Below, one piece after another: positions 1 to 64,000 of a stretch of DNA of 64,000 nt. Under the pieces are notes generated by a model. The model saw only the letters and a program-made list of their open reading frames with translations, did not search any database and was not told the origin of the DNA. Within the stretch, counting starts at the first letter, position 1. Each line of letters opens with the position of its first letter. The DNA lies in the NCBI GenBank assembly GCA_963756875.1, contig CAVWPA010000003.1, positions 160,001 through 224,000 of the forward strand, given 5' to 3'. A program made the position numbers and the translations under genes. The stretch is from an uncultured Verrucomicrobiae bacterium. GTDB lineage: Bacteria; Verrucomicrobiota; Verrucomicrobiia; Chthoniobacterales; UBA10450.

Positions 1-1028
1 GCCTTGAATTTTTCGGTCGAGATCGACGGAATGAAAACATTCGGATCGTACGCAGGCCACGAGGCCATCGCCAGAATGTCGCCGTTATTTGGATCGATAA
101 CGACGATCGCGCCGCGTTTCGCTTTGGCCTCCAGCGCTTTCTCGGCCAGTTCCTGAATGTGCAGATCGAGCGTGGTAACGATGTTATCACCGGGGATCGG
201 CGGGGTAATTAATTTGTCGGAGGTTTTCCGGCCATCTTTGTCAAAGGTCAGTTTGTATTCGCCATGCTTGCCTGTGAGCAATTCGTTAAACGTTTGCTCG
301 AGACCTTCCCGGCCTTCCGTTTCCGGCCAAAGCGTTTCGTGATTGTCGATGATGCCGTCAAGGTTGCGGCCGGTTTTTCCGGTGTAACCAATAATCTGCC
401 CGGCTACTTTGCCGTTGGGATAAACACGAATGTAGACGGGCCGCACTACCATTCCGTCTTTCGCGTGATCTTTGACTTCCTTGTATTCTTTCTCGCTGAG
501 GTTCTGTGCGATCTCGAGCGGCAGGATCCCGCGGTTCTGGTAATGCCGCAGAATGGCCGCATCGGAAATCTTTATGGAGCGGCCGAGTAATTTCGACGCG
601 CGCTCGATCTTCTCCCTGGCAAATTTAATCGCGTGCGCGTCGGAGAAATCGAGCGGCGTAGGAAAATTAATAGCCAGATTGTAGCTCAGCTTGTTTTGCG
701 CGAGCGGGACGCCGTTGCGATCGGTGATCTGGCCGCGCGGCGCGGGAATATCGAGAATATAAGTGCGCGCGAGCTTCTGCGTCTCAAAGGTCGGAACGAT
801 TGTCTCTTCTTCCGTGAACGGGCTCGAAGCCGGAGAGGGCGTCGGGGTAAGCTCCGGCACTGGCGTCGGCGTTCCGATCGTGGCCGGTGCCGGCGATTGA
901 GCGAGCAGCACCGCCGGAACCCAAAATGCCGACAATAAACAGGCAGGGACGGCTTTCCGAGCTCTCCCGTGAACTCGACGGATCCCGCGTTTACGGGAAA
1001 GAAACGTCCCTGCCTTGCCGATGTACAT
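1..1028 (-). CDS. mrdA: Penicillin-binding protein 2 family transpeptidase (3' end runs off the window)
   Basis: Manual translation of the minus strand from ATG 1028 gives IPAPRGQITDRNGVPLAQN (PBP dimerisation domain) and GDNIVTTLDLHIQELAEKAL...GAIVVIDPNNGDILAMASWPAYDPN. Absent from the ORF track because it is open at the edge. Start codon uncertain. Confidence 0.85.
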   Translation of the reverse strand, partial: MYIGKAGTFLSRKRGIRRVHGRARKAVPACLLSAFWVPAVLLAQSPAPATIGTPTPVPELTPTPSPASSPFTEEETIVPTFETQKLARTYILDIPAPRGQITDRNGVPLAQNKLSYNLAINFPTPLDFSDAHAIKFAREKIERASKLLGRSIKISDAAILRHYQNRGILPLEIAQNLSEKEYKEVKDHAKDGMVVRPVYIRVYPNGKVAGQIIGYTGKTGRNLDGIIDNHETLWPETEGREGLEQTFNELLTGKHGEYKLTFDKDGRKTSDKLITPPIPGDNIVTTLDLHIQELAEKALEAKAKRGAIVVIDPNNGDILAMASWPAYDPNVFIPSISTEKFK

Positions 1029-1047
1029 CTGCGGAATCTGCGGATAA

Positions 1048-2652
1048 CTAAGGCCGCTGCAAGAAGCGATGCACTTCTTCCGCCAGTTTGCGTCCAATCC
1101 CTTCCGTCGCAGCGATCTCGTCTACACTCGCCTTGCGCAGCCGATTCACGGAACCAAACCTGCGCAGTAGCAGACTCTTGCGGTTCTGACTCACGCCCGG
1201 ACAATCGTCGAGAATGCTTTCTTCGACACGTTTCTTAAGAAGTAATTGATGATAAGCGTTGGCGAAGCGATGGGCCTCATCGCGAATCCGCTGGAGTAAA
1301 TGAAGCGCACCGGAATCGGGCGGCAACTGCAACGGCAACGCGCGACCAGGCCGGTAGATCTCTTCATGCTCTTTCGCCAATCCGATGATTGGCAAATCGT
1401 GCAGGCCGAGTCGCTGCAACTCGCGGCAAGCCGAAGAAAGCTGACCCTTTCCACCGTCGACAATGATGAGGTCGGGAAGACGGACGTACGACTGCGGATT
1501 GCGGATTGCGGATCGCGGATTGTTCTCTTTTTCCAGTCGACGCGCCGTTTCGAGCGCGTTCTCCTGAGAATGCTCGGCTGCAAGATCAACATCTTCTCGA
1601 TCCGCACTCCGCACTCCGCACTCCCCAATTGTCAGCAACACCCGTGAATATCTTCGCCGCACAACTTCCGCCATGCTCGCAAAATCGTCCTGACCTGCAA
1701 CCGTACGGATCCGGTACCGCCGGTAACAATCTCTGTCCGGAATACCATCGCGAAAACAAACCATGGAGGCGACCACGTGCGTCGTGGAGATGTTCGAAAT
1801 ATCGAAACATTCCATCACTCGCGGCGGCTGTGGCAGCTGCAACGCATCCGCCAGCGCTTGCACATCGGCCATCGGATCGACCGCGCTCGGTAAACTGCTT
1901 CGCGTGAAGCGCCGCATTGGTTTCGTCGTCCGGCGCACGTCCTCGATCATGTCGCGCAGCTCGGCCGCTTTTTCGAAGTCCATTTTCTCGGCCGCTTTAT
2001 CCATTTGCTCTTTCAGCGCATCGATCATTTCCCGAGAGTGACCTTCAAGAAATTCACACGCTTGCCCGGCCCGCTGGCGATATTGCGCAGCCGTAATCTC
2101 GCTCAGGCGCATCGGCACCTGATACGTGGCTGATTTTAACTCCCGCTCGGTAGGCGCGCCGCGGCCGAATGTCAGCACGCCGAATTTTTTGCGCATGAGA
2201 TTGAGCGTTTGCCGAAGCGCACCGGCGTCCGCGTACGGCCCAAAATAACGGGCGTTGTCGTTTTTCTTAAAACGAGCGAGACGAAAACGCGGCCACTCCT
2301 CCGACATATCGACCTTGACCAGGAGGAACCGTTTATCATCGCGAAAGGAGATGTTGTAACGCGGCCGATATTCCTTGATCAATTTGCCTTCGAGCAAAAT
2401 CGATTCGGCCTCGCTGCGCACGACATGGGTCTCGAAATCCCACGTCGCAACGAGCATGGCGCGCGTTTTTAAATCGGCCTGCGCGATTTTCGACGGAAGA
2501 AAATAAGAACTGACCCGCTTCCGCAGATCGCGCGCTTTGCCGACATAAATCACCCGGTTGAACCGGTCGCGCATCAGGTACACACCCGGTTTGTGCGGCA
2601 CCTCTTGTACCTTCTTTTGCAGGTCCGGCTTCTCTTTTCTCGGCACACTCAT
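1048..2652 (-). CDS. uvrC: Excinuclease ABC subunit C
   Basis: GIY-YIG start (PGVYLM...IYVGKARDLRKRV), ECFDISN, DDFASM, PDLIIVDGGKGQL, RDEAHRFA, C-terminal HhH. Confidence 0.97.
   Translation of the reverse strand: MSVPRKEKPDLQKKVQEVPHKPGVYLMRDRFNRVIYVGKARDLRKRVSSYFLPSKIAQADLKTRAMLVATWDFETHVVRSEAESILLEGKLIKEYRPRYNISFRDDKRFLLVKVDMSEEWPRFRLARFKKNDNARYFGPYADAGALRQTLNLMRKKFGVLTFGRGAPTERELKSATYQVPMRLSEITAAQYRQRAGQACEFLEGHSREMIDALKEQMDKAAEKMDFEKAAELRDMIEDVRRTTKPMRRFTRSSLPSAVDPMADVQALADALQLPQPPRVMECFDISNISTTHVVASMVCFRDGIPDRDCYRRYRIRTVAGQDDFASMAEVVRRRYSRVLLTIGECGVRSADREDVDLAAEHSQENALETARRLEKENNPRSAIRNPQSYVRLPDLIIVDGGKGQLSSACRELQRLGLHDLPIIGLAKEHEEIYRPGRALPLQLPPDSGALHLLQRIRDEAHRFANAYHQLLLKKRVEESILDDCPGVSQNRKSLLLRRFGSVNRLRKASVDEIAATEGIGRKLAEEVHRFLQRP
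1493..1626. repeat. Inverted pair of heptamer tandem arrays inside uvrC
   Basis: (T/C)GCGGAT x4 at 1493-1520 and TCCGCAC x3 from 1601. Confidence 0.85.
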
Positions 2653-2864
2653 CTGGTTCCGTTCTTAATCTTGCTCGTAATCGTAATCGAAATGCACGCG
2701 ACTGAAAAATGCCTTCGCGAAATCGGAACGTAGACCTTTGGTCTGTGCGCTCAGCGAAGATGTTCCCTGCTGACAAGGCAAGCCAGCGGGTTGCAAACTC
2801 GCTGGGCGCACAGATCGCAAGAACTGATGGGGCGAGACTCCGTCGAGCCGACGAATGCGCTCGC

Positions 2865-3938
2865 TCACGCGACACGGCGTCGCGGCAGCGCGGATTGCAC
2901 CATCATCAGCTCGCTTACATGCTCGGGCGTGAGCAAACCGACCAACTTTTTCATGTTGTCCAGGACCGGCACGGCCGGGCAATTGCACTCCTGCATGATG
3001 CGGAACGCTTCTTCAAACCGCGTCCCGGTCGTCACCGTCGGAATATCGCGCCGCATCACGTCGCCGACGCGAACACTTGGATCGCCTTTCCGCAACGCGC
3101 CGATGAGATCGTGGCGAGTGAGCACGCCGGCAACGTCTCCTTTGTCATCCACTACGGGGAAATCGTGCTGTGAGGTAGCAAGCAGAACGTCCACAGCTTC
3201 CTGCAGTGTTGCGTTCACGGGAAGCGTGTGGAATTCGCGCACCATTGCGCTCGAGACCGGGAACCGGCGCGACATATCCCTCATTTGAGCGAGCGTCGCC
3301 TCCTGAGATGCACCGATATAAACGAAAAACGCGATGAAAATGAGGAACGGATTCCAAAGAAGCCCGATGAAGCCGAACAGGAACGCAAAAGCCTGCCCGA
3401 CGCTCGCCGCGACCTGCGTGGCGCGAGCATAACGCATTCGTGTCGCCAGAAGCGCGCGCAAGACGCGACCGCCGTCCATTGGAAAGGCCGGCAGCAGATT
3501 AAAAAGAAGCAGGATCACGTTCATGGTGAAGAGCACATCGAGGATGCCGGCTTGCATTGTGGTCGGATACGCCCACCGACCGCCTGCGATGAACGCAACG
3601 AGCGCAATGAGTGCGGTTACCGCCGGTCCCGCAGCGGCGATAATCAGTTCCTGCACCGGCTCTTCCGGAATTCGTTCCAAACGCGCCACGCCGCCTATTG
3701 GCAGCAACGTGATGTCCGGCGTGTTGATGCCAAAGGCTTTTCCCGCAAAGGCGTGTCCAAACTCATGCAACACGACACACGCGAACAGGAGGAGGATGAA
3801 CAACACTCCGCCGACCGCAGCCGGAGATCCCCCATGGGCATAGTAAACAAAGGCAACCCAGCCGACGAGAAGCAGAAACGTAAGATGCATCCGCAACTGG
3901 ATCCCTGCGATGCGGAAAATGGGGACCGACCAGCTCAT
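2865..3938 (-). CDS. Site-2 protease (M50) family zinc metalloprotease with C-terminal CBS pair
   Basis: HEFGH, FNLLPAFPMDGGR, CBS-like FPVVD...GVLTRHDL. Start reassigned to MSWSVPIFRIAG (ATG 3938). Confidence 0.93.
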   Translation of the reverse strand: MSWSVPIFRIAGIQLRMHLTFLLLVGWVAFVYYAHGGSPAAVGGVLFILLLFACVVLHEFGHAFAGKAFGINTPDITLLPIGGVARLERIPEEPVQELIIAAAGPAVTALIALVAFIAGGRWAYPTTMQAGILDVLFTMNVILLLFNLLPAFPMDGGRVLRALLATRMRYARATQVAASVGQAFAFLFGFIGLLWNPFLIFIAFFVYIGASQEATLAQMRDMSRRFPVSSAMVREFHTLPVNATLQEAVDVLLATSQHDFPVVDDKGDVAGVLTRHDLIGALRKGDPSVRVGDVMRRDIPTVTTGTRFEEAFRIMQECNCPAVPVLDNMKKLVGLLTPEHVSELMMVQSALPRRRVA

Positions 3939-4006
3939 ATAGATAAAGCAATCTCTCCTGCTTTTGAATCGCGCGCCAGTGCTACCAGCGCCTCCATGAA
4001 TAATAA

Positions 4007-4035
4007 GAGATTTCTCGACTTCGCTCGGAACGACA
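4007..4035 (-). repeat. Repeat family B (TGTCATTCYGAGCGRAGCGARGAATCTC-like)
   Basis: Reverse complement resembles the copies at 16191-16218, 27515-27542 and 35045. Confidence 0.7.
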
Positions 4036-4052
4036 ACCCAGAGTGAAGCAAA

Positions 4053-5129
4053 ATGGAAGTCTTCGATGTGGCGATCGTGGGCGGCGGACCGGCCGGATCG
4101 ACCTGCGCGGCGCTCTGTTCTGCGGCGGGATTGCGAACGCTTATCCTGGAGCGCGAGAAATTTCCGCGCGAAAAAGTCTGTGGCGATTGCCTGAACCCGG
4201 CCTGCTGGCCGGTGTTGCGCCGGCTTGGAATCGACGAAGGGGTCCGAAATTTGCCGCATGGAAAGCTCGAAGCTGTCGAGTTCATCACGATTGGAGGCCG
4301 AAAAACGCGCGTCGCGCTGCCACGCGGCGACCAGGCTGAAATCGCCGTCAAACGGAGCCTGCTCGACAATCTCCTGCTGGTTCGCGCACGAGAACTCGGC
4401 GCTGAGGTTCACGAGGAATCGACTGTCACGGCGCTGACAGGAACGACTTCGCGAAACTGGAAGATTGATGTCGTCACTCAGCAATTCGGTGCCCGTTTCC
4501 TCATTGCTGCGGACGGCCGAAATTCGACCGTTGCTCGACTTTGCAATCTGCTGCCGCGTCCACAACGCGAACGAGTGGCACTCCAGGCGCACGTTCCGTT
4601 GCCGCGAGACTTTGGGAATCGCGTCGTCTTACAACTCCTTCCCGAGGGCTATTCAGGTCAGGCGCCGGTCAATAAAAACGAACTCAATCTTTGTTTGGTC
4701 GGAAAGCCTCCGACTATTTCTTCATTGCGAAAATGGGCGGAGCGCAATTTCGACATCGCACCTGGTCAACCGTGGCGCACCATTACGCCGCTCACGCGAT
4801 CGCCAGTACACGGCGCGCACAGGAACCTTCTTTTTATTGGAGATGCCGCGCGTGTGGTCGAGCCGTTCACGGGGGAAGGAATTTATTATGCTCTGCGCTC
4901 GGCTGAGCTTGCGGCGGAAGCAGCGGTAAAAATCGTTCGCGGAGAAAATTTCGAAGCCGCCCTGGGGCAGTTCGCGCGCGCTTACACGGCGATGTACCGC
5001 GGAAGATTATGGATCAATCGCCTGGCGCGCGCGGCGGTTGTGTCGCCAACCCTTGGATCCGCCTTTCTCCAGATGGCACGGGTTCAACCTGCGATCTTGC
5101 GATTACTGACCCGGCAAATCACGGGTTAG
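4053..5129 (+). CDS. NAD(P)/FAD-dependent oxidoreductase (geranylgeranyl reductase-like)
   Basis: [38 protein letters not shown]. Confidence 0.9.
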
Positions 5130-6009
5130 CGTTCGCCAATTGCCGGCATGCCTTGACCGTGTTCGACATCAACATCGCGATGGTCATCGGTCCAACGCCG
5201 CCCGGCACCGGCGTGATCGCCGCGGCCTTCTTCGAGACTTCGTCAAAGGCGACGTCGCCGACGAGCCGGTAGCCGCGCTCTCTGGTTGCATCTTCCACGC
5301 GATTGATCCCGACATCCACAACGACCGCGCCGTCGCGAACGTGGACGGCCTTCACAAATTCGGCGCGTCCAATCGCCGCAACCAAAATATCGGCGGAACG
5401 CGTGATCTCCTCGAGATTCTTGCTGCGTGAATGCGCCACCGTGACCGTCGCATCGCCCCCCTTCGCTTTTTGCATGAACAAAAGCGCGAGCGGTTTTCCG
5501 ACAATCATGCTTCGCCCCAAGATCACGATATGCGCGCCGGCGATGTCGATCTTGCTCTCAATCAATAACCGCTGCACGCCAAGTGGAGTGCACGGCACGA
5601 AGCCGGTTGGATCGCCCATGGCGAGCTTTGCGACGTTCAAGGGATGAAATCCGTCGACGTCTTTGCGAGGATCGAGCGCGCGCACAATGGCCGCTTCATC
5701 GATATGCGCTGGCGGCGGCGACTGGACCAGGATGCCGTGGATCTTGGGATCGCGATTGAGTTCTTCAACGCGCGCAAGCAACTCCTGCTGCCCGGTCGCA
5801 GCCGGCAGCTCCAGCTTCAGAGAATACAAGCCCAGTTCACGGCTTATTTTGTCTTTCGATCGAACGTACGCGCGCGACGCCGGATTATCGCCAACGAGGA
5901 CGACGGCAAGTCCGGGTGTTTCTCCCCGCGATTTTAACTCTGCGATTTCGCTACGAAGATCGACATAAACCTTCTCAGCAATCGCACGGCCGTCGATCAG
6001 GTTTGGCAT
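5119..6009 (-). CDS. folD: Methylenetetrahydrofolate dehydrogenase/cyclohydrolase
   Basis: [37 protein letters not shown]. Confidence 0.98.
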
Positions 6010-6027
6010 GGCGTGAGTTTAAATGGC

Positions 6028-6672
6028 TCAGCGCCGTTCAACCAGTGACATCATGGCGTTTTGTAAACGCAGACGCTCGGCCTCGAATTCTTCGGGTGTG
6101 CTGGCCGGTCGCACCTGGTGTGGCGGCCCGATGATGAAGCGCACTTTCGAAAATGGACGGGGCAGGATAAATCGGTCCCAGCTCTTCACCCGCCAGCAGG
6201 ATGAAAATTCCAGATTCACCGGTACGACGGCGGCGCCCGATTTCTGCGCAAGAAAAATAATGCCGGGGCCAAGCTCATAGGCCGGACCGCGCGGACCGTC
6301 CGGTGTGATCAAAATATCGCGGCCTGACGCCAGAACATTGGTGAGTTCGAGGAGGGCGCTTGCGCCCATTCGCGAACTGGAGCCGCGCACCACATTGAAA
6401 CCGAAGCGCTGCGTTGCATCCGCGATCAAATCGCCGTCGCGGCTTGCGCTAATGAGACCGGCGCCCGGCCGCTGTGGGAGAAATTTTTTCAGGGCGTAGG
6501 AGATCAGCAAAAGCCGGTTGTGCCAAAGCGCGGCGATATAATTCTCCCGGACCGGCTTGCCAAGCACGTCCGCGCGATCGTCGATTTCGTAGCGGAGCGT
6601 GCGCACCCAGACCTGGAGCAGACGGAATCCGAATGCGACCAACCATCGCGCGCGCCAGCCTTCGATTTTCAA
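6028..6672 (-). CDS. DUF374 / lysophospholipid acyltransferase family protein
   Basis: LWHNR, ISASRDG, VRGSSSR, ITPDGPRGP, SWDRFILP. Confidence 0.88.
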   Translation of the reverse strand: MKIEGWRARWLVAFGFRLLQVWVRTLRYEIDDRADVLGKPVRENYIAALWHNRLLLISYALKKFLPQRPGAGLISASRDGDLIADATQRFGFNVVRGSSSRMGASALLELTNVLASGRDILITPDGPRGPAYELGPGIIFLAQKSGAAVVPVNLEFSSCWRVKSWDRFILPRPFSKVRFIIGPPHQVRPASTPEEFEAERLRLQNAMMSLVERR

Positions 6673-7268
6673 CTTCTCGGGGACTTGGCGGTTTTCCCTT
6701 GCTCACCCCTGCGAGCCTTGCCCTCCGCAGACCAGCGATACGCACGCGGATTGGGCAGGCCAAGTTGATCTAGAATCCGCCAGACGACCGTATCGACGAC
6801 GGCCTCAACGGATTTTGGGCGGCTGTAAAACGACGGGATCGCCGGCAGAACAACCGCGCCCGCCTCAAGAAGCGTCACCACGTTGCGCGCATGAATCAGA
6901 TTCCACGGTGTCTCGCGCGGCACCAAAATCAGCTTGCGGCGTTCCTTGAGGAAAACATCCGCCGCGCGCAAAAGCGCAGTGTCGCTCGAGCCGGAAGCGA
7001 TTCGACCGATCGTCGCCATCGAACACGGAACGACGACCATTGCGTCAAAGCGGGCCGAGCCGCTCACGAACGGGACGTTCAGATCGTTCTCTGCGTGTTG
7101 TGTAATCGATTTCGGGATTTTGAGCGCATCCAGCTCCTCTTTCGCAACCTGTCTCGCATGGCCGCTCATTACGAGATGGACTTCATGCGCGGCGCAATCG
7201 ATCTGCTCGAGTAATCGTTGCAAATAAATCGTGCCGCTGGCGCCGGTGGCCGCGATGACAAGCTTCAT
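6669..7268 (-). CDS. ubiX: Flavin prenyltransferase UbiX
   Basis: ATGASG, SGS, PCSMATIG, RAADVFLKERR, RETP, PSFY. Start MKLVIAA. Confidence 0.96.
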   Translation of the reverse strand: MKLVIAATGASGTIYLQRLLEQIDCAAHEVHLVMSGHARQVAKEELDALKIPKSITQHAENDLNVPFVSGSARFDAMVVVPCSMATIGRIASGSSDTALLRAADVFLKERRKLILVPRETPWNLIHARNVVTLLEAGAVVLPAIPSFYSRPKSVEAVVDTVVWRILDQLGLPNPRAYRWSAEGKARRGEQGKTAKSPRS

Positions 7269-7307
7269 CTGGGCTAAAGAACTACAACCCTTCGCACGGC
7301 TCGACAA

Positions 7308-8807
7308 TCAGAGATAACCGCCGGTTGCCAGTTTTCGCGTCAGATCGGCCTGTCGCGCCTGCAATTCAGCATAGAGGTCCCGGGCTTCCTTCTTTGGTTC
7401 AGCGCGAGTTTTCTTATCGATCTTGACGGCGTCGCGCACGAGCTCATCGAGCGCGATTGGTTTTCCTTTCACATGACAATAAGTCCACGCCGCCTGCATT
7501 GCCGCGCCGAGCGCAGCGCCTTCAGGAACCTTTAGCGCCACAACAGGACAACCGAAAGCATCGGCCACAATCTGCCGCCAGACGGCGCTCTTGCTTCCGC
7601 CACCCGTCAACCGCAGCTCTTTGGGCACGATCCCAAGATCAACGATCCGTTTCAGTCCGCGTGAGAGACCCATCGTAATGCCTTCAACAATGGCGCGGGC
7701 GATCTCCGGCGCGTTCATGTTTTCCAAATTCAAACCGTGCAACACGCCGGTGCCGCGGGGCAAATTCGGCAGGCGTTCGCCCTGCAGATAAGGCAGAAAA
7801 AGCAGACCGCGCGCGCCCGGTGGAACAGTGGCAACACTTTTTTCCAACTTCGCAGCGTCCCATTGAAACAATTCCATGATCTGCTGAACCGCGATCGCGA
7901 CATTCATCGTGCAGGCGAGCGAGAGCCAGTGGTCGGTGCTGTCGCAGAAAGCCGCCAGCTCTCCTTTCGGATCGATAACCGGCTTTTCAGCGAATGCGTA
8001 AACAGTTCCGGAAGTGCCAAGGCTGACCGTAACCGTGTTTGGTTTGATATTTCCGGTGCCAATCGCGCCGAGCATGTTGTCGCCGCCGCCCGCGCTCACC
8101 AGTACGTCTCCACGCAATCCCCATTCCTTGGCATGAACGGATCGAAGCAAGCCAGCGGGTCCGGCAGAAGAGCGCAGCGGTGGAAATTTCGAGTCGAGAT
8201 CTTTGTCGATGAATTCGAAAAGCGGCCGGTACCAGGTCCGAGTCCGCACATCCATCAGGCCGGTGCCGGAAGCGTCGCTGTATTCCATCTGGCGCTCGCC
8301 CGTCAGCCAGAAATTGATGTAATCGTGTGGCAGTAACACCGTCCGGATGCGCCGGAAATTTTGCGGCTCGTTCTCTTTGAGCCATAAAAGCTTCGGCGCG
8401 GTGTAACCGGGAAACATCGCATTGCCGGTGCGCTCGATCAGTTCATCAACACTGCCGAACGCCTTGTTGAGCTTTTCCGATTGTGCGGCTGCCGAGGTGT
8501 CGCACCAAAGTTTGGCGGGGCGGATCGGCTGGTTCCTCGCATCGAGGGTAACCAGACCATGCTGTTGCGCGGAGACACCGATAGCAACGATGTGGGCGAT
8601 GCGCTTACCGATTCTGGACAGGCATTCGCGAATCGTCGCACCCGTTGCATCGATCCAGGTCTGCGGCGATTGTTCGACCTGGCCGCGCGGCAAGCCCGAA
8701 ATGGTCTCATAAGTTTGCTGCGCCAGCGCGACAACCTTGCCCGATTCCATATCGAGAACGAGGGCTCTCGTGCTCTTGGTGCCGCTATCGATTCCGAGAC
8801 AAAGCAT
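7308..8807 (-). CDS. xylB: Xylulokinase (FGGY family)
   Basis: LGIDSGT, PAKLWCD, YTAPKLLWL, SDASGTG, GGGDN, SLGTSGT, GGGSKS. Confidence 0.92.
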   Translation of the reverse strand: MLCLGIDSGTKSTRALVLDMESGKVVALAQQTYETISGLPRGQVEQSPQTWIDATGATIRECLSRIGKRIAHIVAIGVSAQQHGLVTLDARNQPIRPAKLWCDTSAAAQSEKLNKAFGSVDELIERTGNAMFPGYTAPKLLWLKENEPQNFRRIRTVLLPHDYINFWLTGERQMEYSDASGTGLMDVRTRTWYRPLFEFIDKDLDSKFPPLRSSAGPAGLLRSVHAKEWGLRGDVLVSAGGGDNMLGAIGTGNIKPNTVTVSLGTSGTVYAFAEKPVIDPKGELAAFCDSTDHWLSLACTMNVAIAVQQIMELFQWDAAKLEKSVATVPPGARGLLFLPYLQGERLPNLPRGTGVLHGLNLENMNAPEIARAIVEGITMGLSRGLKRIVDLGIVPKELRLTGGGSKSAVWRQIVADAFGCPVVALKVPEGAALGAAMQAAWTYCHVKGKPIALDELVRDAVKIDKKTRAEPKKEARDLYAELQARQADLTRKLATGGYL

Positions 8808-8864
8808 AATTATTTCGCGCGCGGAGTTTGAATTTGATCGCGGGCGGGGGCAATAAGATATGCC

Positions 8865-9248
8865 ATGATCAAAAAACTTTTACACACGCGCTACCGGGTA
8901 AAGGATCTGGAAAAGACAGTCGCGTTCTACAGAGATGTCCTTGGTTTAAGGGAAGTTCGCCGGCACACGTCGGGACGGGGATCGCAGCTGGTTTTTTTGA
9001 AAGCTCCGGAGAGCCAGGAGGAAATAGAACTTTGTAAATACGATCCGAGCGGGCCGGTCGTGGTGGGGCCCGATCTGACGCATCTTGCTTTCGAGGTGGA
9101 CGATCTGGACCGGTTCGCGCGTGAAGCGGCGGCGAAAGGCCATCCGCTCTCGGATGGACCGCATGAGTCAGCAGGAGGCAGCAGGATCGCTTTCATCGAC
9201 GCTCCTGAAGGTTACGAGGTCGAGTTGATCCAGCCCGCGAAATCGTAA
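8865..9248 (+). CDS. VOC/glyoxalase family protein
   Basis: LLHTRYRVKDL, HLAFEVDDL, FIDAPEGYEVELI. Confidence 0.9.
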   Translation: MIKKLLHTRYRVKDLEKTVAFYRDVLGLREVRRHTSGRGSQLVFLKAPESQEEIELCKYDPSGPVVVGPDLTHLAFEVDDLDRFAREAAAKGHPLSDGPHESAGGSRIAFIDAPEGYEVELIQPAKS

Positions 9249-9314
9249 CGGCCGCGTCTGTATGATGATGATCCACTTGCGCGCTGCAGGTCTTTGTCGC
9301 TAATTGGCCGGCCC

Positions 9315-10289
9315 ATGAAGCGCAGTTCTGCTCTGGTTGTTGTTGTTGTCTGTGCATTAACTCTGGCGTTCTGCTGCGCCGCCACGGCGCAGATCTATGA
9401 TCAAGACGCAAACGGCGTCCGGCCAACCGGTGTACCTAATCGGCCCGTCTTGACGCAATCGCCTTCGGTTTTGATCCCCGCTCGATCAAAGGTCAAGACG
9501 ACCAGAAGAAAAACCTCGACGCCCGCGCCCGCGGAAATTCCCGACAGAGCGCCATCAACCAACGCGAGATCGGTCATCGTCGTGGATGCCAAGAGCGGCG
9601 AAGTCTTATATCAAAAGAATGCGGACGAGCCCCGCGCGCCCGCCAGCACGGAAAAACTACTGACCGCGCTGATCGTTGCCGAGCACGGCTACCTGAACGA
9701 ACCGGTGCGCGTCGAACATGTCGACACGCTGGCGGAGCCGGTGAAGTTGAATATCAGGCCGGGCGAAGTTTATCGGCGCATCGATCTGCTGCGCGCGCTG
9801 CTGGTAAAAAGTCCAAATGATGTGGCGCGTTGTCTGGCGCGCGATAACGCGGGCAGCATCGAGGTTTTTGCGGAATTCATGAACCAGCGGGCCCGGGAAC
9901 TCGGCGCGACCCATTCCCATTTTGTGAATCCAAACGGCCTGCCTATCCCGGGCCAATATTCAACCGCGCGCGATCTGTCGACCATTGCCCGAGCCGCGTA
10001 CGCGAATCCGACCATTCGCTCAATTGTTTGCCTTCCGGAGATCGTCTTTCGTTATGCCAATGGGCGTACCCGAACTCTTGAAAACACGAACAAAGTTCTC
10101 AGGCGGCTCCCGTATTGCAATGGAATGAAAACCGGTTACACCGAAGCCGCGGGACATTGCCTGATCGCAAGCGGCTCGCGTCCGGGCCGCGACATCATTG
10201 TGGTCGTTTTGGGAGACAGCAAAGCGCATGTTTGGCGAGATGCTTCGGCGTTGCTTTCCTGGGCCCTCTGGAGCGCATCAGCCGGATGA
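9315..10289 (+). CDS. D-alanyl-D-alanine carboxypeptidase (peptidase S11)
   Basis: Signal peptide, then PASTEK (SxxK), SPN, HFVNPNGL and KTG. Confidence 0.92.
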   Translation: MKRSSALVVVVVCALTLAFCCAATAQIYDQDANGVRPTGVPNRPVLTQSPSVLIPARSKVKTTRRKTSTPAPAEIPDRAPSTNARSVIVVDAKSGEVLYQKNADEPRAPASTEKLLTALIVAEHGYLNEPVRVEHVDTLAEPVKLNIRPGEVYRRIDLLRALLVKSPNDVARCLARDNAGSIEVFAEFMNQRARELGATHSHFVNPNGLPIPGQYSTARDLSTIARAAYANPTIRSIVCLPEIVFRYANGRTRTLENTNKVLRRLPYCNGMKTGYTEAAGHCLIASGSRPGRDIIVVVLGDSKAHVWRDASALLSWALWSASAG

Positions 10290-11434
10290 GCGACTTATTC
10301 GCGGAGCAACTTCAGGCGCTCCGCGCGCGCGCGCTGGATCGGCACCTCCGCGAGATCGGCAGTGCACAAGGGCCAATTGTCGATCTTCCCGGCAAGCGCC
10401 TGGTCAATTTCTCTTCAAATGACTATCTGGGTCTCGCCAATGATCCCAAGTTGCGCGAGGCAGCCATCGCTGCGGTAAATGAATTCGGGGTGGGCGCGGG
10501 CGCTTCACGGTTGATCAGCGGAACGCAATCGCCACATCTGCGCCTGGAAAAAGCGCTGGCCGAATGGAAGGGAACCCAGGCCGCGCTCTGTTTCAGCAGC
10601 GGCTACGCCGCGGCAGTAGGCGCCTTGCCGGCGCTGGTGGCGAAGAGCGACGTCGTGCTGCTCGACAAATTATGTCACGCTTCTCTTATCGACGGCGCGA
10701 AGCTGAGCGGTGCAGTCCTGCGCGTCTTTCCGCACAATCACCTCGGGAAGCTTGAGAGCCATTTGGAATGGGCGCGCCACGAACATCCGGCCTCACGAAT
10801 TATCGTCGTCACCGAGTCGGTGTTTTCCATGGATGGGGACCGCGCGCCACTGCGGGATTTGATCGACTTAAAAAAGCGTTTTGGGGCGCTTTTGTTTCTC
10901 GATGAAGCCCACGCCGTCGGCGTAATCGGACCCAACGGACGTGGGCTTGCCGCGGAAGAAAATTTGACCGGCGAGGTCGACATCCAGATGGGCACACTCA
11001 GTAAGGCGCTGGGCGTCAGCGGCGGTTACATTTGCGGCCCAAGCAGTCTGATTGAATGGCTGATCAATCGCGCGCGCTCATTCATTTTCTCGACCGCACC
11101 GCCGCCCGCGCTCGCCGCAGCCGCGCTTGCAGCGCTCGATTTCGTCTCATCATCAGAGGGAGAAGAACGGCGCCGGGTTCTCTGGCGCAACATCGACTTG
11201 TTGGGCGATGCGCTCTCAACGAAGCCGGCCAGCGCCATCCTGCCGTGGATCGTAGGCGAAGAACAGGCCGCGCTCGACTTATCGAGAAATCTTCAAACGA
11301 AGGGATTTTTGGTCCCTGCGATTCGTTATCCGACCGTGGCCAAGGGCATGGCGCGTTTGCGCATTACGGTAACCGCAGCGCACGAAGAGGAACAGATTCG
11401 TTCGCTCGCTAAAGCAGTGAAACAACAGAGGTAG
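10286..11434 (+). CDS. bioF: 8-amino-7-oxononanoate synthase
   Basis: [41 protein letters not shown] overlap with the upstream gene. Confidence 0.93.
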
Positions 11435-11550
11435 AGACACCGCGCTGGGGCGTCCAGCCGGGTCCGAGCTCGCCACGGGACGAGTCCGTCCGGCTGGCGG
11501 ACCGGACTGGCACTTCAGCGCGCCGACCCTGCCAACAACCTGCTTCTAAC

Positions 11551-11817
11551 TCAGGGAGTCCGCGACGAGGCCCAGTAGCGAAGCAACGGTGTGGGCATGA
11601 GCGTCGGGTTGTGATTCACGTCGGTAGGCGCATCGGCCGGAACGTCCTCTGGGCCTTCCGCGGGTGGCGCCGGCTCCTCAGCCGCTGGCGCGGCGTTGGC
11701 GTACTTGGCCGTTAATCTTTGCTCCAACGTCTGATGTTGGGACGTGGTCATCGTGGTGGTCGAACAAGCTGAGAGCAGAGCAAGGCTGAGCAGGCAGATG
11801 GCAATTTTGATTTTCAT
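11551..11817 (-). CDS. Small hypothetical lipoprotein
   Basis: MKIKIAICLLSLALLSAC lipobox and a Pro/Ala-rich tail. GGAG upstream. Confidence 0.75.
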   Translation of the reverse strand: MKIKIAICLLSLALLSACSTTTMTTSQHQTLEQRLTAKYANAAPAAEEPAPPAEGPEDVPADAPTDVNHNPTLMPTPLLRYWASSRTP

Positions 11818-11910
11818 TCGTTGAACTCCGTTATGCGGGTAAAGGGTCCGGTTTTCTTCCGGTCTCTTATAATTACTATAATCCCCCTTCGAAAGGCAAG
11901 TACTTTTTTT

Positions 11911-12069
11911 GGCCTGCTGGACCACCCGCACTCGCTGGTAATCAACCCTGGCAAAGCCCAGGGCTGGAACCGAAGAGCTGACCCTCACCTCCATCCTCTG
12001 TCTCAGGGAGAGGATGATCCGGCAGCCGCCGGACCAGGTGAGGCCAGGTTCAGACCACTCTCTCGAGGC
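11911..12069 (-). ncRNA. Candidate structured RNA (unassigned)
   Basis: Nested stems CCTCACCT/AGGTGAGG, TCCGGC/GCCGGA, CATCCTCT/AGAGGATG and CAGCCCTGG/CCAGGGTTG. G-U pairs favour the minus strand. Confidence 0.45.
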
Positions 12070-12083
12070 AAAAATTAGCAACG

Positions 12084-12953
12084 CTAATTAAATCGCGCTA
12101 AAATCGGCCCCAGTCGCTCCCTCGTGTCAGCCGGCCAGAGCTTCTGCTCGGTCACCAAAGCCGCGTCCAATGCGGAGTGCTCGGGCCAGTTCGGCTCCTT
12201 CGGCAAACGGGGAATTATGTCCAGAATCACTTTTTTCGCGTTCTCGGCGTTGGCCATCAAATGACCGATTACCGCCTGGGCGGAGACCGGTTCCTCCTCC
12301 ACTTTCCAACAATCGTAATCGGTGATCATCGCCATGCTGGCCAGCGCGATCTCCGCTTCCCGCGCCAGCTTCGCCTCCGGGAGGTTCGTCATCCCGACCA
12401 CGTCGAAGCCGTTGCGGCGATTGAAATCCGATTCAGCCCGGCTCGAAAAGGCCGGTCCATCGATGTTTACATAAGTCCCGCCGTTGTGAACGGGGAGGCC
12501 GAGCGAACCCGCTGACTTCGCCAGGAGATTTCGCAGGTTCGTGCTAATCGGTTCCGCAAATGAAATATGGGCCACGATCCCGTCTCCAAAAAAAGTGTGA
12601 CCGGCGCACAAGCTGGTTCGATCGTAAAATTGCGACGGCAACAAAATGTCCCGTGGCGCGTATTTTTCCTGCAAACTGCCCACCGCAGTCACGCAAATGA
12701 TCCAACGCACGTTCAGCGAACGCAGCGCATAGATATTGGCCCGGTGATTCAGCTCGTGAGGTAAAATGCGGTGGCCGCGGCCGTGTCTCGGCAAAAAATA
12801 CACCTGCCGTCCGCCAAGCGTCCCGCCGATTAATGCGTCGGATGGAGAGCCGAATGGAGTATCGACGCGATGCTCGGTTGGGTCGCGCAGTTGTTCCACC
12901 TGGTACAACCCGCTCCCGCCGATGATACCGATCGCCGGAATTTTATTCTTCAT
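12084..12953 (-). CDS. mtnP: S-methyl-5'-thioadenosine phosphorylase
   Basis: IGIIGGSGLY, FLPRHG, VGMTNLPEAKLAREAE, TDYDCW. Confidence 0.95.
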   Translation of the reverse strand: MKNKIPAIGIIGGSGLYQVEQLRDPTEHRVDTPFGSPSDALIGGTLGGRQVYFLPRHGRGHRILPHELNHRANIYALRSLNVRWIICVTAVGSLQEKYAPRDILLPSQFYDRTSLCAGHTFFGDGIVAHISFAEPISTNLRNLLAKSAGSLGLPVHNGGTYVNIDGPAFSSRAESDFNRRNGFDVVGMTNLPEAKLAREAEIALASMAMITDYDCWKVEEEPVSAQAVIGHLMANAENAKKVILDIIPRLPKEPNWPEHSALDAALVTEQKLWPADTRERLGPILARFN

Positions 12954-13164
12954 TTCCAAAACCTTCGGAATTAAATCCGAAATATCGTTAAGTTGAAAAG
13001 AGGATAATCTGCTTTGGCAAAATCCCCGGCAGTGTTGACCTACGCAACCGGAAACCGCTGTTGATTGGGGATTGCGCGCGTAAAACGAGAGACAACCGGA
13101 ACGCAACGAATTTTCGGTCTGTCCCTATTGTATTGGACATCACTCGTGTATTATTTCGCCGCCC

Positions 13165-14601
13165 ATGCCGACGTTCTATATAAAGACCTACGGCTGCCAG
13201 ATGAACGAGCGCGACTCGGAACAGGTCGCGCATTCGCTCGCCCTGCGCGGCTACGAGCGCGTGGAAAGCGAGGCCGAAGCCGATGTCGTGTTGCTCAATA
13301 CTTGCAGCGTCCGCGACATGGCGGACCAGAAGGCGCTCGGCAAAATGGGCATGCTTGGCCGCATTGCAAGGGAACGGCCTCACATGGTGTTCGGTTTCCT
13401 CGGTTGCATGGCCCAGACCCGCGGCAAGGCGTTGCTGGAAGGCTTGCCACACGTCGATCTTGTCGTCGGTACCCAAAAATTTCATCACGTTGCCGACTAC
13501 GTGGAACAAATTATCGCGCGAAAGAATGGAGAGGCGCTGAACGGACGCCGCAGCGCGGCGTCCCTGCCAATGGACGATCCGCGCTTCTCGATCGTCGATG
13601 TTTCGGAAGAAGGCGGCTCGCAATCGACAATCCTCGAACAAGAACTTGCGCCCCGGCAGGCAACGGCATTCGTGTCGATCATGCAGGGATGCAACATGCA
13701 TTGCACGTTTTGCATCGTTCCCCAAACGCGTGGCGCAGAGCGCAGCCGGTCAATCGCAGAAATTGTGCGCGAAGTGCGTGACCTGGTTTCGCGCGGCGTA
13801 AAGGAAGTCACACTTCTGGGCCAGATCGTGAACCTGTACGGCCGCCATGAGTTTGCTGTAACCGGAGTCGGCGATCCCAGCCGCAAAAAGAGTCCCTTTG
13901 TGCAACTCCTCGAAGCCGTCCATGAAATAGACGGCCTCGAGCGGCTTCGTTTCACTTCGCCACATCCAATTGGCTTTCGCAGCGATTTGATCGATGCCTT
14001 CGCGCGATTGCCAAAGCTGGCGGAACACGTTCACCTGCCGCTGCAATCCGGTTCGAACAAAATTTTGAGGGCGATGCACCGCGCTTACACCGTAGAAAAA
14101 TATGTCGATCTGGTGCGAAGAATCCGCCAGGCCCGGGACGGAATCGCGATGACGACCGATATCATTGTGGGGTTTCCGGGCGAAACGAAAGCCGATTACC
14201 GGCAGACCCGCGACCTGGTCGAGCAGGTCCGGTTCGATAATGCATTTGTGTTCCGCTATTCACCCCGACGCGACACGCCGGCTGCGACGATGTCCGGTCA
14301 AATTCCCGAGCGAGTGAAAGAACAGCGTAATCGCGATTTGCTTGAAGTCGTGGATGACGCGGCCCGGCGAAAGAATGAGGAACTGGTCAATCGAGAGGTC
14401 GAGATTCTTTGCGAAGGCCCCAGCAAAACAAATCCGGCGCGCCTGATGGGCCGCACACGCACAAACAAAATCGTCATCTTCGAAGGCGGCGATGAACACG
14501 TTGGGCAACTCGTCGACGTCCGGATTCAACGAGCAACCGGCTTCAGCCTTTACGGGACGCCAGTTGCGCAACCGCAAACGCCCGCGACAATCGCCGCATG
14601 A
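13165..14601 (+). CDS. miaB: tRNA-2-methylthio-N6-dimethylallyladenosine synthase
   Basis: TYGCQMNERDSE, NTCSVR, CNMHCTFC radical SAM motif, C-terminal TRAM domain. Confidence 0.97.
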   Translation: MPTFYIKTYGCQMNERDSEQVAHSLALRGYERVESEAEADVVLLNTCSVRDMADQKALGKMGMLGRIARERPHMVFGFLGCMAQTRGKALLEGLPHVDLVVGTQKFHHVADYVEQIIARKNGEALNGRRSAASLPMDDPRFSIVDVSEEGGSQSTILEQELAPRQATAFVSIMQGCNMHCTFCIVPQTRGAERSRSIAEIVREVRDLVSRGVKEVTLLGQIVNLYGRHEFAVTGVGDPSRKKSPFVQLLEAVHEIDGLERLRFTSPHPIGFRSDLIDAFARLPKLAEHVHLPLQSGSNKILRAMHRAYTVEKYVDLVRRIRQARDGIAMTTDIIVGFPGETKADYRQTRDLVEQVRFDNAFVFRYSPRRDTPAATMSGQIPERVKEQRNRDLLEVVDDAARRKNEELVNREVEILCEGPSKTNPARLMGRTRTNKIVIFEGGDEHVGQLVDVRIQRATGFSLYGTPVAQPQTPATIAA

Positions 14602-15149
14602 TCTACCATTTGTCTTTGCAGGCGGCCGGAATTATCGCGGGGGCATTTCTCGTGTTGGCCGGGCTGCCGGGGTTGTTCCGACCGGAAATGGTCCAGGGCC
14701 TGGCAAAACGTCTGCCGCGCTCTCGACTCGCCGGCGTTACTTTGCTGACCATCGATCTGGTCTGGGGCTTTTGGTTGCTCTCCACAATGGAGATGGGAGA
14801 ATTCGCGAGCTTTCGCCGGCCGCTGCTTATCGCGCTGCCGGTCGGTTATTTCCTCGTCATTCGTTTCGTAGACGAGTTCATCGCCGTGCGGGCGCTTGGG
14901 ATCCTTTGCTTGCTCGCCGCCGAGCCGCTGCTCGATGCCGCTTTTTTTCGCTACGAACCGAGCCGCCTGTTTGTCACGGCTTTCGCCTACTTGCTCGTCA
15001 TTGCCGGACTTTTCTGGGTGACAATGCCGTATTTGCTGCGCGACCAGATCGGGTGGAGCGCCCGGAGCAACACCCGCTGGCGAATCGTGCATGGCGCGGC
15101 GGTTGGTTACGGCGTCGTCATTCTCGCGCTCGCGTTCACGCTATATTGA
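14598..15149 (+). CDS. Hypothetical integral membrane protein
   Basis: Several hydrophobic segments. ATGA overlap with miaB. Confidence 0.8.
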   Translation: MIYHLSLQAAGIIAGAFLVLAGLPGLFRPEMVQGLAKRLPRSRLAGVTLLTIDLVWGFWLLSTMEMGEFASFRRPLLIALPVGYFLVIRFVDEFIAVRALGILCLLAAEPLLDAAFFRYEPSRLFVTAFAYLLVIAGLFWVTMPYLLRDQIGWSARSNTRWRIVHGAAVGYGVVILALAFTLY

Positions 15150-15220
15150 CCCCGCAGCGGCCGCCCTCCCGGCGGCGCATACCGCTTTGCCGCTGAGGAC
15201 AGCGGCCCCTGCAGAAAGAG

Positions 15221-16216
15221 ATGAATCGGATTCTTGTCATTCGCGGCGGTGCCATCGGCGATTTTATTCTCACGCTGCCGGCGCTCAAGGCGCTGCGCGA
15301 CGCTCACCCGGACGCACACATCGAAGTCCTTGGCTACAAGCACGTGGCCGTGATTGCCGAGAACCGATTTTATGCGCAGGCGATCCGCTCCATCGAGTAC
15401 GGGCCGCTTTCCGGCTTTTTCGCAAACAATTCAGATCTGTCGCCAGAACTCGCCGACTATTTCTCCAGCTTCGATCTGGTCATCAGTTATCTTTACGATC
15501 CGGACAAAATTTTTGAGAACAACCTTCGACGATGCGGCGTCCAAAAAATCTTGTGCGGACCCGGGAGAATCGGCAACAACGTGCACGCAGCTGAGCAGCT
15601 TGCCGCGCCGATAAAGCAGTTGGGAATAGAAGTTGCCGATTTGTCGGCGAATTTTGTAGCGTCCGAGCAGGATCGACAGTTCGCGCACGACTTCGTTCGC
15701 AACTTACCGCATCCGATTCTCGCGATCCATCCGGGAAGCGGCAGCGACCAAAAAAATTGGCCGATCGAAAATTGGGTCCAGCTTGGGAATGACTGGCTCG
15801 GCAGGACGGGATCTTCCTTGATCGTTGTTGCGGGTGAAGCTGACGATGCGTCACGCGCACGCCTTGAACGTGAATGGGCGCACCATCAGAACGTGCGTTT
15901 CGCCAGAAACCTGCCGCTGCCTGCGCTTGCCGCCGTTCTGGAACATTCAGTTTTTATCGGACACGACGGCGGCATCTCGCATCTCGCCGCAGCCGGAGGT
16001 GCCGATTGCATTTTGCTGTTCGGTCCGACCGATCCGGAAATTTGGGCGCCGCGAAATAAAAATGTTCGGGTGATACGCAGCAACGGCGGCAAGATCGACG
16101 ATCTGCAGGTTCGAGATGTTAAAGAAGCGCTGGAAATGCTGTTGATGAAGCGCAACCAAAGCGTTTCCAGCGTGACGCGGGATGCGACGAGAGGTTCCTC
16201 GCTCCGCTCGGAATGA
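15221..16216 (+). CDS. Glycosyltransferase family 9 (LPS heptosyltransferase-like)
   Basis: ILVIRGGAIGDFIL, IHPGSGS..KNW, FIGHDGGISHLAAA, LFGPTDP. Confidence 0.92.
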   Translation: MNRILVIRGGAIGDFILTLPALKALRDAHPDAHIEVLGYKHVAVIAENRFYAQAIRSIEYGPLSGFFANNSDLSPELADYFSSFDLVISYLYDPDKIFENNLRRCGVQKILCGPGRIGNNVHAAEQLAAPIKQLGIEVADLSANFVASEQDRQFAHDFVRNLPHPILAIHPGSGSDQKNWPIENWVQLGNDWLGRTGSSLIVVAGEADDASRARLEREWAHHQNVRFARNLPLPALAAVLEHSVFIGHDGGISHLAAAGGADCILLFGPTDPEIWAPRNKNVRVIRSNGGKIDDLQVRDVKEALEMLLMKRNQSVSSVTRDATRGSSLRSE

Positions 16217-16311
16217 CACGCGCGCTCCCGTGACGCGACCAAATCGCAGGGCAACCGCACCCTTTACCGATGAAAGGTCGGCAGGCGGAGCGCCCGCCCC
16301 ATAATTGATTT

Positions 16312-17409
16312 TTACGCGCTGATGCGCATGGGCATGAGCACGTACAGAAATGGTGTCTGTATTTTCAGAACGCCCGGGCTCATCTCGTCAATAAGATCCA
16401 GAAAGACTTCGTCCTCGGCGAGGTTCCGCAACGGCGCCATCAAAAACTCGGGATTGAAGGCGATCGAAAATTCGCGGCCTTTGTACTGAACGGGCAATGA
16501 TTCCTTCGCTTCGCCGACTTCCGGCGTGTTGGCAGTGATGTCGATGTTGTTCTTGGTGAAATTGAGCTTGATCGAGTTGGACTTGTCGCTGGCCAGCAAC
16601 GAAACGCGACGGAGGGAATTCAGGAATGTTTCCCGCTCCAGCGTAACGCGTTCCTTCGTTTCCGCCGGGATCACCTGTTTGTAATTTGGATAATTACCTT
16701 CGATCAATTTCGAAACGAGCAGCGTTTTGTTCAGATCGAAGGCGATTTGCCCGGAGCCGACGCTTACTTTCACGTCGCCATCGTCCGTGAGGAGCCGTTG
16801 CAGTTCGGTTACCGCCTTGGTCGGGACGATAATGTCGGTTTCGTGGCTGCGCGGAAACTCCAGCTCGATGTCCACCATGGCCAGTCTCCGGCCATCGGTC
16901 GCCACCAATATGAGCTTGTTGTCCTTAAAACTGAATAGAACGCCGTTGAGAACGTAGCGCGTTTCATCCGTCGAGATGGCGTAGGCGGTTTTGCGCAGGC
17001 CATCGCGCAAATCCTTCTGGCGCATCGTGACAATCTTGGCGTTTTCGAATTTCGGAAGGGGCGGAAATTCTTCCTCCGGCAAACCAAGAATCTTGAAGAA
17101 ACTCTGCCCGCTGCGGATGGAAGCGGTATTCTTCCCATCCACATCGACCTGGATTTCGCTGGAGGGCAGCTCGCGTACGATATTGAAAAGACGCCGGGCC
17201 GGCAGGGTAGTCGCACCTTCTTTTTCCACCTGAGCTTCGAAACTTCCGCGCACGCCGACGTCGAGGTCGGTGGTGGTGAGATGCACTTCGCCGCCGTTTG
17301 CCTGGAGCAGCACGTTCGAAAGGATGGGCAACGTCGTTCGTGTACTGACTACATTTTGAACCTGTTGCAGGCCTTCGAGCAGTTTTTCTTTCGTAGCGAT
17401 AAATTTCAT
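16312..17409 (-). CDS. dnaN: DNA polymerase III beta clamp
   Basis: LPILSNVLL, TTDLD, DETRYVLNG, ATDGRRL, LIEGNYPNY, LMPMR. Confidence 0.98.
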   Translation of the reverse strand: MKFIATKEKLLEGLQQVQNVVSTRTTLPILSNVLLQANGGEVHLTTTDLDVGVRGSFEAQVEKEGATTLPARRLFNIVRELPSSEIQVDVDGKNTASIRSGQSFFKILGLPEEEFPPLPKFENAKIVTMRQKDLRDGLRKTAYAISTDETRYVLNGVLFSFKDNKLILVATDGRRLAMVDIELEFPRSHETDIIVPTKAVTELQRLLTDDGDVKVSVGSGQIAFDLNKTLLVSKLIEGNYPNYKQVIPAETKERVTLERETFLNSLRRVSLLASDKSNSIKLNFTKNNIDITANTPEVGEAKESLPVQYKGREFSIAFNPEFLMAPLRNLAEDEVFLDLIDEMSPGVLKIQTPFLYVLMPMRISA

Positions 17410-17497
17410 AACGAGAGAAGCGCCTAAGATGTAAAGCCTCCGATTTTATTCGGCAACCGTAAAGTCACATCGGGCAGCTGGGATGGCAGTTGCACTC

Positions 17498-18853
17498 TCA
17501 GCGTTGTAGCGAGCTGTCGATAAAGGAAACGGTCTGGCGAACGTTGTCTTCATCCTTCATCCTCCTCTTCACCAGCTTGCAGGCGTGCAAGACCGTGCCG
17601 TGATCGCGTCCGCCAAACGCATCGCCAATTTCGTTGAGCGACATTTTGGTCAGCTCGCGCGCAAGGTACATCGCCACCTGGCGCGGGAAAGCGATATTGG
17701 CCGGGCGACGTTTGCTTGTCATGTCGGCCAGGCGCACGTCGAAATGCTCCGCCACGCGCCGTTGGATTTGCTCGATGGTAACGGAGTGTCGCGCCTCCTC
17801 CTGCAGAATGTCCTTTAAAAGACGCTCGATGACGTCACGCGTGAGCTCCTTGCCGCTGATTGAAGCGAAAGAGGCCACGCGCAGCAGCGCCCCCTCCAGG
17901 CGACGCACGTTGGTGCGAATGCGGTTCGCCAGAAATTCAAAAACTTCGTCCGGCAATTTCACCTGCATCGTGCGCGCTTTCTTCCGAAGAATCGCAAGGC
18001 GCGTCTCAACGTCCGGCGGCTGAAGCTCGGCCGTCAGTCCCCATTCAAAGCGGGAGACCAGCCGTTGCTCGAGATTGGCAATTTCGGACGCCGGACGATC
18101 GCTCGAGAGCACAATCTGTTTATGTCCGTCGAAGAGGGTGTTGAACGTGTGAAAAAATTCCTCCTGCGAACGTTCCTTGCCGCTTAGGAACTGGATGTCG
18201 TCGATGAGCAAAAGATCGGCCTGTCGGTAGCGTTTGCGAAACTTGACCAGATTACTGTGCTGGATGGCGTCGATGAATTCGTTAATGAAAAGCTCGCTCG
18301 AGAGATAAATGACCTTCGTATTTTTCTTTTTCGCCAGGACATACTGTCCGATTGCCTGCATCAGGTGCGTCTTGCCCAGGCCGACGCCGCCATAAACAAA
18401 AAGCGGGTTGTAGGTTCGCGCAGGTGCTTGCGCCACGGCCAGGCTCGCCGCATGCGCGATCTCGTTGTTCGGGCCAACGACGAAAGATTCGAATGTATTG
18501 CGCGGATTCAGCCCAGGAGCGGCACCAGAGGATTTGTTCGCGCGAACCGGGTCCGGTGTTTTCAGGGCGCTCGTTTTCTCAGGAATGAGCTCGCCCATCG
18601 GCTCGGACGGCGAAACGAATTTTACCTCGCGCGGTCCGCCAAAAACGTCGGCGATGGCTGTCTGTAATGCGGCCATATGGTTACTCTCAATCCAGTATTG
18701 GTAGATGTTGTTAGGGACACGAAAGGTAAAGGCGTCCTCAGATGCGTCGACTAATTCGAGGGCGGAAAACCAGCGCTTAAATGTGTCGCTGCTGACCTGC
18801 GGCTGTAATGCCGAGGACAGTTTCTGCCAAAGCTCCGCACACTTTTCGTCCAT
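17498..18853 (-). CDS. dnaA: Chromosomal replication initiator DnaA
   Basis: YNPLFVYGGVGLGKTHL, LLIDDIQF, QEEFFHTFN, FGGRDHGTV. Start MDEKCAELW. Confidence 0.98.
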   Translation of the reverse strand: MDEKCAELWQKLSSALQPQVSSDTFKRWFSALELVDASEDAFTFRVPNNIYQYWIESNHMAALQTAIADVFGGPREVKFVSPSEPMGELIPEKTSALKTPDPVRANKSSGAAPGLNPRNTFESFVVGPNNEIAHAASLAVAQAPARTYNPLFVYGGVGLGKTHLMQAIGQYVLAKKKNTKVIYLSSELFINEFIDAIQHSNLVKFRKRYRQADLLLIDDIQFLSGKERSQEEFFHTFNTLFDGHKQIVLSSDRPASEIANLEQRLVSRFEWGLTAELQPPDVETRLAILRKKARTMQVKLPDEVFEFLANRIRTNVRRLEGALLRVASFASISGKELTRDVIERLLKDILQEEARHSVTIEQIQRRVAEHFDVRLADMTSKRRPANIAFPRQVAMYLARELTKMSLNEIGDAFGGRDHGTVLHACKLVKRRMKDEDNVRQTVSFIDSSLQR

Positions 18854-19120
18854 ACTTGTTAACAGCGTTACACAATTGCCACAAAGGCGCGCAACGAGGG
18901 GAAATGGCTCGTGAATGCCGCGTTGCACCATGGCTGGCAAGTGCGATAGGTAGCTGGGAAATGGCTCAAAAAATTGCGCAAATCACGGAAATACGAGGGG
19001 AAATCCGCCTTTGCGCATCGCAGACATTGCGCGCTCGCGGCAAGATCAAGATATTGTCCAGAGAGGCGCGTCAGTAGGGTCAAGGCATCGGTCATTCTCA
19101 CGAATCAATTTTTCTCAGAA

Positions 19121-19140
19121 ATGTTCACATCTTATTCACA
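19121..19140 (+). promoter_or_regulatory. Putative DnaA box(es) upstream of dnaA
   Basis: TTATTCACA at 19132-19140 fits TTATNCACA. Degenerate ATGTTCACA directly upstream. Confidence 0.5.
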
Positions 19141-19267
19141 TCCCGTCCGTTTTCTCCCTGCCAGCGGCTCGAGATTAGAAACCGCGTGCGGAATCGACAA
19201 GACAAAATCTGAATTTTATTTTCGCGCGCTGATAAAAAAATCTTGACTGAAAAAGCAATTGGATATC

Positions 19268-19365
19268 GCCCCAAGCACGCGGCAGTAAAACGGTGAACGC
19301 GTACACGCAGACGAGTCGAAAGACTCCGGTAAGTTGACCAGGTTTGGGCATGCGCACATTTTTTT
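19268..19365 (+). ncRNA. Candidate small structured RNA or 5' leader (unassigned)
   Basis: Closing stem GCCCCAAGC/GTTTGGGC, ACGCG/CGCGT, GAGTC-GAAA-GACTC GNRA hairpin, T7 run. TTGACT at 19243. Confidence 0.4.
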
Positions 19366-19387
19366 CTGCCAATAAATCGCCGTGACC

Positions 19388-19903
19388 ATGCGGATTTTGT
19401 TTCCCTTATTTCTGTTTGCTCTGACCGTTTCCGCCGCGCAGGCTGCCGAAGAATTGCTGCCACCTTTCGGTTTTCGTTGGAACGATCCAATGTCGCGAGT
19501 GGAAGCGGTGCTCAAGGGAGCCAAGGCCCATGTCGTTTCGCGCCAGAAAAAAGAGAACCGCGAAATCTGGACAGTCGAAGGCTTGGTCCATCCCGGTTTG
19601 AAGCGCACGCTTTTCACGTTCAAGGGGGGCGCGCTCTTCGGCGTAGAGTTGCAGTACGAATATCCAAACTGGACAATCGAAAGGTACAACGAGCGGATGG
19701 GAGAAATTCGCCGATACTTCGACGCCAAATACGGCATTGGGAAACTCGTCTCCCGCACGCGCGACACAGACACCGACGTCATTCAGACGCTGGTCGGTTA
19801 CCAGTGGATGATCGGCGCAACGATGCTGGAGCTGTTTTATTTCTCAGCGCAGCACGATTCGCTCATTTATCGGACGATTTCTGTCGATTACAAAGCATTG
19901 TAG
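19388..19903 (+). CDS. Hypothetical exported protein
   Basis: Signal peptide MRILFPLFLFALTVSAAQA. Confidence 0.8.
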   Translation: MRILFPLFLFALTVSAAQAAEELLPPFGFRWNDPMSRVEAVLKGAKAHVVSRQKKENREIWTVEGLVHPGLKRTLFTFKGGALFGVELQYEYPNWTIERYNERMGEIRRYFDAKYGIGKLVSRTRDTDTDVIQTLVGYQWMIGATMLELFYFSAQHDSLIYRTISVDYKAL

Positions 19904-20053
19904 CGCTGCTACTCTCCCGTAGCCGCTTCGCTCTGCGAAGCCCGACACCGGGCGCGTCGGCTGCCCACGCGTCGCGCCGCCCGGAGGTCGGCGTCCCGCT
20001 GGCCGACACTCTGGCCGGCCAACGAATCCTCGTTTCCTTCCGCGACCAGCCAA

Positions 20054-20190
20054 TTGTAGGGCGTTGATTCGCTTTTTCCCAAAAAGCTCGCCCTGTCGGG
20101 CCTTCCCGTCTATGTCGCTCGCGTCCCTGCGGCTCCATTCTGCGAGACGCCATCTGCGCTAAACCGGCGACTGACACAGTCGCCCTACAA
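20054..20190. repeat. GTAG-type palindromic element
   Basis: Terminal inverted repeats TTGTAGGGCG / CGCCCTACAA between convergent genes. Confidence 0.7.
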
Positions 20191-20238
20191 AGTCTGCATT
20201 GAACGTCTTCCAAGTAAGCGATCAGGCGGAGGCGACCT

Positions 20239-20835
20239 CTACAGTGTCGTCTCGCCAACGAGCGATTCCCGATGTTTGACCCCGCGCTGCGTTTCCTTTT
20301 GCAACCGTTTCAACCGGCTCGAAAGCGCCGCTTTCGCCGCCGAGCTCATCCGATCAATAAAAAGAATCCCATTGAGATGATCGATTTCATGCTGAACGGC
20401 GCGCCCCAGCAGACCGCTCGCCTCCACATCGATCGTGTTGCCCTGCAGATCCTGCGATCGCAAAGCGACCAACTCGGCCCGCTCGATCTCGCCGGTGATT
20501 TCCGGAAAGCTCAGGCAACCTTCCGTTCCCACCTCGGTTGTGCTGCCCAACTTGATCTCGGGATTAATCAGAATGAGAGGCATCGCACTCTTCGGATCGA
20601 TTTCCTGGCCGTTCAGTTTCATCGTGCTTGGCTGATTCTCCGCCTGCGACACGTCGATCACGGTCAATTGAAGCGCTTCGCCGATCTGCTGCGCTGCGAG
20701 TCCAACCCCATGCGCTGCATGCATCGTTTCAATCATGCTCTCAGCCAGTGCTCGAATGCGGTCGCCAATTTTGTCCACGCGTTTGCCTTTCGCGCGCAGA
20801 ATCGGATCGCCATATTGCCGGATTGATAATTTCAC
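20239..20835 (-). CDS. def: Peptide deformylase
   Basis: GVGLAAQQIG, EGCLSFP, QHEIDHLNGILF. Confidence 0.97.
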   Translation of the reverse strand: MKLSIRQYGDPILRAKGKRVDKIGDRIRALAESMIETMHAAHGVGLAAQQIGEALQLTVIDVSQAENQPSTMKLNGQEIDPKSAMPLILINPEIKLGSTTEVGTEGCLSFPEITGEIERAELVALRSQDLQGNTIDVEASGLLGRAVQHEIDHLNGILFIDRMSSAAKAALSSRLKRLQKETQRGVKHRESLVGETTL

Positions 20836-21239
20836 TTTTCCTCGCGCGTGAAGGCCGGCAGATTTTTAACGCCGGCCAGTTTCAACGCGTCCATCACTTT
20901 GATGATTATACCGAAGGAGGCCTTCTTGTCGGCCTGCAGGGCAATCGACGATCTTTTGGTCGGGGGAAGATTGCGCACAGCCTTTTCAAGGTCATTCACG
21001 TCGATTGGCTGAGAGTCGAGTTCGATGTTGTCACTTTTGTCCACCGTAACAATGGAATGTTCGACTTCCGACGGTTTCTTGGTCGCTGTTTTCGCTTCCG
21101 GAAGATTAATTTGTACTTCCGGCTGGTCGCGCTTGAACGTGGTCGAGACGACGAAAAAGATGAGCAATATCGTCAAGATATCGACCAGCGACACGATGAT
21201 AATCGAAGGAGCGCGCTTTTTTTTAACCGCGAATTTCAT
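20832..21239 (-). CDS. exbD: Biopolymer transporter ExbD/TolR
   Basis: SLVDILTILLIFFVV, INLP, LQADK. Confidence 0.9.
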   Translation of the reverse strand: MKFAVKKKRAPSIIIVSLVDILTILLIFFVVSTTFKRDQPEVQINLPEAKTATKKPSEVEHSIVTVDKSDNIELDSQPIDVNDLEKAVRNLPPTKRSSIALQADKKASFGIIIKVMDALKLAGVKNLPAFTREEK

Positions 21240-21261
21240 GGCCCGGAGTTGAAAACGTGCC

Positions 21262-21948
21262 TCAGGCGGCCGGCGCGCGCGCCGGCGTCACCTGCCTCGA
21301 AATCGGCACTTCGCCGGCAAAGCGGCCATAGTAGCATTTCGATAAAAGATCGGTAACGAGCGATTCCATTTCGACGGAGAGGACCTCGACTTTTTTGGAA
21401 AAGTAAACGAAAGCGATCAAACTCGGCACCGCAATTCCCAATCCGAACACGGTGCAATTCAACGCTTCCGAAATTCCGAGGGCAATCCGCTTCGCGTCGG
21501 CGGCTCCCGAACTCAACCCGAGGCTGGCAAACACGTGCACGAGACCGGAAACAGTGCCGATCAAGCCAATTAATGGAGCAATGCCGATAATGACTTCCAG
21601 AACGACCAGGCCGCGCTCCAAGCGCACCATCTCGTGACGCGCACGCGTTTGCACCACATCCACATTTTCCGAGCGGGGCCAGCGCAAATGCGCCAGCGCC
21701 ACGCGCACGATCCTGGACAGGGAGGATGGATCATGATGAACCATGCGGGCGAGCCGTTCGGGACTCGTACCCGGGGCCAGCCGTTCCATCTCGCTCTCGA
21801 TCGTTAAAGGCAGCACGTTTTTTTCCCGCAACGCGAGGGTGCGCAGAATGATTGTGGTGAGCGAGACAATCGAGCATGCAAGCAGCGGCCACATGAAGAC
21901 CCCGCCCTTCGCAAAGAATCCCGTGATGGTTTGAAAGACGTCCGTCAT
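21262..21948 (-). CDS. exbB: MotA/TolQ/ExbB proton channel
   Basis: GGVFMWPL, IAPLIGLIGTVSG, GISEALNCTVFGL. Confidence 0.9.
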   Translation of the reverse strand: MTDVFQTITGFFAKGGVFMWPLLACSIVSLTTIILRTLALREKNVLPLTIESEMERLAPGTSPERLARMVHHDPSSLSRIVRVALAHLRWPRSENVDVVQTRARHEMVRLERGLVVLEVIIGIAPLIGLIGTVSGLVHVFASLGLSSGAADAKRIALGISEALNCTVFGLGIAVPSLIAFVYFSKKVEVLSVEMESLVTDLLSKCYYGRFAGEVPISRQVTPARAPAA

Positions 21949-21959
21949 ATCAGCGGTTA

Positions 21960-22940
21960 TCAGTTGGCGAAGATGGTGAATGGAATATCCACTTCCAAGC
22001 CTTGGGAAGGCAAGGTGGCAGCGAGGTCCTCGGACATAGGGGGCAACTTTGCCTCCTGAACTGATTGGATACAAACGTTCGCAAACGCTTCATTCGAAGT
22101 ATTCCCGATGACCCTGAGATCCTTCACGTTCCCGCTGCGATCGACCCGAAAGACCAGTCGCGCGGTTCCGATGCTGATCAGGTCCCTGGACCGTTCGACG
22201 TGGGAGTACCACCGCGAGCCGATTGCATCAAAGAGCCATTTTTGATAACGGCCGAGCGGCGTCCCGATCGCATTCACCCTGGCGATCCCACGGGTCGTGA
22301 TCGAACCGGATAAACGGGTTTGTTCTTTCATTGCGCGGTAGGCCGATTTTGCTCGTTGCGGTGTGGCCGCAGCAGTGGGCTGAACCGTCGGTGTTGGCTT
22401 TGACGTTAACATCGCAAACTCGTCTTCTTTAGTAACGGGTGTGGGCTGCGGCGTCGGTGCGACAGAAGGCTCTGGCGTGGACTTCGGTGCAACGCTCGGT
22501 TGCGGCTGCGCGGCCTGGCTCGCCAACGAGTATTGATGATTTTCCAGATCCACCGAGGGCCGATCCTTACCCTGCTGCGAGGGCAACGGCATGCTTCCCG
22601 TCGCCGGAAGCTGGCTCGCGCCGATCGAATTGGCGTTCGATTCAAAGGTCCTGTCCTTCGGTGCTTGGGCGGATTGTTTCGATTCGTCCGTCTCCATGAA
22701 CATCGAATTCTTGGGAACGACCGACGCCGGCGTGGCCAGATCGACAAACGTCAGTTGCATCGGCTTGTCTTCGACGGAAATCGGAGACGAAAAAAGGCCG
22801 CTCGATATGGCGAGCGAGTAGGCGATCACCAGGTGAATGAGCAGCGCGGCCAGGAACGCCCAGAAAACCTTGCGGGCCTCTTGCTTCCTGTCCGCCGCAT
22901 CGTCCGCCGAATGACCGAGTATGAATTCCGACGTCGTCAT
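21960..22940 (-). CDS. TonB/TolA-like energy transducer
   Basis: N-terminal TM with AALLIHL, Pro-rich linker, TonB_C-like end. Upstream of exbB-exbD. Confidence 0.8.
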   Translation of the reverse strand: MTTSEFILGHSADDAADRKQEARKVFWAFLAALLIHLVIAYSLAISSGLFSSPISVEDKPMQLTFVDLATPASVVPKNSMFMETDESKQSAQAPKDRTFESNANSIGASQLPATGSMPLPSQQGKDRPSVDLENHQYSLASQAAQPQPSVAPKSTPEPSVAPTPQPTPVTKEDEFAMLTSKPTPTVQPTAAATPQRAKSAYRAMKEQTRLSGSITTRGIARVNAIGTPLGRYQKWLFDAIGSRWYSHVERSRDLISIGTARLVFRVDRSGNVKDLRVIGNTSNEAFANVCIQSVQEAKLPPMSEDLAATLPSQGLEVDIPFTIFAN

Positions 22941-23944
22941 GAACTCAGAGGGCCAACATTATCGCAGGCGCGAGGCGCTGACAAATTGCGCTCTGCCGGC
23001 CGGACACGCGCCGCCGGGACCACGTCCGAAGTCTTTGGGCGCCGGCCGGATTTCCGCGATGCTGTTCGTGCGTAGTGAAACAAGTATTGCTGCGCATAAC
23101 CCCCGTGCTCGCCGAAGTGTCTTTGTGTGAACACCTTCAGCCGCGCCGCGTTCAATCTTCGGGCGCGTGGAAAGTATTTTTCACGCAGGACGCGCTCGAT
23201 CCAGACGTCGATCGGGAAGGCGCGCAGGCGTTCATAGGCAAAAAGCATCACACAATCAGCAACCTTCGCGCCTGCGCCAGGGCACTCGCAAAGGCGCGCC
23301 CGCAGGTCGCCATCGGGAAGCCCGGCCAGTTCGTCGAGGTCGATCTCGCCTGAGCTGACAAGACGCGCGGTGGCGAGCAGATTCTTGGCACGATAACCTA
23401 GCGCGCATTCGCGCAGTTCCGCTTCGGAGGCCTGTCCGATCCGTTTCGCGGTTGGAAAAACGTAGAGATCTGCATCGCCCAATTTCTTGCGGATACCGAA
23501 TTTTCGCCGCAACGCATGCGAGATCTGTCGGATATGGGCAACCTGTTTCATCGAAGAGCAAATAAATGTGGCGAGACATTCCCAGCGCGGCTGCCGGATA
23601 ATTCGAACCCCGCGACAAAAGTCTCGCGCGGCGTTCATCACCGGATCGTCGGGAAACGAAGCGCAAATTTGAGCGAGCGGATGGTCCAGCGCGAAATAAT
23701 TCGCGATTGTGGCATGGGCATCCTGCCCATATCCACTGGCCTCCGGCTCGTAAGAACCTACGGCTCGGAGAGAAGCCGATGCCATTTTCGCCAGCAGTAA
23801 ATCGCCGCGCTGCTCCACGTAAACCGGCCGGTCACCGATCGTCCCCAAGAATCGATCGCCGGCTTTCTCCCAATGAAAGACCTGGCCGGAATCGAGCGTC
23901 TTGGCCAGATCGAAATCGGGTGCCGGGATTCTTGTGAATGTCAT
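22937..23944 (-). CDS. 8-oxoguanine DNA glycosylase (OGG/HhH-GPD family)
   Basis: FDLAKTLDSGQVF, WECLATFICS, LGYRAK, PGAGAKVADCVMLF, FPIDVW, GYAQQYLF. Confidence 0.93.
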   Translation of the reverse strand: MTFTRIPAPDFDLAKTLDSGQVFHWEKAGDRFLGTIGDRPVYVEQRGDLLLAKMASASLRAVGSYEPEASGYGQDAHATIANYFALDHPLAQICASFPDDPVMNAARDFCRGVRIIRQPRWECLATFICSSMKQVAHIRQISHALRRKFGIRKKLGDADLYVFPTAKRIGQASEAELRECALGYRAKNLLATARLVSSGEIDLDELAGLPDGDLRARLCECPGAGAKVADCVMLFAYERLRAFPIDVWIERVLREKYFPRARRLNAARLKVFTQRHFGEHGGYAQQYLFHYARTASRKSGRRPKTSDVVPAARVRPAERNLSAPRACDNVGPLSS

Positions 23945-23967
23945 TGGATCGCGAACCGCACACAATA

Positions 23968-24098
23968 AGCTCCAAATTCCAAGCTCCAACATCCAGAGAA
24001 ACCTCAAACTCCAATAGCCAAACGATGTGCGTTGGATTTTTTTGGACCTTGATGATTGAAGCTTCCCTGGAGCTTGAATGTTGGAATTTGGAATTTCC
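23968..24098. repeat. Inverted heptamer-type array (CTCCAAA / TTTGGAA)
   Basis: ctccaaattccaagctccaacatccagagaa ... cttccctggagcttgaatgttggaatttggaattt. Related copy at about 54762-54815. Confidence 0.75.
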
Positions 24099-24131
24099 TA
24101 TCGCTCCATCTGTGGCTAAGTAGGTGCCGGC

Positions 24132-25733
24132 ATGGACGCCAAACTGGCAATCGATAGCGGAGTTCTTCTTCTCTACTTCTTTGTCATCATCGGGATTGGC
24201 CTTTTCATGGGGCGAAAGGAGGAGAGTCTCGCCGACTTCGCCCTTGGCGCCCGTCAAATCCCGTGGTGGGCCGTGCTCGCCTCGATCATCGCCGCGGAAA
24301 CCAGCGCAGGAACATTCTTCGGCACGCCGGGCGAAGGTTTTGCTCTTCGCAATTACACGTACATCCAGCTTGCATTTGGCACGATCCTCGCGCGCATCCT
24401 GGTCAGCTACATTTTCATCAAGCCGTACTACGATTACAAAGTTTACTCGATATACGAATACCTCACCGCGCGTTTCGGCGTCGGAACCAAGAACGCAGCC
24501 TCTTCTGTTTTCATGATTACGCGGTTGCTCGCGTCGGGAGCGCGTTTGTACGTGGCAGCCATCGCGCTAGCCCTTGCCTATGAAATGATCCGCGGCGTGC
24601 GGCCCGGTCAAACGGAGACTCTTCTTATTTATATCGGTTCCACAGTGGCCATCGTCATTCTGACCGCGATTTACACAACGCTGGGCGGAATCAAGGCGGT
24701 CATCTGGACGGACCTGATCCAGGCTTCGATCATGATGGGCAGCGCTCTCATTGCGCTCGGCCTGCTTTATTCGGCCATTCCCGGCGGGTTCCATAAGATC
24801 GCCGCGCTGCATGGTGGATTTCATTTGTCGGACTTCATCACGACCGGACTCAACCCGGCGAAACATGGCTGGGACAAGATCAAAGGGATGTTTGCGATGG
24901 AATACACCATTTTCGCGGGACTGATCGGATCGACCTTCATCACCATGGCCACGCACGGCACCGACCAGGACATGGTGCAACGGATGCTGACCGCGCCGGA
25001 CATTCGCCGGAGCCGCCGTTCGCTCATCCTTTCCGGTCTCGCCGACATCCCGATCGCGCTCACCTTCCTCAGCATCGGGTTGTTGCTCTGGGTTTATTAC
25101 CAGGTTCACCCAGACCCGACATTGTCGAAAACACCTAACGAGACGTTCTGCCATTACATTCTTTACGAAATGCCGGTCGGGCTGCGCGGCCTCCTGATCG
25201 CGGGAATTTTCGCTACCACCATGGGATCGCTCAGCACGGCGCTCAACGCACTGGCCACAAGTTTCACCCGCGACTGGTACCAGATTTATATCAATCGCCA
25301 GCCAACCGAAAAACAAAGCCTGCGGGCCGTGCGTTGGGCCACGGTCTGGTTCGCGTTTCTCATGATCGTTGTTGCATCGGGCACCTCATATTTGGTCATC
25401 GTTCATCCGAATGTGCGCATTATTCCCATCGTGCTCGGCATTTTCGGCTACACCTACGGCTCGCTGCTGGGCGTGTTTCTCTGCGGCATGTTTACCAAAC
25501 GACGCGGGAGCAATCGCGGCAACGTCATCGCCATGGTCGCCGGTTTCATCGTGGTCGCGATCTTGAGCGGCCTGCCCAATAACATTGCCGGAATGTTCGA
25601 CGCCGTCGCTTACAAGCAGCCAGCCTGGCTTCCGCTCATGGAATTTCCGTGGTGGATCTGCTTCGGAACCATCGTCACTTTTTGTGTGGCGATTTTGTTT
25701 CCGACCGGCCGCGAGCATCACCCGCCAGCTTGA
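24132..25733 (+). CDS. Sodium:solute symporter (SSS) family protein
   Basis: SIIAAETSAGTF, GGIKAVIWTD, GTDQDMVQR, many TM helices. Confidence 0.93.
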   Translation: MDAKLAIDSGVLLLYFFVIIGIGLFMGRKEESLADFALGARQIPWWAVLASIIAAETSAGTFFGTPGEGFALRNYTYIQLAFGTILARILVSYIFIKPYYDYKVYSIYEYLTARFGVGTKNAASSVFMITRLLASGARLYVAAIALALAYEMIRGVRPGQTETLLIYIGSTVAIVILTAIYTTLGGIKAVIWTDLIQASIMMGSALIALGLLYSAIPGGFHKIAALHGGFHLSDFITTGLNPAKHGWDKIKGMFAMEYTIFAGLIGSTFITMATHGTDQDMVQRMLTAPDIRRSRRSLILSGLADIPIALTFLSIGLLLWVYYQVHPDPTLSKTPNETFCHYILYEMPVGLRGLLIAGIFATTMGSLSTALNALATSFTRDWYQIYINRQPTEKQSLRAVRWATVWFAFLMIVVASGTSYLVIVHPNVRIIPIVLGIFGYTYGSLLGVFLCGMFTKRRGSNRGNVIAMVAGFIVVAILSGLPNNIAGMFDAVAYKQPAWLPLMEFPWWICFGTIVTFCVAILFPTGREHHPPA

Positions 25734-27495
25734 TTCCTAGTTCGCGCAATTGGCGGGGATCGACGTCGGCCGGTGATTGCGTCATCAAATCCATGCCGCG
25801 GTTATTTTTCGGGAACGCCATCACCTCGCGGATCGATTGCTCGCCGCAAATGAGCATCACCAGGCGATCGAGACCGAGTGCAATGCCGCCATGTGGCGGC
25901 GCGCCGAGCCGAAGCGCGCGCAATAAATGGCCGAATAACGATTCTTGGGCCTGCGGGCCGACGCCGAGCACTTCGAACATTTTCGCCTGCAACTGTGGCT
26001 CGTGAATTCGAATACTGCCGCCGCCGATCTCCACGCCGTTCAACACGACGTCGTATGCCTCCGCGCGAACTTCGGAAAGCTTTTTCGCCTCGAGCAACGG
26101 AATGTCTTCCCCTTTCGGTCGCGTAAACGGATGGTGCATCGCGTTCCATTTGTTTTCCTCCGCGCTCCATTGCAGCAGCGGAAAATCGGTTACCCAAAGA
26201 AAATCCCAGTCCGAGCCGGACGGGCGGTTAGCAGAAGTGCCAAGCAAATCCTGGATTTCGGCGATGCGCAGGCGAATTCGACCGAGGACTTCGCACGCGA
26301 TCTCCCACTTGTCGGCCCCGAAGAAAACGCAATCGCCCTCCTCGATTTTCAGTTTCGATTGTAGCGCGGTTTTCTCGGCGTCGGAGAAAAATTTCACGAT
26401 CGGCGATTTCCATTCGCCGCCCTCGATCTTTATGAATGCAAGTCCCTTGGCGCCAAAGGTCTTCGCGATTTCAGTCAGCTCGTCGGCCTGTCCAATGGTG
26501 ATACCCGCAAAGCCTTTCGCATTGATCGCCTTCACCACGCCGCCGGCGTCGATCGCGCCGCGGAAAACCTTGAAGCTGCTGGATCGAAAATCGTCGCTCA
26601 GGTCGGCCAGTTCGATTCCGAATCGGCGGTCCGGCTTATCGCTGCCGAATCGGCCGACCGCTTCGCGATACGTTAGCCGGTCGAACGGCGTTTTGACATC
26701 GATGTTCAGCGCAGCCTTGAAAATCGCCGCCAACATCCCTTCGGTAAGCGCAAAGATGTCGTCCGGAGTTACGAATGAGGCTTCGATATCGATCTGGCTG
26801 AATTCCGGCTGCCGATCGGCGCGCAGATCCTCGTCGCGGAAACACTTCGCGATCTGAAAGTATTTTTCGACGCCACCGACCATCAGCAACTGTTTGTATT
26901 GCTGTGGCGCCTGTGGCAGGGCGTAAAATTTTCCGGGAGCCAACCGGCTCGGCACCAGAAAATCGCGGGCGCCTTCCGGCGTGCTCTTCGAGAGGATCGG
27001 CGTCTCGATTTCCACGTAGCCCTGGTCGTCGAGATAATCGCGCGCTGCTTTCGCGACCCGATGCCGCGAGCGGAGATTTTGCGCCAGCCGGGGCCGGCGC
27101 AAATCGAAATAGCGATAGGTCAACCGCAGATCTTCGTTGTGAATCTCCGCGTCGATCGGAAACGGCAGATCATCGGCCCGATTTAGAATGCGCAGCTCCT
27201 TTGGAATGACTTCGACATCGCCGGTGGCAAGCTTCGGGTTCTCCGTTCCCGGCAACCGCGCGGCGACGCGTCCCGTAACCTGAATGACATCTTCGCTTCG
27301 GAGCGTGTGCGCTTGTTTGGCGACCTTAGCGTCTTCTTCCGGACGAAAAACGACCTGCGTAAGGCCTTCACGGTCGCGCAGATCGATAAAGATGACGCCG
27401 CCGTGGTCGCGCGAGACGTGCACCCAGCCGGCAAGCGTCACCTGCTTGCCGATGTCGCCTTTACGAAGTGAATTGCAATTATGCGTGCGATACAT
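25675..27495 (-). CDS. aspS: Aspartate--tRNA ligase, probably non-discriminating (Asp/Asn)
   Basis: MYRTHNC, RDHGG, STPEGARDF, FRDEDLRADRQPEF, GAPPHGG. His in RDHGG and Gly in LPGTEN are the known ND-type positions. Confidence 0.97.
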   Translation of the reverse strand: MYRTHNCNSLRKGDIGKQVTLAGWVHVSRDHGGVIFIDLRDREGLTQVVFRPEEDAKVAKQAHTLRSEDVIQVTGRVAARLPGTENPKLATGDVEVIPKELRILNRADDLPFPIDAEIHNEDLRLTYRYFDLRRPRLAQNLRSRHRVAKAARDYLDDQGYVEIETPILSKSTPEGARDFLVPSRLAPGKFYALPQAPQQYKQLLMVGGVEKYFQIAKCFRDEDLRADRQPEFSQIDIEASFVTPDDIFALTEGMLAAIFKAALNIDVKTPFDRLTYREAVGRFGSDKPDRRFGIELADLSDDFRSSSFKVFRGAIDAGGVVKAINAKGFAGITIGQADELTEIAKTFGAKGLAFIKIEGGEWKSPIVKFFSDAEKTALQSKLKIEEGDCVFFGADKWEIACEVLGRIRLRIAEIQDLLGTSANRPSGSDWDFLWVTDFPLLQWSAEENKWNAMHHPFTRPKGEDIPLLEAKKLSEVRAEAYDVVLNGVEIGGGSIRIHEPQLQAKMFEVLGVGPQAQESLFGHLLRALRLGAPPHGGIALGLDRLVMLICGEQSIREVMAFPKNNRGMDLMTQSPADVDPRQLRELGIKLAGDARGRSETKSPHKK

Positions 27496-27514
27496 GACCG
27501 GCCCAAAAGTAGCG

Positions 27515-27700
27515 TGTCATTCTGAGCGAAGCGAAGAATCTCGCAAGCGATTAGGTAGAGACGGATCTGGGGAGCACAGGCTACCAGTCCGCCACCGGAC
27601 GGACTCGCCGTGGTGAGCCTGTTCTTTTCGGCAGCTTGCCGAAAAAGATGTCGTCGGCAAGCTGCCGACGACTGCAGGCAGGCTGCCTGCGCTCCCCAGA
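27515..27700. repeat. Cluster of palindromic repeats (family B plus TCTGGGGAGC...GCTCCCCAGA element with a nested insert)
   Basis: TGTCATTCTGAGCGAAGCGAAGAATCTC at 27515. Inverted termini at 27566 and 27700. Internal TCGGCAGCTTGCCGA and TCGGCAAGCTGCCGA hairpins. Confidence 0.8.
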
Positions 27701-27712
27701 AACGATGCAATC

Positions 27713-28954
27713 CTACCGCAGCGCCGATTCAACGCTGCGGACCAGATCATCTTTGCTCACCAATTTCTGCTCGCCGGAGCGAAGATCTTTGACTGCGACC
27801 TGCGGCCATTCGTCGCCATAAAGAAGCGCAAGCGATGCGCCCAAATCTTCGGCACTTTGAAATTGTTTGCCTACTTTTGCAGGCGCGAACGGATAATCGA
27901 CGCGCAAACCCCGGTCGCGCAGTTGTTGAATCGACGCCAGCGCATCGGCGCGGCGTTCTTCCTTCGCGATCACGATGTAGACGTCGATCTTGCGCCCGGC
28001 CGCGACCGCTTTTTGCATTGCTTGATGGGCAGGCGCCGTCTCCTTGATCAACTCGCCGAGAACGACGTCGCCCATGGCAAACCCGAGAGCCGGCATCGAA
28101 ACCGCCGCATCGCTCAACTGCGCGACCAGGTTGTCGTAACGTCCGCCGCCGGCGAGAGCCCGCAGCTTGCCGGCGCGATCGAACACTTCGAAGACCATGC
28201 CCGTGTAATAAGCGAGGCCACGCACGATCCGCACATCGACATCGACGAATTGAGCCAGCCCGCGCGTCCGCAAGCCGTCGACCAGCCGATCGAGCTTTTC
28301 GTTGCTGCCGCCGGCGCTAAAAATCTCAAACACCGAGTCAGCGAGTTTTCCGAGCTTCGCCGCTGTCTTGTCGCGCGTTTCACGCTCCGATTTATCGATT
28401 ACGTGCAGCAATTCTTCCCAGCGCTCAGGGGGAACGCTCTTCGCGCGCAGAAAATCGGTCCAAAACGCGCGATCGCTCACCCGCACAACAAAATCCTTCT
28501 CCGTCAGTCCGAATGCACGCAGGACGTCAATGCAAAGCGCGACCAGATCGATATCGGCATTCGGCGAGTCTTCGCCGATGATGTCGCAGTTTAGCTGAAA
28601 ATGTTCGCGCAGCCGGCCGCGCTGTTGTTTTTCATAGCGGAAGAATTGACCGATCGAGAACCACTTGAGCGGTTTCTTAAATTCTCGTTCGTGGGCGGCG
28701 ACCACCCGGGCCAGCGTTGGGGTTAGTTCTGGCCGCAGCGCGACTTCGCGCTCGCCTTTGTCGGCGAAATTGAAAAGTTGATCGACAATTTCGGCACCGC
28801 TTTTCTTTCGGTAAAGATCGGTCGGCTCGAGGACCGGGCCCTCCCATTCGACGAAGCCGTAGCGTCGCGCCACCTCGCGCCACCTCCCAAAAATGTAGTT
28901 CCGCGCCGCACAATCGCTCGGCAAAAAATCGCGAAAACCAGGCAGAGCCTGCAT
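27713..28954 (-). CDS. hisS: Histidine--tRNA ligase
   Basis: LPGFRDF, LRPELTP, FRYEKQQRGRLREH, VRGLAYYTG, GGGRYD. Confidence 0.97.
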   Translation of the reverse strand: MQALPGFRDFLPSDCAARNYIFGRWREVARRYGFVEWEGPVLEPTDLYRKKSGAEIVDQLFNFADKGEREVALRPELTPTLARVVAAHEREFKKPLKWFSIGQFFRYEKQQRGRLREHFQLNCDIIGEDSPNADIDLVALCIDVLRAFGLTEKDFVVRVSDRAFWTDFLRAKSVPPERWEELLHVIDKSERETRDKTAAKLGKLADSVFEIFSAGGSNEKLDRLVDGLRTRGLAQFVDVDVRIVRGLAYYTGMVFEVFDRAGKLRALAGGGRYDNLVAQLSDAAVSMPALGFAMGDVVLGELIKETAPAHQAMQKAVAAGRKIDVYIVIAKEERRADALASIQQLRDRGLRVDYPFAPAKVGKQFQSAEDLGASLALLYGDEWPQVAVKDLRSGEQKLVSKDDLVRSVESALR

Positions 28955-29105
28955 TAAATTCCTCCCTTCGGCAGGCCCCAGTTGGCGATACAACCGTTCA
29001 CCGCGCGATTTGCGAAATCTATTTGGAATCGAACAAAATTCGGTCCAGGGAGGTCAAATATCTTCATAACGAGCAACATCCGCTAAGCAAAGCAGAGAGG
29101 GAATT

Positions 29106-29486
29106 ATGAAACAAACCAGATTAGTTAAAATATTGGCCGCGGTTTTTGCGATGACGCTGGGCACGGCAGTCGCGCAACAGACCAGGACCTTCGATTCGAG
29201 TACAGTCAGCGACACAGGGACAATCACAGCTTACGCGCCTGGTTCGGATTACATCGCCTTCCTGTCCGACATGGATACGGCGCCGGAGCGGTATTACCTC
29301 ACGAAGAACACGACCATTCTTGATCCGGGAGGTCGCGTTGTCACCTGGTCGGCGATTCGGCCCGATATGCCGGCGATCGTCTATCATGAAAAGCAAGGCG
29401 ATCGCGTGATCGTGCGCAAAATCCTGCTGCGCAGACCGGGAACAGCCTACGAGAGGACAACGACGACTACGACAAAGCAGCCTTAG
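29106..29486 (+). CDS. Hypothetical exported protein
   Basis: GAGG RBS, signal peptide ending AVA, Thr-rich tail. Confidence 0.78.
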   Translation: MKQTRLVKILAAVFAMTLGTAVAQQTRTFDSSTVSDTGTITAYAPGSDYIAFLSDMDTAPERYYLTKNTTILDPGGRVVTWSAIRPDMPAIVYHEKQGDRVIVRKILLRRPGTAYERTTTTTTKQP

Positions 29487-29520
29487 GGCTGAACGAGTCA
29501 GACCTGTTGGTCTTAAAGAA

Positions 29521-30493
29521 TCAATCGCCGTAGCCGTGCGGAAATTTTTGGTGCCATTTCCATGCGCTCTGGATAATACCATCCAGCGACTGGAACTGCG
29601 GCTGCCAGCCGAGTTCGCGTTTGATTTTATCCGAGGCCGCAACCAAACGCGCCGGATCGCCGGGCCGGCGCGGTTTTTCCACAACTTCGATCTTGCGGCC
29701 GGTGATTTTGCGACAGGCCTCGATCACCTCGCGCACACTCGCACCCCCGCCGGTGCCAAGATTGTAGAACTCACTCCTGGATGAGTCCAGCCCGAGGATA
29801 TGCGCGCGGGCAAGGTCGACAATATGAATGTAGTCGCGGATGCATGTGCCATCCGGCGTCTCGTAATCGGTGCCAAAGATTTCCACATGCGGCTTTTGTC
29901 CAAGCGCGACCTTCATCACGTTTGGGATGAGATGCGTTTCGATTCGATGGTCTTCTCCAAACTTTTTCGACGCCCCGGCGGCGTTGAAATAGCGCAGCGA
30001 AACGAAGGTTAGCCCGTGAATTTGATCGTACCACCGCAATATTTTTTCAAAAGCGAGCTTGGATTCACCGTAAGGATTGATCGGCCGTTGCGGCAGCGTC
30101 TCATCGATCGGTAAACGCTCAGGTGGTCCGAAAGTGGCGCAGGTCGATGAGAAAATGAGGCGGCGCACTCCGGTCGTCACCATGGCATCGAGCAGGTTCA
30201 ATCCATTGCTGATGTTGTTGCGGAAATATTTCGACGGATTCTGCATCGACTCGCCAACCAGCGCGCTGGCTGCGAAATGCATCACCGCATCGGGACGGGC
30301 GTCCGGAACATGTCTTCCCTATTTTTTCCCGGTCCGCCAGGTCGCCTTCGATGAATTGCGCGCGCGGGTCGATCGCGCCGCGATGGCCTTCAGTCAGATT
30401 ATCGAAGACCGCAACCTGATGCCCTTCATCGAGCAGCAGTTCGGCACAAACGCTCCCGATATAGCCGGCCCCGCCGACAACAAGAATTTTCAT
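29521..30493 (-). pseudogene. galE: UDP-glucose 4-epimerase, frameshifted near 30300-30325 (real lesion or sequencing indel)
   Basis: [14 protein letters not shown] is in one frame. [30 protein letters not shown] and DGTCIRDYIH are in another. Confidence 0.9.
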
Positions 30494-30524
30494 CAGCGGG
30501 AACGTGGCCGCGCCGCGCCGTTAA

Positions 30525-31079
30525 TCAATTCAAAGTGCGCGAGGAAGCGGTGCGGTTCGAAGCCTCGATGGTGCCCAAAGGCTGACCAGCGGGGACTTTT
30601 TTCTGGAGGCTGGCAATCATTTGCCGCACTTGTCGATGTTTCTTCCGGGGCTGCAACACCTGCAGGCTGCGCTGACTGGAACCCCATTCCAGGATATCAA
30701 TATCGACGTTGCGCACGCCCCAGCGCCGCATCTCGAGACGAGTCGACTTGTACAGGTCGATCGTGCTGGTCCCGACCAGCGCGGTCCCATAATCGTCGAT
30801 CACGTATTCTTCTTTCGTATTTACGATTCGGAACCGTGTGCCGAGCGGAAAGCGCGACCAATCCGATGCAGCGCTCTTAATATGATGGCTCGACAAACGC
30901 ATTCCTATCGCGTTGTGCGGGCCGCCCCTTTCCGTTTTCGTGTATGCGGTTGTTCGCACCGTCATATGCCGCGACTGAATATTTGCAGCCGATTGCACAC
31001 GCACCGCGCTTTGTTCTGCACAACTGACGAGGACGCAAGCAACGGCTACACCGATTGCTAGGTTAAGGCATTTCATCAT
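30525..31079 (-). CDS. 3D domain-containing lipoprotein
   Basis: Lipobox-like LVSC, VRTTAYT, AASDWSRFPLGT, IDDYG, TIDLY. Confidence 0.85.
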   Translation of the reverse strand: MMKCLNLAIGVAVACVLVSCAEQSAVRVQSAANIQSRHMTVRTTAYTKTERGGPHNAIGMRLSSHHIKSAASDWSRFPLGTRFRIVNTKEEYVIDDYGTALVGTSTIDLYKSTRLEMRRWGVRNVDIDILEWGSSQRSLQVLQPRKKHRQVRQMIASLQKKVPAGQPLGTIEASNRTASSRTLN

Positions 31080-31172
31080 TTACAACACCGCGGCCTCAGA
31101 TAGCACCGATGCGCCGTCTGGCAAGCGGTTTTTGCCTAACAACAGCAAGGACCGGACGGCGACTTCCCTCTT

Positions 31173-31622
31173 TCACGCAGCCTGCAATTCCGTTGTGCAA
31201 TGCGGGCAACGCTTGGCCTTGATCGGAATCGTCATTGCGCAGGCCGGGCAATCTTTCGAAACGGGAGCGGCGGTCGGCGACGGTCTTTTCATCTTGTTCA
31301 TCCCTTTCACGACCAGAAAAATACAGAACGCCACGATAACAAAATTAATCACCAGCGTAACAAAGTTTCCGTAGTTCCAGGTTACCGCGCCCGCCTTTGC
31401 AGCCTCGGCCGCCGTGTGGAAGACGCCGCCACCGGGAGCATCCTTAAGAACCAAAAACTTATTCGAGAAATCGAGGCCGCCTGTGATTAATCCGATCGGT
31501 GGCATCAGGATGTCTTTTACCAGCGAATTAACGATTCCTCCGAACGCCGCGCCGATAATCACGCCGACTGCGAGATCGATCGCGTTTCCCTTGACGGCAA
31601 ACTCTTTGAATTCTTTCCACAT
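31173..31622 (-). CDS. mscL: Large-conductance mechanosensitive channel
   Basis: [30 protein letters not shown]-terminal CPAC...CPHC. Confidence 0.97.
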
Positions 31623-31678
31623 GGGGCGGTTGTGATGTGTACCGGGAATGTTGGCAAGCCTTTTTAGCCGCCCAGGAA

Positions 31679-34345
31679 CTACTTCGTCACAAAGTTGACG
31701 ACTTTGCCTGGCACGACGAGGACCTTCAAATAGCCGTCCGTCAGTCGCTCGTGAACTTTAGGCAGCTTCTCCGCTGCGCTCACCATTTCGTCCTTCGTAG
31801 CCGAGGTGGAAATTTTTAAGACTCCCTGAAACTTTCCGTTCACTTGCACGGGAAGTTCGATTTCGTCCTCAACCAGAAACTTCGGGTCGTACGCGGGCCA
31901 CGGTTGGTCCGTGATATCGCCTTTCGAGCGGAGCCTTTCCCAAAGTTCGGAAGTGAGATGCGGCGCGAATGGATTGAGCAAAACGAGGAACATTCGCATT
32001 GTCGACAACGGAACCGTCTCCGCCCCGCGCCGCGGGATAAACGCGTTCACGAAAATCATCATCTGCGAAATCGCCGTATTGAATGAAAGAGACTCGATGT
32101 CTTCGGTCACTTTCTTGATGGTCGCATGCGCGATTTTTTGCTGCGCATCTGTTGGAACGACATCCTGGACCGTGGATGATAATTCCCAGTCGCCGGCTTG
32201 ATTTTCACTCATCAGCAAACGCCACACGCGCGCCAGAAAGCGCGAAACGCCTTCCACGCCGCGCATGCTCCACGGCTTCATCTGCTCCAGCGGCCCCATA
32301 AACATTTCGTAGCAGCGAAACGCGTCGGCGCCGTATCGTTCGATCACGTCGTCGGGGCTCACGATGTTGCCGCGCGACTTCGACATTTTCTGATTGTCTT
32401 CGCCAAGAATGATTCCCTGATTGACCAGCCGCTGAAACGGCTCCGGTTTCGACAAGTAGCCAAGATCGAAGAGCACCTTGTGCCAGAAACGCGCGTAAAG
32501 CAGATGCAGGACGGCGTGCTCCGTACCGCCAACATAAAGATCGACACCGCCAGGAGCACGCCGAAATGACGAACTTCCTGATTCGGGCTTCGTCATTCGT
32601 GCTTCGTCATTGTCTGCGCCCATCCAGTAGCGCTCAGCCTGTTCGCCGACGAAACGCTCCTCGTTATGCGGATCGCAGAAACGCAGGTAATACCAGCACG
32701 AGCCCGCCCACTGCGGCATCACATTGGTCTCGCGCATCGCCTTTTCAGAATAGCGGACCCACTCTTTCGCCTTGGCCAGCGGCGGCTCGCCGGTGCCGGT
32801 CGGTTTGTAATCTTCGAGCGGCGGGGGAACCACCGGGAGCTCAGACTCATCGAGCGCCCGATGACGGTGATTCTGCCCGTCCGGCTCGGACTCCCAGACA
32901 ATCGGAAACGGTTCGCCCCAATAGCGCTGCCGGGAGAAAAGCCAGTCGCGCAGCTTGTAATTGATCGCGCCCTTGCCGAGACCGCGCTCTTCCAGCCATG
33001 CCGTGATCTTGCGGATGGCCTCCCGCGACGGCAGTCCGTCGATCACCGGCGAATTGATCGCGATGCCGTTGCCGACGAAACCGATGGGCTCCTCGCCGCC
33101 TAACGGCTGGACAACCTGGCGGACCGGCAAATCAAACCTGCGCGCGAATTCAAGGTCGCGCTCATCGTGCGCAGGCACGCCCATGATCGCGCCAGTGCCG
33201 TAACCGAGCAGGACGTAGTCCGCGATCCAGATCTGAATCTTCTCACCGTTAGCCGGGTTGATTGCATGAGCGCCGGTGAAGACGCCGGTTTTTTCCTTCG
33301 CCAGTTCGGTCCGTTCCAAATCGCTCTTGCGTGCGGCCTTTTCTCGATATTCGCGTACTGCCGGCCATTGCTCTTCGGTGACGATCAGATCGACGAGCGA
33401 GTGCTCGGGTGCGAGCACCATGTAGGTCGCACCGTAAAGCGTGTCCGGGCGCGTCGTGAAAACGCGAATGGTAGGGACATCGCGCTGCGATGTCCGGTCG
33501 TCGCAGCGCGACGACCCTACCTGTTCGGCGATCCCGGCCACGGCAAAATCGACTTCCGCGCCTTCGCTGCGGCCGATCCAATTGCGTTGGAGCAACCTAA
33601 TTCCTTCCGGCCAATCGAGTCCCTCCAGTTCGTCGAGCAATCGTTCGGCGTACGCCGTGATGCGCAGCATCCATTGCCGCATCGGCCGTCTTACGACAGG
33701 AAAGCCGCCAACTTCGCTTTTGCCATCGACCACTTCCTCGTTCGCCAAAACGGTGCCGAGTTCCTGGCACCAGTTCACCGGGACATCGGCGACGTAAGCG
33801 AGCCGGACCCTGTCCGGGTTATCTCCGCGATAAGTTGAAATCGGCTCGGCTTTGTTTGTCTTCGGATTGAACCAGGAATTATAAATCCGCAGAAAAATCC
33901 ACTGCGTCCATTTGTAGTAACGCGGGTCGGTCGTGTTGATTTCACGCTGCCAATCGTAGGAAAATCCGATGCGCTTGAGCTGTGATTTGAATTTCGCAAC
34001 GTTTTCACGCGTGGTGACAGCGGGATGCTGGCCGCTCCGGATGGCATATTGCTCCGCCGGCAAACCAAACGCGTCCCAGCCCATCGGATGCAGAACGTTA
34101 AAGCCGCGCAGCCGCTTGTAGCGCGCGATGATGTCTGTTGCAGTGTAGCCTTCCGGATGCCCCACGTGCAGGCCGGCCCCGCTCGGGTAGGGAAACATGT
34201 CCAGGATATAGGATTTCGGCTTCGCGGGATCGAAATTTTTTTCTCCCGGATTGGAAGCGCGAAAAATCTGCCCCTTGTCCCAGATCGCCTGCCATTTCGG
34301 CTCGATCCGGTCAAAAGGATAAGGTTTGCGACGCTCCGAACTCAT
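31679..34345 (-). CDS. leuS: Leucine--tRNA ligase
   Basis: [38 protein letters not shown]. Start MSSERRKPY. Confidence 0.98.
33470..33521. repeat. Family A GTAG palindromic repeat, in frame within leuS
   Basis: Reverse complement matches intergenic 49618-49669 at 46/52 nt. Confidence 0.92.
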
Positions 34346-34408
34346 AAGGTAACGAATCAGGAAAGCAGGAATTCCGGAAAAGGAAATTCGGAGATTTAGT
34401 TTGTTCCC

Positions 34409-35023
34409 ATGCACTCGCTGCTTCTGGCCACTCGCAATCCAAATAAGACGCGAGAATTTCGAGAGTTACTGGGCCCCGAATTCGACGTGCGCGATCTCAG
34501 CGCGTTTGCCGACGCCGTACTTCTGGAGGAAGCAGGGAGCACATTTTCCGAGAACGCGATTTGCAAGGCGCTGGCCGTATCGCGCGATCCGCATCTTCTC
34601 GTGGCGGCCGACGATTCTGGCCTGGAAGTCGATTCGTTAAGCGGCGCGCCGGGAATTTACTCCGCCCGGTACGCAGGCAAAGACGCGACGGACGAACAAA
34701 ATACCGGCAAGTTGCTCGACGAACTGGCGCGCCGAAACGTGCCCGCGGACCGGCGCAGCGCGCGGTTTCGTTGCGTGATTGCCCTGGCGCGCGGTGGGCA
34801 ATTGATTGGCACATTCGAGGGTGTTGTCGAAGGAATGATTGTCGATCCGTCGCGTGGACGCAATGGTTTCGGTTACGATCCGGTTTTTCAACCAATCGGC
34901 TTCGATCAGACCTTCGGAGAAATGGAACCGGGGTTAAAAAACAGAATCAGCCACCGCGCGAAAGCGATCGCCGCGCTGCGTGAAGCTTTGTGCACAGGAA
35001 GAGCTCCTGGGGATCCATTTTAA
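34409..35023 (+). CDS. rdgB: RdgB/HAM1 non-canonical purine NTP pyrophosphatase
   Basis: [41 protein letters not shown]. Confidence 0.96.
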
Positions 35024-35141
35024 AAACGGCAAAATGAGCAGCGATGTCATTCCGGGCGGAGGAAGAGCCTGCCCGCCGTGGCGGGAGGAGGCTCTTATCG
35101 TTGTCTGTTAAGCGCAGATTAGCGGTGAGAGATGTCTCGGC

Positions 35142-35442
35142 TCAAAACCGGGCTGGCATATTTACTCGGCGTGACAAAACCTCACGATGCAGCCGCGGGT
35201 CGCTAAATTCGGAATTGGAGACCGGTGGAGGCGATGAAGCAGGAAGTTCGACAGGCAGCGGCGGCGGGTCGGTCACTAGTTCGACGCCGACCGGCGTGAA
35301 TTCGGTCTCTGGAGGGACAGCCGCGGGTTGGCGATGAAGAAGCAGCGACAATCGCTGAGAAATGAATCATGCCAGCGGCGACAAACGCAGCCACGGTGCG
35401 CCACTTGTGGGTCGATCGATATAACAGCGCTTTGTTTGTCAT
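35142..35442 (-). pseudogene. Short TonB N-terminal paralog (no TonB_C domain), frameshifted near 35340
   Basis: MTNKALLYRSTHKWRTVAAFVAAGMIHFSAI resembles the start of the 35926-36543 protein (KPLLYKPPPKWHVWAALGGAVGIHF). The Pro-rich part continues in another frame. Confidence 0.65.
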
Positions 35443-35514
35443 CACGGCTCCCTGTGAGAACAAACACCCAAGCAGGCAAAATATTATTGAGGCAGAGGCG
35501 GGGCGCTACGCCAA

Positions 35515-35922
35515 TCAATGGGCCGCTCGAATCTGATAGCCAATTTTGGTGATCCCCACCCGGCGCGCTTCGTCGAGCACCGCGATTACGTCGCCGTGCC
35601 GTGCCAACATGCTCGCGCTGATGGAGACCTTGATGCCGGGATTCGCCCGATGGAGCTTGTAGAGTCTCGGCATTACCTCATCCGGAGATACATATTGGTT
35701 ATCTATGTAAACTGAGTCGCCTTCCCGTACCGTGATTGAGACGTAATCCTTGACCCCTGGTGGCGCAGAGGCAGTTGAAGGCAAGGCCACACGGATGCCT
35801 TTCATGTGCGTCTGGCTCAGGCTCACCATCATGAAACTGGCGAGCAGAAAGAACATGATGTCGATCAACGGGATGATCTCGATACGAGCCCGTTTGTGAG
35901 GAATAGGTGAGGCGACACGCAT
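35515..35922 (-). CDS. exbD: Biopolymer transporter ExbD
   Basis: RIEIIPLIDIMFFLLASFM. Confidence 0.92.
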   Translation of the reverse strand: MRVASPIPHKRARIEIIPLIDIMFFLLASFMMVSLSQTHMKGIRVALPSTASAPPGVKDYVSITVREGDSVYIDNQYVSPDEVMPRLYKLHRANPGIKVSISASMLARHGDVIAVLDEARRVGITKIGYQIRAAH

Positions 35923-35925
35923 AAA

Positions 35926-36543
35926 TTAAAAGGAAGCGCCCGTCATGGTGTATGTGATTGGTACCTTAACTTTGGGCGCGACTTGACCAGGCCTGAATCT
36001 CCATCGTCGAAATGTGCTTGTGGTGGCTTCGTCCAGGATCGGGCTGCCCGTGCTTTGCGCCATTGACGCGCTCGTCACGTTGCCGCTGGACGTGTCGACC
36101 GTTAGAACACAGACCCCGCTGCCGGTGACGTGGCGGCTGCGCGCTTCGTACGGATAGGGCGGCTTGGGCGAATAAACCGCCGAGACTCTGGCGCTATTCA
36201 TCGACATTTGACGGGGCGCCCTGATCGGCGCGGCTTTCGCTTGGACCTGGGGCCGCGGTGGCGGCGATTCCTCGACGAACTCCGGCCTGACATCGGGCGG
36301 AGGCGGGGGTGGTGGAAGCGGGATATCTTCCGGTGGAGGCGTCGGCGCCTCCGTTGGCGCCTCAAGCGTAGCCACCACTTCTGCGGTTGGGATCTTACTA
36401 AGATCGATTGGCGGAGGCGCGTAATTGATTCCAGCGATCACGACCGAAACGAAATGGATTCCCACTGCGCCGCCGAGGGCCGCCCAGACATGCCATTTCG
36501 GCGGAGGTTTGTAGAGCAACGGCTTGGCCATAACCTGTTTCAT
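35926..36543 (-). CDS. tonB: Energy transducer TonB
   Basis: TM with IHF, poly-Pro linker, PPYPYEAR, STGSPILD, WRFRP. Confidence 0.9.
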   Translation of the reverse strand: MKQVMAKPLLYKPPPKWHVWAALGGAVGIHFVSVVIAGINYAPPPIDLSKIPTAEVVATLEAPTEAPTPPPEDIPLPPPPPPPDVRPEFVEESPPPRPQVQAKAAPIRAPRQMSMNSARVSAVYSPKPPYPYEARSRHVTGSGVCVLTVDTSSGNVTSASMAQSTGSPILDEATTSTFRRWRFRPGQVAPKVKVPITYTMTGASF

Positions 36544-36980
36544 AACCCCTGTGGCCCGGGAAAGTTCTTTGCCGCCTCGCTCTTGATCTCGAATGCGACC
36601 TTGTAGTAACCGACCGATCTCAGGATATCGAGCACGCGGATGATATTGCCATGAACTGTGTCCGCATCACCGCGCACGAACACCTTGGCCTCCGGATTTT
36701 CATCATGAGTTTTTTTCAGGATGACCATCAGTTCATCGTAATTCATCTCCTTCTTGTCGAAGTAAGTGTTCCCGTTTTTATCGACCGATACGCTGATGTA
36801 CTCGCGCTTGGCCTGCGTTACGCCCGTCTGTCCCGTGGGCAGCGTCACCTTGATTCCTTTCATGTGCACCTGGCTGAGGCTCACCATCATAAAACTGGCG
36901 AGCAAAAAGAACATGATGTCGATCAACGGGATGATCTCGATCCGCCCTTTCTTGTGCGGAATTGGCGAGCTGATGTACAT
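36540..36980 (-). CDS. exbD: Biopolymer transporter ExbD
   Basis: RIEIIPLIDIMFFLLASFM, VRGD. Confidence 0.92.
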   Translation of the reverse strand: MYISSPIPHKKGRIEIIPLIDIMFFLLASFMMVSLSQVHMKGIKVTLPTGQTGVTQAKREYISVSVDKNGNTYFDKKEMNYDELMVILKKTHDENPEAKVFVRGDADTVHGNIIRVLDILRSVGYYKVAFEIKSEAAKNFPGPQGL

Positions 36981-36989
36981 TGGATCCCT

Positions 36990-38027
36990 TTAAATTGAAG
37001 CGCCTTTCCCAGAGGCTGGTGCTTTTGCGATCTCCATCTCGCGCGCTGCGGTTTGTCCTCCCAGCATCACCTCCAGGTTTGTCGCCGCTGTCTGTAATTC
37101 GAACTCTAAGTTAGACACCCGGGAAGTGAAAAAGTTAAATGGGATCAACGCGAAAATCGCAATGCCGAGACCGCACGCGGTAGCAATTAACGCCTCGGCA
37201 ATACCACCGGTGACCGCTGTCACGGCCAACTCTTCATTACCGAGGAAGCTGAAGGACCGAATCAAACCGGTGATCGTTCCCAACAAGCCGAGCAGAGGGG
37301 CCAGTGTGACCAGCGTGTCCATGACCACAAGAAAACGTCCCGCGCGCTTGATCTCGATACCTGCCGCGACCTGGAGCGCCCCTTGCAGTGAAGCGTGCTG
37401 GTGATTGAGGCCATTCCACATCATACGCAACACCGGATCTCGCGAATCCCTCGAGAGCCGTGAAGCTTCCGCCACATCGCCCATTTCAACCGCGGTGAAG
37501 ACTTTTTCGATCCGCTTCGGATCACGCCGAAACCAGCGCCCACCCCACCAGAAGATTCGTTCGATCACGACCGTCAGCGCGACGATCGATACAATCAGGA
37601 TGGGCCACATGATTGGGCCGCCCTTGTGAAACTTGTCGATAAGCCAGTTGCTACTGAAGACTCCGCCCGTTTCAGCAGGCGCTGCGGTCGGACTTGCGCT
37701 CGCCGCCGGGCTCAAGGTCGCGGTTACGCTGGCGCCAGGAGCGGTCGCACCTGGCGACATTCCCGGAACTGCGGGTGACATGCCGGCGGCTTCAGGCGAC
37801 ATCCCCGGAGCCGCGGGTGACATGCCGGCGGCAGGTGACATCCCCGGAGCTGCGGGTGACATGCCGGCGGCGGGTGATGCGACGGGCGCGCCTGGTTGCG
37901 CTGGCGCACCCGGTTGCGCCTGAGCGGCCGGCGCATTTGCAGACGGAGGTGGCGGCGCAGCCGGAGGCTGTTGCGCGACCGCAGTCGCCACGATCAAAGA
38001 GACACAGAGAGTAAGCAATGTTTTCAT
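36990..38027 (-). CDS. exbB: MotA/TolQ/ExbB protein with signal peptide and Ala/Pro repeat extension
   Basis: MKTLLTLCVSLIVATAVA, GMSP repeats, GGPIMWPI, LAPLLGLLGTITG, GIAEALIATA. Confidence 0.9.
   Translation of the reverse strand: MKTLLTLCVSLIVATAVAQQPPAAPPPPSANAPAAQAQPGAPAQPGAPVASPAAGMSPAAPGMSPAAGMSPAAPGMSPEAAGMSPAVPGMSPGATAPGASVTATLSPAASASPTAAPAETGGVFSSNWLIDKFHKGGPIMWPILIVSIVALTVVIERIFWWGGRWFRRDPKRIEKVFTAVEMGDVAEASRLSRDSRDPVLRMMWNGLNHQHASLQGALQVAAGIEIKRAGRFLVVMDTLVTLAPLLGLLGTITGLIRSFSFLGNEELAVTAVTGGIAEALIATACGLGIAIFALIPFNFFTSRVSNLEFELQTAATNLEVMLGGQTAAREMEIAKAPASGKGASI
37752..37878 (-). repeat. Coding tandem repeat (AAGMSP / AAPGMSP), 18- and 21-bp units
   Basis: Six GMSP units. GGTGACATGCCGG and GACATCCCCGGAGC recur in the DNA. 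Confidence 0.85.
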
Positions 38028-38240
38028 ATTAACGACTTGGATTATTTTACCTGCTCGGTAGTGAGATTCCTTATCCCAAATCAATTAGCGAGAAGTCGAG
38101 GAAACTTTTCACTTTTTTTTATAATACTTCATTTGCATGTAAATTCGAATTATTCACCCGGAATGGACGTAGGCAAGACGATGTAATTGGTCGGGCCACA
38201 CAAATCCCCAAGACGGCCGCGCATCGTTATCCGCGCGGCT

Positions 38241-38996
38241 TCAGCGCACTTTGTTCCGTAATGGCGGCCAATCGCCGATCCTCGCTTCCAATTGGTCGCC
38301 GGGGCGGATCGGTCCCACGCCTGAGGGTGTCCCGCTTAATATAAGATCGCCGGGACGGAGCGTCATCGACTGGCTGGCGAAAGAAACGATGTCAGCCACC
38401 GGGTAAATCATATTGCTCGTCCGCGCTTGCTGTCGCACTTCGCCATTTTGTCGAAGCTCAATCGGTAGATTGCTTGCATCGACGTCGGCATAAACGAACG
38501 GCCCGACCGGCGTGTACGTATCGAACGACTTGCAACGGCCAAATTGCTTTTCCGATTTCTGTAAATCCCGATCGCTGACGTCGAGACCAACGGTGTAACC
38601 GAAAACGAATTCGGGCGCGCGCGCCGCGGAAACATTTTTTGCGGTGGCGCCGATGACCACAGCCAGTTCGACTTCGAAGTCGGTTTGATGCTTCGGAAAT
38701 GCGATCTTAATCTCGCCACCGTGCGGCAGAAGTGAGCTCGGCGCCTTGAACCAGATTAGCGGCGTTCCGATCACGACGCGCTTCATCTCCGCAATGTGGT
38801 CGGCGTAATTCAATCCTACCGCGATCAATTTTGAGGGCGCCACAGGAAGCCCGATCTTCACATCGCCAATTTTCCGCACTTCTCCGGTCGGCTGTACGTC
38901 GATCCAGTACGGCCGGGCAAGAACGTGAACATCGTCACCACGAACTTCACCGTAGAAAAAATCGCCGCCTGATTCGAAGCCGCCGAACGTTCTCAT
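38241..38996 (-). CDS. Fumarylacetoacetate hydrolase family protein
   Basis: VGLNYADH, DFEVELAVVIG, DVSDRDLQ, KSFDT, GDLILSGTPSGVG. Confidence 0.93.
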   Translation of the reverse strand: MRTFGGFESGGDFFYGEVRGDDVHVLARPYWIDVQPTGEVRKIGDVKIGLPVAPSKLIAVGLNYADHIAEMKRVVIGTPLIWFKAPSSLLPHGGEIKIAFPKHQTDFEVELAVVIGATAKNVSAARAPEFVFGYTVGLDVSDRDLQKSEKQFGRCKSFDTYTPVGPFVYADVDASNLPIELRQNGEVRQQARTSNMIYPVADIVSFASQSMTLRPGDLILSGTPSGVGPIRPGDQLEARIGDWPPLRNKVR

Positions 38997-39120
38997 AAAT
39001 CCAATAACGGGTCTCGATTGTACCCGCGAATCACGCGAATCAACACCAATAGCAAAGCCAATTTGTGATGGCTGAAATTTTATTCGCGTCCATTCGTGTG
39101 ATTCGCGGGCCGCTCCCAAT

Positions 39121-39885
39121 TCACTTCGGTACGATGACGACAAAATCGCGCACGCTTTTTTGTTCTCGAATAGAAAAGGCGGTTCCGTCCTCGCGCTTGA
39201 ACCAAAACCCGCTCGACGAGCCGCCATCGAGATTTAAGGCGCGCTGAATCTTGAAGTCGCTCGCAGGCGGCGTAACCAGAATTTTGGCGAGGTCCTCCAG
39301 CGTCACGTCGGAGCAAAAGCCAAGAGCGGCGCGGTCGCCGCTCCCGACCGCGGCAAAAGTCCTCCGCGCCGCGCGCGAGTCGTTCAAACCCCGAACGGGC
39401 TGACCCCGTTCCACGACCATCGGCCCACACTGCACCGCCGCGCTGATTCTTTTTGAGCGTGAAAATTCGCTCGCCCGCACAATTTGAATCTTTCCCGGCG
39501 ACCCGGCCAAAACCCCCGACAGCAAGCGCGCCCGCTTCAGCGGCGCAATTGTTTTCCCATCGACAATCAACAAGCCAATTGGACCGTAGTCCGGATCGAA
39601 ATAAGCGCCGTTTACGCCGGCCAGGCAGTTTTCCCGTTGCATTGCCTGATTCAGGCTGAGACGCGGTTCAGTGGGCTGATCGACAACACGGAGGCGAAGG
39701 GATTTCGTTGCGAAGAGCGCAAGCTCGATGGAAGCGCGCTCGCCGCTCTCGGAATTCTCCATTACCACATAGCGATGCTCCAGCGCCCGCACCGGCGATC
39801 GCTCGGTCTGCGTGGAGATTGTCTTCCAGTCCGCGCGCGCCGAGGTCGCGGCAATGAGAAGGAAAATTGTCGCGATGATCTGCAT
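39121..39885 (-). CDS. Phosphodiester glycosidase (NAGPA-like) family protein
   Basis: Signal peptide, VNGAYF, QCGPMVV, ALNLDGGSS. Confidence 0.88.
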   Translation of the reverse strand: MQIIATIFLLIAATSARADWKTISTQTERSPVRALEHRYVVMENSESGERASIELALFATKSLRLRVVDQPTEPRLSLNQAMQRENCLAGVNGAYFDPDYGPIGLLIVDGKTIAPLKRARLLSGVLAGSPGKIQIVRASEFSRSKRISAAVQCGPMVVERGQPVRGLNDSRAARRTFAAVGSGDRAALGFCSDVTLEDLAKILVTPPASDFKIQRALNLDGGSSSGFWFKREDGTAFSIREQKSVRDFVVIVPK

Positions 39886-39944
39886 GGGTCGTTGTCCCCG
39901 CTTACTCTGAAGAAGGCCGGCTTCTCGGTCGAACGGACTATCGA

Positions 39945-41972
39945 TTACCGGGACTGGGTCTTCGCACTGTGCTTGTCGATCAAAGCTTGAAAGCGCGGAT
40001 CGCTTCGTAACGGGTCCCAAACCGGATTCACTTTAAGACTTGCCACGGTGACGTTGCTTGGCCGGCTCAACAGTCCGTCGAGAATCTCGATGGCCTGAGC
40101 GGTATCACCGAGAGCGGTATGCACTTCGGCGACGCCCTGTGTGATCTCGGGTCCCCCAAAGGCGTCCTTGCTTTCGGGGAGCAGTTCGGTGGCGCGCTGC
40201 GCCGCCTCCAGCGCGGCATCTTTTTCGCCGAGATATGCCAGCACTTTAGCAAGCTGAATCTCGGCGTCCGCAGCATCGGGGTTTTGCTTTAATTGCTGCT
40301 CGACCGCGCTCTTTGCCTTTAAGAAAGCCTCGCGCGAACCGGCGTCGTCATGGAGCGCTTTTCGGGCAAAGCCGATAAGATAATATTTGGTGGACAGACC
40401 CCCGGGAAAAGCCATGACCTGATCGTCCGGCAGGCTCTCCACCTTTTGCAATCCCTCCTTGTATTTGCGCTCCAGGAGATAAACATTCGCCCGGCCACCG
40501 GCGATCTTGAGCTTCTGCTCGTCACTCAGCACTGGGATCTTCTTCACCACCTCAAATCCTTGCTCAGCGACGCTCAAATCGCCTTTCTCCGCGACGGCCA
40601 GCTGGGATTTGATCTCCCAAAGTCCCACGCCGTTTGGATTCACCTTGAGCGCGCGATCGATCGTCTTGTTGGCCGCGTCGAATTGCCGCTGCATCTGATA
40701 GTTAAAAGCGAGATTCTGCAGCGGCCAGCTGTCTTTGGGATTCAAACTGGCCGCCTTCTCCAGATTGGCAGTCGATTCCGCCCATTTGCCCTGCCGGCGT
40801 TGGATCGCTCCGATGGCAAGATACGCGCCGGACTCGTTAGGCAGACCGCGCTGCGCGATTTCGAATTCCTTCAGGGCTGCATCGTAATCGTTGTCGCCGT
40901 AGTAATAAGAGAATCCCATCGCCAGGTGCGCCTCCGGCAGATCGGGCTGCAATTGCAGCGCCTGCTCGGCTAGCTTGCGAGCCTTTTCCTTGCGCTCGGG
41001 AACGGGGTCGATCGCGTGGAAAATCCAACTTTCCAATTGCGAGTAGCCCGCGATGGCCAGCGCAAATTTAGGGTCCAACTCGATGGCGCGCGCATAGAGC
41101 TCGCCGCTCTGTTTCAGTTTCGCGGGGTCCTCCATGGAGGTGGTAGAGAGATTGTGGGCCTGGACAAAAGCGAAATATGCTTCGCCGTTCTGGGTCGGTT
41201 TGCGCTCCATTTCTGCCTTCTCGCTGGGCGAAAGCTTTGCCTGCAGTTCGTTGGCGATTTCCTGGGCCAGCTTCGTCTGGATGGCGAAAACATCGGTCAA
41301 ATCACCGTCGTAATCGTTGGCCCAAAGATGTTCGTCTGTGGTGGCATCGATAAGCTGCACGTTGACGCGAACCTTGTTCCCCTCGCGACGCACGCTGCCC
41401 TCGAGAATGGTCGACACCCCGAGAGCCTTGCCGATGTCGCGAACATTCGGCAAATGACCCCGATACGACATCACCGATGTGCGGGAAATTACCTTGAGGT
41501 CGCCGATCTTCGACAGGTTTGTAAGAATGTCGTCCTGGATGCCGTCGGCAAAATAGGCGTTCTCTTTGTTGTCGCTCAAGTTTTCAAACGGAAGCACGGC
41601 GATCGATTTGTCGATCCTGTGTGCGGCCGCGCGCGGCAAAACAAAAAATCCCGCTGCTACGGAAATGGCAATACCGGCCGTCGCCAGCAAAACGATGTTG
41701 CGGCGGCGATGTCCGACCGGAGCGGGCAGCGACTCCATTTTCGACGTCCGCTCGATGCCGCTCGGAGTGATATCAAAAATCCAGGCGAGAACGAGGGCGA
41801 GCGGAAAACCGATCAATAAGAGCACGATGACCACCCGGATCACCGAGTTTGAAATGTCGAAAACAGGAAGAACCTGCGCCAGCCCTTGTGCCAGAGCCCA
41901 GCTCGCAACCGCATACGCGATCGCGACCCGGTAGACTTTGCGACGTTTCAATTCTTGGAAGAAGCCGGTCAT
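39945..41972 (-). CDS. Membrane protein with TolB-like/FlgO domain and TPR repeats (no catalytic domain)
   Basis: FFQELKRRKVYRVAIAY plus three hydrophobic segments, KSIAVLPFENLS, VISRTS, ILEGSVRR, TPR helices, WDPLRSDPRFQAL. Confidence 0.9.
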   Translation of the reverse strand: MTGFFQELKRRKVYRVAIAYAVASWALAQGLAQVLPVFDISNSVIRVVIVLLLIGFPLALVLAWIFDITPSGIERTSKMESLPAPVGHRRRNIVLLATAGIAISVAAGFFVLPRAAAHRIDKSIAVLPFENLSDNKENAYFADGIQDDILTNLSKIGDLKVISRTSVMSYRGHLPNVRDIGKALGVSTILEGSVRREGNKVRVNVQLIDATTDEHLWANDYDGDLTDVFAIQTKLAQEIANELQAKLSPSEKAEMERKPTQNGEAYFAFVQAHNLSTTSMEDPAKLKQSGELYARAIELDPKFALAIAGYSQLESWIFHAIDPVPERKEKARKLAEQALQLQPDLPEAHLAMGFSYYYGDNDYDAALKEFEIAQRGLPNESGAYLAIGAIQRRQGKWAESTANLEKAASLNPKDSWPLQNLAFNYQMQRQFDAANKTIDRALKVNPNGVGLWEIKSQLAVAEKGDLSVAEQGFEVVKKIPVLSDEQKLKIAGGRANVYLLERKYKEGLQKVESLPDDQVMAFPGGLSTKYYLIGFARKALHDDAGSREAFLKAKSAVEQQLKQNPDAADAEIQLAKVLAYLGEKDAALEAAQRATELLPESKDAFGGPEITQGVAEVHTALGDTAQAIEILDGLLSRPSNVTVASLKVNPVWDPLRSDPRFQALIDKHSAKTQSR

Positions 41973-42075
41973 ACCAAAAGATTTGGATTCGCTTCGCGCA
42001 TCAGGGGAAGTTCCTTCTCAATCAGACAAACGGCAAGACCGAGCTGTTGAAGGAATCTGTTAAGGGTCGCGATCG

Positions 42076-42105
42076 TTGACATCGTATCAGCGCTCCGAGT
42101 ATCGT
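42076..42105 (+). promoter_or_regulatory. Sigma70-type promoter of the peptide/oxidase operon
   Basis: TTGACA-N18-TATCGT, followed by RBS AAGGAG 5 nt before ATG 42139. Confidence 0.65.
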
Positions 42106-42138
42106 CTGAATTGCCTACTCAAACGAAAAGGAGCAACA

Positions 42139-42306
42139 ATGACTAAAAAGGAATCGGCAAAAGCGAAACGCGATATGCAGCTGCGGAAAAAAAAGGCGGC
42201 GGCCCTGGTCAGAAGTCTCAAAAAGACCGAACAAAAATTGGAATTGGATTTAAAGAAGCTCAAGGAAGGTCTCTCCAGCCCGGTACTTTACTATCACCGC
42301 TTGTGA
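42139..42306 (+). CDS. Putative RiPP precursor peptide (55 aa)
   Basis: Strong RBS. MTKKESAKAKRDMQLRKKKAAALVRSLKKTEQKLELDLKKLKEGLSSPVLYYHRL. Stop overlaps the next start (TGATG). Confidence 0.75.
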   Translation: MTKKESAKAKRDMQLRKKKAAALVRSLKKTEQKLELDLKKLKEGLSSPVLYYHRL

Positions 42307-43442
42307 TGCGGGAAGGGGCGGGCCCATTTCGACGGGCTAAAAGTTTGTCGGTCTGCTGGCGGGACGGTCGACTTCTTTTTCATAATTACGCCGCGCAATC
42401 GACCATTTCTGCCAGGCCCGTCACCTGCGAAGTTCTGAATTTCTTCAGCCACTGGCGCACTGTCAGAGCAGCTGTCACCCATTTTTCTGCTTACTCGAAG
42501 CAAAGCGTGGTGGCCGCTCTCGCCGACTTACTAAAGCGGGGGCTTCTCGTTGCGAAAGGTTCCCCGGAGGCGGCGCGCGACTCTTTGGTTGCAAGGGAGT
42601 GGTCCTCTTGGTTGCCCGAAGGGAGTTTTCATTTCTCGACGAAGGACGCGCCCTATGTGCGTGGCGATCGGAGCAACGCTCGTTTGGCGCCTTTTCTTTT
42701 GAAGACGCCGCAGCCTGCACATTTTAAGGTGATCAGCGAGGCGAGGAGAGTTGCGCTTCCACCGCGTATTTTTCCGGACTGCGAATTCATTCGAGTTCTG
42801 ATGGCGAGACGGACCCATCGACGGTTCTCATCCAAACCGCTTACCCTTGAAAGCGTATCTCAACTGCTCTCACTGGTTTGGGGCTTCACCGGTTATCTGC
42901 ACTCTCCTCTCTTTGGAAAGTTACCGGCCAAGACCAGCCCGTCGGGTGGCGCGCGGCATCCCGGGGAGGTGTACCTGATGGCCCTGCGTGTCCAAGGCCT
43001 GAGACCCGGTCTGTATCATTATCACCCCGCTCACCATCGCCTTGAGAGGATCCATTCCCACGCGACGCGTGGCGAAGCGTCACGCTACTGCGCGTACCAG
43101 GACTACGTAAAAAACGCCGGTGCTCTGTTCTTAATGACGGCCGTGTTTGGACGCACCATGTGGAAATACAGGCATGCTCGCGCCTACCGCGTCGTGTTGC
43201 TCGAAGCTGGCCACCTATGCCAGACATTTTGTCTGGCCGCGACTTGGCTGGGGCTCGCGCCGTTCTGCACCGCCGCGCTCAAGGACACGTTGATCGAGAA
43301 AGATCTCGGAATCGACGGAGTCCGCGAATCGATACTTTACGTAGCTGGCGTTGGCCTGCCCTCTACTTCGGAGCGAGTGAAGCGACAATTTTCTCGAACC
43401 GGGGATCACCGCGCAATGAATCCCAATAGGGGTGAAGCTTGA
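42306..43442 (+). CDS. SagB/ThcOx-family FMN-dependent peptide dehydrogenase with RRE-like N-terminus
   Basis: RRTHRRF, KTSPSGGARHPGEVY, GLYHY, WKY, AYRVVLLEAGHLCQTFCLAATWLGL. The first ~80 aa show a beta3/alpha3 pattern ending LADLLKRGLLV. Confidence 0.88.
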   Translation: MREGAGPFRRAKSLSVCWRDGRLLFHNYAAQSTISARPVTCEVLNFFSHWRTVRAAVTHFSAYSKQSVVAALADLLKRGLLVAKGSPEAARDSLVAREWSSWLPEGSFHFSTKDAPYVRGDRSNARLAPFLLKTPQPAHFKVISEARRVALPPRIFPDCEFIRVLMARRTHRRFSSKPLTLESVSQLLSLVWGFTGYLHSPLFGKLPAKTSPSGGARHPGEVYLMALRVQGLRPGLYHYHPAHHRLERIHSHATRGEASRYCAYQDYVKNAGALFLMTAVFGRTMWKYRHARAYRVVLLEAGHLCQTFCLAATWLGLAPFCTAALKDTLIEKDLGIDGVRESILYVAGVGLPSTSERVKRQFSRTGDHRAMNPNRGEA

Positions 43443-45780
43443 GAAGACCGTAGCTAAGCTCGTTAGGGACGCGCTCTACCTCGGCAATCTGTTCGATAGC
43501 CAGGTCTTTTTCGCCGGTCCAGGCGTAAATCTGCGCCAGGTCGACAGCGAGTGCGGCACCGTCGACCGCATCCTTTGATATTGGGAGTAGTTCCCAAGCA
43601 CGTCGGCCCTCACGCAGCGCATCTTCCTTGCGTCCGAGTCCAGCGTCGATCCTGCCCAATAGACTTACCGCCGGCGCAAAATCGGGCTGGTCGTCGATCT
43701 CTTTCTGCACCTCTTTGCGGGCGGCAGCAAAAGCAGCGCGGGCGTTAGCAATGTCCCCTTGGCAATAAGCAAACACTCCCTCCCAGTAAGCCACAGGAAT
43801 TCTGGCACCGTAGGGAGCCAAGCCACCGGGCGGGTAATCTTTAAACACACGGCTGGCAGCAGCCGCGCTTCGTTCACAAAGGCCGTAGTCTGGGTAGTCG
43901 ATATCTCTCGCGACGGCTGGATTTTCAATAATCAAAGCAGCCAGCGTCTTCTTATACGGTTCAATATCCGCCCGCCAATGGAGAGCAACCAGCGCTCGAT
44001 TGACACGGGTCAGCGGATCGCCAGGGGCAATATTCAGTACGCGGTCCCAAGTTTGCGCCTCATCAGCGTAGCGACGCTCCGAATGGTAGGTCAGTGCCAG
44101 TTGTTGAAGGATAAACCGATTGCGCGGGTCCAGCTCGAGGGCGTGCTCCAGATTGCGGGTGGCTTCCGTCCAATCGCCTTCACGACGATCGATCAGGCCG
44201 GTATATAGAAAAACCTCTGCGTTGTTCGGCAGCGTATGCCGCGCAGTTGCCAGATCAGCGCGCGCGCGCTGATAGTCGCGGAAGCCTTGGTAGTAATAAA
44301 TTCCGAGTGCGAGGTTTACTTCACCCCCTTGGGGTTGCAGCTGCGAGGCAGTTTGTAGCGCCGCCTTGGCCAGATCAAGACGTGACTTGGTATGGTCCTC
44401 GTGCGTATAGATGGCACCCTGCGTTCGCGACAGCAGGCACCAAGCCAAAAGAAAACGCGGGTCGCTCTGAACAGCCTCGTTAAGCAGGCGCGCAGCCTCA
44501 AACAAGTTCTCCCTGCCGTGCATTGGATCTGAAACGTTTCCCCAGTGCGCCTTAGCCTCCTGGTATAGCCTGAACGCGATGAGGTTGGTAGTTGGGGGCT
44601 TCTCGATCGCGGCCTTTTCGCTCGGAGAGATTTTTGCCTGGAGTTGGTCGGCGATCGCTTTCGCAATCTCGCTCTGGATCTTAAAGACGTCCGCCAGTTC
44701 GCGATCATACCCCTGCGCCCAGATATGCGTGTCTGTTCGGGCGTCGATCAACTGTGCGGTAACGCGGATCCGGTTCCCCTCACGCTGCACGCTCCCTTCC
44801 AACACATGGGCTACCCCGAGCTGCTTGGCAATCTCGCGCACATTGCGCTCCGCGCCGCCTTTGTACTGCATTACGCTGGTCCGGCTAATGACCTTTAGGT
44901 CAGCGATTTTCGCCAGGTCCATGAGAATTTCGTCCTGGACACCTTCAGTGAAGAATGCGTTTTCCGGTTGTGCGCTTAGGTTCTCGAAAGGAAGCACCGC
45001 GATGCTCTTTTCCGGAGCGATCACGCGAGCTGTTCGCCCTGAACGTCCGCGTTGGACGAAGATCCAAATGCTGGTCGCCAGCGCGATCGCCGAAAGAAAC
45101 ATGGTCAGCGCCAATAACGATTTTGACCAGCGTGGAGCCGCTGCCGACCGCATGAGACGCGCGTCGGCGTGCTTCCAGCGCTTGCCGCGACGGAATTTTT
45201 CCGGTGGCTGCGGATTACCCAGATCGCTCTTTGAAAAATTGAAGATGTGAAGCCTTAGTCCGTGCTTAACCTCGCACTCGCCAAGGTCGTGCAGATAGGG
45301 CCGCCAATGCCCGTATTGCGCCAAATCGTCGGCCACGTGCTTCGAGAGCAGAATGTGCCCGGCATCGCCGCATTCCATCACCCGCTGGGCGACATTTATG
45401 CCCGTTCCGGTAATGTTGGATCGGTCGTTCACATCGGTAACCTCATTCACCGGGCCGCTGTGAATTCCCATGCGCAACTGGATTTGAGGATGGCTGCGCA
45501 ATTCCTCGGCAATCTCTAGCGCACATTGCACCGGCTCCTCCGGACTATGGAAGAAAAGCAGCGCCATTCCATCGCCGGTAGGCAGACGAATCAGCTTTCG
45601 GCTGGCTTCAGCCCGCCGGAAACATTCGGTGTTTCGAACGATTTGATTAAGCTGCTGGAGCAGTTCGGCCTGTTCGTTGCCCAGCAGCTTGGAATAGCCG
45701 ACAACGTCCATTAACAAAATGTGCGCGATCTCGAATCCGAGATCCGGCTTCTGCCCAGCGGATATGTTTTGCTCGGGCAC
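43363..45780 (-). CDS. Class III adenylate/guanylate cyclase domain + TM + TolB-like + TPR protein
   Basis: LMDVVGYS, PTGDGMAL, LRMGIHSGPV, GINVAQRV, then TM, KSIAVLPFENLS, TPRs, WDSLRGDPRFEKIV. GTG start with AGGAGG RBS. Confidence 0.9.
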   Translation of the reverse strand: MPEQNISAGQKPDLGFEIAHILLMDVVGYSKLLGNEQAELLQQLNQIVRNTECFRRAEASRKLIRLPTGDGMALLFFHSPEEPVQCALEIAEELRSHPQIQLRMGIHSGPVNEVTDVNDRSNITGTGINVAQRVMECGDAGHILLSKHVADDLAQYGHWRPYLHDLGECEVKHGLRLHIFNFSKSDLGNPQPPEKFRRGKRWKHADARLMRSAAAPRWSKSLLALTMFLSAIALATSIWIFVQRGRSGRTARVIAPEKSIAVLPFENLSAQPENAFFTEGVQDEILMDLAKIADLKVISRTSVMQYKGGAERNVREIAKQLGVAHVLEGSVQREGNRIRVTAQLIDARTDTHIWAQGYDRELADVFKIQSEIAKAIADQLQAKISPSEKAAIEKPPTTNLIAFRLYQEAKAHWGNVSDPMHGRENLFEAARLLNEAVQSDPRFLLAWCLLSRTQGAIYTHEDHTKSRLDLAKAALQTASQLQPQGGEVNLALGIYYYQGFRDYQRARADLATARHTLPNNAEVFLYTGLIDRREGDWTEATRNLEHALELDPRNRFILQQLALTYHSERRYADEAQTWDRVLNIAPGDPLTRVNRALVALHWRADIEPYKKTLAALIIENPAVARDIDYPDYGLCERSAAAASRVFKDYPPGGLAPYGARIPVAYWEGVFAYCQGDIANARAAFAAARKEVQKEIDDQPDFAPAVSLLGRIDAGLGRKEDALREGRRAWELLPISKDAVDGAALAVDLAQIYAWTGEKDLAIEQIAEVERVPNELSYGLLKLHPYWDSLRGDPRFEKIVASLAPK

Positions 45781-45885
45781 GGGCCTCCTTTGCAAGGCCG
45801 ATGATCTCAATTCTTCCGGCCTGGGGTCGAGCTAAAACGACGAGCGAAGCGCGGGGCGCCGCCCGCGCGACCAGGAAGTAGGAGC

Positions 45886-46821
45886 CTACTTAACACCGGT
45901 GGCGAAGACTGTTTGAAAATGCGGGCTCTGTTTCTCCCGCGCCACCACGCTCACTTCGATCTCGTCAAACCCGGCCTTTTCCAAAAGTTCGTGCAGGATC
46001 ACTTCGCTAAAGCCGAGCCAGTGATCGGCATAGAGTTTTCGCGCCTTCTCGAAATTGTGGCTCAGCAGATCGAGCACAACGATGCGCCCCCCTTTTTTCA
46101 GAATGCGATGCGCCGACTCGATCGCGCGCTCCGGCTTGATGGCGTGATGCAACGCCTGGCTGAGAATGGCCAAATCAATACTGTTCTTCGCGATCGGCGG
46201 GGCCTCAATGTCGCCCAGCCGGTACTCGAGATTTTTCAACCCGTGCTGCTTTGCCAGCTTCGATCCGAACTCGACCATCTTCGGCGAGTTGTCGATGGCA
46301 ATGACTTTGCGCGCGCGTTTGGCGAGCAATTCGGAGAGCGTCCCTTCCCCGGCGCCCAGATCCGCCACCGTCAACGGCGGAAGCAAAGTAATGAGCGTGT
46401 GCGAAAGCGCTTTCCACGAGCGACCGGGGACGTAACTGCGTCCAAATCGGCCCGCCAGTTCGTCGAAATACTTTCGCGCCTTGTCCTGGCGTTTCCGTAA
46501 CGCAAGCTTCAATGCCGTGCGATCGTGCGCCGTTTCGGGAATTTCGCGCGCCAACGTTCGCAGCACTTCCTGCACGCGTCCGCGCGCCCCGTCGCGGCCG
46601 GCGGTTTTTGAGGCGCCGTAATAAACATTTTTGCCCGCCCGGCGATCTTCCACCACTCCGGCGCGCTTCAACTGGGCGAGATGACTGGAAATACGCGATT
46701 GCCCCATTTCCAGAATGTCCTGCAACTCCGCGACGGAAAGCTCCTCCTGTTCGAGCAACAGGAGAAGCCGCAGCCGTGTAGGATCGGCCAGGAGCCGGAG
46801 CAAATTAATCGTTGACGTCAT
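45886..46821 (-). CDS. ArsR-HTH + SAM-binding methyltransferase-fold regulator (SahR-like)
   Basis: LADPTRLRLL..ELSVAEL..QSRISSHLAQL, then VADLGAGEG and SQALHH. Divergent from metK-ahcY. Confidence 0.9.
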   Translation of the reverse strand: MTSTINLLRLLADPTRLRLLLLLEQEELSVAELQDILEMGQSRISSHLAQLKRAGVVEDRRAGKNVYYGASKTAGRDGARGRVQEVLRTLAREIPETAHDRTALKLALRKRQDKARKYFDELAGRFGRSYVPGRSWKALSHTLITLLPPLTVADLGAGEGTLSELLAKRARKVIAIDNSPKMVEFGSKLAKQHGLKNLEYRLGDIEAPPIAKNSIDLAILSQALHHAIKPERAIESAHRILKKGGRIVVLDLLSHNFEKARKLYADHWLGFSEVILHELLEKAGFDEIEVSVVAREKQSPHFQTVFATGVK

Positions 46822-46837
46822 GCAGCTGGACAACGAT

Positions 46838-46857
46838 ATATCGACGTATCATGATTG
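46838..46857. promoter_or_regulatory. Candidate SahR-type operator
   Basis: ATCGA-CGTATC-ATGAT imperfect palindrome resembling ATCAA-N6-TTGAT, just upstream of the regulator start. Confidence 0.5.
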
Positions 46858-46979
46858 GTCAATATGTCATACGACAGCGTCCCGCCGTTCACGCGACGAA
46901 TCGTTGCAGCGGCTGAAGGCCTCGCCCGGCAAATTCCAGTCTAACGTTATAACTCTTCTAACGAATCACGTTCCACACC

Positions 46980-48158
46980 ATGTCCCGCCGTTACATCTTT
47001 TCCTCCGAGTCGGTCACCGAAGGTCATCCCGATAAAGTTTGCGACACCATCAGCGATTACGTACTCGATGCGTGCCTGGAGCAGGACCCGCTCAGCCGCG
47101 TCGCATGCGAGACGCTGGCAAAAGGCAATCTCGTCGTGCTCGCGGGCGAAATCACCAGCAATGCAAAATTTGACTTCGAGGAGCGCATCCGCGAAGCCGT
47201 GCGCAGCATCGGCTACGTAAACACCGATTGCATTTTTCACGCGGACACATGCCGCGTTGTTTGCGAAATCACGGAGCAATCCCGCGACATCAAACAGGGC
47301 GTCGATGAAGCCGCTGCAGAGGGGAAAAGCACTGCCGAACAGGGCGCCGGCGACCAGGGCCTGATGTTCGGCTTCGCGTGCAACGAAACGCCGGAGCTTA
47401 TGCCCGCGCCGATTTCCTTCGCGCACAAACTGGGGCGCGAATTGATGCGAATGCGCAAATCCGGCGAAATCCCGTGGCTGCGACCCGACGCCAAAACACA
47501 GGTCTCGATCGAGTATGACGGCTACAAACCGGTGCGCGCCTCTGCGGTCGTGGTTTCCACGCAACATGCGGCCGACGTAAAACAAAAGGAAATTCACGAG
47601 ACGCTCATCGAGTTGCTCATCAAGAAAGTGATGCCGCCCGAATGGCTCGACGAGAAGACGATCTACTTAATCAATCCGACCGGCCGCTTCGTTACCGGCG
47701 GCCCCGAAGGCGACGCTGGAATCACGGGACGCAAAATCATTGTGGATACGTACGGCGGAATGGGACGGCACGGGGGCGGCGCGTTTTCCGGAAAGGACCC
47801 CAGTAAAGTGGACCGCAGCGCGGCGTACATGGGCCGCTGGGTAGCGAAAAATGTGGTCGCTGCCGGCCTCGCCGACCGCTGCGAAGTGCAATTCGCCTAT
47901 GCCATCGGCCATCCCGATCCCGTCAGCGTGAGCATCGACACTTTCTGCACCGGCAAGGTTGACGACGAAAAAATCGAGCGCGCCGTCCGGGAAATCTTCA
48001 ATTTCAAACCGGCCGAAATCATCAAACAGCTCAACCTGCTCCGTCCGATTTATCGCAAGACCACCAACTACGGACACTTCGGCCGGATCGACGACCTCGA
48101 TGCCATCACGTGGGAAAAAACGGACAAGGCGGACGCAATCAGGAAGGCAGTGCAGTAA
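46980..48158 (+). CDS. metK: S-adenosylmethionine synthetase
   Basis: [44 protein letters not shown]. Confidence 0.98.
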
Positions 48159-48182
48159 TCGGAGCTCTATCAGTAAAAATTT

Positions 48183-49616
48183 ATGAGTACGACAACGACC
48201 GACTCGAAAACGAAACAAGATTTTAAAGTTCGCGACATCAATCTTGCGGACTTTGGACGAAAGGAAATTTCCATCGCGGAAAAGGAGATGCCCGGCCTGA
48301 TGGCCATCCGGGAGAAGTATGCACCGGAGAAACCGTTCGCCGGTGTCCGCATCACCGGTTCGCTCCACATGACGATCCAGACCGCCGTGTTGATCGAAAC
48401 ACTGGTCGATCTCGGCGCAAGCGTGCGCTGGGCCAGTTGCAACATTTTCTCGACCCAGGATCACGCCGCGGCGGCGATCGCGAAATCAGGCGTACCGGTT
48501 TTCGCGTGGAAAGGCGAATCGCTCGAAGAATATTGGTGGTGCACTTACCGGGCACTCTCGCATGCGGACGGCAAAGGACCGCAACTCATCGTCGATGACG
48601 GTGGCGACGCGACATTGCTCATCCACAAAGGGTACGAGATCGAAGAAGGCAGCGATTGGGCGAAAACGAAATCGGCGAACAGGGAAGAACAGGTCATCAA
48701 GGACCTGTTGCTCGAAATTCAGCGCGAAAATCCGTATCGCTGGCACGAAATCGTGAAGGGGTGGCGCGGTGTTTCCGAAGAAACAACCACCGGCGTGCAT
48801 CGTCTTTATAAGATGCACCTGGAAAACAAGCTGCTGGTTCCGGCGATCAATGTGAACGACTCGGTCACGAAGTCGAAGTTCGACAATCTTTACGGCTGCC
48901 GGCATTCGCTGGTCGATGGATTGAACCGCGCGCTCGACGTCATGATTGCCGGCAAGATCGCGGTGGTGTGCGGCTACGGCGACGTCGGCAAAGGTTGCGC
49001 GCAATCGCTGCGCGGCCAGGGGGCGCGCGTGGTCATTACCGAGATCGATCCGATCAACGCATTGCAAGCGGCGATGGAAGGCTACGAAGTCACGACCATT
49101 GAGGAAACACTCGGCCGAGGGGACATTTACATCAGCGCCACCGGCAACACCGACGTGATCACGTTCGATCACATGCAGCGGATGAAAGATCAGGCCATCG
49201 TTGCCAACATTGGCCACTTCGACAACGAGATCCAGGTGGATGCGCTCAGTTCCGCCAAGGGCGTAAAGCGCACCAACATCAAACCGCAGGTGGACAAGTA
49301 CACATTCCCGGATGGCCACGATATTTTTCTGCTCGCGGAAGGGCGTCTGGTAAATCTCGGCTGCGCCACCGGCCATCCGAGCTTCGTCATGTCGAACTCA
49401 TTTTCCAATCAGGTGCTCGCCCAGCTCGATCTTTGGAAGAATCGGGAGACGTACAAGCCCGGCGTTTACGTCCTTTCGAAGAAACTCGACGAAGAAGTTG
49501 CGCGCCTGCATCTGGGAAAAATCGGGGTCAAACTGAGCAAGCTCTCGCAAAAGCAGGCCGATTATCTCGGCGTGCCGGTCGAAGGCCCGTTCAAGTCGGA
49601 GCATTACCGCTATTAA
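48183..49616 (+). CDS. ahcY: Adenosylhomocysteinase
   Basis: [40 protein letters not shown]. Confidence 0.98.
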
Positions 49617-49817
49617 TGGTAGGGACGGCGCGCTGCGCCGTCCGGACATCGCGGCGGGATGTCCCTACCAAATAATAAGACGCGACTCCGAAAGCGTTCG
49701 CGAGCAGACGGAGCGCGTCCCTCCAACGCAATCCCCTTACAAATCGGCAGGCGATGCGCCCGCCCTACAATCTGTTCGCGTTCAGTTGAACGTTGGACGT
49801 TGAACGTCGAACGTTTC
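49617..49817. repeat. Intergenic cluster of repeats (family A, GGAGGGAC-type with nested insert, heptamer GTTGAAC array)
   Basis: TGGTAGGGAC...GTCCCTACCA at 49617-49670. GACGCGACTCCGAAAGCGTTCGCGAGC...CCCTCCA at 49679-49725. gttgaac-gttggac-gttgaac-gtcgaac from 49786. Confidence 0.85.
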
Positions 49818-49819
49818 GT

Positions 49820-50659
49820 ATGACCGAGACTTGCCGGCGCGCGCTTCTAATCGCCGGCCATGGGTCGACCGTAAACCCGGACTCGAGCGCGCCGACCCTC
49901 GCGCAGGCTGCCGAGATCCGGCGCAGGAGCATTTTTGCCGAGGTGGGATGCGCGTTTTGGAAAGAGGAACCGAGCTTGCGTGACGCGGTTTTCGCGTTCG
50001 ATCCCGGAGCGATCGACGAAGTTTACGTTGTGCCGAATTTCATCAGTGAAGGCTATTTCACGCAAACTGTGATCCCGCGCGAGCTGGAATTGAGCGGCCG
50101 GATCACCAGGCGCCCAGGCGGGCAGGTCTGGAAATATTGCGAGCCGGCAGGAAACCATTCGCTCGTGACCGAATTGCTGATGCAGAGAGCGCGCGAAGTT
50201 GCGCCGGGCGTCGATCCGCGCGAAGCCACGCTCCTGATTGTTGCCCATGGCACAGACTTGAACGAAAACAGCGCGGTGGCGGCCAAGCGGGAGGCGCAAA
50301 AGATCCGGGAGCTTCGCCGCTATGCGGACGTGCTCAACGTTTACATGGAAGAGCGGCCGCTGGTCGCAGACTGGAGACAATTGACCAGCACGCCAAACGT
50401 GGTGGTCGTGCCGTTCTTCATTTCAGATGGCCTGCACAGCTATGAAGATATTCCTGTGCTGCTCGGAATCGCCAGCGAAGGATCGGCAGCGGCAAATCGC
50501 AATGCGCGCGGCGAAATCTTCCGGCAGAACCCGTACAAAATCGATAATCGTTCGCTGTTTTACGCGGGCGCCATAGGGACCGATCCGCGGTTCGCCGATC
50601 TCCTGATCGAACAGGCGAGAGCCTTTGATTCCAAAGAGAAGGTTATCAAGAAAAGTTGA
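49820..50659 (+). CDS. CbiX/SirB chelatase-fold protein
   Basis: IAGHGS, AFWKEEP, VVPNFISEGYF, VAHGT, VVPFFISDGLHSYEDIP. Confidence 0.88.
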   Translation: MTETCRRALLIAGHGSTVNPDSSAPTLAQAAEIRRRSIFAEVGCAFWKEEPSLRDAVFAFDPGAIDEVYVVPNFISEGYFTQTVIPRELELSGRITRRPGGQVWKYCEPAGNHSLVTELLMQRAREVAPGVDPREATLLIVAHGTDLNENSAVAAKREAQKIRELRRYADVLNVYMEERPLVADWRQLTSTPNVVVVPFFISDGLHSYEDIPVLLGIASEGSAAANRNARGEIFRQNPYKIDNRSLFYAGAIGTDPRFADLLIEQARAFDSKEKVIKKS

Positions 50660-50705
50660 AATCGCGCTCGCGCTCGTTTTCTTTTCCACGACATTAGCAT
50701 CCCTG

Positions 50706-51164
50706 ATGAAAGCCGAGACCTGCAAGAAGCTGCAAGAAATCGGAGCTTTCGCTCTTGCCGGCGGGTGCGCAAAAAAAAGTATGAAGCAGGTCGCGGAACT
50801 GATCCGCGCGGCACGCGATTATCGGTGGGTCGGCATTTACAAAATCACGAAGAAAGAATTCGTTATTCTGGCCGGCACCGGCGACGAGCCGCCGACCTAC
50901 CCACGCTTCCCGATTACGCAAGGACTGTGCGGGGCGGTGCTGGAATCAGGCAAACCAATCGTAGTGGGCGACGTGCACAAGGATCCGCGCTATCTCCCGA
51001 CCTTTCACACCACCCGCTCCGAGATCATCGTTCCGATGAGAAACGAGCACCGCCATATCCTTGGAATGATTAACGCCGAGAGTGACAAGGTGAACGCGTT
51101 TGGCGACGAAGACCGGCAATTCCTCGAACGCGCGGCCGGCCTGATTGCGCATTGCCTGGCGTAG
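50706..51164 (+). CDS. Stand-alone GAF domain protein (MsrC/fRMsr-like)
   Basis: YRWVGIY, GLCG, VGDVHKDPRYL, RSEIIVP. Confidence 0.85.
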   Translation: MKAETCKKLQEIGAFALAGGCAKKSMKQVAELIRAARDYRWVGIYKITKKEFVILAGTGDEPPTYPRFPITQGLCGAVLESGKPIVVGDVHKDPRYLPTFHTTRSEIIVPMRNEHRHILGMINAESDKVNAFGDEDRQFLERAAGLIAHCLA

Positions 51165-51181
51165 TCGATCGCAACAGCGCG

Positions 51182-51883
51182 ATGCCCGATTCCATCGAGC
51201 GATGTCTCGAAACAGCCCTGGCTGATTCGCTGCGGTTCGGTCAAATCCAAATACGGAAAGCGAACGGCTCGTTCGTTCTTTGTCATCGCGGCGATGAAGG
51301 CCGCAGCGATTTGCAGATTTTTCGAACTCCGGAAGACGCCGTTGAAATTGCGCGCTACGACGATGAAGGAAATTACCGTCCATTAAAGACCGCGCCGAAT
51401 CTGCGGCATGGCTGGCGATTGGAGATTGTCGATTCGGCCGCTCTACGCCGCGCACTGGACTACTTTTATCCCGGCAGACTGGCCATGTTTGCGGCCTGGC
51501 AGGAAAATCGTCTGCCCGTAACGCCGCTTCGCCAGACTTTGGATCGGCAATCCGGGATGTACCGCGTCGCCGCCAGCATTTCTGACAAGCAAATCGACGA
51601 CGTCGTCGAAACATTCTGCCGGTCGAACGGCGGCTGTCTGCGCACGATCCTGTGGAGACGCGACGAACAGGGCACCATGGCATCGACGAAGTTGCCGCCG
51701 GAGAAATTCGACCCGGCGTTCGATCAAACCAAAGCCCTGCATGGACCGCGGGCAGCAACTCCGAAAGCCTTCGCGGGCGAGGCCGCGGCTACAGCGATCC
51801 CGCTGCTTTGCCAGGAAGCGTGCAATTTGCTCGTGGCGGAATGTCGCAAAGTGGTGAAGGGCGAAACCTCGTCCAGCCTGTAG
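51182..51883 (+). CDS. DR2241-family protein (putative Fe-S)
   Basis: YRPLKTAPNLRHGW, RQSGMYR, C..GGCLRTILW, CQEACNLLV. Near a CbiX-like gene, as recalled for this family. Confidence 0.8.
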   Translation: MPDSIERCLETALADSLRFGQIQIRKANGSFVLCHRGDEGRSDLQIFRTPEDAVEIARYDDEGNYRPLKTAPNLRHGWRLEIVDSAALRRALDYFYPGRLAMFAAWQENRLPVTPLRQTLDRQSGMYRVAASISDKQIDDVVETFCRSNGGCLRTILWRRDEQGTMASTKLPPEKFDPAFDQTKALHGPRAATPKAFAGEAAATAIPLLCQEACNLLVAECRKVVKGETSSSL

Positions 51884-51981
51884 CGGCGCTCTGCCCGTCC
51901 GGCCGTAGCCATCGCGAAGGCGGATGAGCGTCGCATTCTTTGGTCCCAACAATTTGCGACGGTCATAGACCGCCGCTACAG
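51878..51981. repeat. GTAG-type element with 11-bp terminal inverted repeats and a nested insert
   Basis: CTGTAGCGGCG...CGCCGCTACAG. Related copy at 63382-63552. Confidence 0.8.
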
Positions 51982-51988
51982 CAGGAAA

Positions 51989-53224
51989 ATGATTGTTCGC
52001 GCGCGCGTTGTGGTCACGATGGATGGGCCGCCGATTAAAAATGGCGCGGTGGCGATCTCGGGGAATCGAATTGTCAATGTTGGAACGTTCCCGGAAATCA
52101 AAGCGCGGCATTCCGGGGAAGAGATTCTCGATCTGGGCGAGCAGATGCTGCTGCCGGGATTGATCAACGCGCACTGTCATCTCGATTACACCTGTTTGCG
52201 CGGCAGGATCCCATTGCCAAAATCGTTCGCCGATTGGGTACGCGCCATCAATTCAGAGAAGGCGGGGCTTTCGGGAGAAGACTACGTCGCCTCGATCAAC
52301 GCAGGCTTTGCCGAGGCGAAACGCTTTGGAAGCACGACGGTGGCAAACCTGACGGCGTTTCCGGAACTGGCAGCAAAAGTTCGCGCGCCGATCCGGACCT
52401 GGTGGTTCGCAGAATTGATCGATGTGCGGAATCCCGAACGCCCAAATGAGATCGTCGATCTTGCACTCGAGTCTTTAAAAATCGCCGAGCGCCGGGGACT
52501 TGCGCCGCATGCGCTGTTCACCGCTTCGTCAAATCTGTTTCGGCGCTGCGAAGAAGTTGCCCGCGAGAAAAATGTTTTGCTGACCACGCACCTCGCGGAA
52601 TCACGCGAAGAGATGTCTATGTTTCGCGATGCAGCGGGACCGCTTTACGAATTCCTGAAGGGAATCGGGCGGGATATGAGCGACTGTGGTCATGGAACCC
52701 CACTCAAAGAATTCGTCGGACGCCTTCGCCACGGCGAATCTTTGATCGGAGAGACGTCCCTACCTGGTAATTGGATTGTCGCGCATCTAAACGAGCTTGC
52801 GGAAAGCGATTTCGATTTGCTGGCACGATCTTCGGCCAAATTTCACATCGTGCATTGCCCTCGCAGCCATGAATATTTCGGTCATTCCCGGTTTCAGTTC
52901 GAAGGATTGCGGCAGCTTGGATTCAACATTTGTCTGGGGACCGACAGCCTCGCGAGTAACGACGACCTGAGTTTGTTCGCCGAGATGCGCGCGTTCCAAC
53001 AAGCGTTTCCAGGCGTTTCACCCGAAGAGATTTTCAAAATGGTCACGGCAAACTCCGCGTATGCGCTGGGACAAGAAAATACGCTGGGCAAAATTCGCCC
53101 CGGATTTTGTGCCGACTTGATCGCGATCCCGTGCGCGGGAGCAGCCGCGCCGAATCACGTTTTTGAGGAAATCCTGGCATTCGACCGGCCCGTCGACTGG
53201 ATGCTCGCCGACGGGCACGAATGA
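51989..53224 (+). CDS. Amidohydrolase family protein (nucleoside/futalosine deaminase-like)
   Basis: PGLINAHCHLD, APHA, THLAES, HCPRS, LGTDSLASN, ADLIAI. Confidence 0.9.
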   Translation: MIVRARVVVTMDGPPIKNGAVAISGNRIVNVGTFPEIKARHSGEEILDLGEQMLLPGLINAHCHLDYTCLRGRIPLPKSFADWVRAINSEKAGLSGEDYVASINAGFAEAKRFGSTTVANLTAFPELAAKVRAPIRTWWFAELIDVRNPERPNEIVDLALESLKIAERRGLAPHALFTASSNLFRRCEEVAREKNVLLTTHLAESREEMSMFRDAAGPLYEFLKGIGRDMSDCGHGTPLKEFVGRLRHGESLIGETSLPGNWIVAHLNELAESDFDLLARSSAKFHIVHCPRSHEYFGHSRFQFEGLRQLGFNICLGTDSLASNDDLSLFAEMRAFQQAFPGVSPEEIFKMVTANSAYALGQENTLGKIRPGFCADLIAIPCAGAAAPNHVFEEILAFDRPVDWMLADGHE

Positions 53225-53369
53225 TTCGCACCAAAGAGAACCTGCCAAAAGACGCCAGAAACGCGAAAGATTCAGGGCCGGAAGTCAGGAGGGCAAAACG
53301 GCCATTTGAGAATTTCTCATTTCCGCTTTCTTTTTCTCAAAAGTGAAATATTCTCCGCGCTGAGATTTC

Positions 53370-54737
53370 ATGGCGAAAATAGTAATTATCGATGACGAGC
53401 CGGCCATGGTGGAGGTGATCGTGACGCTTTGTCGCGAGAAGGGACACCAGGTTTTTCCTTTCAATTCCGCGCCGAAAGCAGTCGAGCAGCTCGATGGCAT
53501 CGCGCCACAAGTAGTAGTCGCCGATATCAAGATGGAGACGATGACCGGGTTCGATGTTTTGCGGCACGTGCGGGAGCATCACCGGCAGACAGCGGTGATT
53601 TTGATCACGGCCTACGGCTCGGTGGAGACGGCGGTCGAGGCGATGAAGATGGGCGCCTACGATTATGTGACCAAGCCGTTCAAGATCGACGAGCTGCAAC
53701 TGACGATACAGCGCGCGCTCGATTATCAGGCAGCGCTGCGTGAGAACGTTTATCTCCGCAAGGAACTCAAGAACCGCTACCGCTTCGAGAATATCATCGG
53801 GACGAGCGCGACCATGCAGAACGTTTACAATTTGATCAACAAGGTCGCGGACACGGATAGCACCGTGCTTATCGTCGGCGAAAGCGGCACAGGCAAGGAG
53901 CTCGTCGCGCGCGGCCTGCATTTCAACAGCAACCGCCAGCATCATCCGTTCGTCGCCATCAATTGCAGCGCGTTGCCCGAGAATTTGCTCGAGTCGGAGT
54001 TATTCGGTCACAAAAAAGGCGCCTTCACTGGAGCGGTCGCGGACAAGCGCGGTCTGTTCGAGGAAGCAAATCTCGGAACGATCTTTCTCGACGAAGTCAA
54101 TTCGATGGCGCCGCCGTTGCAGACCAAGCTGCTGCGCGTTCTCCAGGAGCGCGAGGTGCGGCGCGTGGGTGACAACAAAAGTTCGCCCGTGAACGTGCGG
54201 GTCGTGGGCGCGACGAACGAGCCCCTGGTGCCCAAACTCAAGGATGGCACGTTTCGCGAAGACCTTTATTACCGGCTCGCGGTCATCCCGATTGAGATCC
54301 CGCCGTTGCGCGAGCGTCTCGAAGACGTGCCGCTGCTGGTAAATCACTTCCTGCAAAAACAAGCCAGTGCGAGTGGGGGGGAGCCAAAAAAGATCGATCC
54401 GCAGGGGGTGGATATTCTGTGTCACTACGATTATCCCGGAAATGTGCGAGAGCTCGAGAACGCGATCGAGCGCGCATGTGCCTTGTGCGAAGACAACATG
54501 ATTTTGCCGAGCGATTTGCCGCCGCACATCGTGGCCGCAGCGAAGGGCGAGAAGGCCGATCATGTGAAAGCGGCGATGCCGGTGGGAGAGACACTCGATG
54601 ACTTCATCCAGCAACAGGAACGCAGCTACATCGAGGCGACTCTCAAGCAATGCGGTGGCTCGCGCGAAAAAGCGGCGAGCATGCTCGGTATCAGCATGGC
54701 CACGCTTTATCGCAAAGTAGAGCCAAAGAAGAAGTAA
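53370..54737 (+). CDS. Sigma54-dependent Fis-family response regulator (NtrC/AtoC-like)
   Basis: Receiver domain (IIDDE, ADIKM, KPF), GESGTGKE, GAFTGA, PGNVRELEN, HTH LGISMATLYRK. Confidence 0.95.
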   Translation: MAKIVIIDDEPAMVEVIVTLCREKGHQVFPFNSAPKAVEQLDGIAPQVVVADIKMETMTGFDVLRHVREHHRQTAVILITAYGSVETAVEAMKMGAYDYVTKPFKIDELQLTIQRALDYQAALRENVYLRKELKNRYRFENIIGTSATMQNVYNLINKVADTDSTVLIVGESGTGKELVARGLHFNSNRQHHPFVAINCSALPENLLESELFGHKKGAFTGAVADKRGLFEEANLGTIFLDEVNSMAPPLQTKLLRVLQEREVRRVGDNKSSPVNVRVVGATNEPLVPKLKDGTFREDLYYRLAVIPIEIPPLRERLEDVPLLVNHFLQKQASASGGEPKKIDPQGVDILCHYDYPGNVRELENAIERACALCEDNMILPSDLPPHIVAAAKGEKADHVKAAMPVGETLDDFIQQQERSYIEATLKQCGGSREKAASMLGISMATLYRKVEPKKK

Positions 54738-54879
54738 CGCCTGCGGCGAGCGCCGCCGGAAGTTCCAAATCCCAAACTCCAAGCACCAGGGAATATTCGA
54801 TCACGAGATTCCAAAACCGGTGGGAACTCTCAACTAAAGGCGGCTTGCTGGCCGTTCTAAGAACTCTCAACTTATCGGA

Positions 54880-55653
54880 ATGAAGCCCTCGCACAAAAAG
54901 TCTCCCAGCACGCGCGAAATGGAGCGGATCAACTGGCTGGAGTTTCGCGAATGGGTGCCGGCAAAAATTGATACCGTTCTCCTGCCGCTGGGAACACTGG
55001 AGGCCCACGGCGTGACCGCGAATGGCACCGACATCATCGCTCCCGTCGCCATGGCGCGCGAAATCGCGCCGCGCGTGAACGCGATGATCGCGCCGGTCAT
55101 TCCCTACGGCTTCACCGGTATCCTGGATGCGTATCCCGGCGGGTTCACCATTCCCGAAGCGACTTATCGTGCTTATACGCGAGCGGTTTTGGCCGGTCTC
55201 GCGAAGAACAAGTTCAAAAACATCATCATGTTAAACGGACACGGCGGCGGCCAAACAGCGATCCTGAGCGCGCTGGCGCAGGAAGTGGGACGCGAAACCG
55301 GAACGCGCGTTCTTGCCGTAAACTGGTGGTCGTATTGCAGCGATATCTGCCAGGAAGTTTTCGATGAGGATGGCGGCCACGCCGGCAACACCGAGACCGC
55401 GTACATGCTGGCAGTCGATCCGGCGCTCGTGAATGAAAAACGGTACACCGGGCCGGAAATGGCCACCGCGATTCCGGCGCCAAATACCTGGAACGCCTAT
55501 CCGTTTCCGTCGAGCATCATCCTTTACAAGGAGGGCCAGGGATATCCGAAGTTCGATCTCGCCAAAGCGAAGGTCTATTTCAAGAAAGTAAACGACAAGA
55601 TGGCGCGCCTGATTGGTGACACCATCGAGAAATGGGACCTGGCAGAATTGTGA
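54880..55653 (+). CDS. Creatininase family amidohydrolase
   Basis: PLGTLEAHG, NGTD, NGHGG, HAGNTET. Confidence 0.9.
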   Translation: MKPSHKKSPSTREMERINWLEFREWVPAKIDTVLLPLGTLEAHGVTANGTDIIAPVAMAREIAPRVNAMIAPVIPYGFTGILDAYPGGFTIPEATYRAYTRAVLAGLAKNKFKNIIMLNGHGGGQTAILSALAQEVGRETGTRVLAVNWWSYCSDICQEVFDEDGGHAGNTETAYMLAVDPALVNEKRYTGPEMATAIPAPNTWNAYPFPSSIILYKEGQGYPKFDLAKAKVYFKKVNDKMARLIGDTIEKWDLAEL

Positions 55654-55656
55654 AAA

Positions 55657-55772
55657 TGGAGGGACGACCTCCGCCTGCCGAGCCGTAGCCTTGGCGAAGG
55701 CTGGTGTCGTCCCAAGAATTAATGGGACGCGACTCCGAAAGCGTTCGCGAGCGGGCGGCGCGCATCCCTCCA
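55657..55772. repeat. TGGAGGGA...TCCCTCCA palindromic element with two nested inserts
   Basis: Inverted termini. The inserts CGTAGCCTTGGCGAAGGC and ACTCCGAAAGCGTTCGCGAGC both recur elsewhere in the window. Confidence 0.8.
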
Positions 55773-55782
55773 ATAAAATCTT

Positions 55783-56082
55783 TTAACCGCGCTTGCTGAA
55801 GATCTTCAGCTGCTCGGCCGCCTGCCTCAGCTCGTCGAGCTGTTGCAAAGTTGCTTCCTGTTTTTTCAACAGCTCTGCATTGGCCGCTTTCATTTGCTCG
55901 AGCAACTCAATGGCGGCCTGAAGGGAAGTCGGATCTTGTGCCGGTGATGGGGTAGCCTTTTCCGCAACCGGCGCGCTGGAAGCAGCCTCAACCACGACCG
56001 GAGCCGGCGATTGTGCACGACCCACGTTAGGCGCAAGGAACAACGCCATGGCAAGTAAAAGAAATTTCGACGCGCGCATCAT
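55783..56082 (-). CDS. Small exported coiled-coil protein
   Basis: Signal peptide, heptad helix, ends LKIFSKRG. Confidence 0.75.
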   Translation of the reverse strand: MMRASKFLLLAMALFLAPNVGRAQSPAPVVVEAASSAPVAEKATPSPAQDPTSLQAAIELLEQMKAANAELLKKQEATLQQLDELRQAAEQLKIFSKRG

Positions 56083-56309
56083 CGGCTCCTTTTCGAAAAG
56101 ATTCGCGCCTCATTAATGGTTCCCGCCAGGTCGGCGAGTTTGCTGTCGATCTTGGCCTGGTTGGCAATGAGTTGCGCTTGTTGCGTCTGCACTTCCTTCA
56201 GGAGCGCGAGCAGTTGCTGTTGGTCCCCCGCGGCCGGCGTCTGGGCGACACTGGAAGAGACAACAAGCAGGGTCACGGACAGCAGAATCGAAAAGGCAAT
56301 TCGTCTCAT
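56079..56309 (-). CDS. Small exported coiled-coil protein (paralog of its neighbour)
   Basis: Signal peptide MRRIAFSILL..SVA, heptad helix, ends ARIFSKRSR. ATGA overlap. Confidence 0.75.
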   Translation of the reverse strand: MRRIAFSILLSVTLLVVSSSVAQTPAAGDQQQLLALLKEVQTQQAQLIANQAKIDSKLADLAGTINEARIFSKRSR

Positions 56310-56634
56310 TTGCGGATGGATCAATCGGTAGCAAGTCGCGTTCCGCCATCGCCTGCTAAGCCTGGTTACTCTCGCGGGGAAGGGAACCGATTCTTGATGG
56401 CTTCCAAAACAAATCTCTCCCTTATCCGCCTGACGAGCTTGAAATCCGTGTCGGATCGCGGTTCATCGACGACTGACAGGGCACGCGGCTGCACACGCGG
56501 CGCTGTGCGCCGTCCGAGACGTCTCCAGGTGATGCGAACGCCCCACAGGGACGTGGCTACAATATCCTTGTTCCCGCTTGAGCATTAAGCGTTTAGCGCT
56601 TTCAGTGCTTTATCGGCCGCCTGGTCGATAATTG

Positions 56635-57345
56635 ATGCTCTCATTCATCGTTCCAGCTTATAATGAAGAGTTGGAGCTCCCAGCAACGATCGCCGCCGTT
56701 CACGCTGCCGCTGAAAGCGCACACCGCCCCTACGAGATCCTCGTGGTAGATGACGCTTCCACGGATGCCACCGCCGAAGTTGCGACAGATTGCGGCGCGC
56801 AGGTGGTATCGATCAATCGCCGGCAAATTGCCGCGTCGCGTAACGCCGGCGCGCGCGTTGCCCGCGGCGACGTTCTCTTCTTCGTCGATGCCGACACGCG
56901 CATCGCGCCGAGCCATGTTGCTGGCGCAATCGCATTGTTGAAAGGAGGCTGCGCAGGTGGTGGCGCGCGGGTCGCCGTTGGCGGCACAATCCCACTCTGG
57001 GCGCGAATATTCACCAAGGTGTTCTGCACGATTTATTTCGGCCTGAACCTCGGGGCCGGCGCCTTTCTTTTCACGACCCGCGAAAACTTCGAGGCGATCG
57101 GCGGATTCGATGAGACGCTTTTTATCGGGGAAGAAATTTACTTCAGTCGAGCGTTGAAAACGCTTGGACGATTCAAAATTTTACGCGAACCGATCGTTAC
57201 CTCCGGCCGGAAACTGCGAATGTATTCGGCGCGAGAGATCCTTTCGCGCTCCTTTGCCATTATTATTCGCGGAACACGCGGCGCCCGCTCGCGTGATAAC
57301 CTCGATCTTTGGTACAACGGCAAACGCGAGGACCGGGCCGTCTGA
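56635..57345 (+). CDS. Glycosyltransferase family 2
   Basis: SFIVPAYNEE, VVDDASTD, RNAGA, FVDADT, IGGFDE, TSGRK. Confidence 0.92.
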   Translation: MLSFIVPAYNEELELPATIAAVHAAAESAHRPYEILVVDDASTDATAEVATDCGAQVVSINRRQIAASRNAGARVARGDVLFFVDADTRIAPSHVAGAIALLKGGCAGGGARVAVGGTIPLWARIFTKVFCTIYFGLNLGAGAFLFTTRENFEAIGGFDETLFIGEEIYFSRALKTLGRFKILREPIVTSGRKLRMYSAREILSRSFAIIIRGTRGARSRDNLDLWYNGKREDRAV

Positions 57346-57429
57346 ATCTGAATTGAGGTTGAAGCCCGACATCCGGTGATCCGTATTGCGATCAAGAAGT
57401 TTTGCGCGGGAGTCGCTCACGGCTTGTCG

Positions 57430-57807
57430 TGCTGCGCGCGAGACGTCTGGAACATGCTTCGGCCGGTCGCCGGGGTCTTTCTCTGGTCGCGCGCCGCAAT
57501 CTGGGCGGTAGCGCCGTTCGCCCTGCTCGCGTTTGAGCCGAACCGATCGCTCTCGCCGGTTGCTCTTCGCTCGATAAATCCGGCGCTGACGCACGACCTG
57601 GGGTACTGGACGGATGTCTGGGCCCACTGGGACAGTGTCTGGTTCCTCCAGATCGCGCACAGTGGATAACGCTGGCGTCGTTCGCGCTGCTCTACCGAAT
57701 CGCAGAGGAACTGATCGGCCAGGAAGGTGCGCACCGGGCCGTCGTCTGCCTGGCCATTTCCCCCATGGCAGAGTTTTTTTGCGGCGCTTTTGCTTCAGTG
57801 AGCTAGC
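57430..57807 (+). pseudogene. Remnant of a membrane mannosyltransferase (PIG-V/GT-C-like)
   Basis: VWAHWDSVWFLQIAHSG* followed, in another frame, by LASFALLYRIAEELIGQEGAHRAVVCLAISPMA. The intervening and C-terminal parts are missing. Confidence 0.6.
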
Positions 57808-57817
57808 CTGACTTCGT

Positions 57818-58714
57818 GTGAACCTCTTCGTCCAGGGAATGCGCCGGTCAGGAACGACGATTCTCTACAACGCTCTGCAGGCCGACCCACGTCTCAATTG
57901 CTTCTACGAACCGCTGCGGGAAGAGAACGTGTCTGAGGGTGGTGGAAGCGGGGCCCGCGAGGGCGATGCGTTCGCCGAGACGCGCGCGCTGCGAACCGCG
58001 TTTCGCGACGCGCATTACCCGGACCTCCCGATCGAGGAGTTCAATTGGGGCGGCCCTCGCAATCCACCGCTCGAACTGGAGGCCAGGCTGCCGGCTCACT
58101 GTCGCGAGTTCCTCGCCTCACTGTTGGAACGGTCGCCGACAGCAATCAAGGAAACACGCCTCTGGTCGAAGGTGCCCGTTCTGGCCGGGCTCGATCCTCA
58201 GACAGCGTTTATCCACGTGGTACGCGACCCGCGCGCCGTCGTTGCCTCGATCATCCTCGGGCGCGGCCAGCGCCGCCGCGAAGAGTTCCCCACCGCCGAT
58301 AGCTTCTTCGCGGATCGAAAGAATCGTAAGCTTTGGTCCAGCCGCTCGATCTCAAGCGAGCTGATCCGCACCGAGGGCCTCGACGTGAAGGACCCATCCA
58401 ATGTCGAGCGCGTCCTGATCGTCTGGCGGGCAACCTTCGAGCGGACGCGGCGCGACGGCCTGGCCCACTTCCATAACCGTTACGTGCTGGTTCGCAACGA
58501 GGACTTGCGCGCCGATCCGGCCGCCGCGCTCGGCGCCGTCTATGCGGTGCTTGGGCGCGAGGTCCCGGACGAGGTAAATGTGTGGGCCGCGGCGAACGTG
58601 AACCCTCCCTCGGAACCCTATGAGGCGAACGACCCCCGCTGGCTTAAGGCACTCGAAACCGCGCGCGCCGTCCACGCGGTAAAGGATGCCGGCTACATGG
58701 ATCGTTATCTATAG
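57818..58714 (+). CDS. Sulfotransferase family protein
   Basis: GMRRSGTTIL (5'-PSB), FYEP, IHVVRDPRAVVAS (3'-PB), VRNEDLRADP. Confidence 0.88.
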   Translation: MNLFVQGMRRSGTTILYNALQADPRLNCFYEPLREENVSEGGGSGAREGDAFAETRALRTAFRDAHYPDLPIEEFNWGGPRNPPLELEARLPAHCREFLASLLERSPTAIKETRLWSKVPVLAGLDPQTAFIHVVRDPRAVVASIILGRGQRRREEFPTADSFFADRKNRKLWSSRSISSELIRTEGLDVKDPSNVERVLIVWRATFERTRRDGLAHFHNRYVLVRNEDLRADPAAALGAVYAVLGREVPDEVNVWAAANVNPPSEPYEANDPRWLKALETARAVHAVKDAGYMDRYL

Positions 58715-58716
58715 CC

Positions 58717-58771
58717 GGTAAGGGACATCTCTCCGATCAAAGATTCGCCGTCGCGAAGATGTCCGACGAAT
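58717..58771. repeat. Family A variant, intergenic copy of the insert in the amidohydrolase
   Basis: Reverse complement matches 52711-52764 with 4 substitutions and 1 indel. Confidence 0.9.
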
Positions 58772-58934
58772 GCCAAATCCGCACCGACAGGCGTCTCGCC
58801 CACACTATCTTCCCGCTTGAGCCCGATGCGTTTCGCGTTTTCAGTGCGTCGCCGGCTGTGTGAGCCTCGCTTGATCGGGTCCTTCAACTGATGCCGATCT
58901 CTTGTTATAATGGTAATCGCGAGACAAAATCGAC

Positions 58935-59446
58935 ATGAGCGCGCCACAGATTGCCATCGCCACCACGCCTGAGGAAATTCGGCGTTGTCATCCGGTCATG
59001 CGCGAATTGCGCTCCCATCTCTCCGACCCGGAAAGATTTGTCGAGCGTGTTCAACGGCAACAAAAGGAAGGGTACTTGCTCGCCTTTCTGGAAACTGATG
59101 ACGAAATCCGCGCGGTAGCGGGTTATCGGTTTCTTGAATCGCTCTTTTCCGGAAAGTTTCTTTACGTGGACGATCTGGTCACGCGCGAAAGCGACCGCTC
59201 ACGAGGCTTTGGCGCCCAATTGTTCGATTGGCTGGTGGAACAGGGGCGAAAACAGGGCTGCGAAAATCTCGAGCTGGATTCCGGCGTGCAGCGATTCGGC
59301 GCGCACCGTTTTATCTCGTCAAGCGCATGAAAATTTCCTCCTATCATTTCGGATTAAATTGTGAGGGCCGTCTGAGCCGATCCGAAAAGATTGGCAAACG
59401 TATCCGTGAAATCCGCGTAATCCGCGGTTATGGAAAGAGCTTATGA
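58935..59446 (+). pseudogene. GNAT N-acetyltransferase, frameshifted at the T4 run 59309-59312 (possibly a sequencing indel)
   Basis: LYVDDLVT..RSRGFG..LELDSGVQRFGAHRF, and the expected YLVKRMKISSYHF continues in the -1 frame. Confidence 0.85.
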
Positions 59447-59784
59447 AAAACGAAAATCCCTGGATTGAAATTTGCCCCGGCATCAAACGCCGAACGATGG
59501 CCAACGGGCGCACCATGTATCAAATGGTGGCCGAGTTGGACGCCGGCAGCAAAATGCCGGAGCACCAGCATCCGCAGGAACAAATCGTCCACATTCTCAA
59601 GGGCCGGATGAAGTTAATCGTCAATGGCAAGCCGCACGAGCTTGCGACCGGCGATTCGTTTTACCTGGACAGCCACGTCCCGCACGGCGTGGAGACGCTC
59701 GAAGAAACACGCGTCCTGGACACATTCAGTCCGCCGCGCAACGAATATCTCGCCATCGACGAAGCCAATCGCCAGCGGAAATGA
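59443..59784 (+). CDS. Cupin domain protein
   Basis: PEHQHPQEQ, GDSFY..VPHGV, LDTFSPPR. Confidence 0.9.
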   Translation: MKNENPWIEICPGIKRRTMANGRTMYQMVAELDAGSKMPEHQHPQEQIVHILKGRMKLIVNGKPHELATGDSFYLDSHVPHGVETLEETRVLDTFSPPRNEYLAIDEANRQRK

Positions 59785-59926
59785 TAATCATGACGACAGG
59801 CGCGGGCCGGCTTTCCAGCTTGTAACTGGCAATTGACCAACACTACCCTGCCGGAAAATCGCCTTATAAAACGCTCGCTTTCCAATTCGCGCCAATGTTA
59901 GGCTCCGCGCCTAACCCAAACACAAC

Positions 59927-60178
59927 ATGTTACACATTATCTGGTCGATCATCATCGGTTTCATCGTCGGTTGGCTTGCTAAAACCATCATGGGCTTTCA
60001 TATGGCCCTCTGGCTGACAGCGGTCCTGGGCATCGGTGGCTCAATCGTCGGCGGTTTGATTGCACGGTTGTTTTCCAAGCCCGCACCCGGTTCGGCTTTT
60101 CATCCGGCTGGGTTGATCCTGTCGATCATCGGCGCGATCATTCTGCTCTGGGTTTGGGGGACGTTTGTGCACGTCTAA
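59927..60178 (+). CDS. GlsB/YeaQ/YmgE family membrane protein
   Basis: IIGFIVGWLA, LGIGGSIVGG, SIIGAIILL. Confidence 0.9.
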   Translation: MLHIIWSIIIGFIVGWLAKTIMGFHMALWLTAVLGIGGSIVGGLIARLFSKPAPGSAFHPAGLILSIIGAIILLWVWGTFVHV

Positions 60179-60181
60179 CCG

Positions 60182-60616
60182 GTGAAAACGCGCGACTTCT
60201 GCAGCGATTCGGAAGTCGCCGCATTGGTCGAGGCATTCGAGGCGGCGATGATTCCCGCCGCCGAGTTCACCCACGCCGCGCACGTTGCCGTGGCGCTGGC
60301 ATATCTGGAAGAACTGCCGCTGAGTCACGCGCTCGAACGAATGCGTGAAAAGATTCGCGCGTTCGCCGCTCACCACGGCGCCAATGGGCTTTATCACGAA
60401 ACCCTCACCACGTTCTGGATGCGGCTCCTCGATCACATCGCGGCCACTTATCGGGATGATTCATTGCGCCTTCCACTGTGGCGCCGGATCAATCTGATTG
60501 TTGGAAACTGGGGCAACCGGCGCCCGGTCGAGCAACACTATTCACCCGGACTGATTGCCTCTCAGGCTGCGCGCGAGACGTGGGTCTCCCCGGACCGTTT
60601 GCCGATTCCATTTTAA
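60182..60616 (+). CDS. Hypothetical protein (FTHAAH / YHETLT family)
   Basis: Motif-like [24 protein letters not shown]. Confidence 0.75.
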
Positions 60617-60725
60617 CAGCAGCCTGGCATCGCTGATGCCGGCCTCGCCATTCCAGACGAGATCGGGGCCGCACCTTCCCGGCACTTGCGAACACCGGTT
60701 ATTCGTCTACACTAGCGGCCTCGAA

Positions 60726-60989
60726 ATGGCAGAGAACACGGAAACGCTGGACATCAAGCAGTTCCAGTTGCATGCAAAGGACACCGGCAGTGCCGACGTT
60801 CAAGTCGCCCTGCTGACGCGCCGGATCGCGCAGCTGACCGAACACTTGAAGAGCCACGCCAAAGACCACTCCTCGCGCCGCGGCCTTCTTAAAATGGTCG
60901 CTCAGCGCCGGAGCTTGCTCGATTATTTGAGCCGGTCGCAAGCCGATCGCTATAAAAAGCTGATCGACAAGTTGAGCCTGCGGAAGTAA
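60726..60989 (+). CDS. rpsO: 30S ribosomal protein S15
   Basis: [26 protein letters not shown]. Confidence 0.97.
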
Positions 60990-61022
60990 CGCAGCGGTCC
61001 CCCGACTGCGGGATTTTTGTTT
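60990..61022 (+). terminator. Putative intrinsic terminator after rpsO
   Basis: CGCAG...CTGCG stem followed by GGATTTTTGTTT. Confidence 0.45.
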
Positions 61023-61070
61023 GGCTCCGCGTTTTGGTCCTAAGCCAGATCGAAAAACAACAAGAATAAC

Positions 61071-61189
61071 GCGAAGGCCAGGCCGACCAAGCCACCTTGG
61101 ATTTTAGGTTTTAGCATCGTCCCTCGATCTCAGGTCGAGCGAAGCGGGATTAAAACCTACAGTCAGGGTGACCGCGGCCTGGAACTCGC
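61071..61189 (+). promoter_or_regulatory. Long hairpin in the pnp leader
   Basis: Nested stems CCAGGCCG/CGGCCTGG, CACCTT/AGGGTG, TAGGTTTTA/TAAAACCTA. Confidence 0.65.
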
Positions 61190-61206
61190 AAATCCAGGAA
61201 AAACAT

Positions 61207-63372
61207 ATGCAAAAGAAGGTCACGGCCCAAATTGGGGCCCATCAAATCTCGATCGAAACAGGCAAACTCGCCAAGCTCGCGGACGGCGCGGTTGTTGTTC
61301 AATGCGGCGACACCATGATACTGGCGAGCGCAGTCTCCGCCACCGCCATCAAGGAAGGTCAGAATTATTTCCCGCTCATGGTCGATTACCGCGAAAAGGC
61401 GGCGGCGGCCGGAAAATTTCCCGGCGGCTATTTCAAACGCGAAGGCCGTCCCACCGAAAAAGAAACGCTCACGTCGCGAATGATCGATCGGCCACTGCGG
61501 CCGCTTTTCCCGCACGGATATTTCTACGACACACAGATCATTTCCATTCTGCTGAGCGCGGACGGCCAGAACGATCCGGACATCCTCGCGATCAACGGCG
61601 CGTCGGCCGCTCTTTGCGTGTCGGACATTCCGTTCGCCGGCCCGATCGGCGCGGTGCGCGTTGGCCGCGTCAACGGCCAGTTTATCGCAAACCCGACTCA
61701 CGCCGAGCGTCAGGAGAGCGATCTCGATCTGATTTACGTGGGGTTGGAAAACGACGTCATCATGATCGAAGGCGCCGCCAACGAAATTCCGGAAGCGGAG
61801 TTCGTGAAGGCGCTTGAGTTCGCCCATGAGCACGCGCGCGAGATGATTCGAATTCAAAAGGAACTCGCCGCGCAGATTGGCAAACCGAAAAGAGAGATGC
61901 CGTTGCTGCAGGTAAGGCCGGAGTTGCTCGAGATCGCCTATGAAGTTGCCGGCAACCGGATAGAAAGCGCGCTCTACACGGATGGCAAGGTTGCCCGCGC
62001 CAAGATGGTGGCGGCGCTGCGCGAAGACGTAAAGACCGCCATTCTGGATAAACAACCGGAGACCGACGCGTTTTCGATATCGCAGGCATTCGATTACGTG
62101 CAGAAAAAGGCGTTCCGGGTCAGCATTTTGGAGAAGCAAAAACGTGTCGACGGCCGAGGTTATCAGGATTTGCGATCGATCGGTTGCGAAGTCAGCGTGC
62201 TGCCGCGCGCCCATGGCTCGGCCATCTTTCAACGCGGCGAAACGCAGGCGCTTGCATTGGCGACGCTCGCGCCGATCGAAGAAGCGCAAATGCTCGACGC
62301 ATACGGTGGCGGCGAACAATCGAAGCGTTTCATTTTACACTATAACTTTCCGCCATTCAGCGTGGGCGAAACCGGCCGAACAGGCGGGCCCGGGCGGCGC
62401 GAGATCGGGCATGGCGCATTGGCCGAGCGCTCGCTCGCGCCGATCGTGCCCAACGAGAACGATTTCCGTTACGCCATTCGCATATCCAGCGAGATCATGG
62501 AATCGAACGGATCGACCTCGATGGCGAGCGTATGCGGCGGAATGCTTTCGCTCATGGACGCCGGCGTGCCGGTTAAGGGAATTGTGGCGGGAATTTCCGT
62601 GGGACTCGTCACCGAGCATGGCGACGATCAGCAATTGAAGCGTTACGAGCTTCTCACCGACATCATCGGCTCGGAAGACCATTTCGGCGACATGGATTTC
62701 AAACTGTGCGGGACCGACAACGGTGTCACCGGTTATCAGCTCGACCTGAAACTGCCCGGCATCAGTCACAAAATCATGTCCGAGGCAATTTACCGCGCGA
62801 AGGAAGCGCGCACGAAGATCCTCGGGATCATGCGCAGCGCTCTCGACAAACCGCGAGCGGAGTTGTCGAAGTACGCGCCGCGCATCGAAACGATCAAGAT
62901 CAATCCGGAGAAAATCGGTGCACTCATCGGCCCGGGTGGCAAGACCATCAAGGGAATTGTCGCGGAAACCGGTGCCGAAATTAACATCGAGGACGACGGC
63001 TCGGTCCACATTTACGCGACCAGCGGTGAATCGATGGCGCGCGCGAAAGAGATCATCGGCGGCATGGCCAAGGAGATCGAGATCGGCGTGATGTATCAAG
63101 GCCGCGTCGTTTCGACGAAGGAGTTCGGCGCGTTTGTTGAAGTCCTTCCCGGAAAGGACGGTCTCGTCCACATCTCCGAGCTCGCCGACTTCAGGGTAAA
63201 GCGCACCGAGGACGTCGTGAAAGCCGGCGACATCGTCTGGGTGAAATGCATCGGGATCGACGATAAAGGCCGGGTGAAACTTTCGCGCAAAGCCGCGCTA
63301 AAGGAACGCGCCGAAGCGGAGACCGGCCAGCCGGCGCCCGCTTCCGACGATTACGAGCCCGCGCGACATTAA
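61207..63372 (+). CDS. pnp: Polyribonucleotide nucleotidyltransferase
   Basis: [37 protein letters not shown] and S1 domains. Confidence 0.98.
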
Positions 63373-63566
63373 GCTTCTGTTTGTGGCGGCGCTCTATCCG
63401 TCGCTTCGTAGCTGCGCGAAGGCGGATGAGCGTCGGACTAATGAATGCGACGGTCACAGATTGATTCGCGCTCGCCCGAGACGCTCACCCGATTCCCATC
63501 GGGCTATGCAGTCCACCCGGCGGCTTCCCAGCACGCCGTGTTGCCGCTACAGTTTCCGGTCCTGCG

Positions 63567-64000
63567 ATGAAATCCGGATTTCTCGAAAAACTGATTGGCC
63601 GCCTCGGCAAAATCGGACCCGAGGAGGTGCAGAATTATTTTCTGCGGCTGGCGCAGGAGAAAGGGTTCTTCGAAACGGTCTTCAACGCCATCCAGGAAGG
63701 GATCATCGTGACCGATGCCAACGGGCGCATTACTTATCTCAACGAAGCTGCGTGCGAACTGTTCGGGCTCAATCCCGAACAATCGGCTGGAAAACGGCTG
63801 GATGAACAAGTGCGCGGTCTCGACTGGGGCGCGCTTGTCCAGAGCGGCGGGCCGGTTAGCCGTGATATGGAGATTTTTTATCCGACAAACCGGTTCATCA
63901 ATTTTTACATTGTACCGCTGACCATTGAGAGAGAGGACGAGGGCGGAGATGCCGCTCCTGCTTCACCGCGGTCGGCGATCACGGCTACAGCCGGAGCCCA
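63567..64000 (+). CDS. PAS-domain protein, probably a sensor histidine kinase (runs off the window)
   Basis: Manual translation MKSGFLEKLIGRL...ETVFNAIQEGIIVTDANGRITYLNEAACELFG. No stop before the edge. The kinase domain is not visible. Confidence 0.8.
   Translation, partial: MKSGFLEKLIGRLGKIGPEEVQNYFLRLAQEKGFFETVFNAIQEGIIVTDANGRITYLNEAACELFGLNPEQSAGKRLDEQVRGLDWGALVQSGGPVSRDMEIFYPTNRFINFYIVPLTIEREDEGGDAAPASPRSAITATAGA

Follow-up and report, generated by a model that had tools for sequence, protein, structure and literature searches.

Introduction

SagB-type flavoenzymes are the textbook azoline oxidases and depend on a YcaO partner. Their catalytic motif, as established for McbC and BcerB, is a Lys-Tyr pair. 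Only two partial precedents were found for a nitroreductase fold that acts on ribosomal peptides independently of YcaO, both of them 2025 preprints, one of which describes YcaO-less RiPP nitroreductases as rare and functionally uncharacterised. The nitroreductase domain of PflD converts Phe to Z-dehydroPhe (-2 Da) in a RiPP pathway without a YcaO, and further nitroreductases from YcaO-less pathways are suggested in the same study to produce different dehydro-amino acids (PMC12636437). TfxB and TfxC, FMN dehydrogenases with a RiPP recognition element (RRE), are proposed by a second study to be the builders of the trifolitoxin fluorophore (bioRxiv 10.64898/2025.12.02.691738). A further group consists of three NCBIfam families, TIGR04509 (putative modified peptide), TIGR04510 (mod_pep_cyc, putative peptide modification system cyclase) and TIGR04511 (SagB_rel_DH_2, SagB-related putative peptide maturation dehydrogenase). 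A literature search that covered few subscription journals returned no experimental characterisation of this trio, and no paper naming either its families or the cassette described here.

The cassette is located in a 64,000-nucleotide stretch of DNA (the window) from an uncultured Verrucomicrobiae bacterium. It is formed by genes for a 55-residue peptide and a SagB-family enzyme, and has a gene for a membrane sensor on either side. The set of peptide, enzyme and sensor is probably a peptide-modification system that has not been described before. The best-matching genome records belong to Candidatus Udaeobacter, an uncultured bacterium that is among the most abundant in soil. Part of the stretch is present in two soil DNA runs, both from one study, and no RNA data set was listed as containing it.

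Organization of the peptide gene and the peptide family

The precursor-like peptide gene, recognised from the family profile and the sequence, has 55 codons (42139..42306, forward strand) and ends with a TGA stop codon (42304-42306). The final base of the stop codon is also the first base of the ATG of the enzyme gene (42306). An AAGGAG ribosome-binding site (42128-42133), read directly from the letters, is positioned 5 nt ahead of the ATG at 42139. Further upstream on the same strand there is a promoter-like site (42076..42105), in which TTGACA (42076-42081) and TATCGT (42100-42105) are separated by an 18-nt spacer and match in 10 of 12 positions. The promoter-like site is weak by itself, because a single site was observed where 0.6 +/- 0.8 are expected from shuffled sequences. 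The positions of the promoter-like site, the ribosome-binding site, the ORF and the TGATG overlap agree with those given in an earlier note on this DNA.

The peptide can be divided into a Lys-rich helical leader (residues 1-45; 42139-42273) containing the motif KLELDLKKLK and a ten-residue tail, SSPVLYYHRL (residues 46-55; 42274-42303). Among 51,589 stop-to-stop ORFs of the genome to which the window belongs, the peptide-family profile matches only the 55-codon ORF, and a second peptide gene was not found by this search. Judged by the profile, the ORF stands far above chance.

Small ORFs were expected upstream of homologous enzyme genes, and this expectation held. Homologous enzyme genes are preceded by ORFs of 40-70 aa with aromatic or His-containing tails, and in 76 of 99 related loci the family profile detects a homologous small ORF immediately ahead of the enzyme gene. 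The profile also matched 8 of 3,352 decoy ORFs, all of which appear on inspection by eye to be extra paralogous peptide genes, and of 101 sources with a candidate ORF it missed 23. The alignments indicate that the peptide is a member of a real family, in which a Lys-rich helical leader with the core motif K-L-x-L-x-L-K-K-[LV]-K is followed by a hypervariable tail with abundant His, Phe, Tyr and Trp. The YYH sequence, which had been proposed as the motif acted upon, is not conserved; what the family retains is only the aromatic and His-rich character of the tail. Some tails contain a short motif repeated two to four times in the manner of multi-core precursors. A Lys-rich subgroup (loci L016, L019, L071, L085 and L100) is devoid of the helical leader.

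Structure of the SagB-family enzyme

The enzyme is a SagB-family FMN dehydrogenase of 378 aa (42306..43442, forward strand), as identified by Pfam, NCBIfam and Foldseek. It passes the cut-off of TIGR03605 over residues 180-350 (120.6 bits, cut-off 78.4), which bears out its earlier assignment to the SagB family. The nitroreductase domain (PF00881, 2.8e-17) spans residues 166-350 (42801-43355). The motifs KTSPSGGARHP, WKY and LLEAGHLCQ are present as the earlier note had listed them. In the homologue alignment, the WKY motif (residues 286-288; 43161-43169) is nearly invariant at W286, K287 and Y288 among 25 homologues, and it aligns with the WKY of ThcOx and the FKY of McbC. The top Foldseek match of the whole enzyme is ThcOx (1.5e-16, 368 columns). 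The model of the full-length monomer is of mediocre quality, with a pLDDT of 67.6 that falls below 50 around the WKY loop.

At least 4,470 protein clusters belong to the family of the enzyme, as do 574 or more metagenome stretches. A second copy was not found in the window's genome, and a search for fused forms gave no longer homologue (663-2000 aa) at E <= 1e-20, a result that carries little weight.

The 100 N-terminal residues of the enzyme (42306..42605, forward strand) are predicted to fold like an RRE, a winged-helix domain. The AlphaFold2 model of this domain has a pLDDT of 89.3 and contains four strands followed by three helices, among them strands 14-19, 22-27 and 32-36 and helices 39-46, 53-59 and 65-77. 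The closest match according to VIA-align is TigE (Z 11.1, rmsd 3.6 Å, 100 residues aligned), and the comparisons extend over MibB (Z 10.2), MccB (9.0), NisB (8.8), residues 108-220 of ThcOx (8.3) and the RRE of PbtF (7.8) to PqqD (5.6), with TbiB1 within the same range. These known leader-binding proteins support the earlier reading of the N-terminus as RRE-like. VIA-align gave 27 matches with Z of at least 6.4, and 25 of them, as classified from their titles, are enzymes of peptide maturation that possess a leader-binding domain. Foldseek with the isolated domain returned the same set of proteins, but nothing at E <= 0.001. Since its best match had an E of only 1.1e-3, the RRE assignment relies on VIA-align and the coherence of the match list. 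A sequence match to PqqD (Pfam PF05402) was not found at the N-terminus; at E <= 1, Pfam gave only MarR_2 (E 0.0046) and DUF4381. The PqqD profile also misses many bona fide RREs.

Membrane sensors flanking the cassette

The gene upstream of the cassette (39945..41972, reverse strand) encodes a headless sensor paralogue, one in which no output domain was recognised. By Pfam, NCBIfam and hydropathy, it has transmembrane segments and, together with TPR repeats and TPR_END, a FlgO/TolB_N-like module (IAVLPFENLS...). Hydropathy peaks at residues 47-65 and 93-111, and the protein matches the TolB N-terminal region and NCBIfam TPR_END_plus (54.6 bits, cut-off 32); TIGR04510 gives 45.8 bits (cut-off 400). 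It is 37% identical over 587 residues to the downstream sensor (43363..45810, reverse strand). By the same methods, the latter contains a class III cyclase head, one transmembrane segment (residues 232-250), a FlgO/TolB_N-like module, TPR repeats and TPR_END. The head matches Pfam Guanylate_cyc with 26.7 bits (cut-off 21.9), TPR families are matched as well, and TIGR04510 reaches 37.2 bits against the cut-off of 400. The sensor gene is convergent with the enzyme gene, and the two overlap by 80 nt at their 3' ends.

A receptor adjoins nearly every peptide-enzyme pair, an association that the earlier note did not mention. In a Pfam scan of 19 loci, every locus proved to have a TPR receptor next to the pair; 12 of these receptors carry a kinase head, four a cyclase head, one a Trans_reg_C head and two are headless. 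The N-terminal module of the sensor was detected by tblastn in 34 of the 39 loci that extend 2.5 kb or more to either side, and 17 of 18 sensors have a single transmembrane segment between the head and the sensor module. Sensor paralogues occur at only five places in the window's genome, one of them being the cassette with its two flanking genes; the other four places contain no peptide and enzyme cassette, as judged by eye. The cassette had previously been regarded as a two-gene unit, a description that has to be extended by the membrane sensor as a conserved third component, present here in two copies. As far as can be read from sequence, the outer sensor (FlgO/TolB_N-like module and TPR) is conserved and the inner head is interchangeable: it can be a kinase, a cyclase or a DNA-binding domain, or be missing altogether. 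Hydropathy predicts that the TPR module is outside the membrane. TolB_N/TPR sensors are not known to have an identified ligand.

Proposed function of the cassette

It is proposed that the 55-residue peptide is the substrate of the neighboring flavoenzyme. The RRE domain would grip the conserved Lys-rich helical leader, and the SagB-type FMN domain would use its Lys-Tyr pair to oxidise at least one residue of the hypervariable aromatic and His-rich tail, with no part taken by a YcaO cyclodehydratase. The likeliest reaction would be a two-electron alpha,beta-dehydrogenation yielding a dehydro-amino acid from Tyr, Phe, His or Trp, or possibly from Leu in some relatives. The pair would act jointly with the adjacent membrane proteins, which combine a conserved extracytoplasmic module with a swapped cytoplasmic head. 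Because the sensor module is conserved while the heads are exchanged, the product may be the signal that is sensed or an output that the sensors control. The reading as a whole, a YcaO-independent peptide-modification pair that probably dehydrogenates tail residues and is linked to sensors, is given a probability of about 0.6.

The arrangement of the genes, the conservation of the family, the modelled RRE fold, the SagB motifs, the negative searches for YcaO and the proximity of the sensors are observations, and the parts of the proposal that go beyond them differ in strength. The peptide is quite likely to be the substrate of the enzyme. Dehydrogenation of an aromatic residue is a tentative assignment, somewhat against the odds, and it is doubtful that the product and the sensors form a ligand-receptor pair. 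The broader idea of a new system of peptide signalling among abundant soil bacteria is unlikely. In it, a lone RRE-SagB enzyme would turn an aromatic or His residue of the hypervariable tail into a dehydro-amino acid, and the adjacent receptors would recognise the modified peptide as their cognate ligand and relay it through their kinase, cyclase or DNA-binding heads. The phyla to which it would apply are Udaeobacter-type Verrucomicrobiota, Acidobacteriota, Gemmatimonadota and others. Several observations count against the proposal. The cassette contains neither an exporter nor a leader protease, and the product would be cytoplasmic whereas the sensor is predicted to face outwards. The mediocre model of the full-length enzyme, the N-terminus without a PqqD match, the candidate ORFs missed by the profile, the subgroup devoid of the helical leader, the incomplete genome and the weak pairing results given below belong here as well.

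Pairing of the peptide with the enzyme

The complex of an enzyme dimer, two FMN molecules and the peptide was predicted in three runs. The score was 0.41, compared with 0.00 for the best of three controls, and one of the three runs gave 0.11. The mark set for such predictions is reached by 116 of 157 solved complexes and by 2 of 215 mismatched pairs; only 18 of the solved complexes reach it with a score of 0.60 or under, as do both of these mismatched pairs. At least 52% of the contacts agree between the runs, the pLDDT of the partner is at least 49, and no interface was returned. The prediction thus lends the pairing weak support. In partial Mantel tests over 55 loci, variation of the leader correlates with that of the RRE when the catalytic domain is controlled (r 0.12, p about 0.035) and to a similar degree with that of the catalytic domain when the RRE is controlled (r 0.10, p about 0.06).

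The weakness of the predicted complex, the similarity of the two correlations and the lack of a linked protease or exporter are also compatible with a different explanation. The substrate of the enzyme could be a small molecule or another protein, and the small helical Lys-rich protein could serve the enzyme or the TPR sensors as a regulator, chaperone or adaptor, perhaps by offering its C-terminal tail to a TPR groove. TPR domains commonly bind C-terminal peptide tails. However, the TPR module is placed outside the membrane by hydropathy, and the peptide is devoid of a signal sequence. Where RRE-type domains are joined to SagB-type oxidases, as in ThcOx, they are known to bind leader peptides, and precursors usually combine a conserved leader with a tail that is hypervariable and sometimes repeated. 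The overlap of the stop and start codons and the tight linkage of the two genes in 76 of the 99 loci also speak for a precursor and its enzyme. The alternative as a whole is unlikely.

Composition of the tails and the modification reaction

The tail statistics are based on 52 aligned peptides picked by hand out of 75 listed. Phe, Tyr, Trp and His constitute 19.8% of tail residues and 3.4% of leader residues, and every one of the 52 tails contains at least one of them. His is the most frequent tail residue (9.4%). Cys is present in only 6 of the 52 tails, and 12 have no Cys, Ser or Thr at all. The tails of L019, L085 and L100 contain no aromatic residue, only a G-x-L-G motif, so aromatic specificity is not universal. 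Aromatic desaturation as such now has a precedent, because the nitroreductase domain of PflD makes Z-dehydroPhe without a YcaO.

The abundance of His, together with sequences such as DPHHL, GHPH (three times in one form) and SHGAG repeats, raises the alternative that the tails bind metal, and that the peptide is a chelator or chaperone whose expression is controlled by the sensors. The bufferins, which are modified by MNIO enzymes, are copper-binding RiPPs (PMC12452194). However, many tails have no His and carry only Phe, Tyr or Trp, as in LKMPFMPFRF and KKLKDDFYFGI, the tail encoded in the window has a single His, and neither a transporter nor a sensor for metals is linked to the cassette. 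A function in metal handling is improbable.

The note had found no YcaO, protease or exporter in the window, and indeed none is encoded within about 5 kb of the cassette. It had also asked whether a YcaO elsewhere in the genome could explain the cassette. YcaO (PF02624) was not found in the 2.69-Mb genome of the window, which is 87.6% complete, nor in three enzyme-carrying relatives (completeness 99, 72 and 95%), so that it was detected in none of the four genomes that carry the enzyme. Two of 41 relatives have a YcaO, and neither has the enzyme. No YcaO or E1-like gene was detected by Pfam among 44 flanking ORFs of 19 related loci. Azole chemistry cannot be the common reaction of the family, because 12 of the 52 tails offer neither Cys nor Ser nor Thr. 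An ordinary azole (TOMM) pathway, in which an unlinked or unassembled YcaO would make oxazolines at the tail Ser for the enzyme to oxidise, could draw on the SagB hallmarks including the Lys-Tyr pair, on the two Ser of the window's tail and on the incompleteness of its genome, but with no YcaO partner in the cluster or the genomes searched, one of them 99% complete, and with tails not rich in Cys, Ser or Thr, its probability is close to negligible.

Significance

The preferred reading, YcaO-independent modification of the peptide by the flavoenzyme, describes a large SagB family that evidently acts without YcaO on tails poor in Cys and rich in aromatic residues, unlike the textbook azoline oxidases. 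With one peptide and one enzyme, the cassette is tiny and open to a direct test in E. coli. Its close yet evolutionarily flexible association with TolB_N/TPR sensors provides a candidate for their ligand or output. If the signalling idea were true, a very large family of orphan sensors would gain a ligand, and the phyla concerned a pherotype-like communication code.

Comparison with known systems

The cyclodipeptide oxidase AlbA/AlbB has a nitroreductase fold and dehydrogenates the C-alpha-C-beta bonds of Phe and Leu side chains. However, its substrates are diketopiperazines, it assembles into AlbA/AlbB filaments, and it is devoid of an RRE. The enzyme matches it only weakly in Foldseek (8uc3, E 6.9e-3), far more weakly than ThcOx, and no AlbB-like or diketopiperazine synthase domain was found among the Pfam-scanned neighbors. 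The TOMM dehydrogenases McbC, SagB and BcerB belong to the same family (TIGR03605), and the Lys-Tyr pair aligns with that in the FKY of McbC, but they work in a complex with YcaO on cores rich in Cys, Ser and Thr, a context not found here. The cyanobactin oxidases ThcOx and CyaGox (PDB 5lq4, 8pz5) share with the enzyme both the domain order, with an RRE-type domain ahead of the SagB nitroreductase domain, and the WKY motif. ThcOx is about 18% identical to the enzyme in sequence and oxidises thiazolines supplied by a YcaO heterocyclase, whereas here YcaO was not found and many tails are free of Cys, Ser and Thr.

PflD from Pseudomonas resembles, by its description, the enzyme as proposed here in that a nitroreductase fold carries out aromatic dehydrogenation of a ribosomal peptide without YcaO. 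It is fused to an MNIO domain, and its cluster includes a HEXXH enzyme, a GNAT and transporters, unlike the cassette. TfxB and TfxC of trifolitoxin and the tiarins are RRE-bearing, FMN-dependent enzymes of the SagB kind for which a leader-dependent, non-azole modification is proposed. As in the cassette, tiarin precursors are encoded directly upstream behind a strong ribosome-binding site (bioRxiv 10.64898/2025.12.02.691738). Tiarins depend on the TfxB-TfxC pair and have a conserved Gln, and immunity genes for aminoacyl-tRNA synthetases are frequent in their clusters alongside exporters. None of these features was found here.

The earlier note did not recognise the arrangement as a described type; a related, uncharacterised trio does exist in TIGR04509-11, although the locus falls below its cut-offs. 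Among known systems, this trio, PflD and TfxB/TfxC come nearest to the cassette. TIGR04511 is the top NCBIfam match of the enzyme (185.1 bits over residues 65-353, cut-off 240). Over the sensor region, TIGR04510 scores 28-46 bits against its cut-off of 400; of five related sensors scanned, three reached 28-40 bits and that of L012 had no match at E <= 0.001. TIGR04509 (mod_pep_NH_fam) matched none of the 52 peptides at E <= 1. The trio follows the same three-part logic of a peptide, a SagB-related dehydrogenase and a cyclase/TPR protein, whereas the locus described here misses every one of its curated cut-offs and belongs to a group in which the sensor head is not only a cyclase: many heads are kinases or DNA-binding domains, and some sensors have none.

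Organization of the cassette

The cassette is formed of a 55-codon open reading frame (ORF) on the plus strand (ATG at 42139, TGA at 42304-42306), which encodes a peptide beginning with MTKKES and ending with SSPVLYYHRL, and a 378-codon gene for a SagB-family dehydrogenase, the enzyme (42306-43442, plus strand). The TGA of the peptide gene and the ATG of the enzyme gene share one base, at 42306. An AAGGAG sequence (42128-42133) is positioned 5 bases 5' of the peptide ATG, and the same strand reads TTGACA (42076-42081) followed, after an 18-nt spacer, by TATCGT (42100-42105). All of these features, described in the earlier note, are present. The promoter-like site is not above chance, with one found and 0.6 expected, whereas the other features of the cassette far exceed chance. 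Among the listed sequencing runs that contain the stretch, none is an RNA run.

On the minus strand, the cyclase-type sensor gene runs convergent to the enzyme gene, and the 3' ends of the two overlap by 80 nt (43363-43442). An overlap of about 80 nt is also present in the ORF tables of the related loci L012, L013, and L014. The enzyme has a C-terminal extension that is absent from shorter homologues of 354-356 aa. The window also encodes a MotA/TolQ/ExbB-family protein (36990-38084, minus strand) with a long N-terminal Pro/Ala-rich region containing repeated PGMSPAA-like units.

Peptides have a conserved leader and a hypervariable tail

Related loci were fetched from species genomes (45) and metagenomes (80). 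Among the 106 sources in which the enzyme N-terminus and upstream DNA are present, 101 have an ATG-started ORF of 30-110 aa that ends within -170 to +45 nt of the enzyme start. A jackhmmer search seeded with the window peptide gathers this ORF in 78 of the 101 sources. The family lies upstream of the enzyme in 76 of the 99 loci that remain without the window and its duplicate, L001. The earlier note is largely right about the peptide. Of 3,352 decoy ORFs taken from these loci, the profile matches only 8, and all eight look by eye like further paralogous peptide genes. The single match among the 51,589 ORFs of the window's own genome is the ORF at 42139 itself. Most of the 23 loci missed by the profile still show, by eye, a Lys-rich small ORF at the same place.

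L017, L020, and L022 carry a second, tandem peptide gene (at about 3350-3500); one such peptide, MPKKKARKRT...SDPHHFV, is encoded 5' of the first. Extra paralogous peptide genes near the enzyme gene are also present in L013, L055, L056, L091, L107, and L109. Therefore, some loci encode two precursors.

In an alignment of 52 sequences, hand-picked from 75 listed peptide references, the N-terminus is Lys-rich (MPKKK, MPNN or MAKKK), and the helical stretch ends with K-L-x-L-x-L-K-K-[VL]-K-x-x-L, in which L38 is nearly invariant. The short tail diverges sharply even where the enzymes are more than 65% identical, as in YYHRL (window), LVFHTR, DPHHL, DNHHHL, MPFMPFRF, EEWYFGI, and NHIPHCP. The residues F, Y, W, and H make up 19.8% of the tails but 3.4% of the leaders of the 52 peptides, and all 52 tails contain at least one of them. 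Repeated tail motifs include IPY (four times), GHPH (three), and GH-x-F (three). Tails with two to four tandem copies of a motif (IPY, GHPH, GH-x-F-x-GKG, PMGVLGKG, MPFG or NVPF) occur in L096, L125, L122, L085, L010, and L101, and are reminiscent of multi-core precursors.

Five of the profile-missed loci (L016, L019, L071, L085, and L100) form a subgroup without the helical leader and with G-x-L-G tails; three of the five tails have no aromatic residue. These peptides are almost pure Lys/Arg/Gly. In L016, the only one of the five with its neighbours scanned, the adjoining sensor is of the kinase type.

The enzyme combines an RRE-like domain with a SagB-type fold

The nitroreductase domain is formed by enzyme residues 166-350 (Pfam, 2.8e-17). 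The enzyme scores 120.6 bits against the NCBIfam SagB-family model TIGR03605 (cut-off 78.4), and its top NCBIfam match is TIGR04511, 'putative peptide maturation dehydrogenase', at 185.1, below the cut-off of 240. Across 25 aligned homologues, residues W286, K287, and Y288 and the motifs RRTHRRF, KTSPSGGA, and AGH are nearly invariant. The WKY triad aligns with the WKY of the cyanobactin oxidase ThcOx and the FKY of McbC. The model of the full-length monomer is mediocre (pLDDT 67.6); its top Foldseek match is still ThcOx (1.5e-16, 368 columns), and BmdC, McbC, and ordinary nitroreductases rank below it.

Residues 1-110, folded alone with 30 sequences, gave a confident model (pLDDT 89.3) with strands 8-10, 14-19, 22-27, and 32-36 followed by helices 39-46, 53-59, and 65-77. 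This domain finds weak matches in Foldseek (best E 1.1e-3). In VIA-align it matches TigE (Z 11.1), MibB (10.2), MccB (9.0), NisB (8.8), ThcOx residues 108-220 (8.3), TbtB (8.2), the PbtF RRE (7.8), TbiB1 (7.0), and PqqD (5.6). Matches with Z of at least 6.4 number 27, of which 25, judged by title, are peptide-maturation proteins with a leader-binding domain. In Pfam, the N-terminus gave no PqqD sequence-profile match, only MarR_2 (E 0.0046). The N-terminal RiPP leader-recognition element (RRE) proposed earlier is therefore supported by fold, but not by sequence profile.

A prediction for the complex of an enzyme dimer, FMN, and the peptide scored 0.41 (best of three controls, 0.00); of 157 solved complexes, 116 pass the mark used, as do 2 of 215 mismatched pairs, and passing scores up to 0.60 include just 18 of the 157 and both of these mismatches. 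The runs share at least 52% of contacts, with partner pLDDT of at least 49. In a partial Mantel test on 55 loci, the leader covaried to a similar degree with the RRE (r 0.12, p about 0.035) and with the catalytic domain (r 0.10, p about 0.06).

A family motif, W99-x-x-W102-x-P104...H109-F110-x-T-K-D114 (residues 99-114, window 42600-42650), is strictly conserved and sits between the RRE and the nitroreductase domain, in a low-confidence stretch of the model. The enzyme frame is broken or shifted in L024 (five stops in the reference) and lost in L031 and L033, which could be assembly errors or pseudogenes.

Membrane sensors adjoin the cassette

The cassette is flanked by two minus-strand genes for membrane sensors. 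The upstream sensor (39945-41972) has a FlgO/TolB_N-like module, TPR repeats, and TPR_END; the downstream sensor (43363-45810) has the same parts preceded by an N-terminal class III cyclase, with a single transmembrane segment between the cyclase head and the sensor part. The two are paralogues, 37% identical over 587 residues, and in both the module reads IAVLPFENLS. The two-gene set of the earlier note is too narrow, as a TPR sensor is a linked third component; a Pfam scan of 19 related loci found one beside the pair in each. Among the 39 loci that extend 2.5 kb or more to each side, a tblastn search detected the sensor N-module in 34; Pfam shows a kinase-TPR neighbour in two of the other five (L021 and L039). 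Udaeobacter-type loci have the sensor gene downstream of the enzyme and convergent with it; in Acidobacteriota, Limnocylindrales, and a gammaproteobacterial bin, the sensor gene lies upstream in the same orientation.

The cytoplasmic heads in the 19 loci are Ser/Thr kinases (12), cyclases (4), and an OmpR/CadC-type DNA-binding domain (1), with none detected in two. Because the heads vary while the sensor module is constant, the conserved neighbour of the pair is the sensor module and not the output domain. One hydrophobic segment separates head and sensor in 17 of 18 cases, and the conserved module is therefore predicted to be located outside the cytoplasm.

Sensor paralogues occur at only five places in the window's own genome. 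At one of these (G000:C3:1407731-1411561), a headless paralogue (N-terminus ...ELKRRKVYSVAIAYAVGAWALAQ) comes immediately after a cyclase-type sensor; the two types match those on either side of the cassette, but here they stand in tandem, and neither a peptide gene nor an enzyme gene separates them.

Probable independence from the YcaO cyclodehydratase

YcaO is the usual partner of SagB-type oxidases. A search with PF02624, which gives matches in five control genomes, found no YcaO in the 2.69-Mb genome of the window (87.6% complete). Of 41 genomes from the same family and order, four carry the enzyme (completeness 87.6, 99, 72, and 95%) and two others YcaO; none has both. Up to about 5 kb away in the window there is neither YcaO nor an E1-like gene, protease, or exporter, and none of these recurs among 44 flanking ORFs of 19 related loci. 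For the four enzyme-bearing genomes, the window's own included, and the surroundings of the loci, the earlier note is largely right about independence from YcaO. Cys is present in just 6 of 52 tails, and Cys, Ser, and Thr are all absent from 12. With no YcaO found and some tails free of all three residues, ordinary azole formation is unlikely to be the shared function.

Proposed function and comparison with known systems

The peptide gene is conserved and tightly coupled to an RRE-SagB enzyme with an intact K-Y motif, and a sensor family is linked to both. We rate the cassette, from its sequence, as a putative RiPP-like maturation system in which a SagB-type flavoenzyme would act without YcaO and be coupled to receptors. 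The RRE would bind the helical leader, as the weak complex prediction tentatively suggests, and the FMN domain would take two hydrogens off a tail residue. The product would most plausibly be a dehydro-aromatic amino acid, which may be sensed by the adjoining receptors or made under their control. Cassettes of this type are widespread among soil bacteria and can be tested directly.

No publication on a peptide and RRE-SagB cassette, and no paper naming TIGR04509, TIGR04510 or TIGR04511, was found in the searchable literature. According to a recent preprint (PMC12636437), the PflD nitroreductase domain dehydrogenates Phe, giving Z-dehydroPhe, in a RiPP that lacks YcaO, and its authors call YcaO-less RiPP nitroreductases rare and uncharacterised. 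Another recent preprint (10.64898/2025.12.02.691738) presents TfxB/TfxC as RRE-bearing FMN dehydrogenases, the proposed builders of the trifolitoxin fluorophore. Although it misses every cut-off, the window locus is similar in logic to the NCBIfam trio TIGR04509/04510/04511, comprising a putative modified peptide, a 'peptide modification system cyclase', and a SagB-related dehydrogenase.
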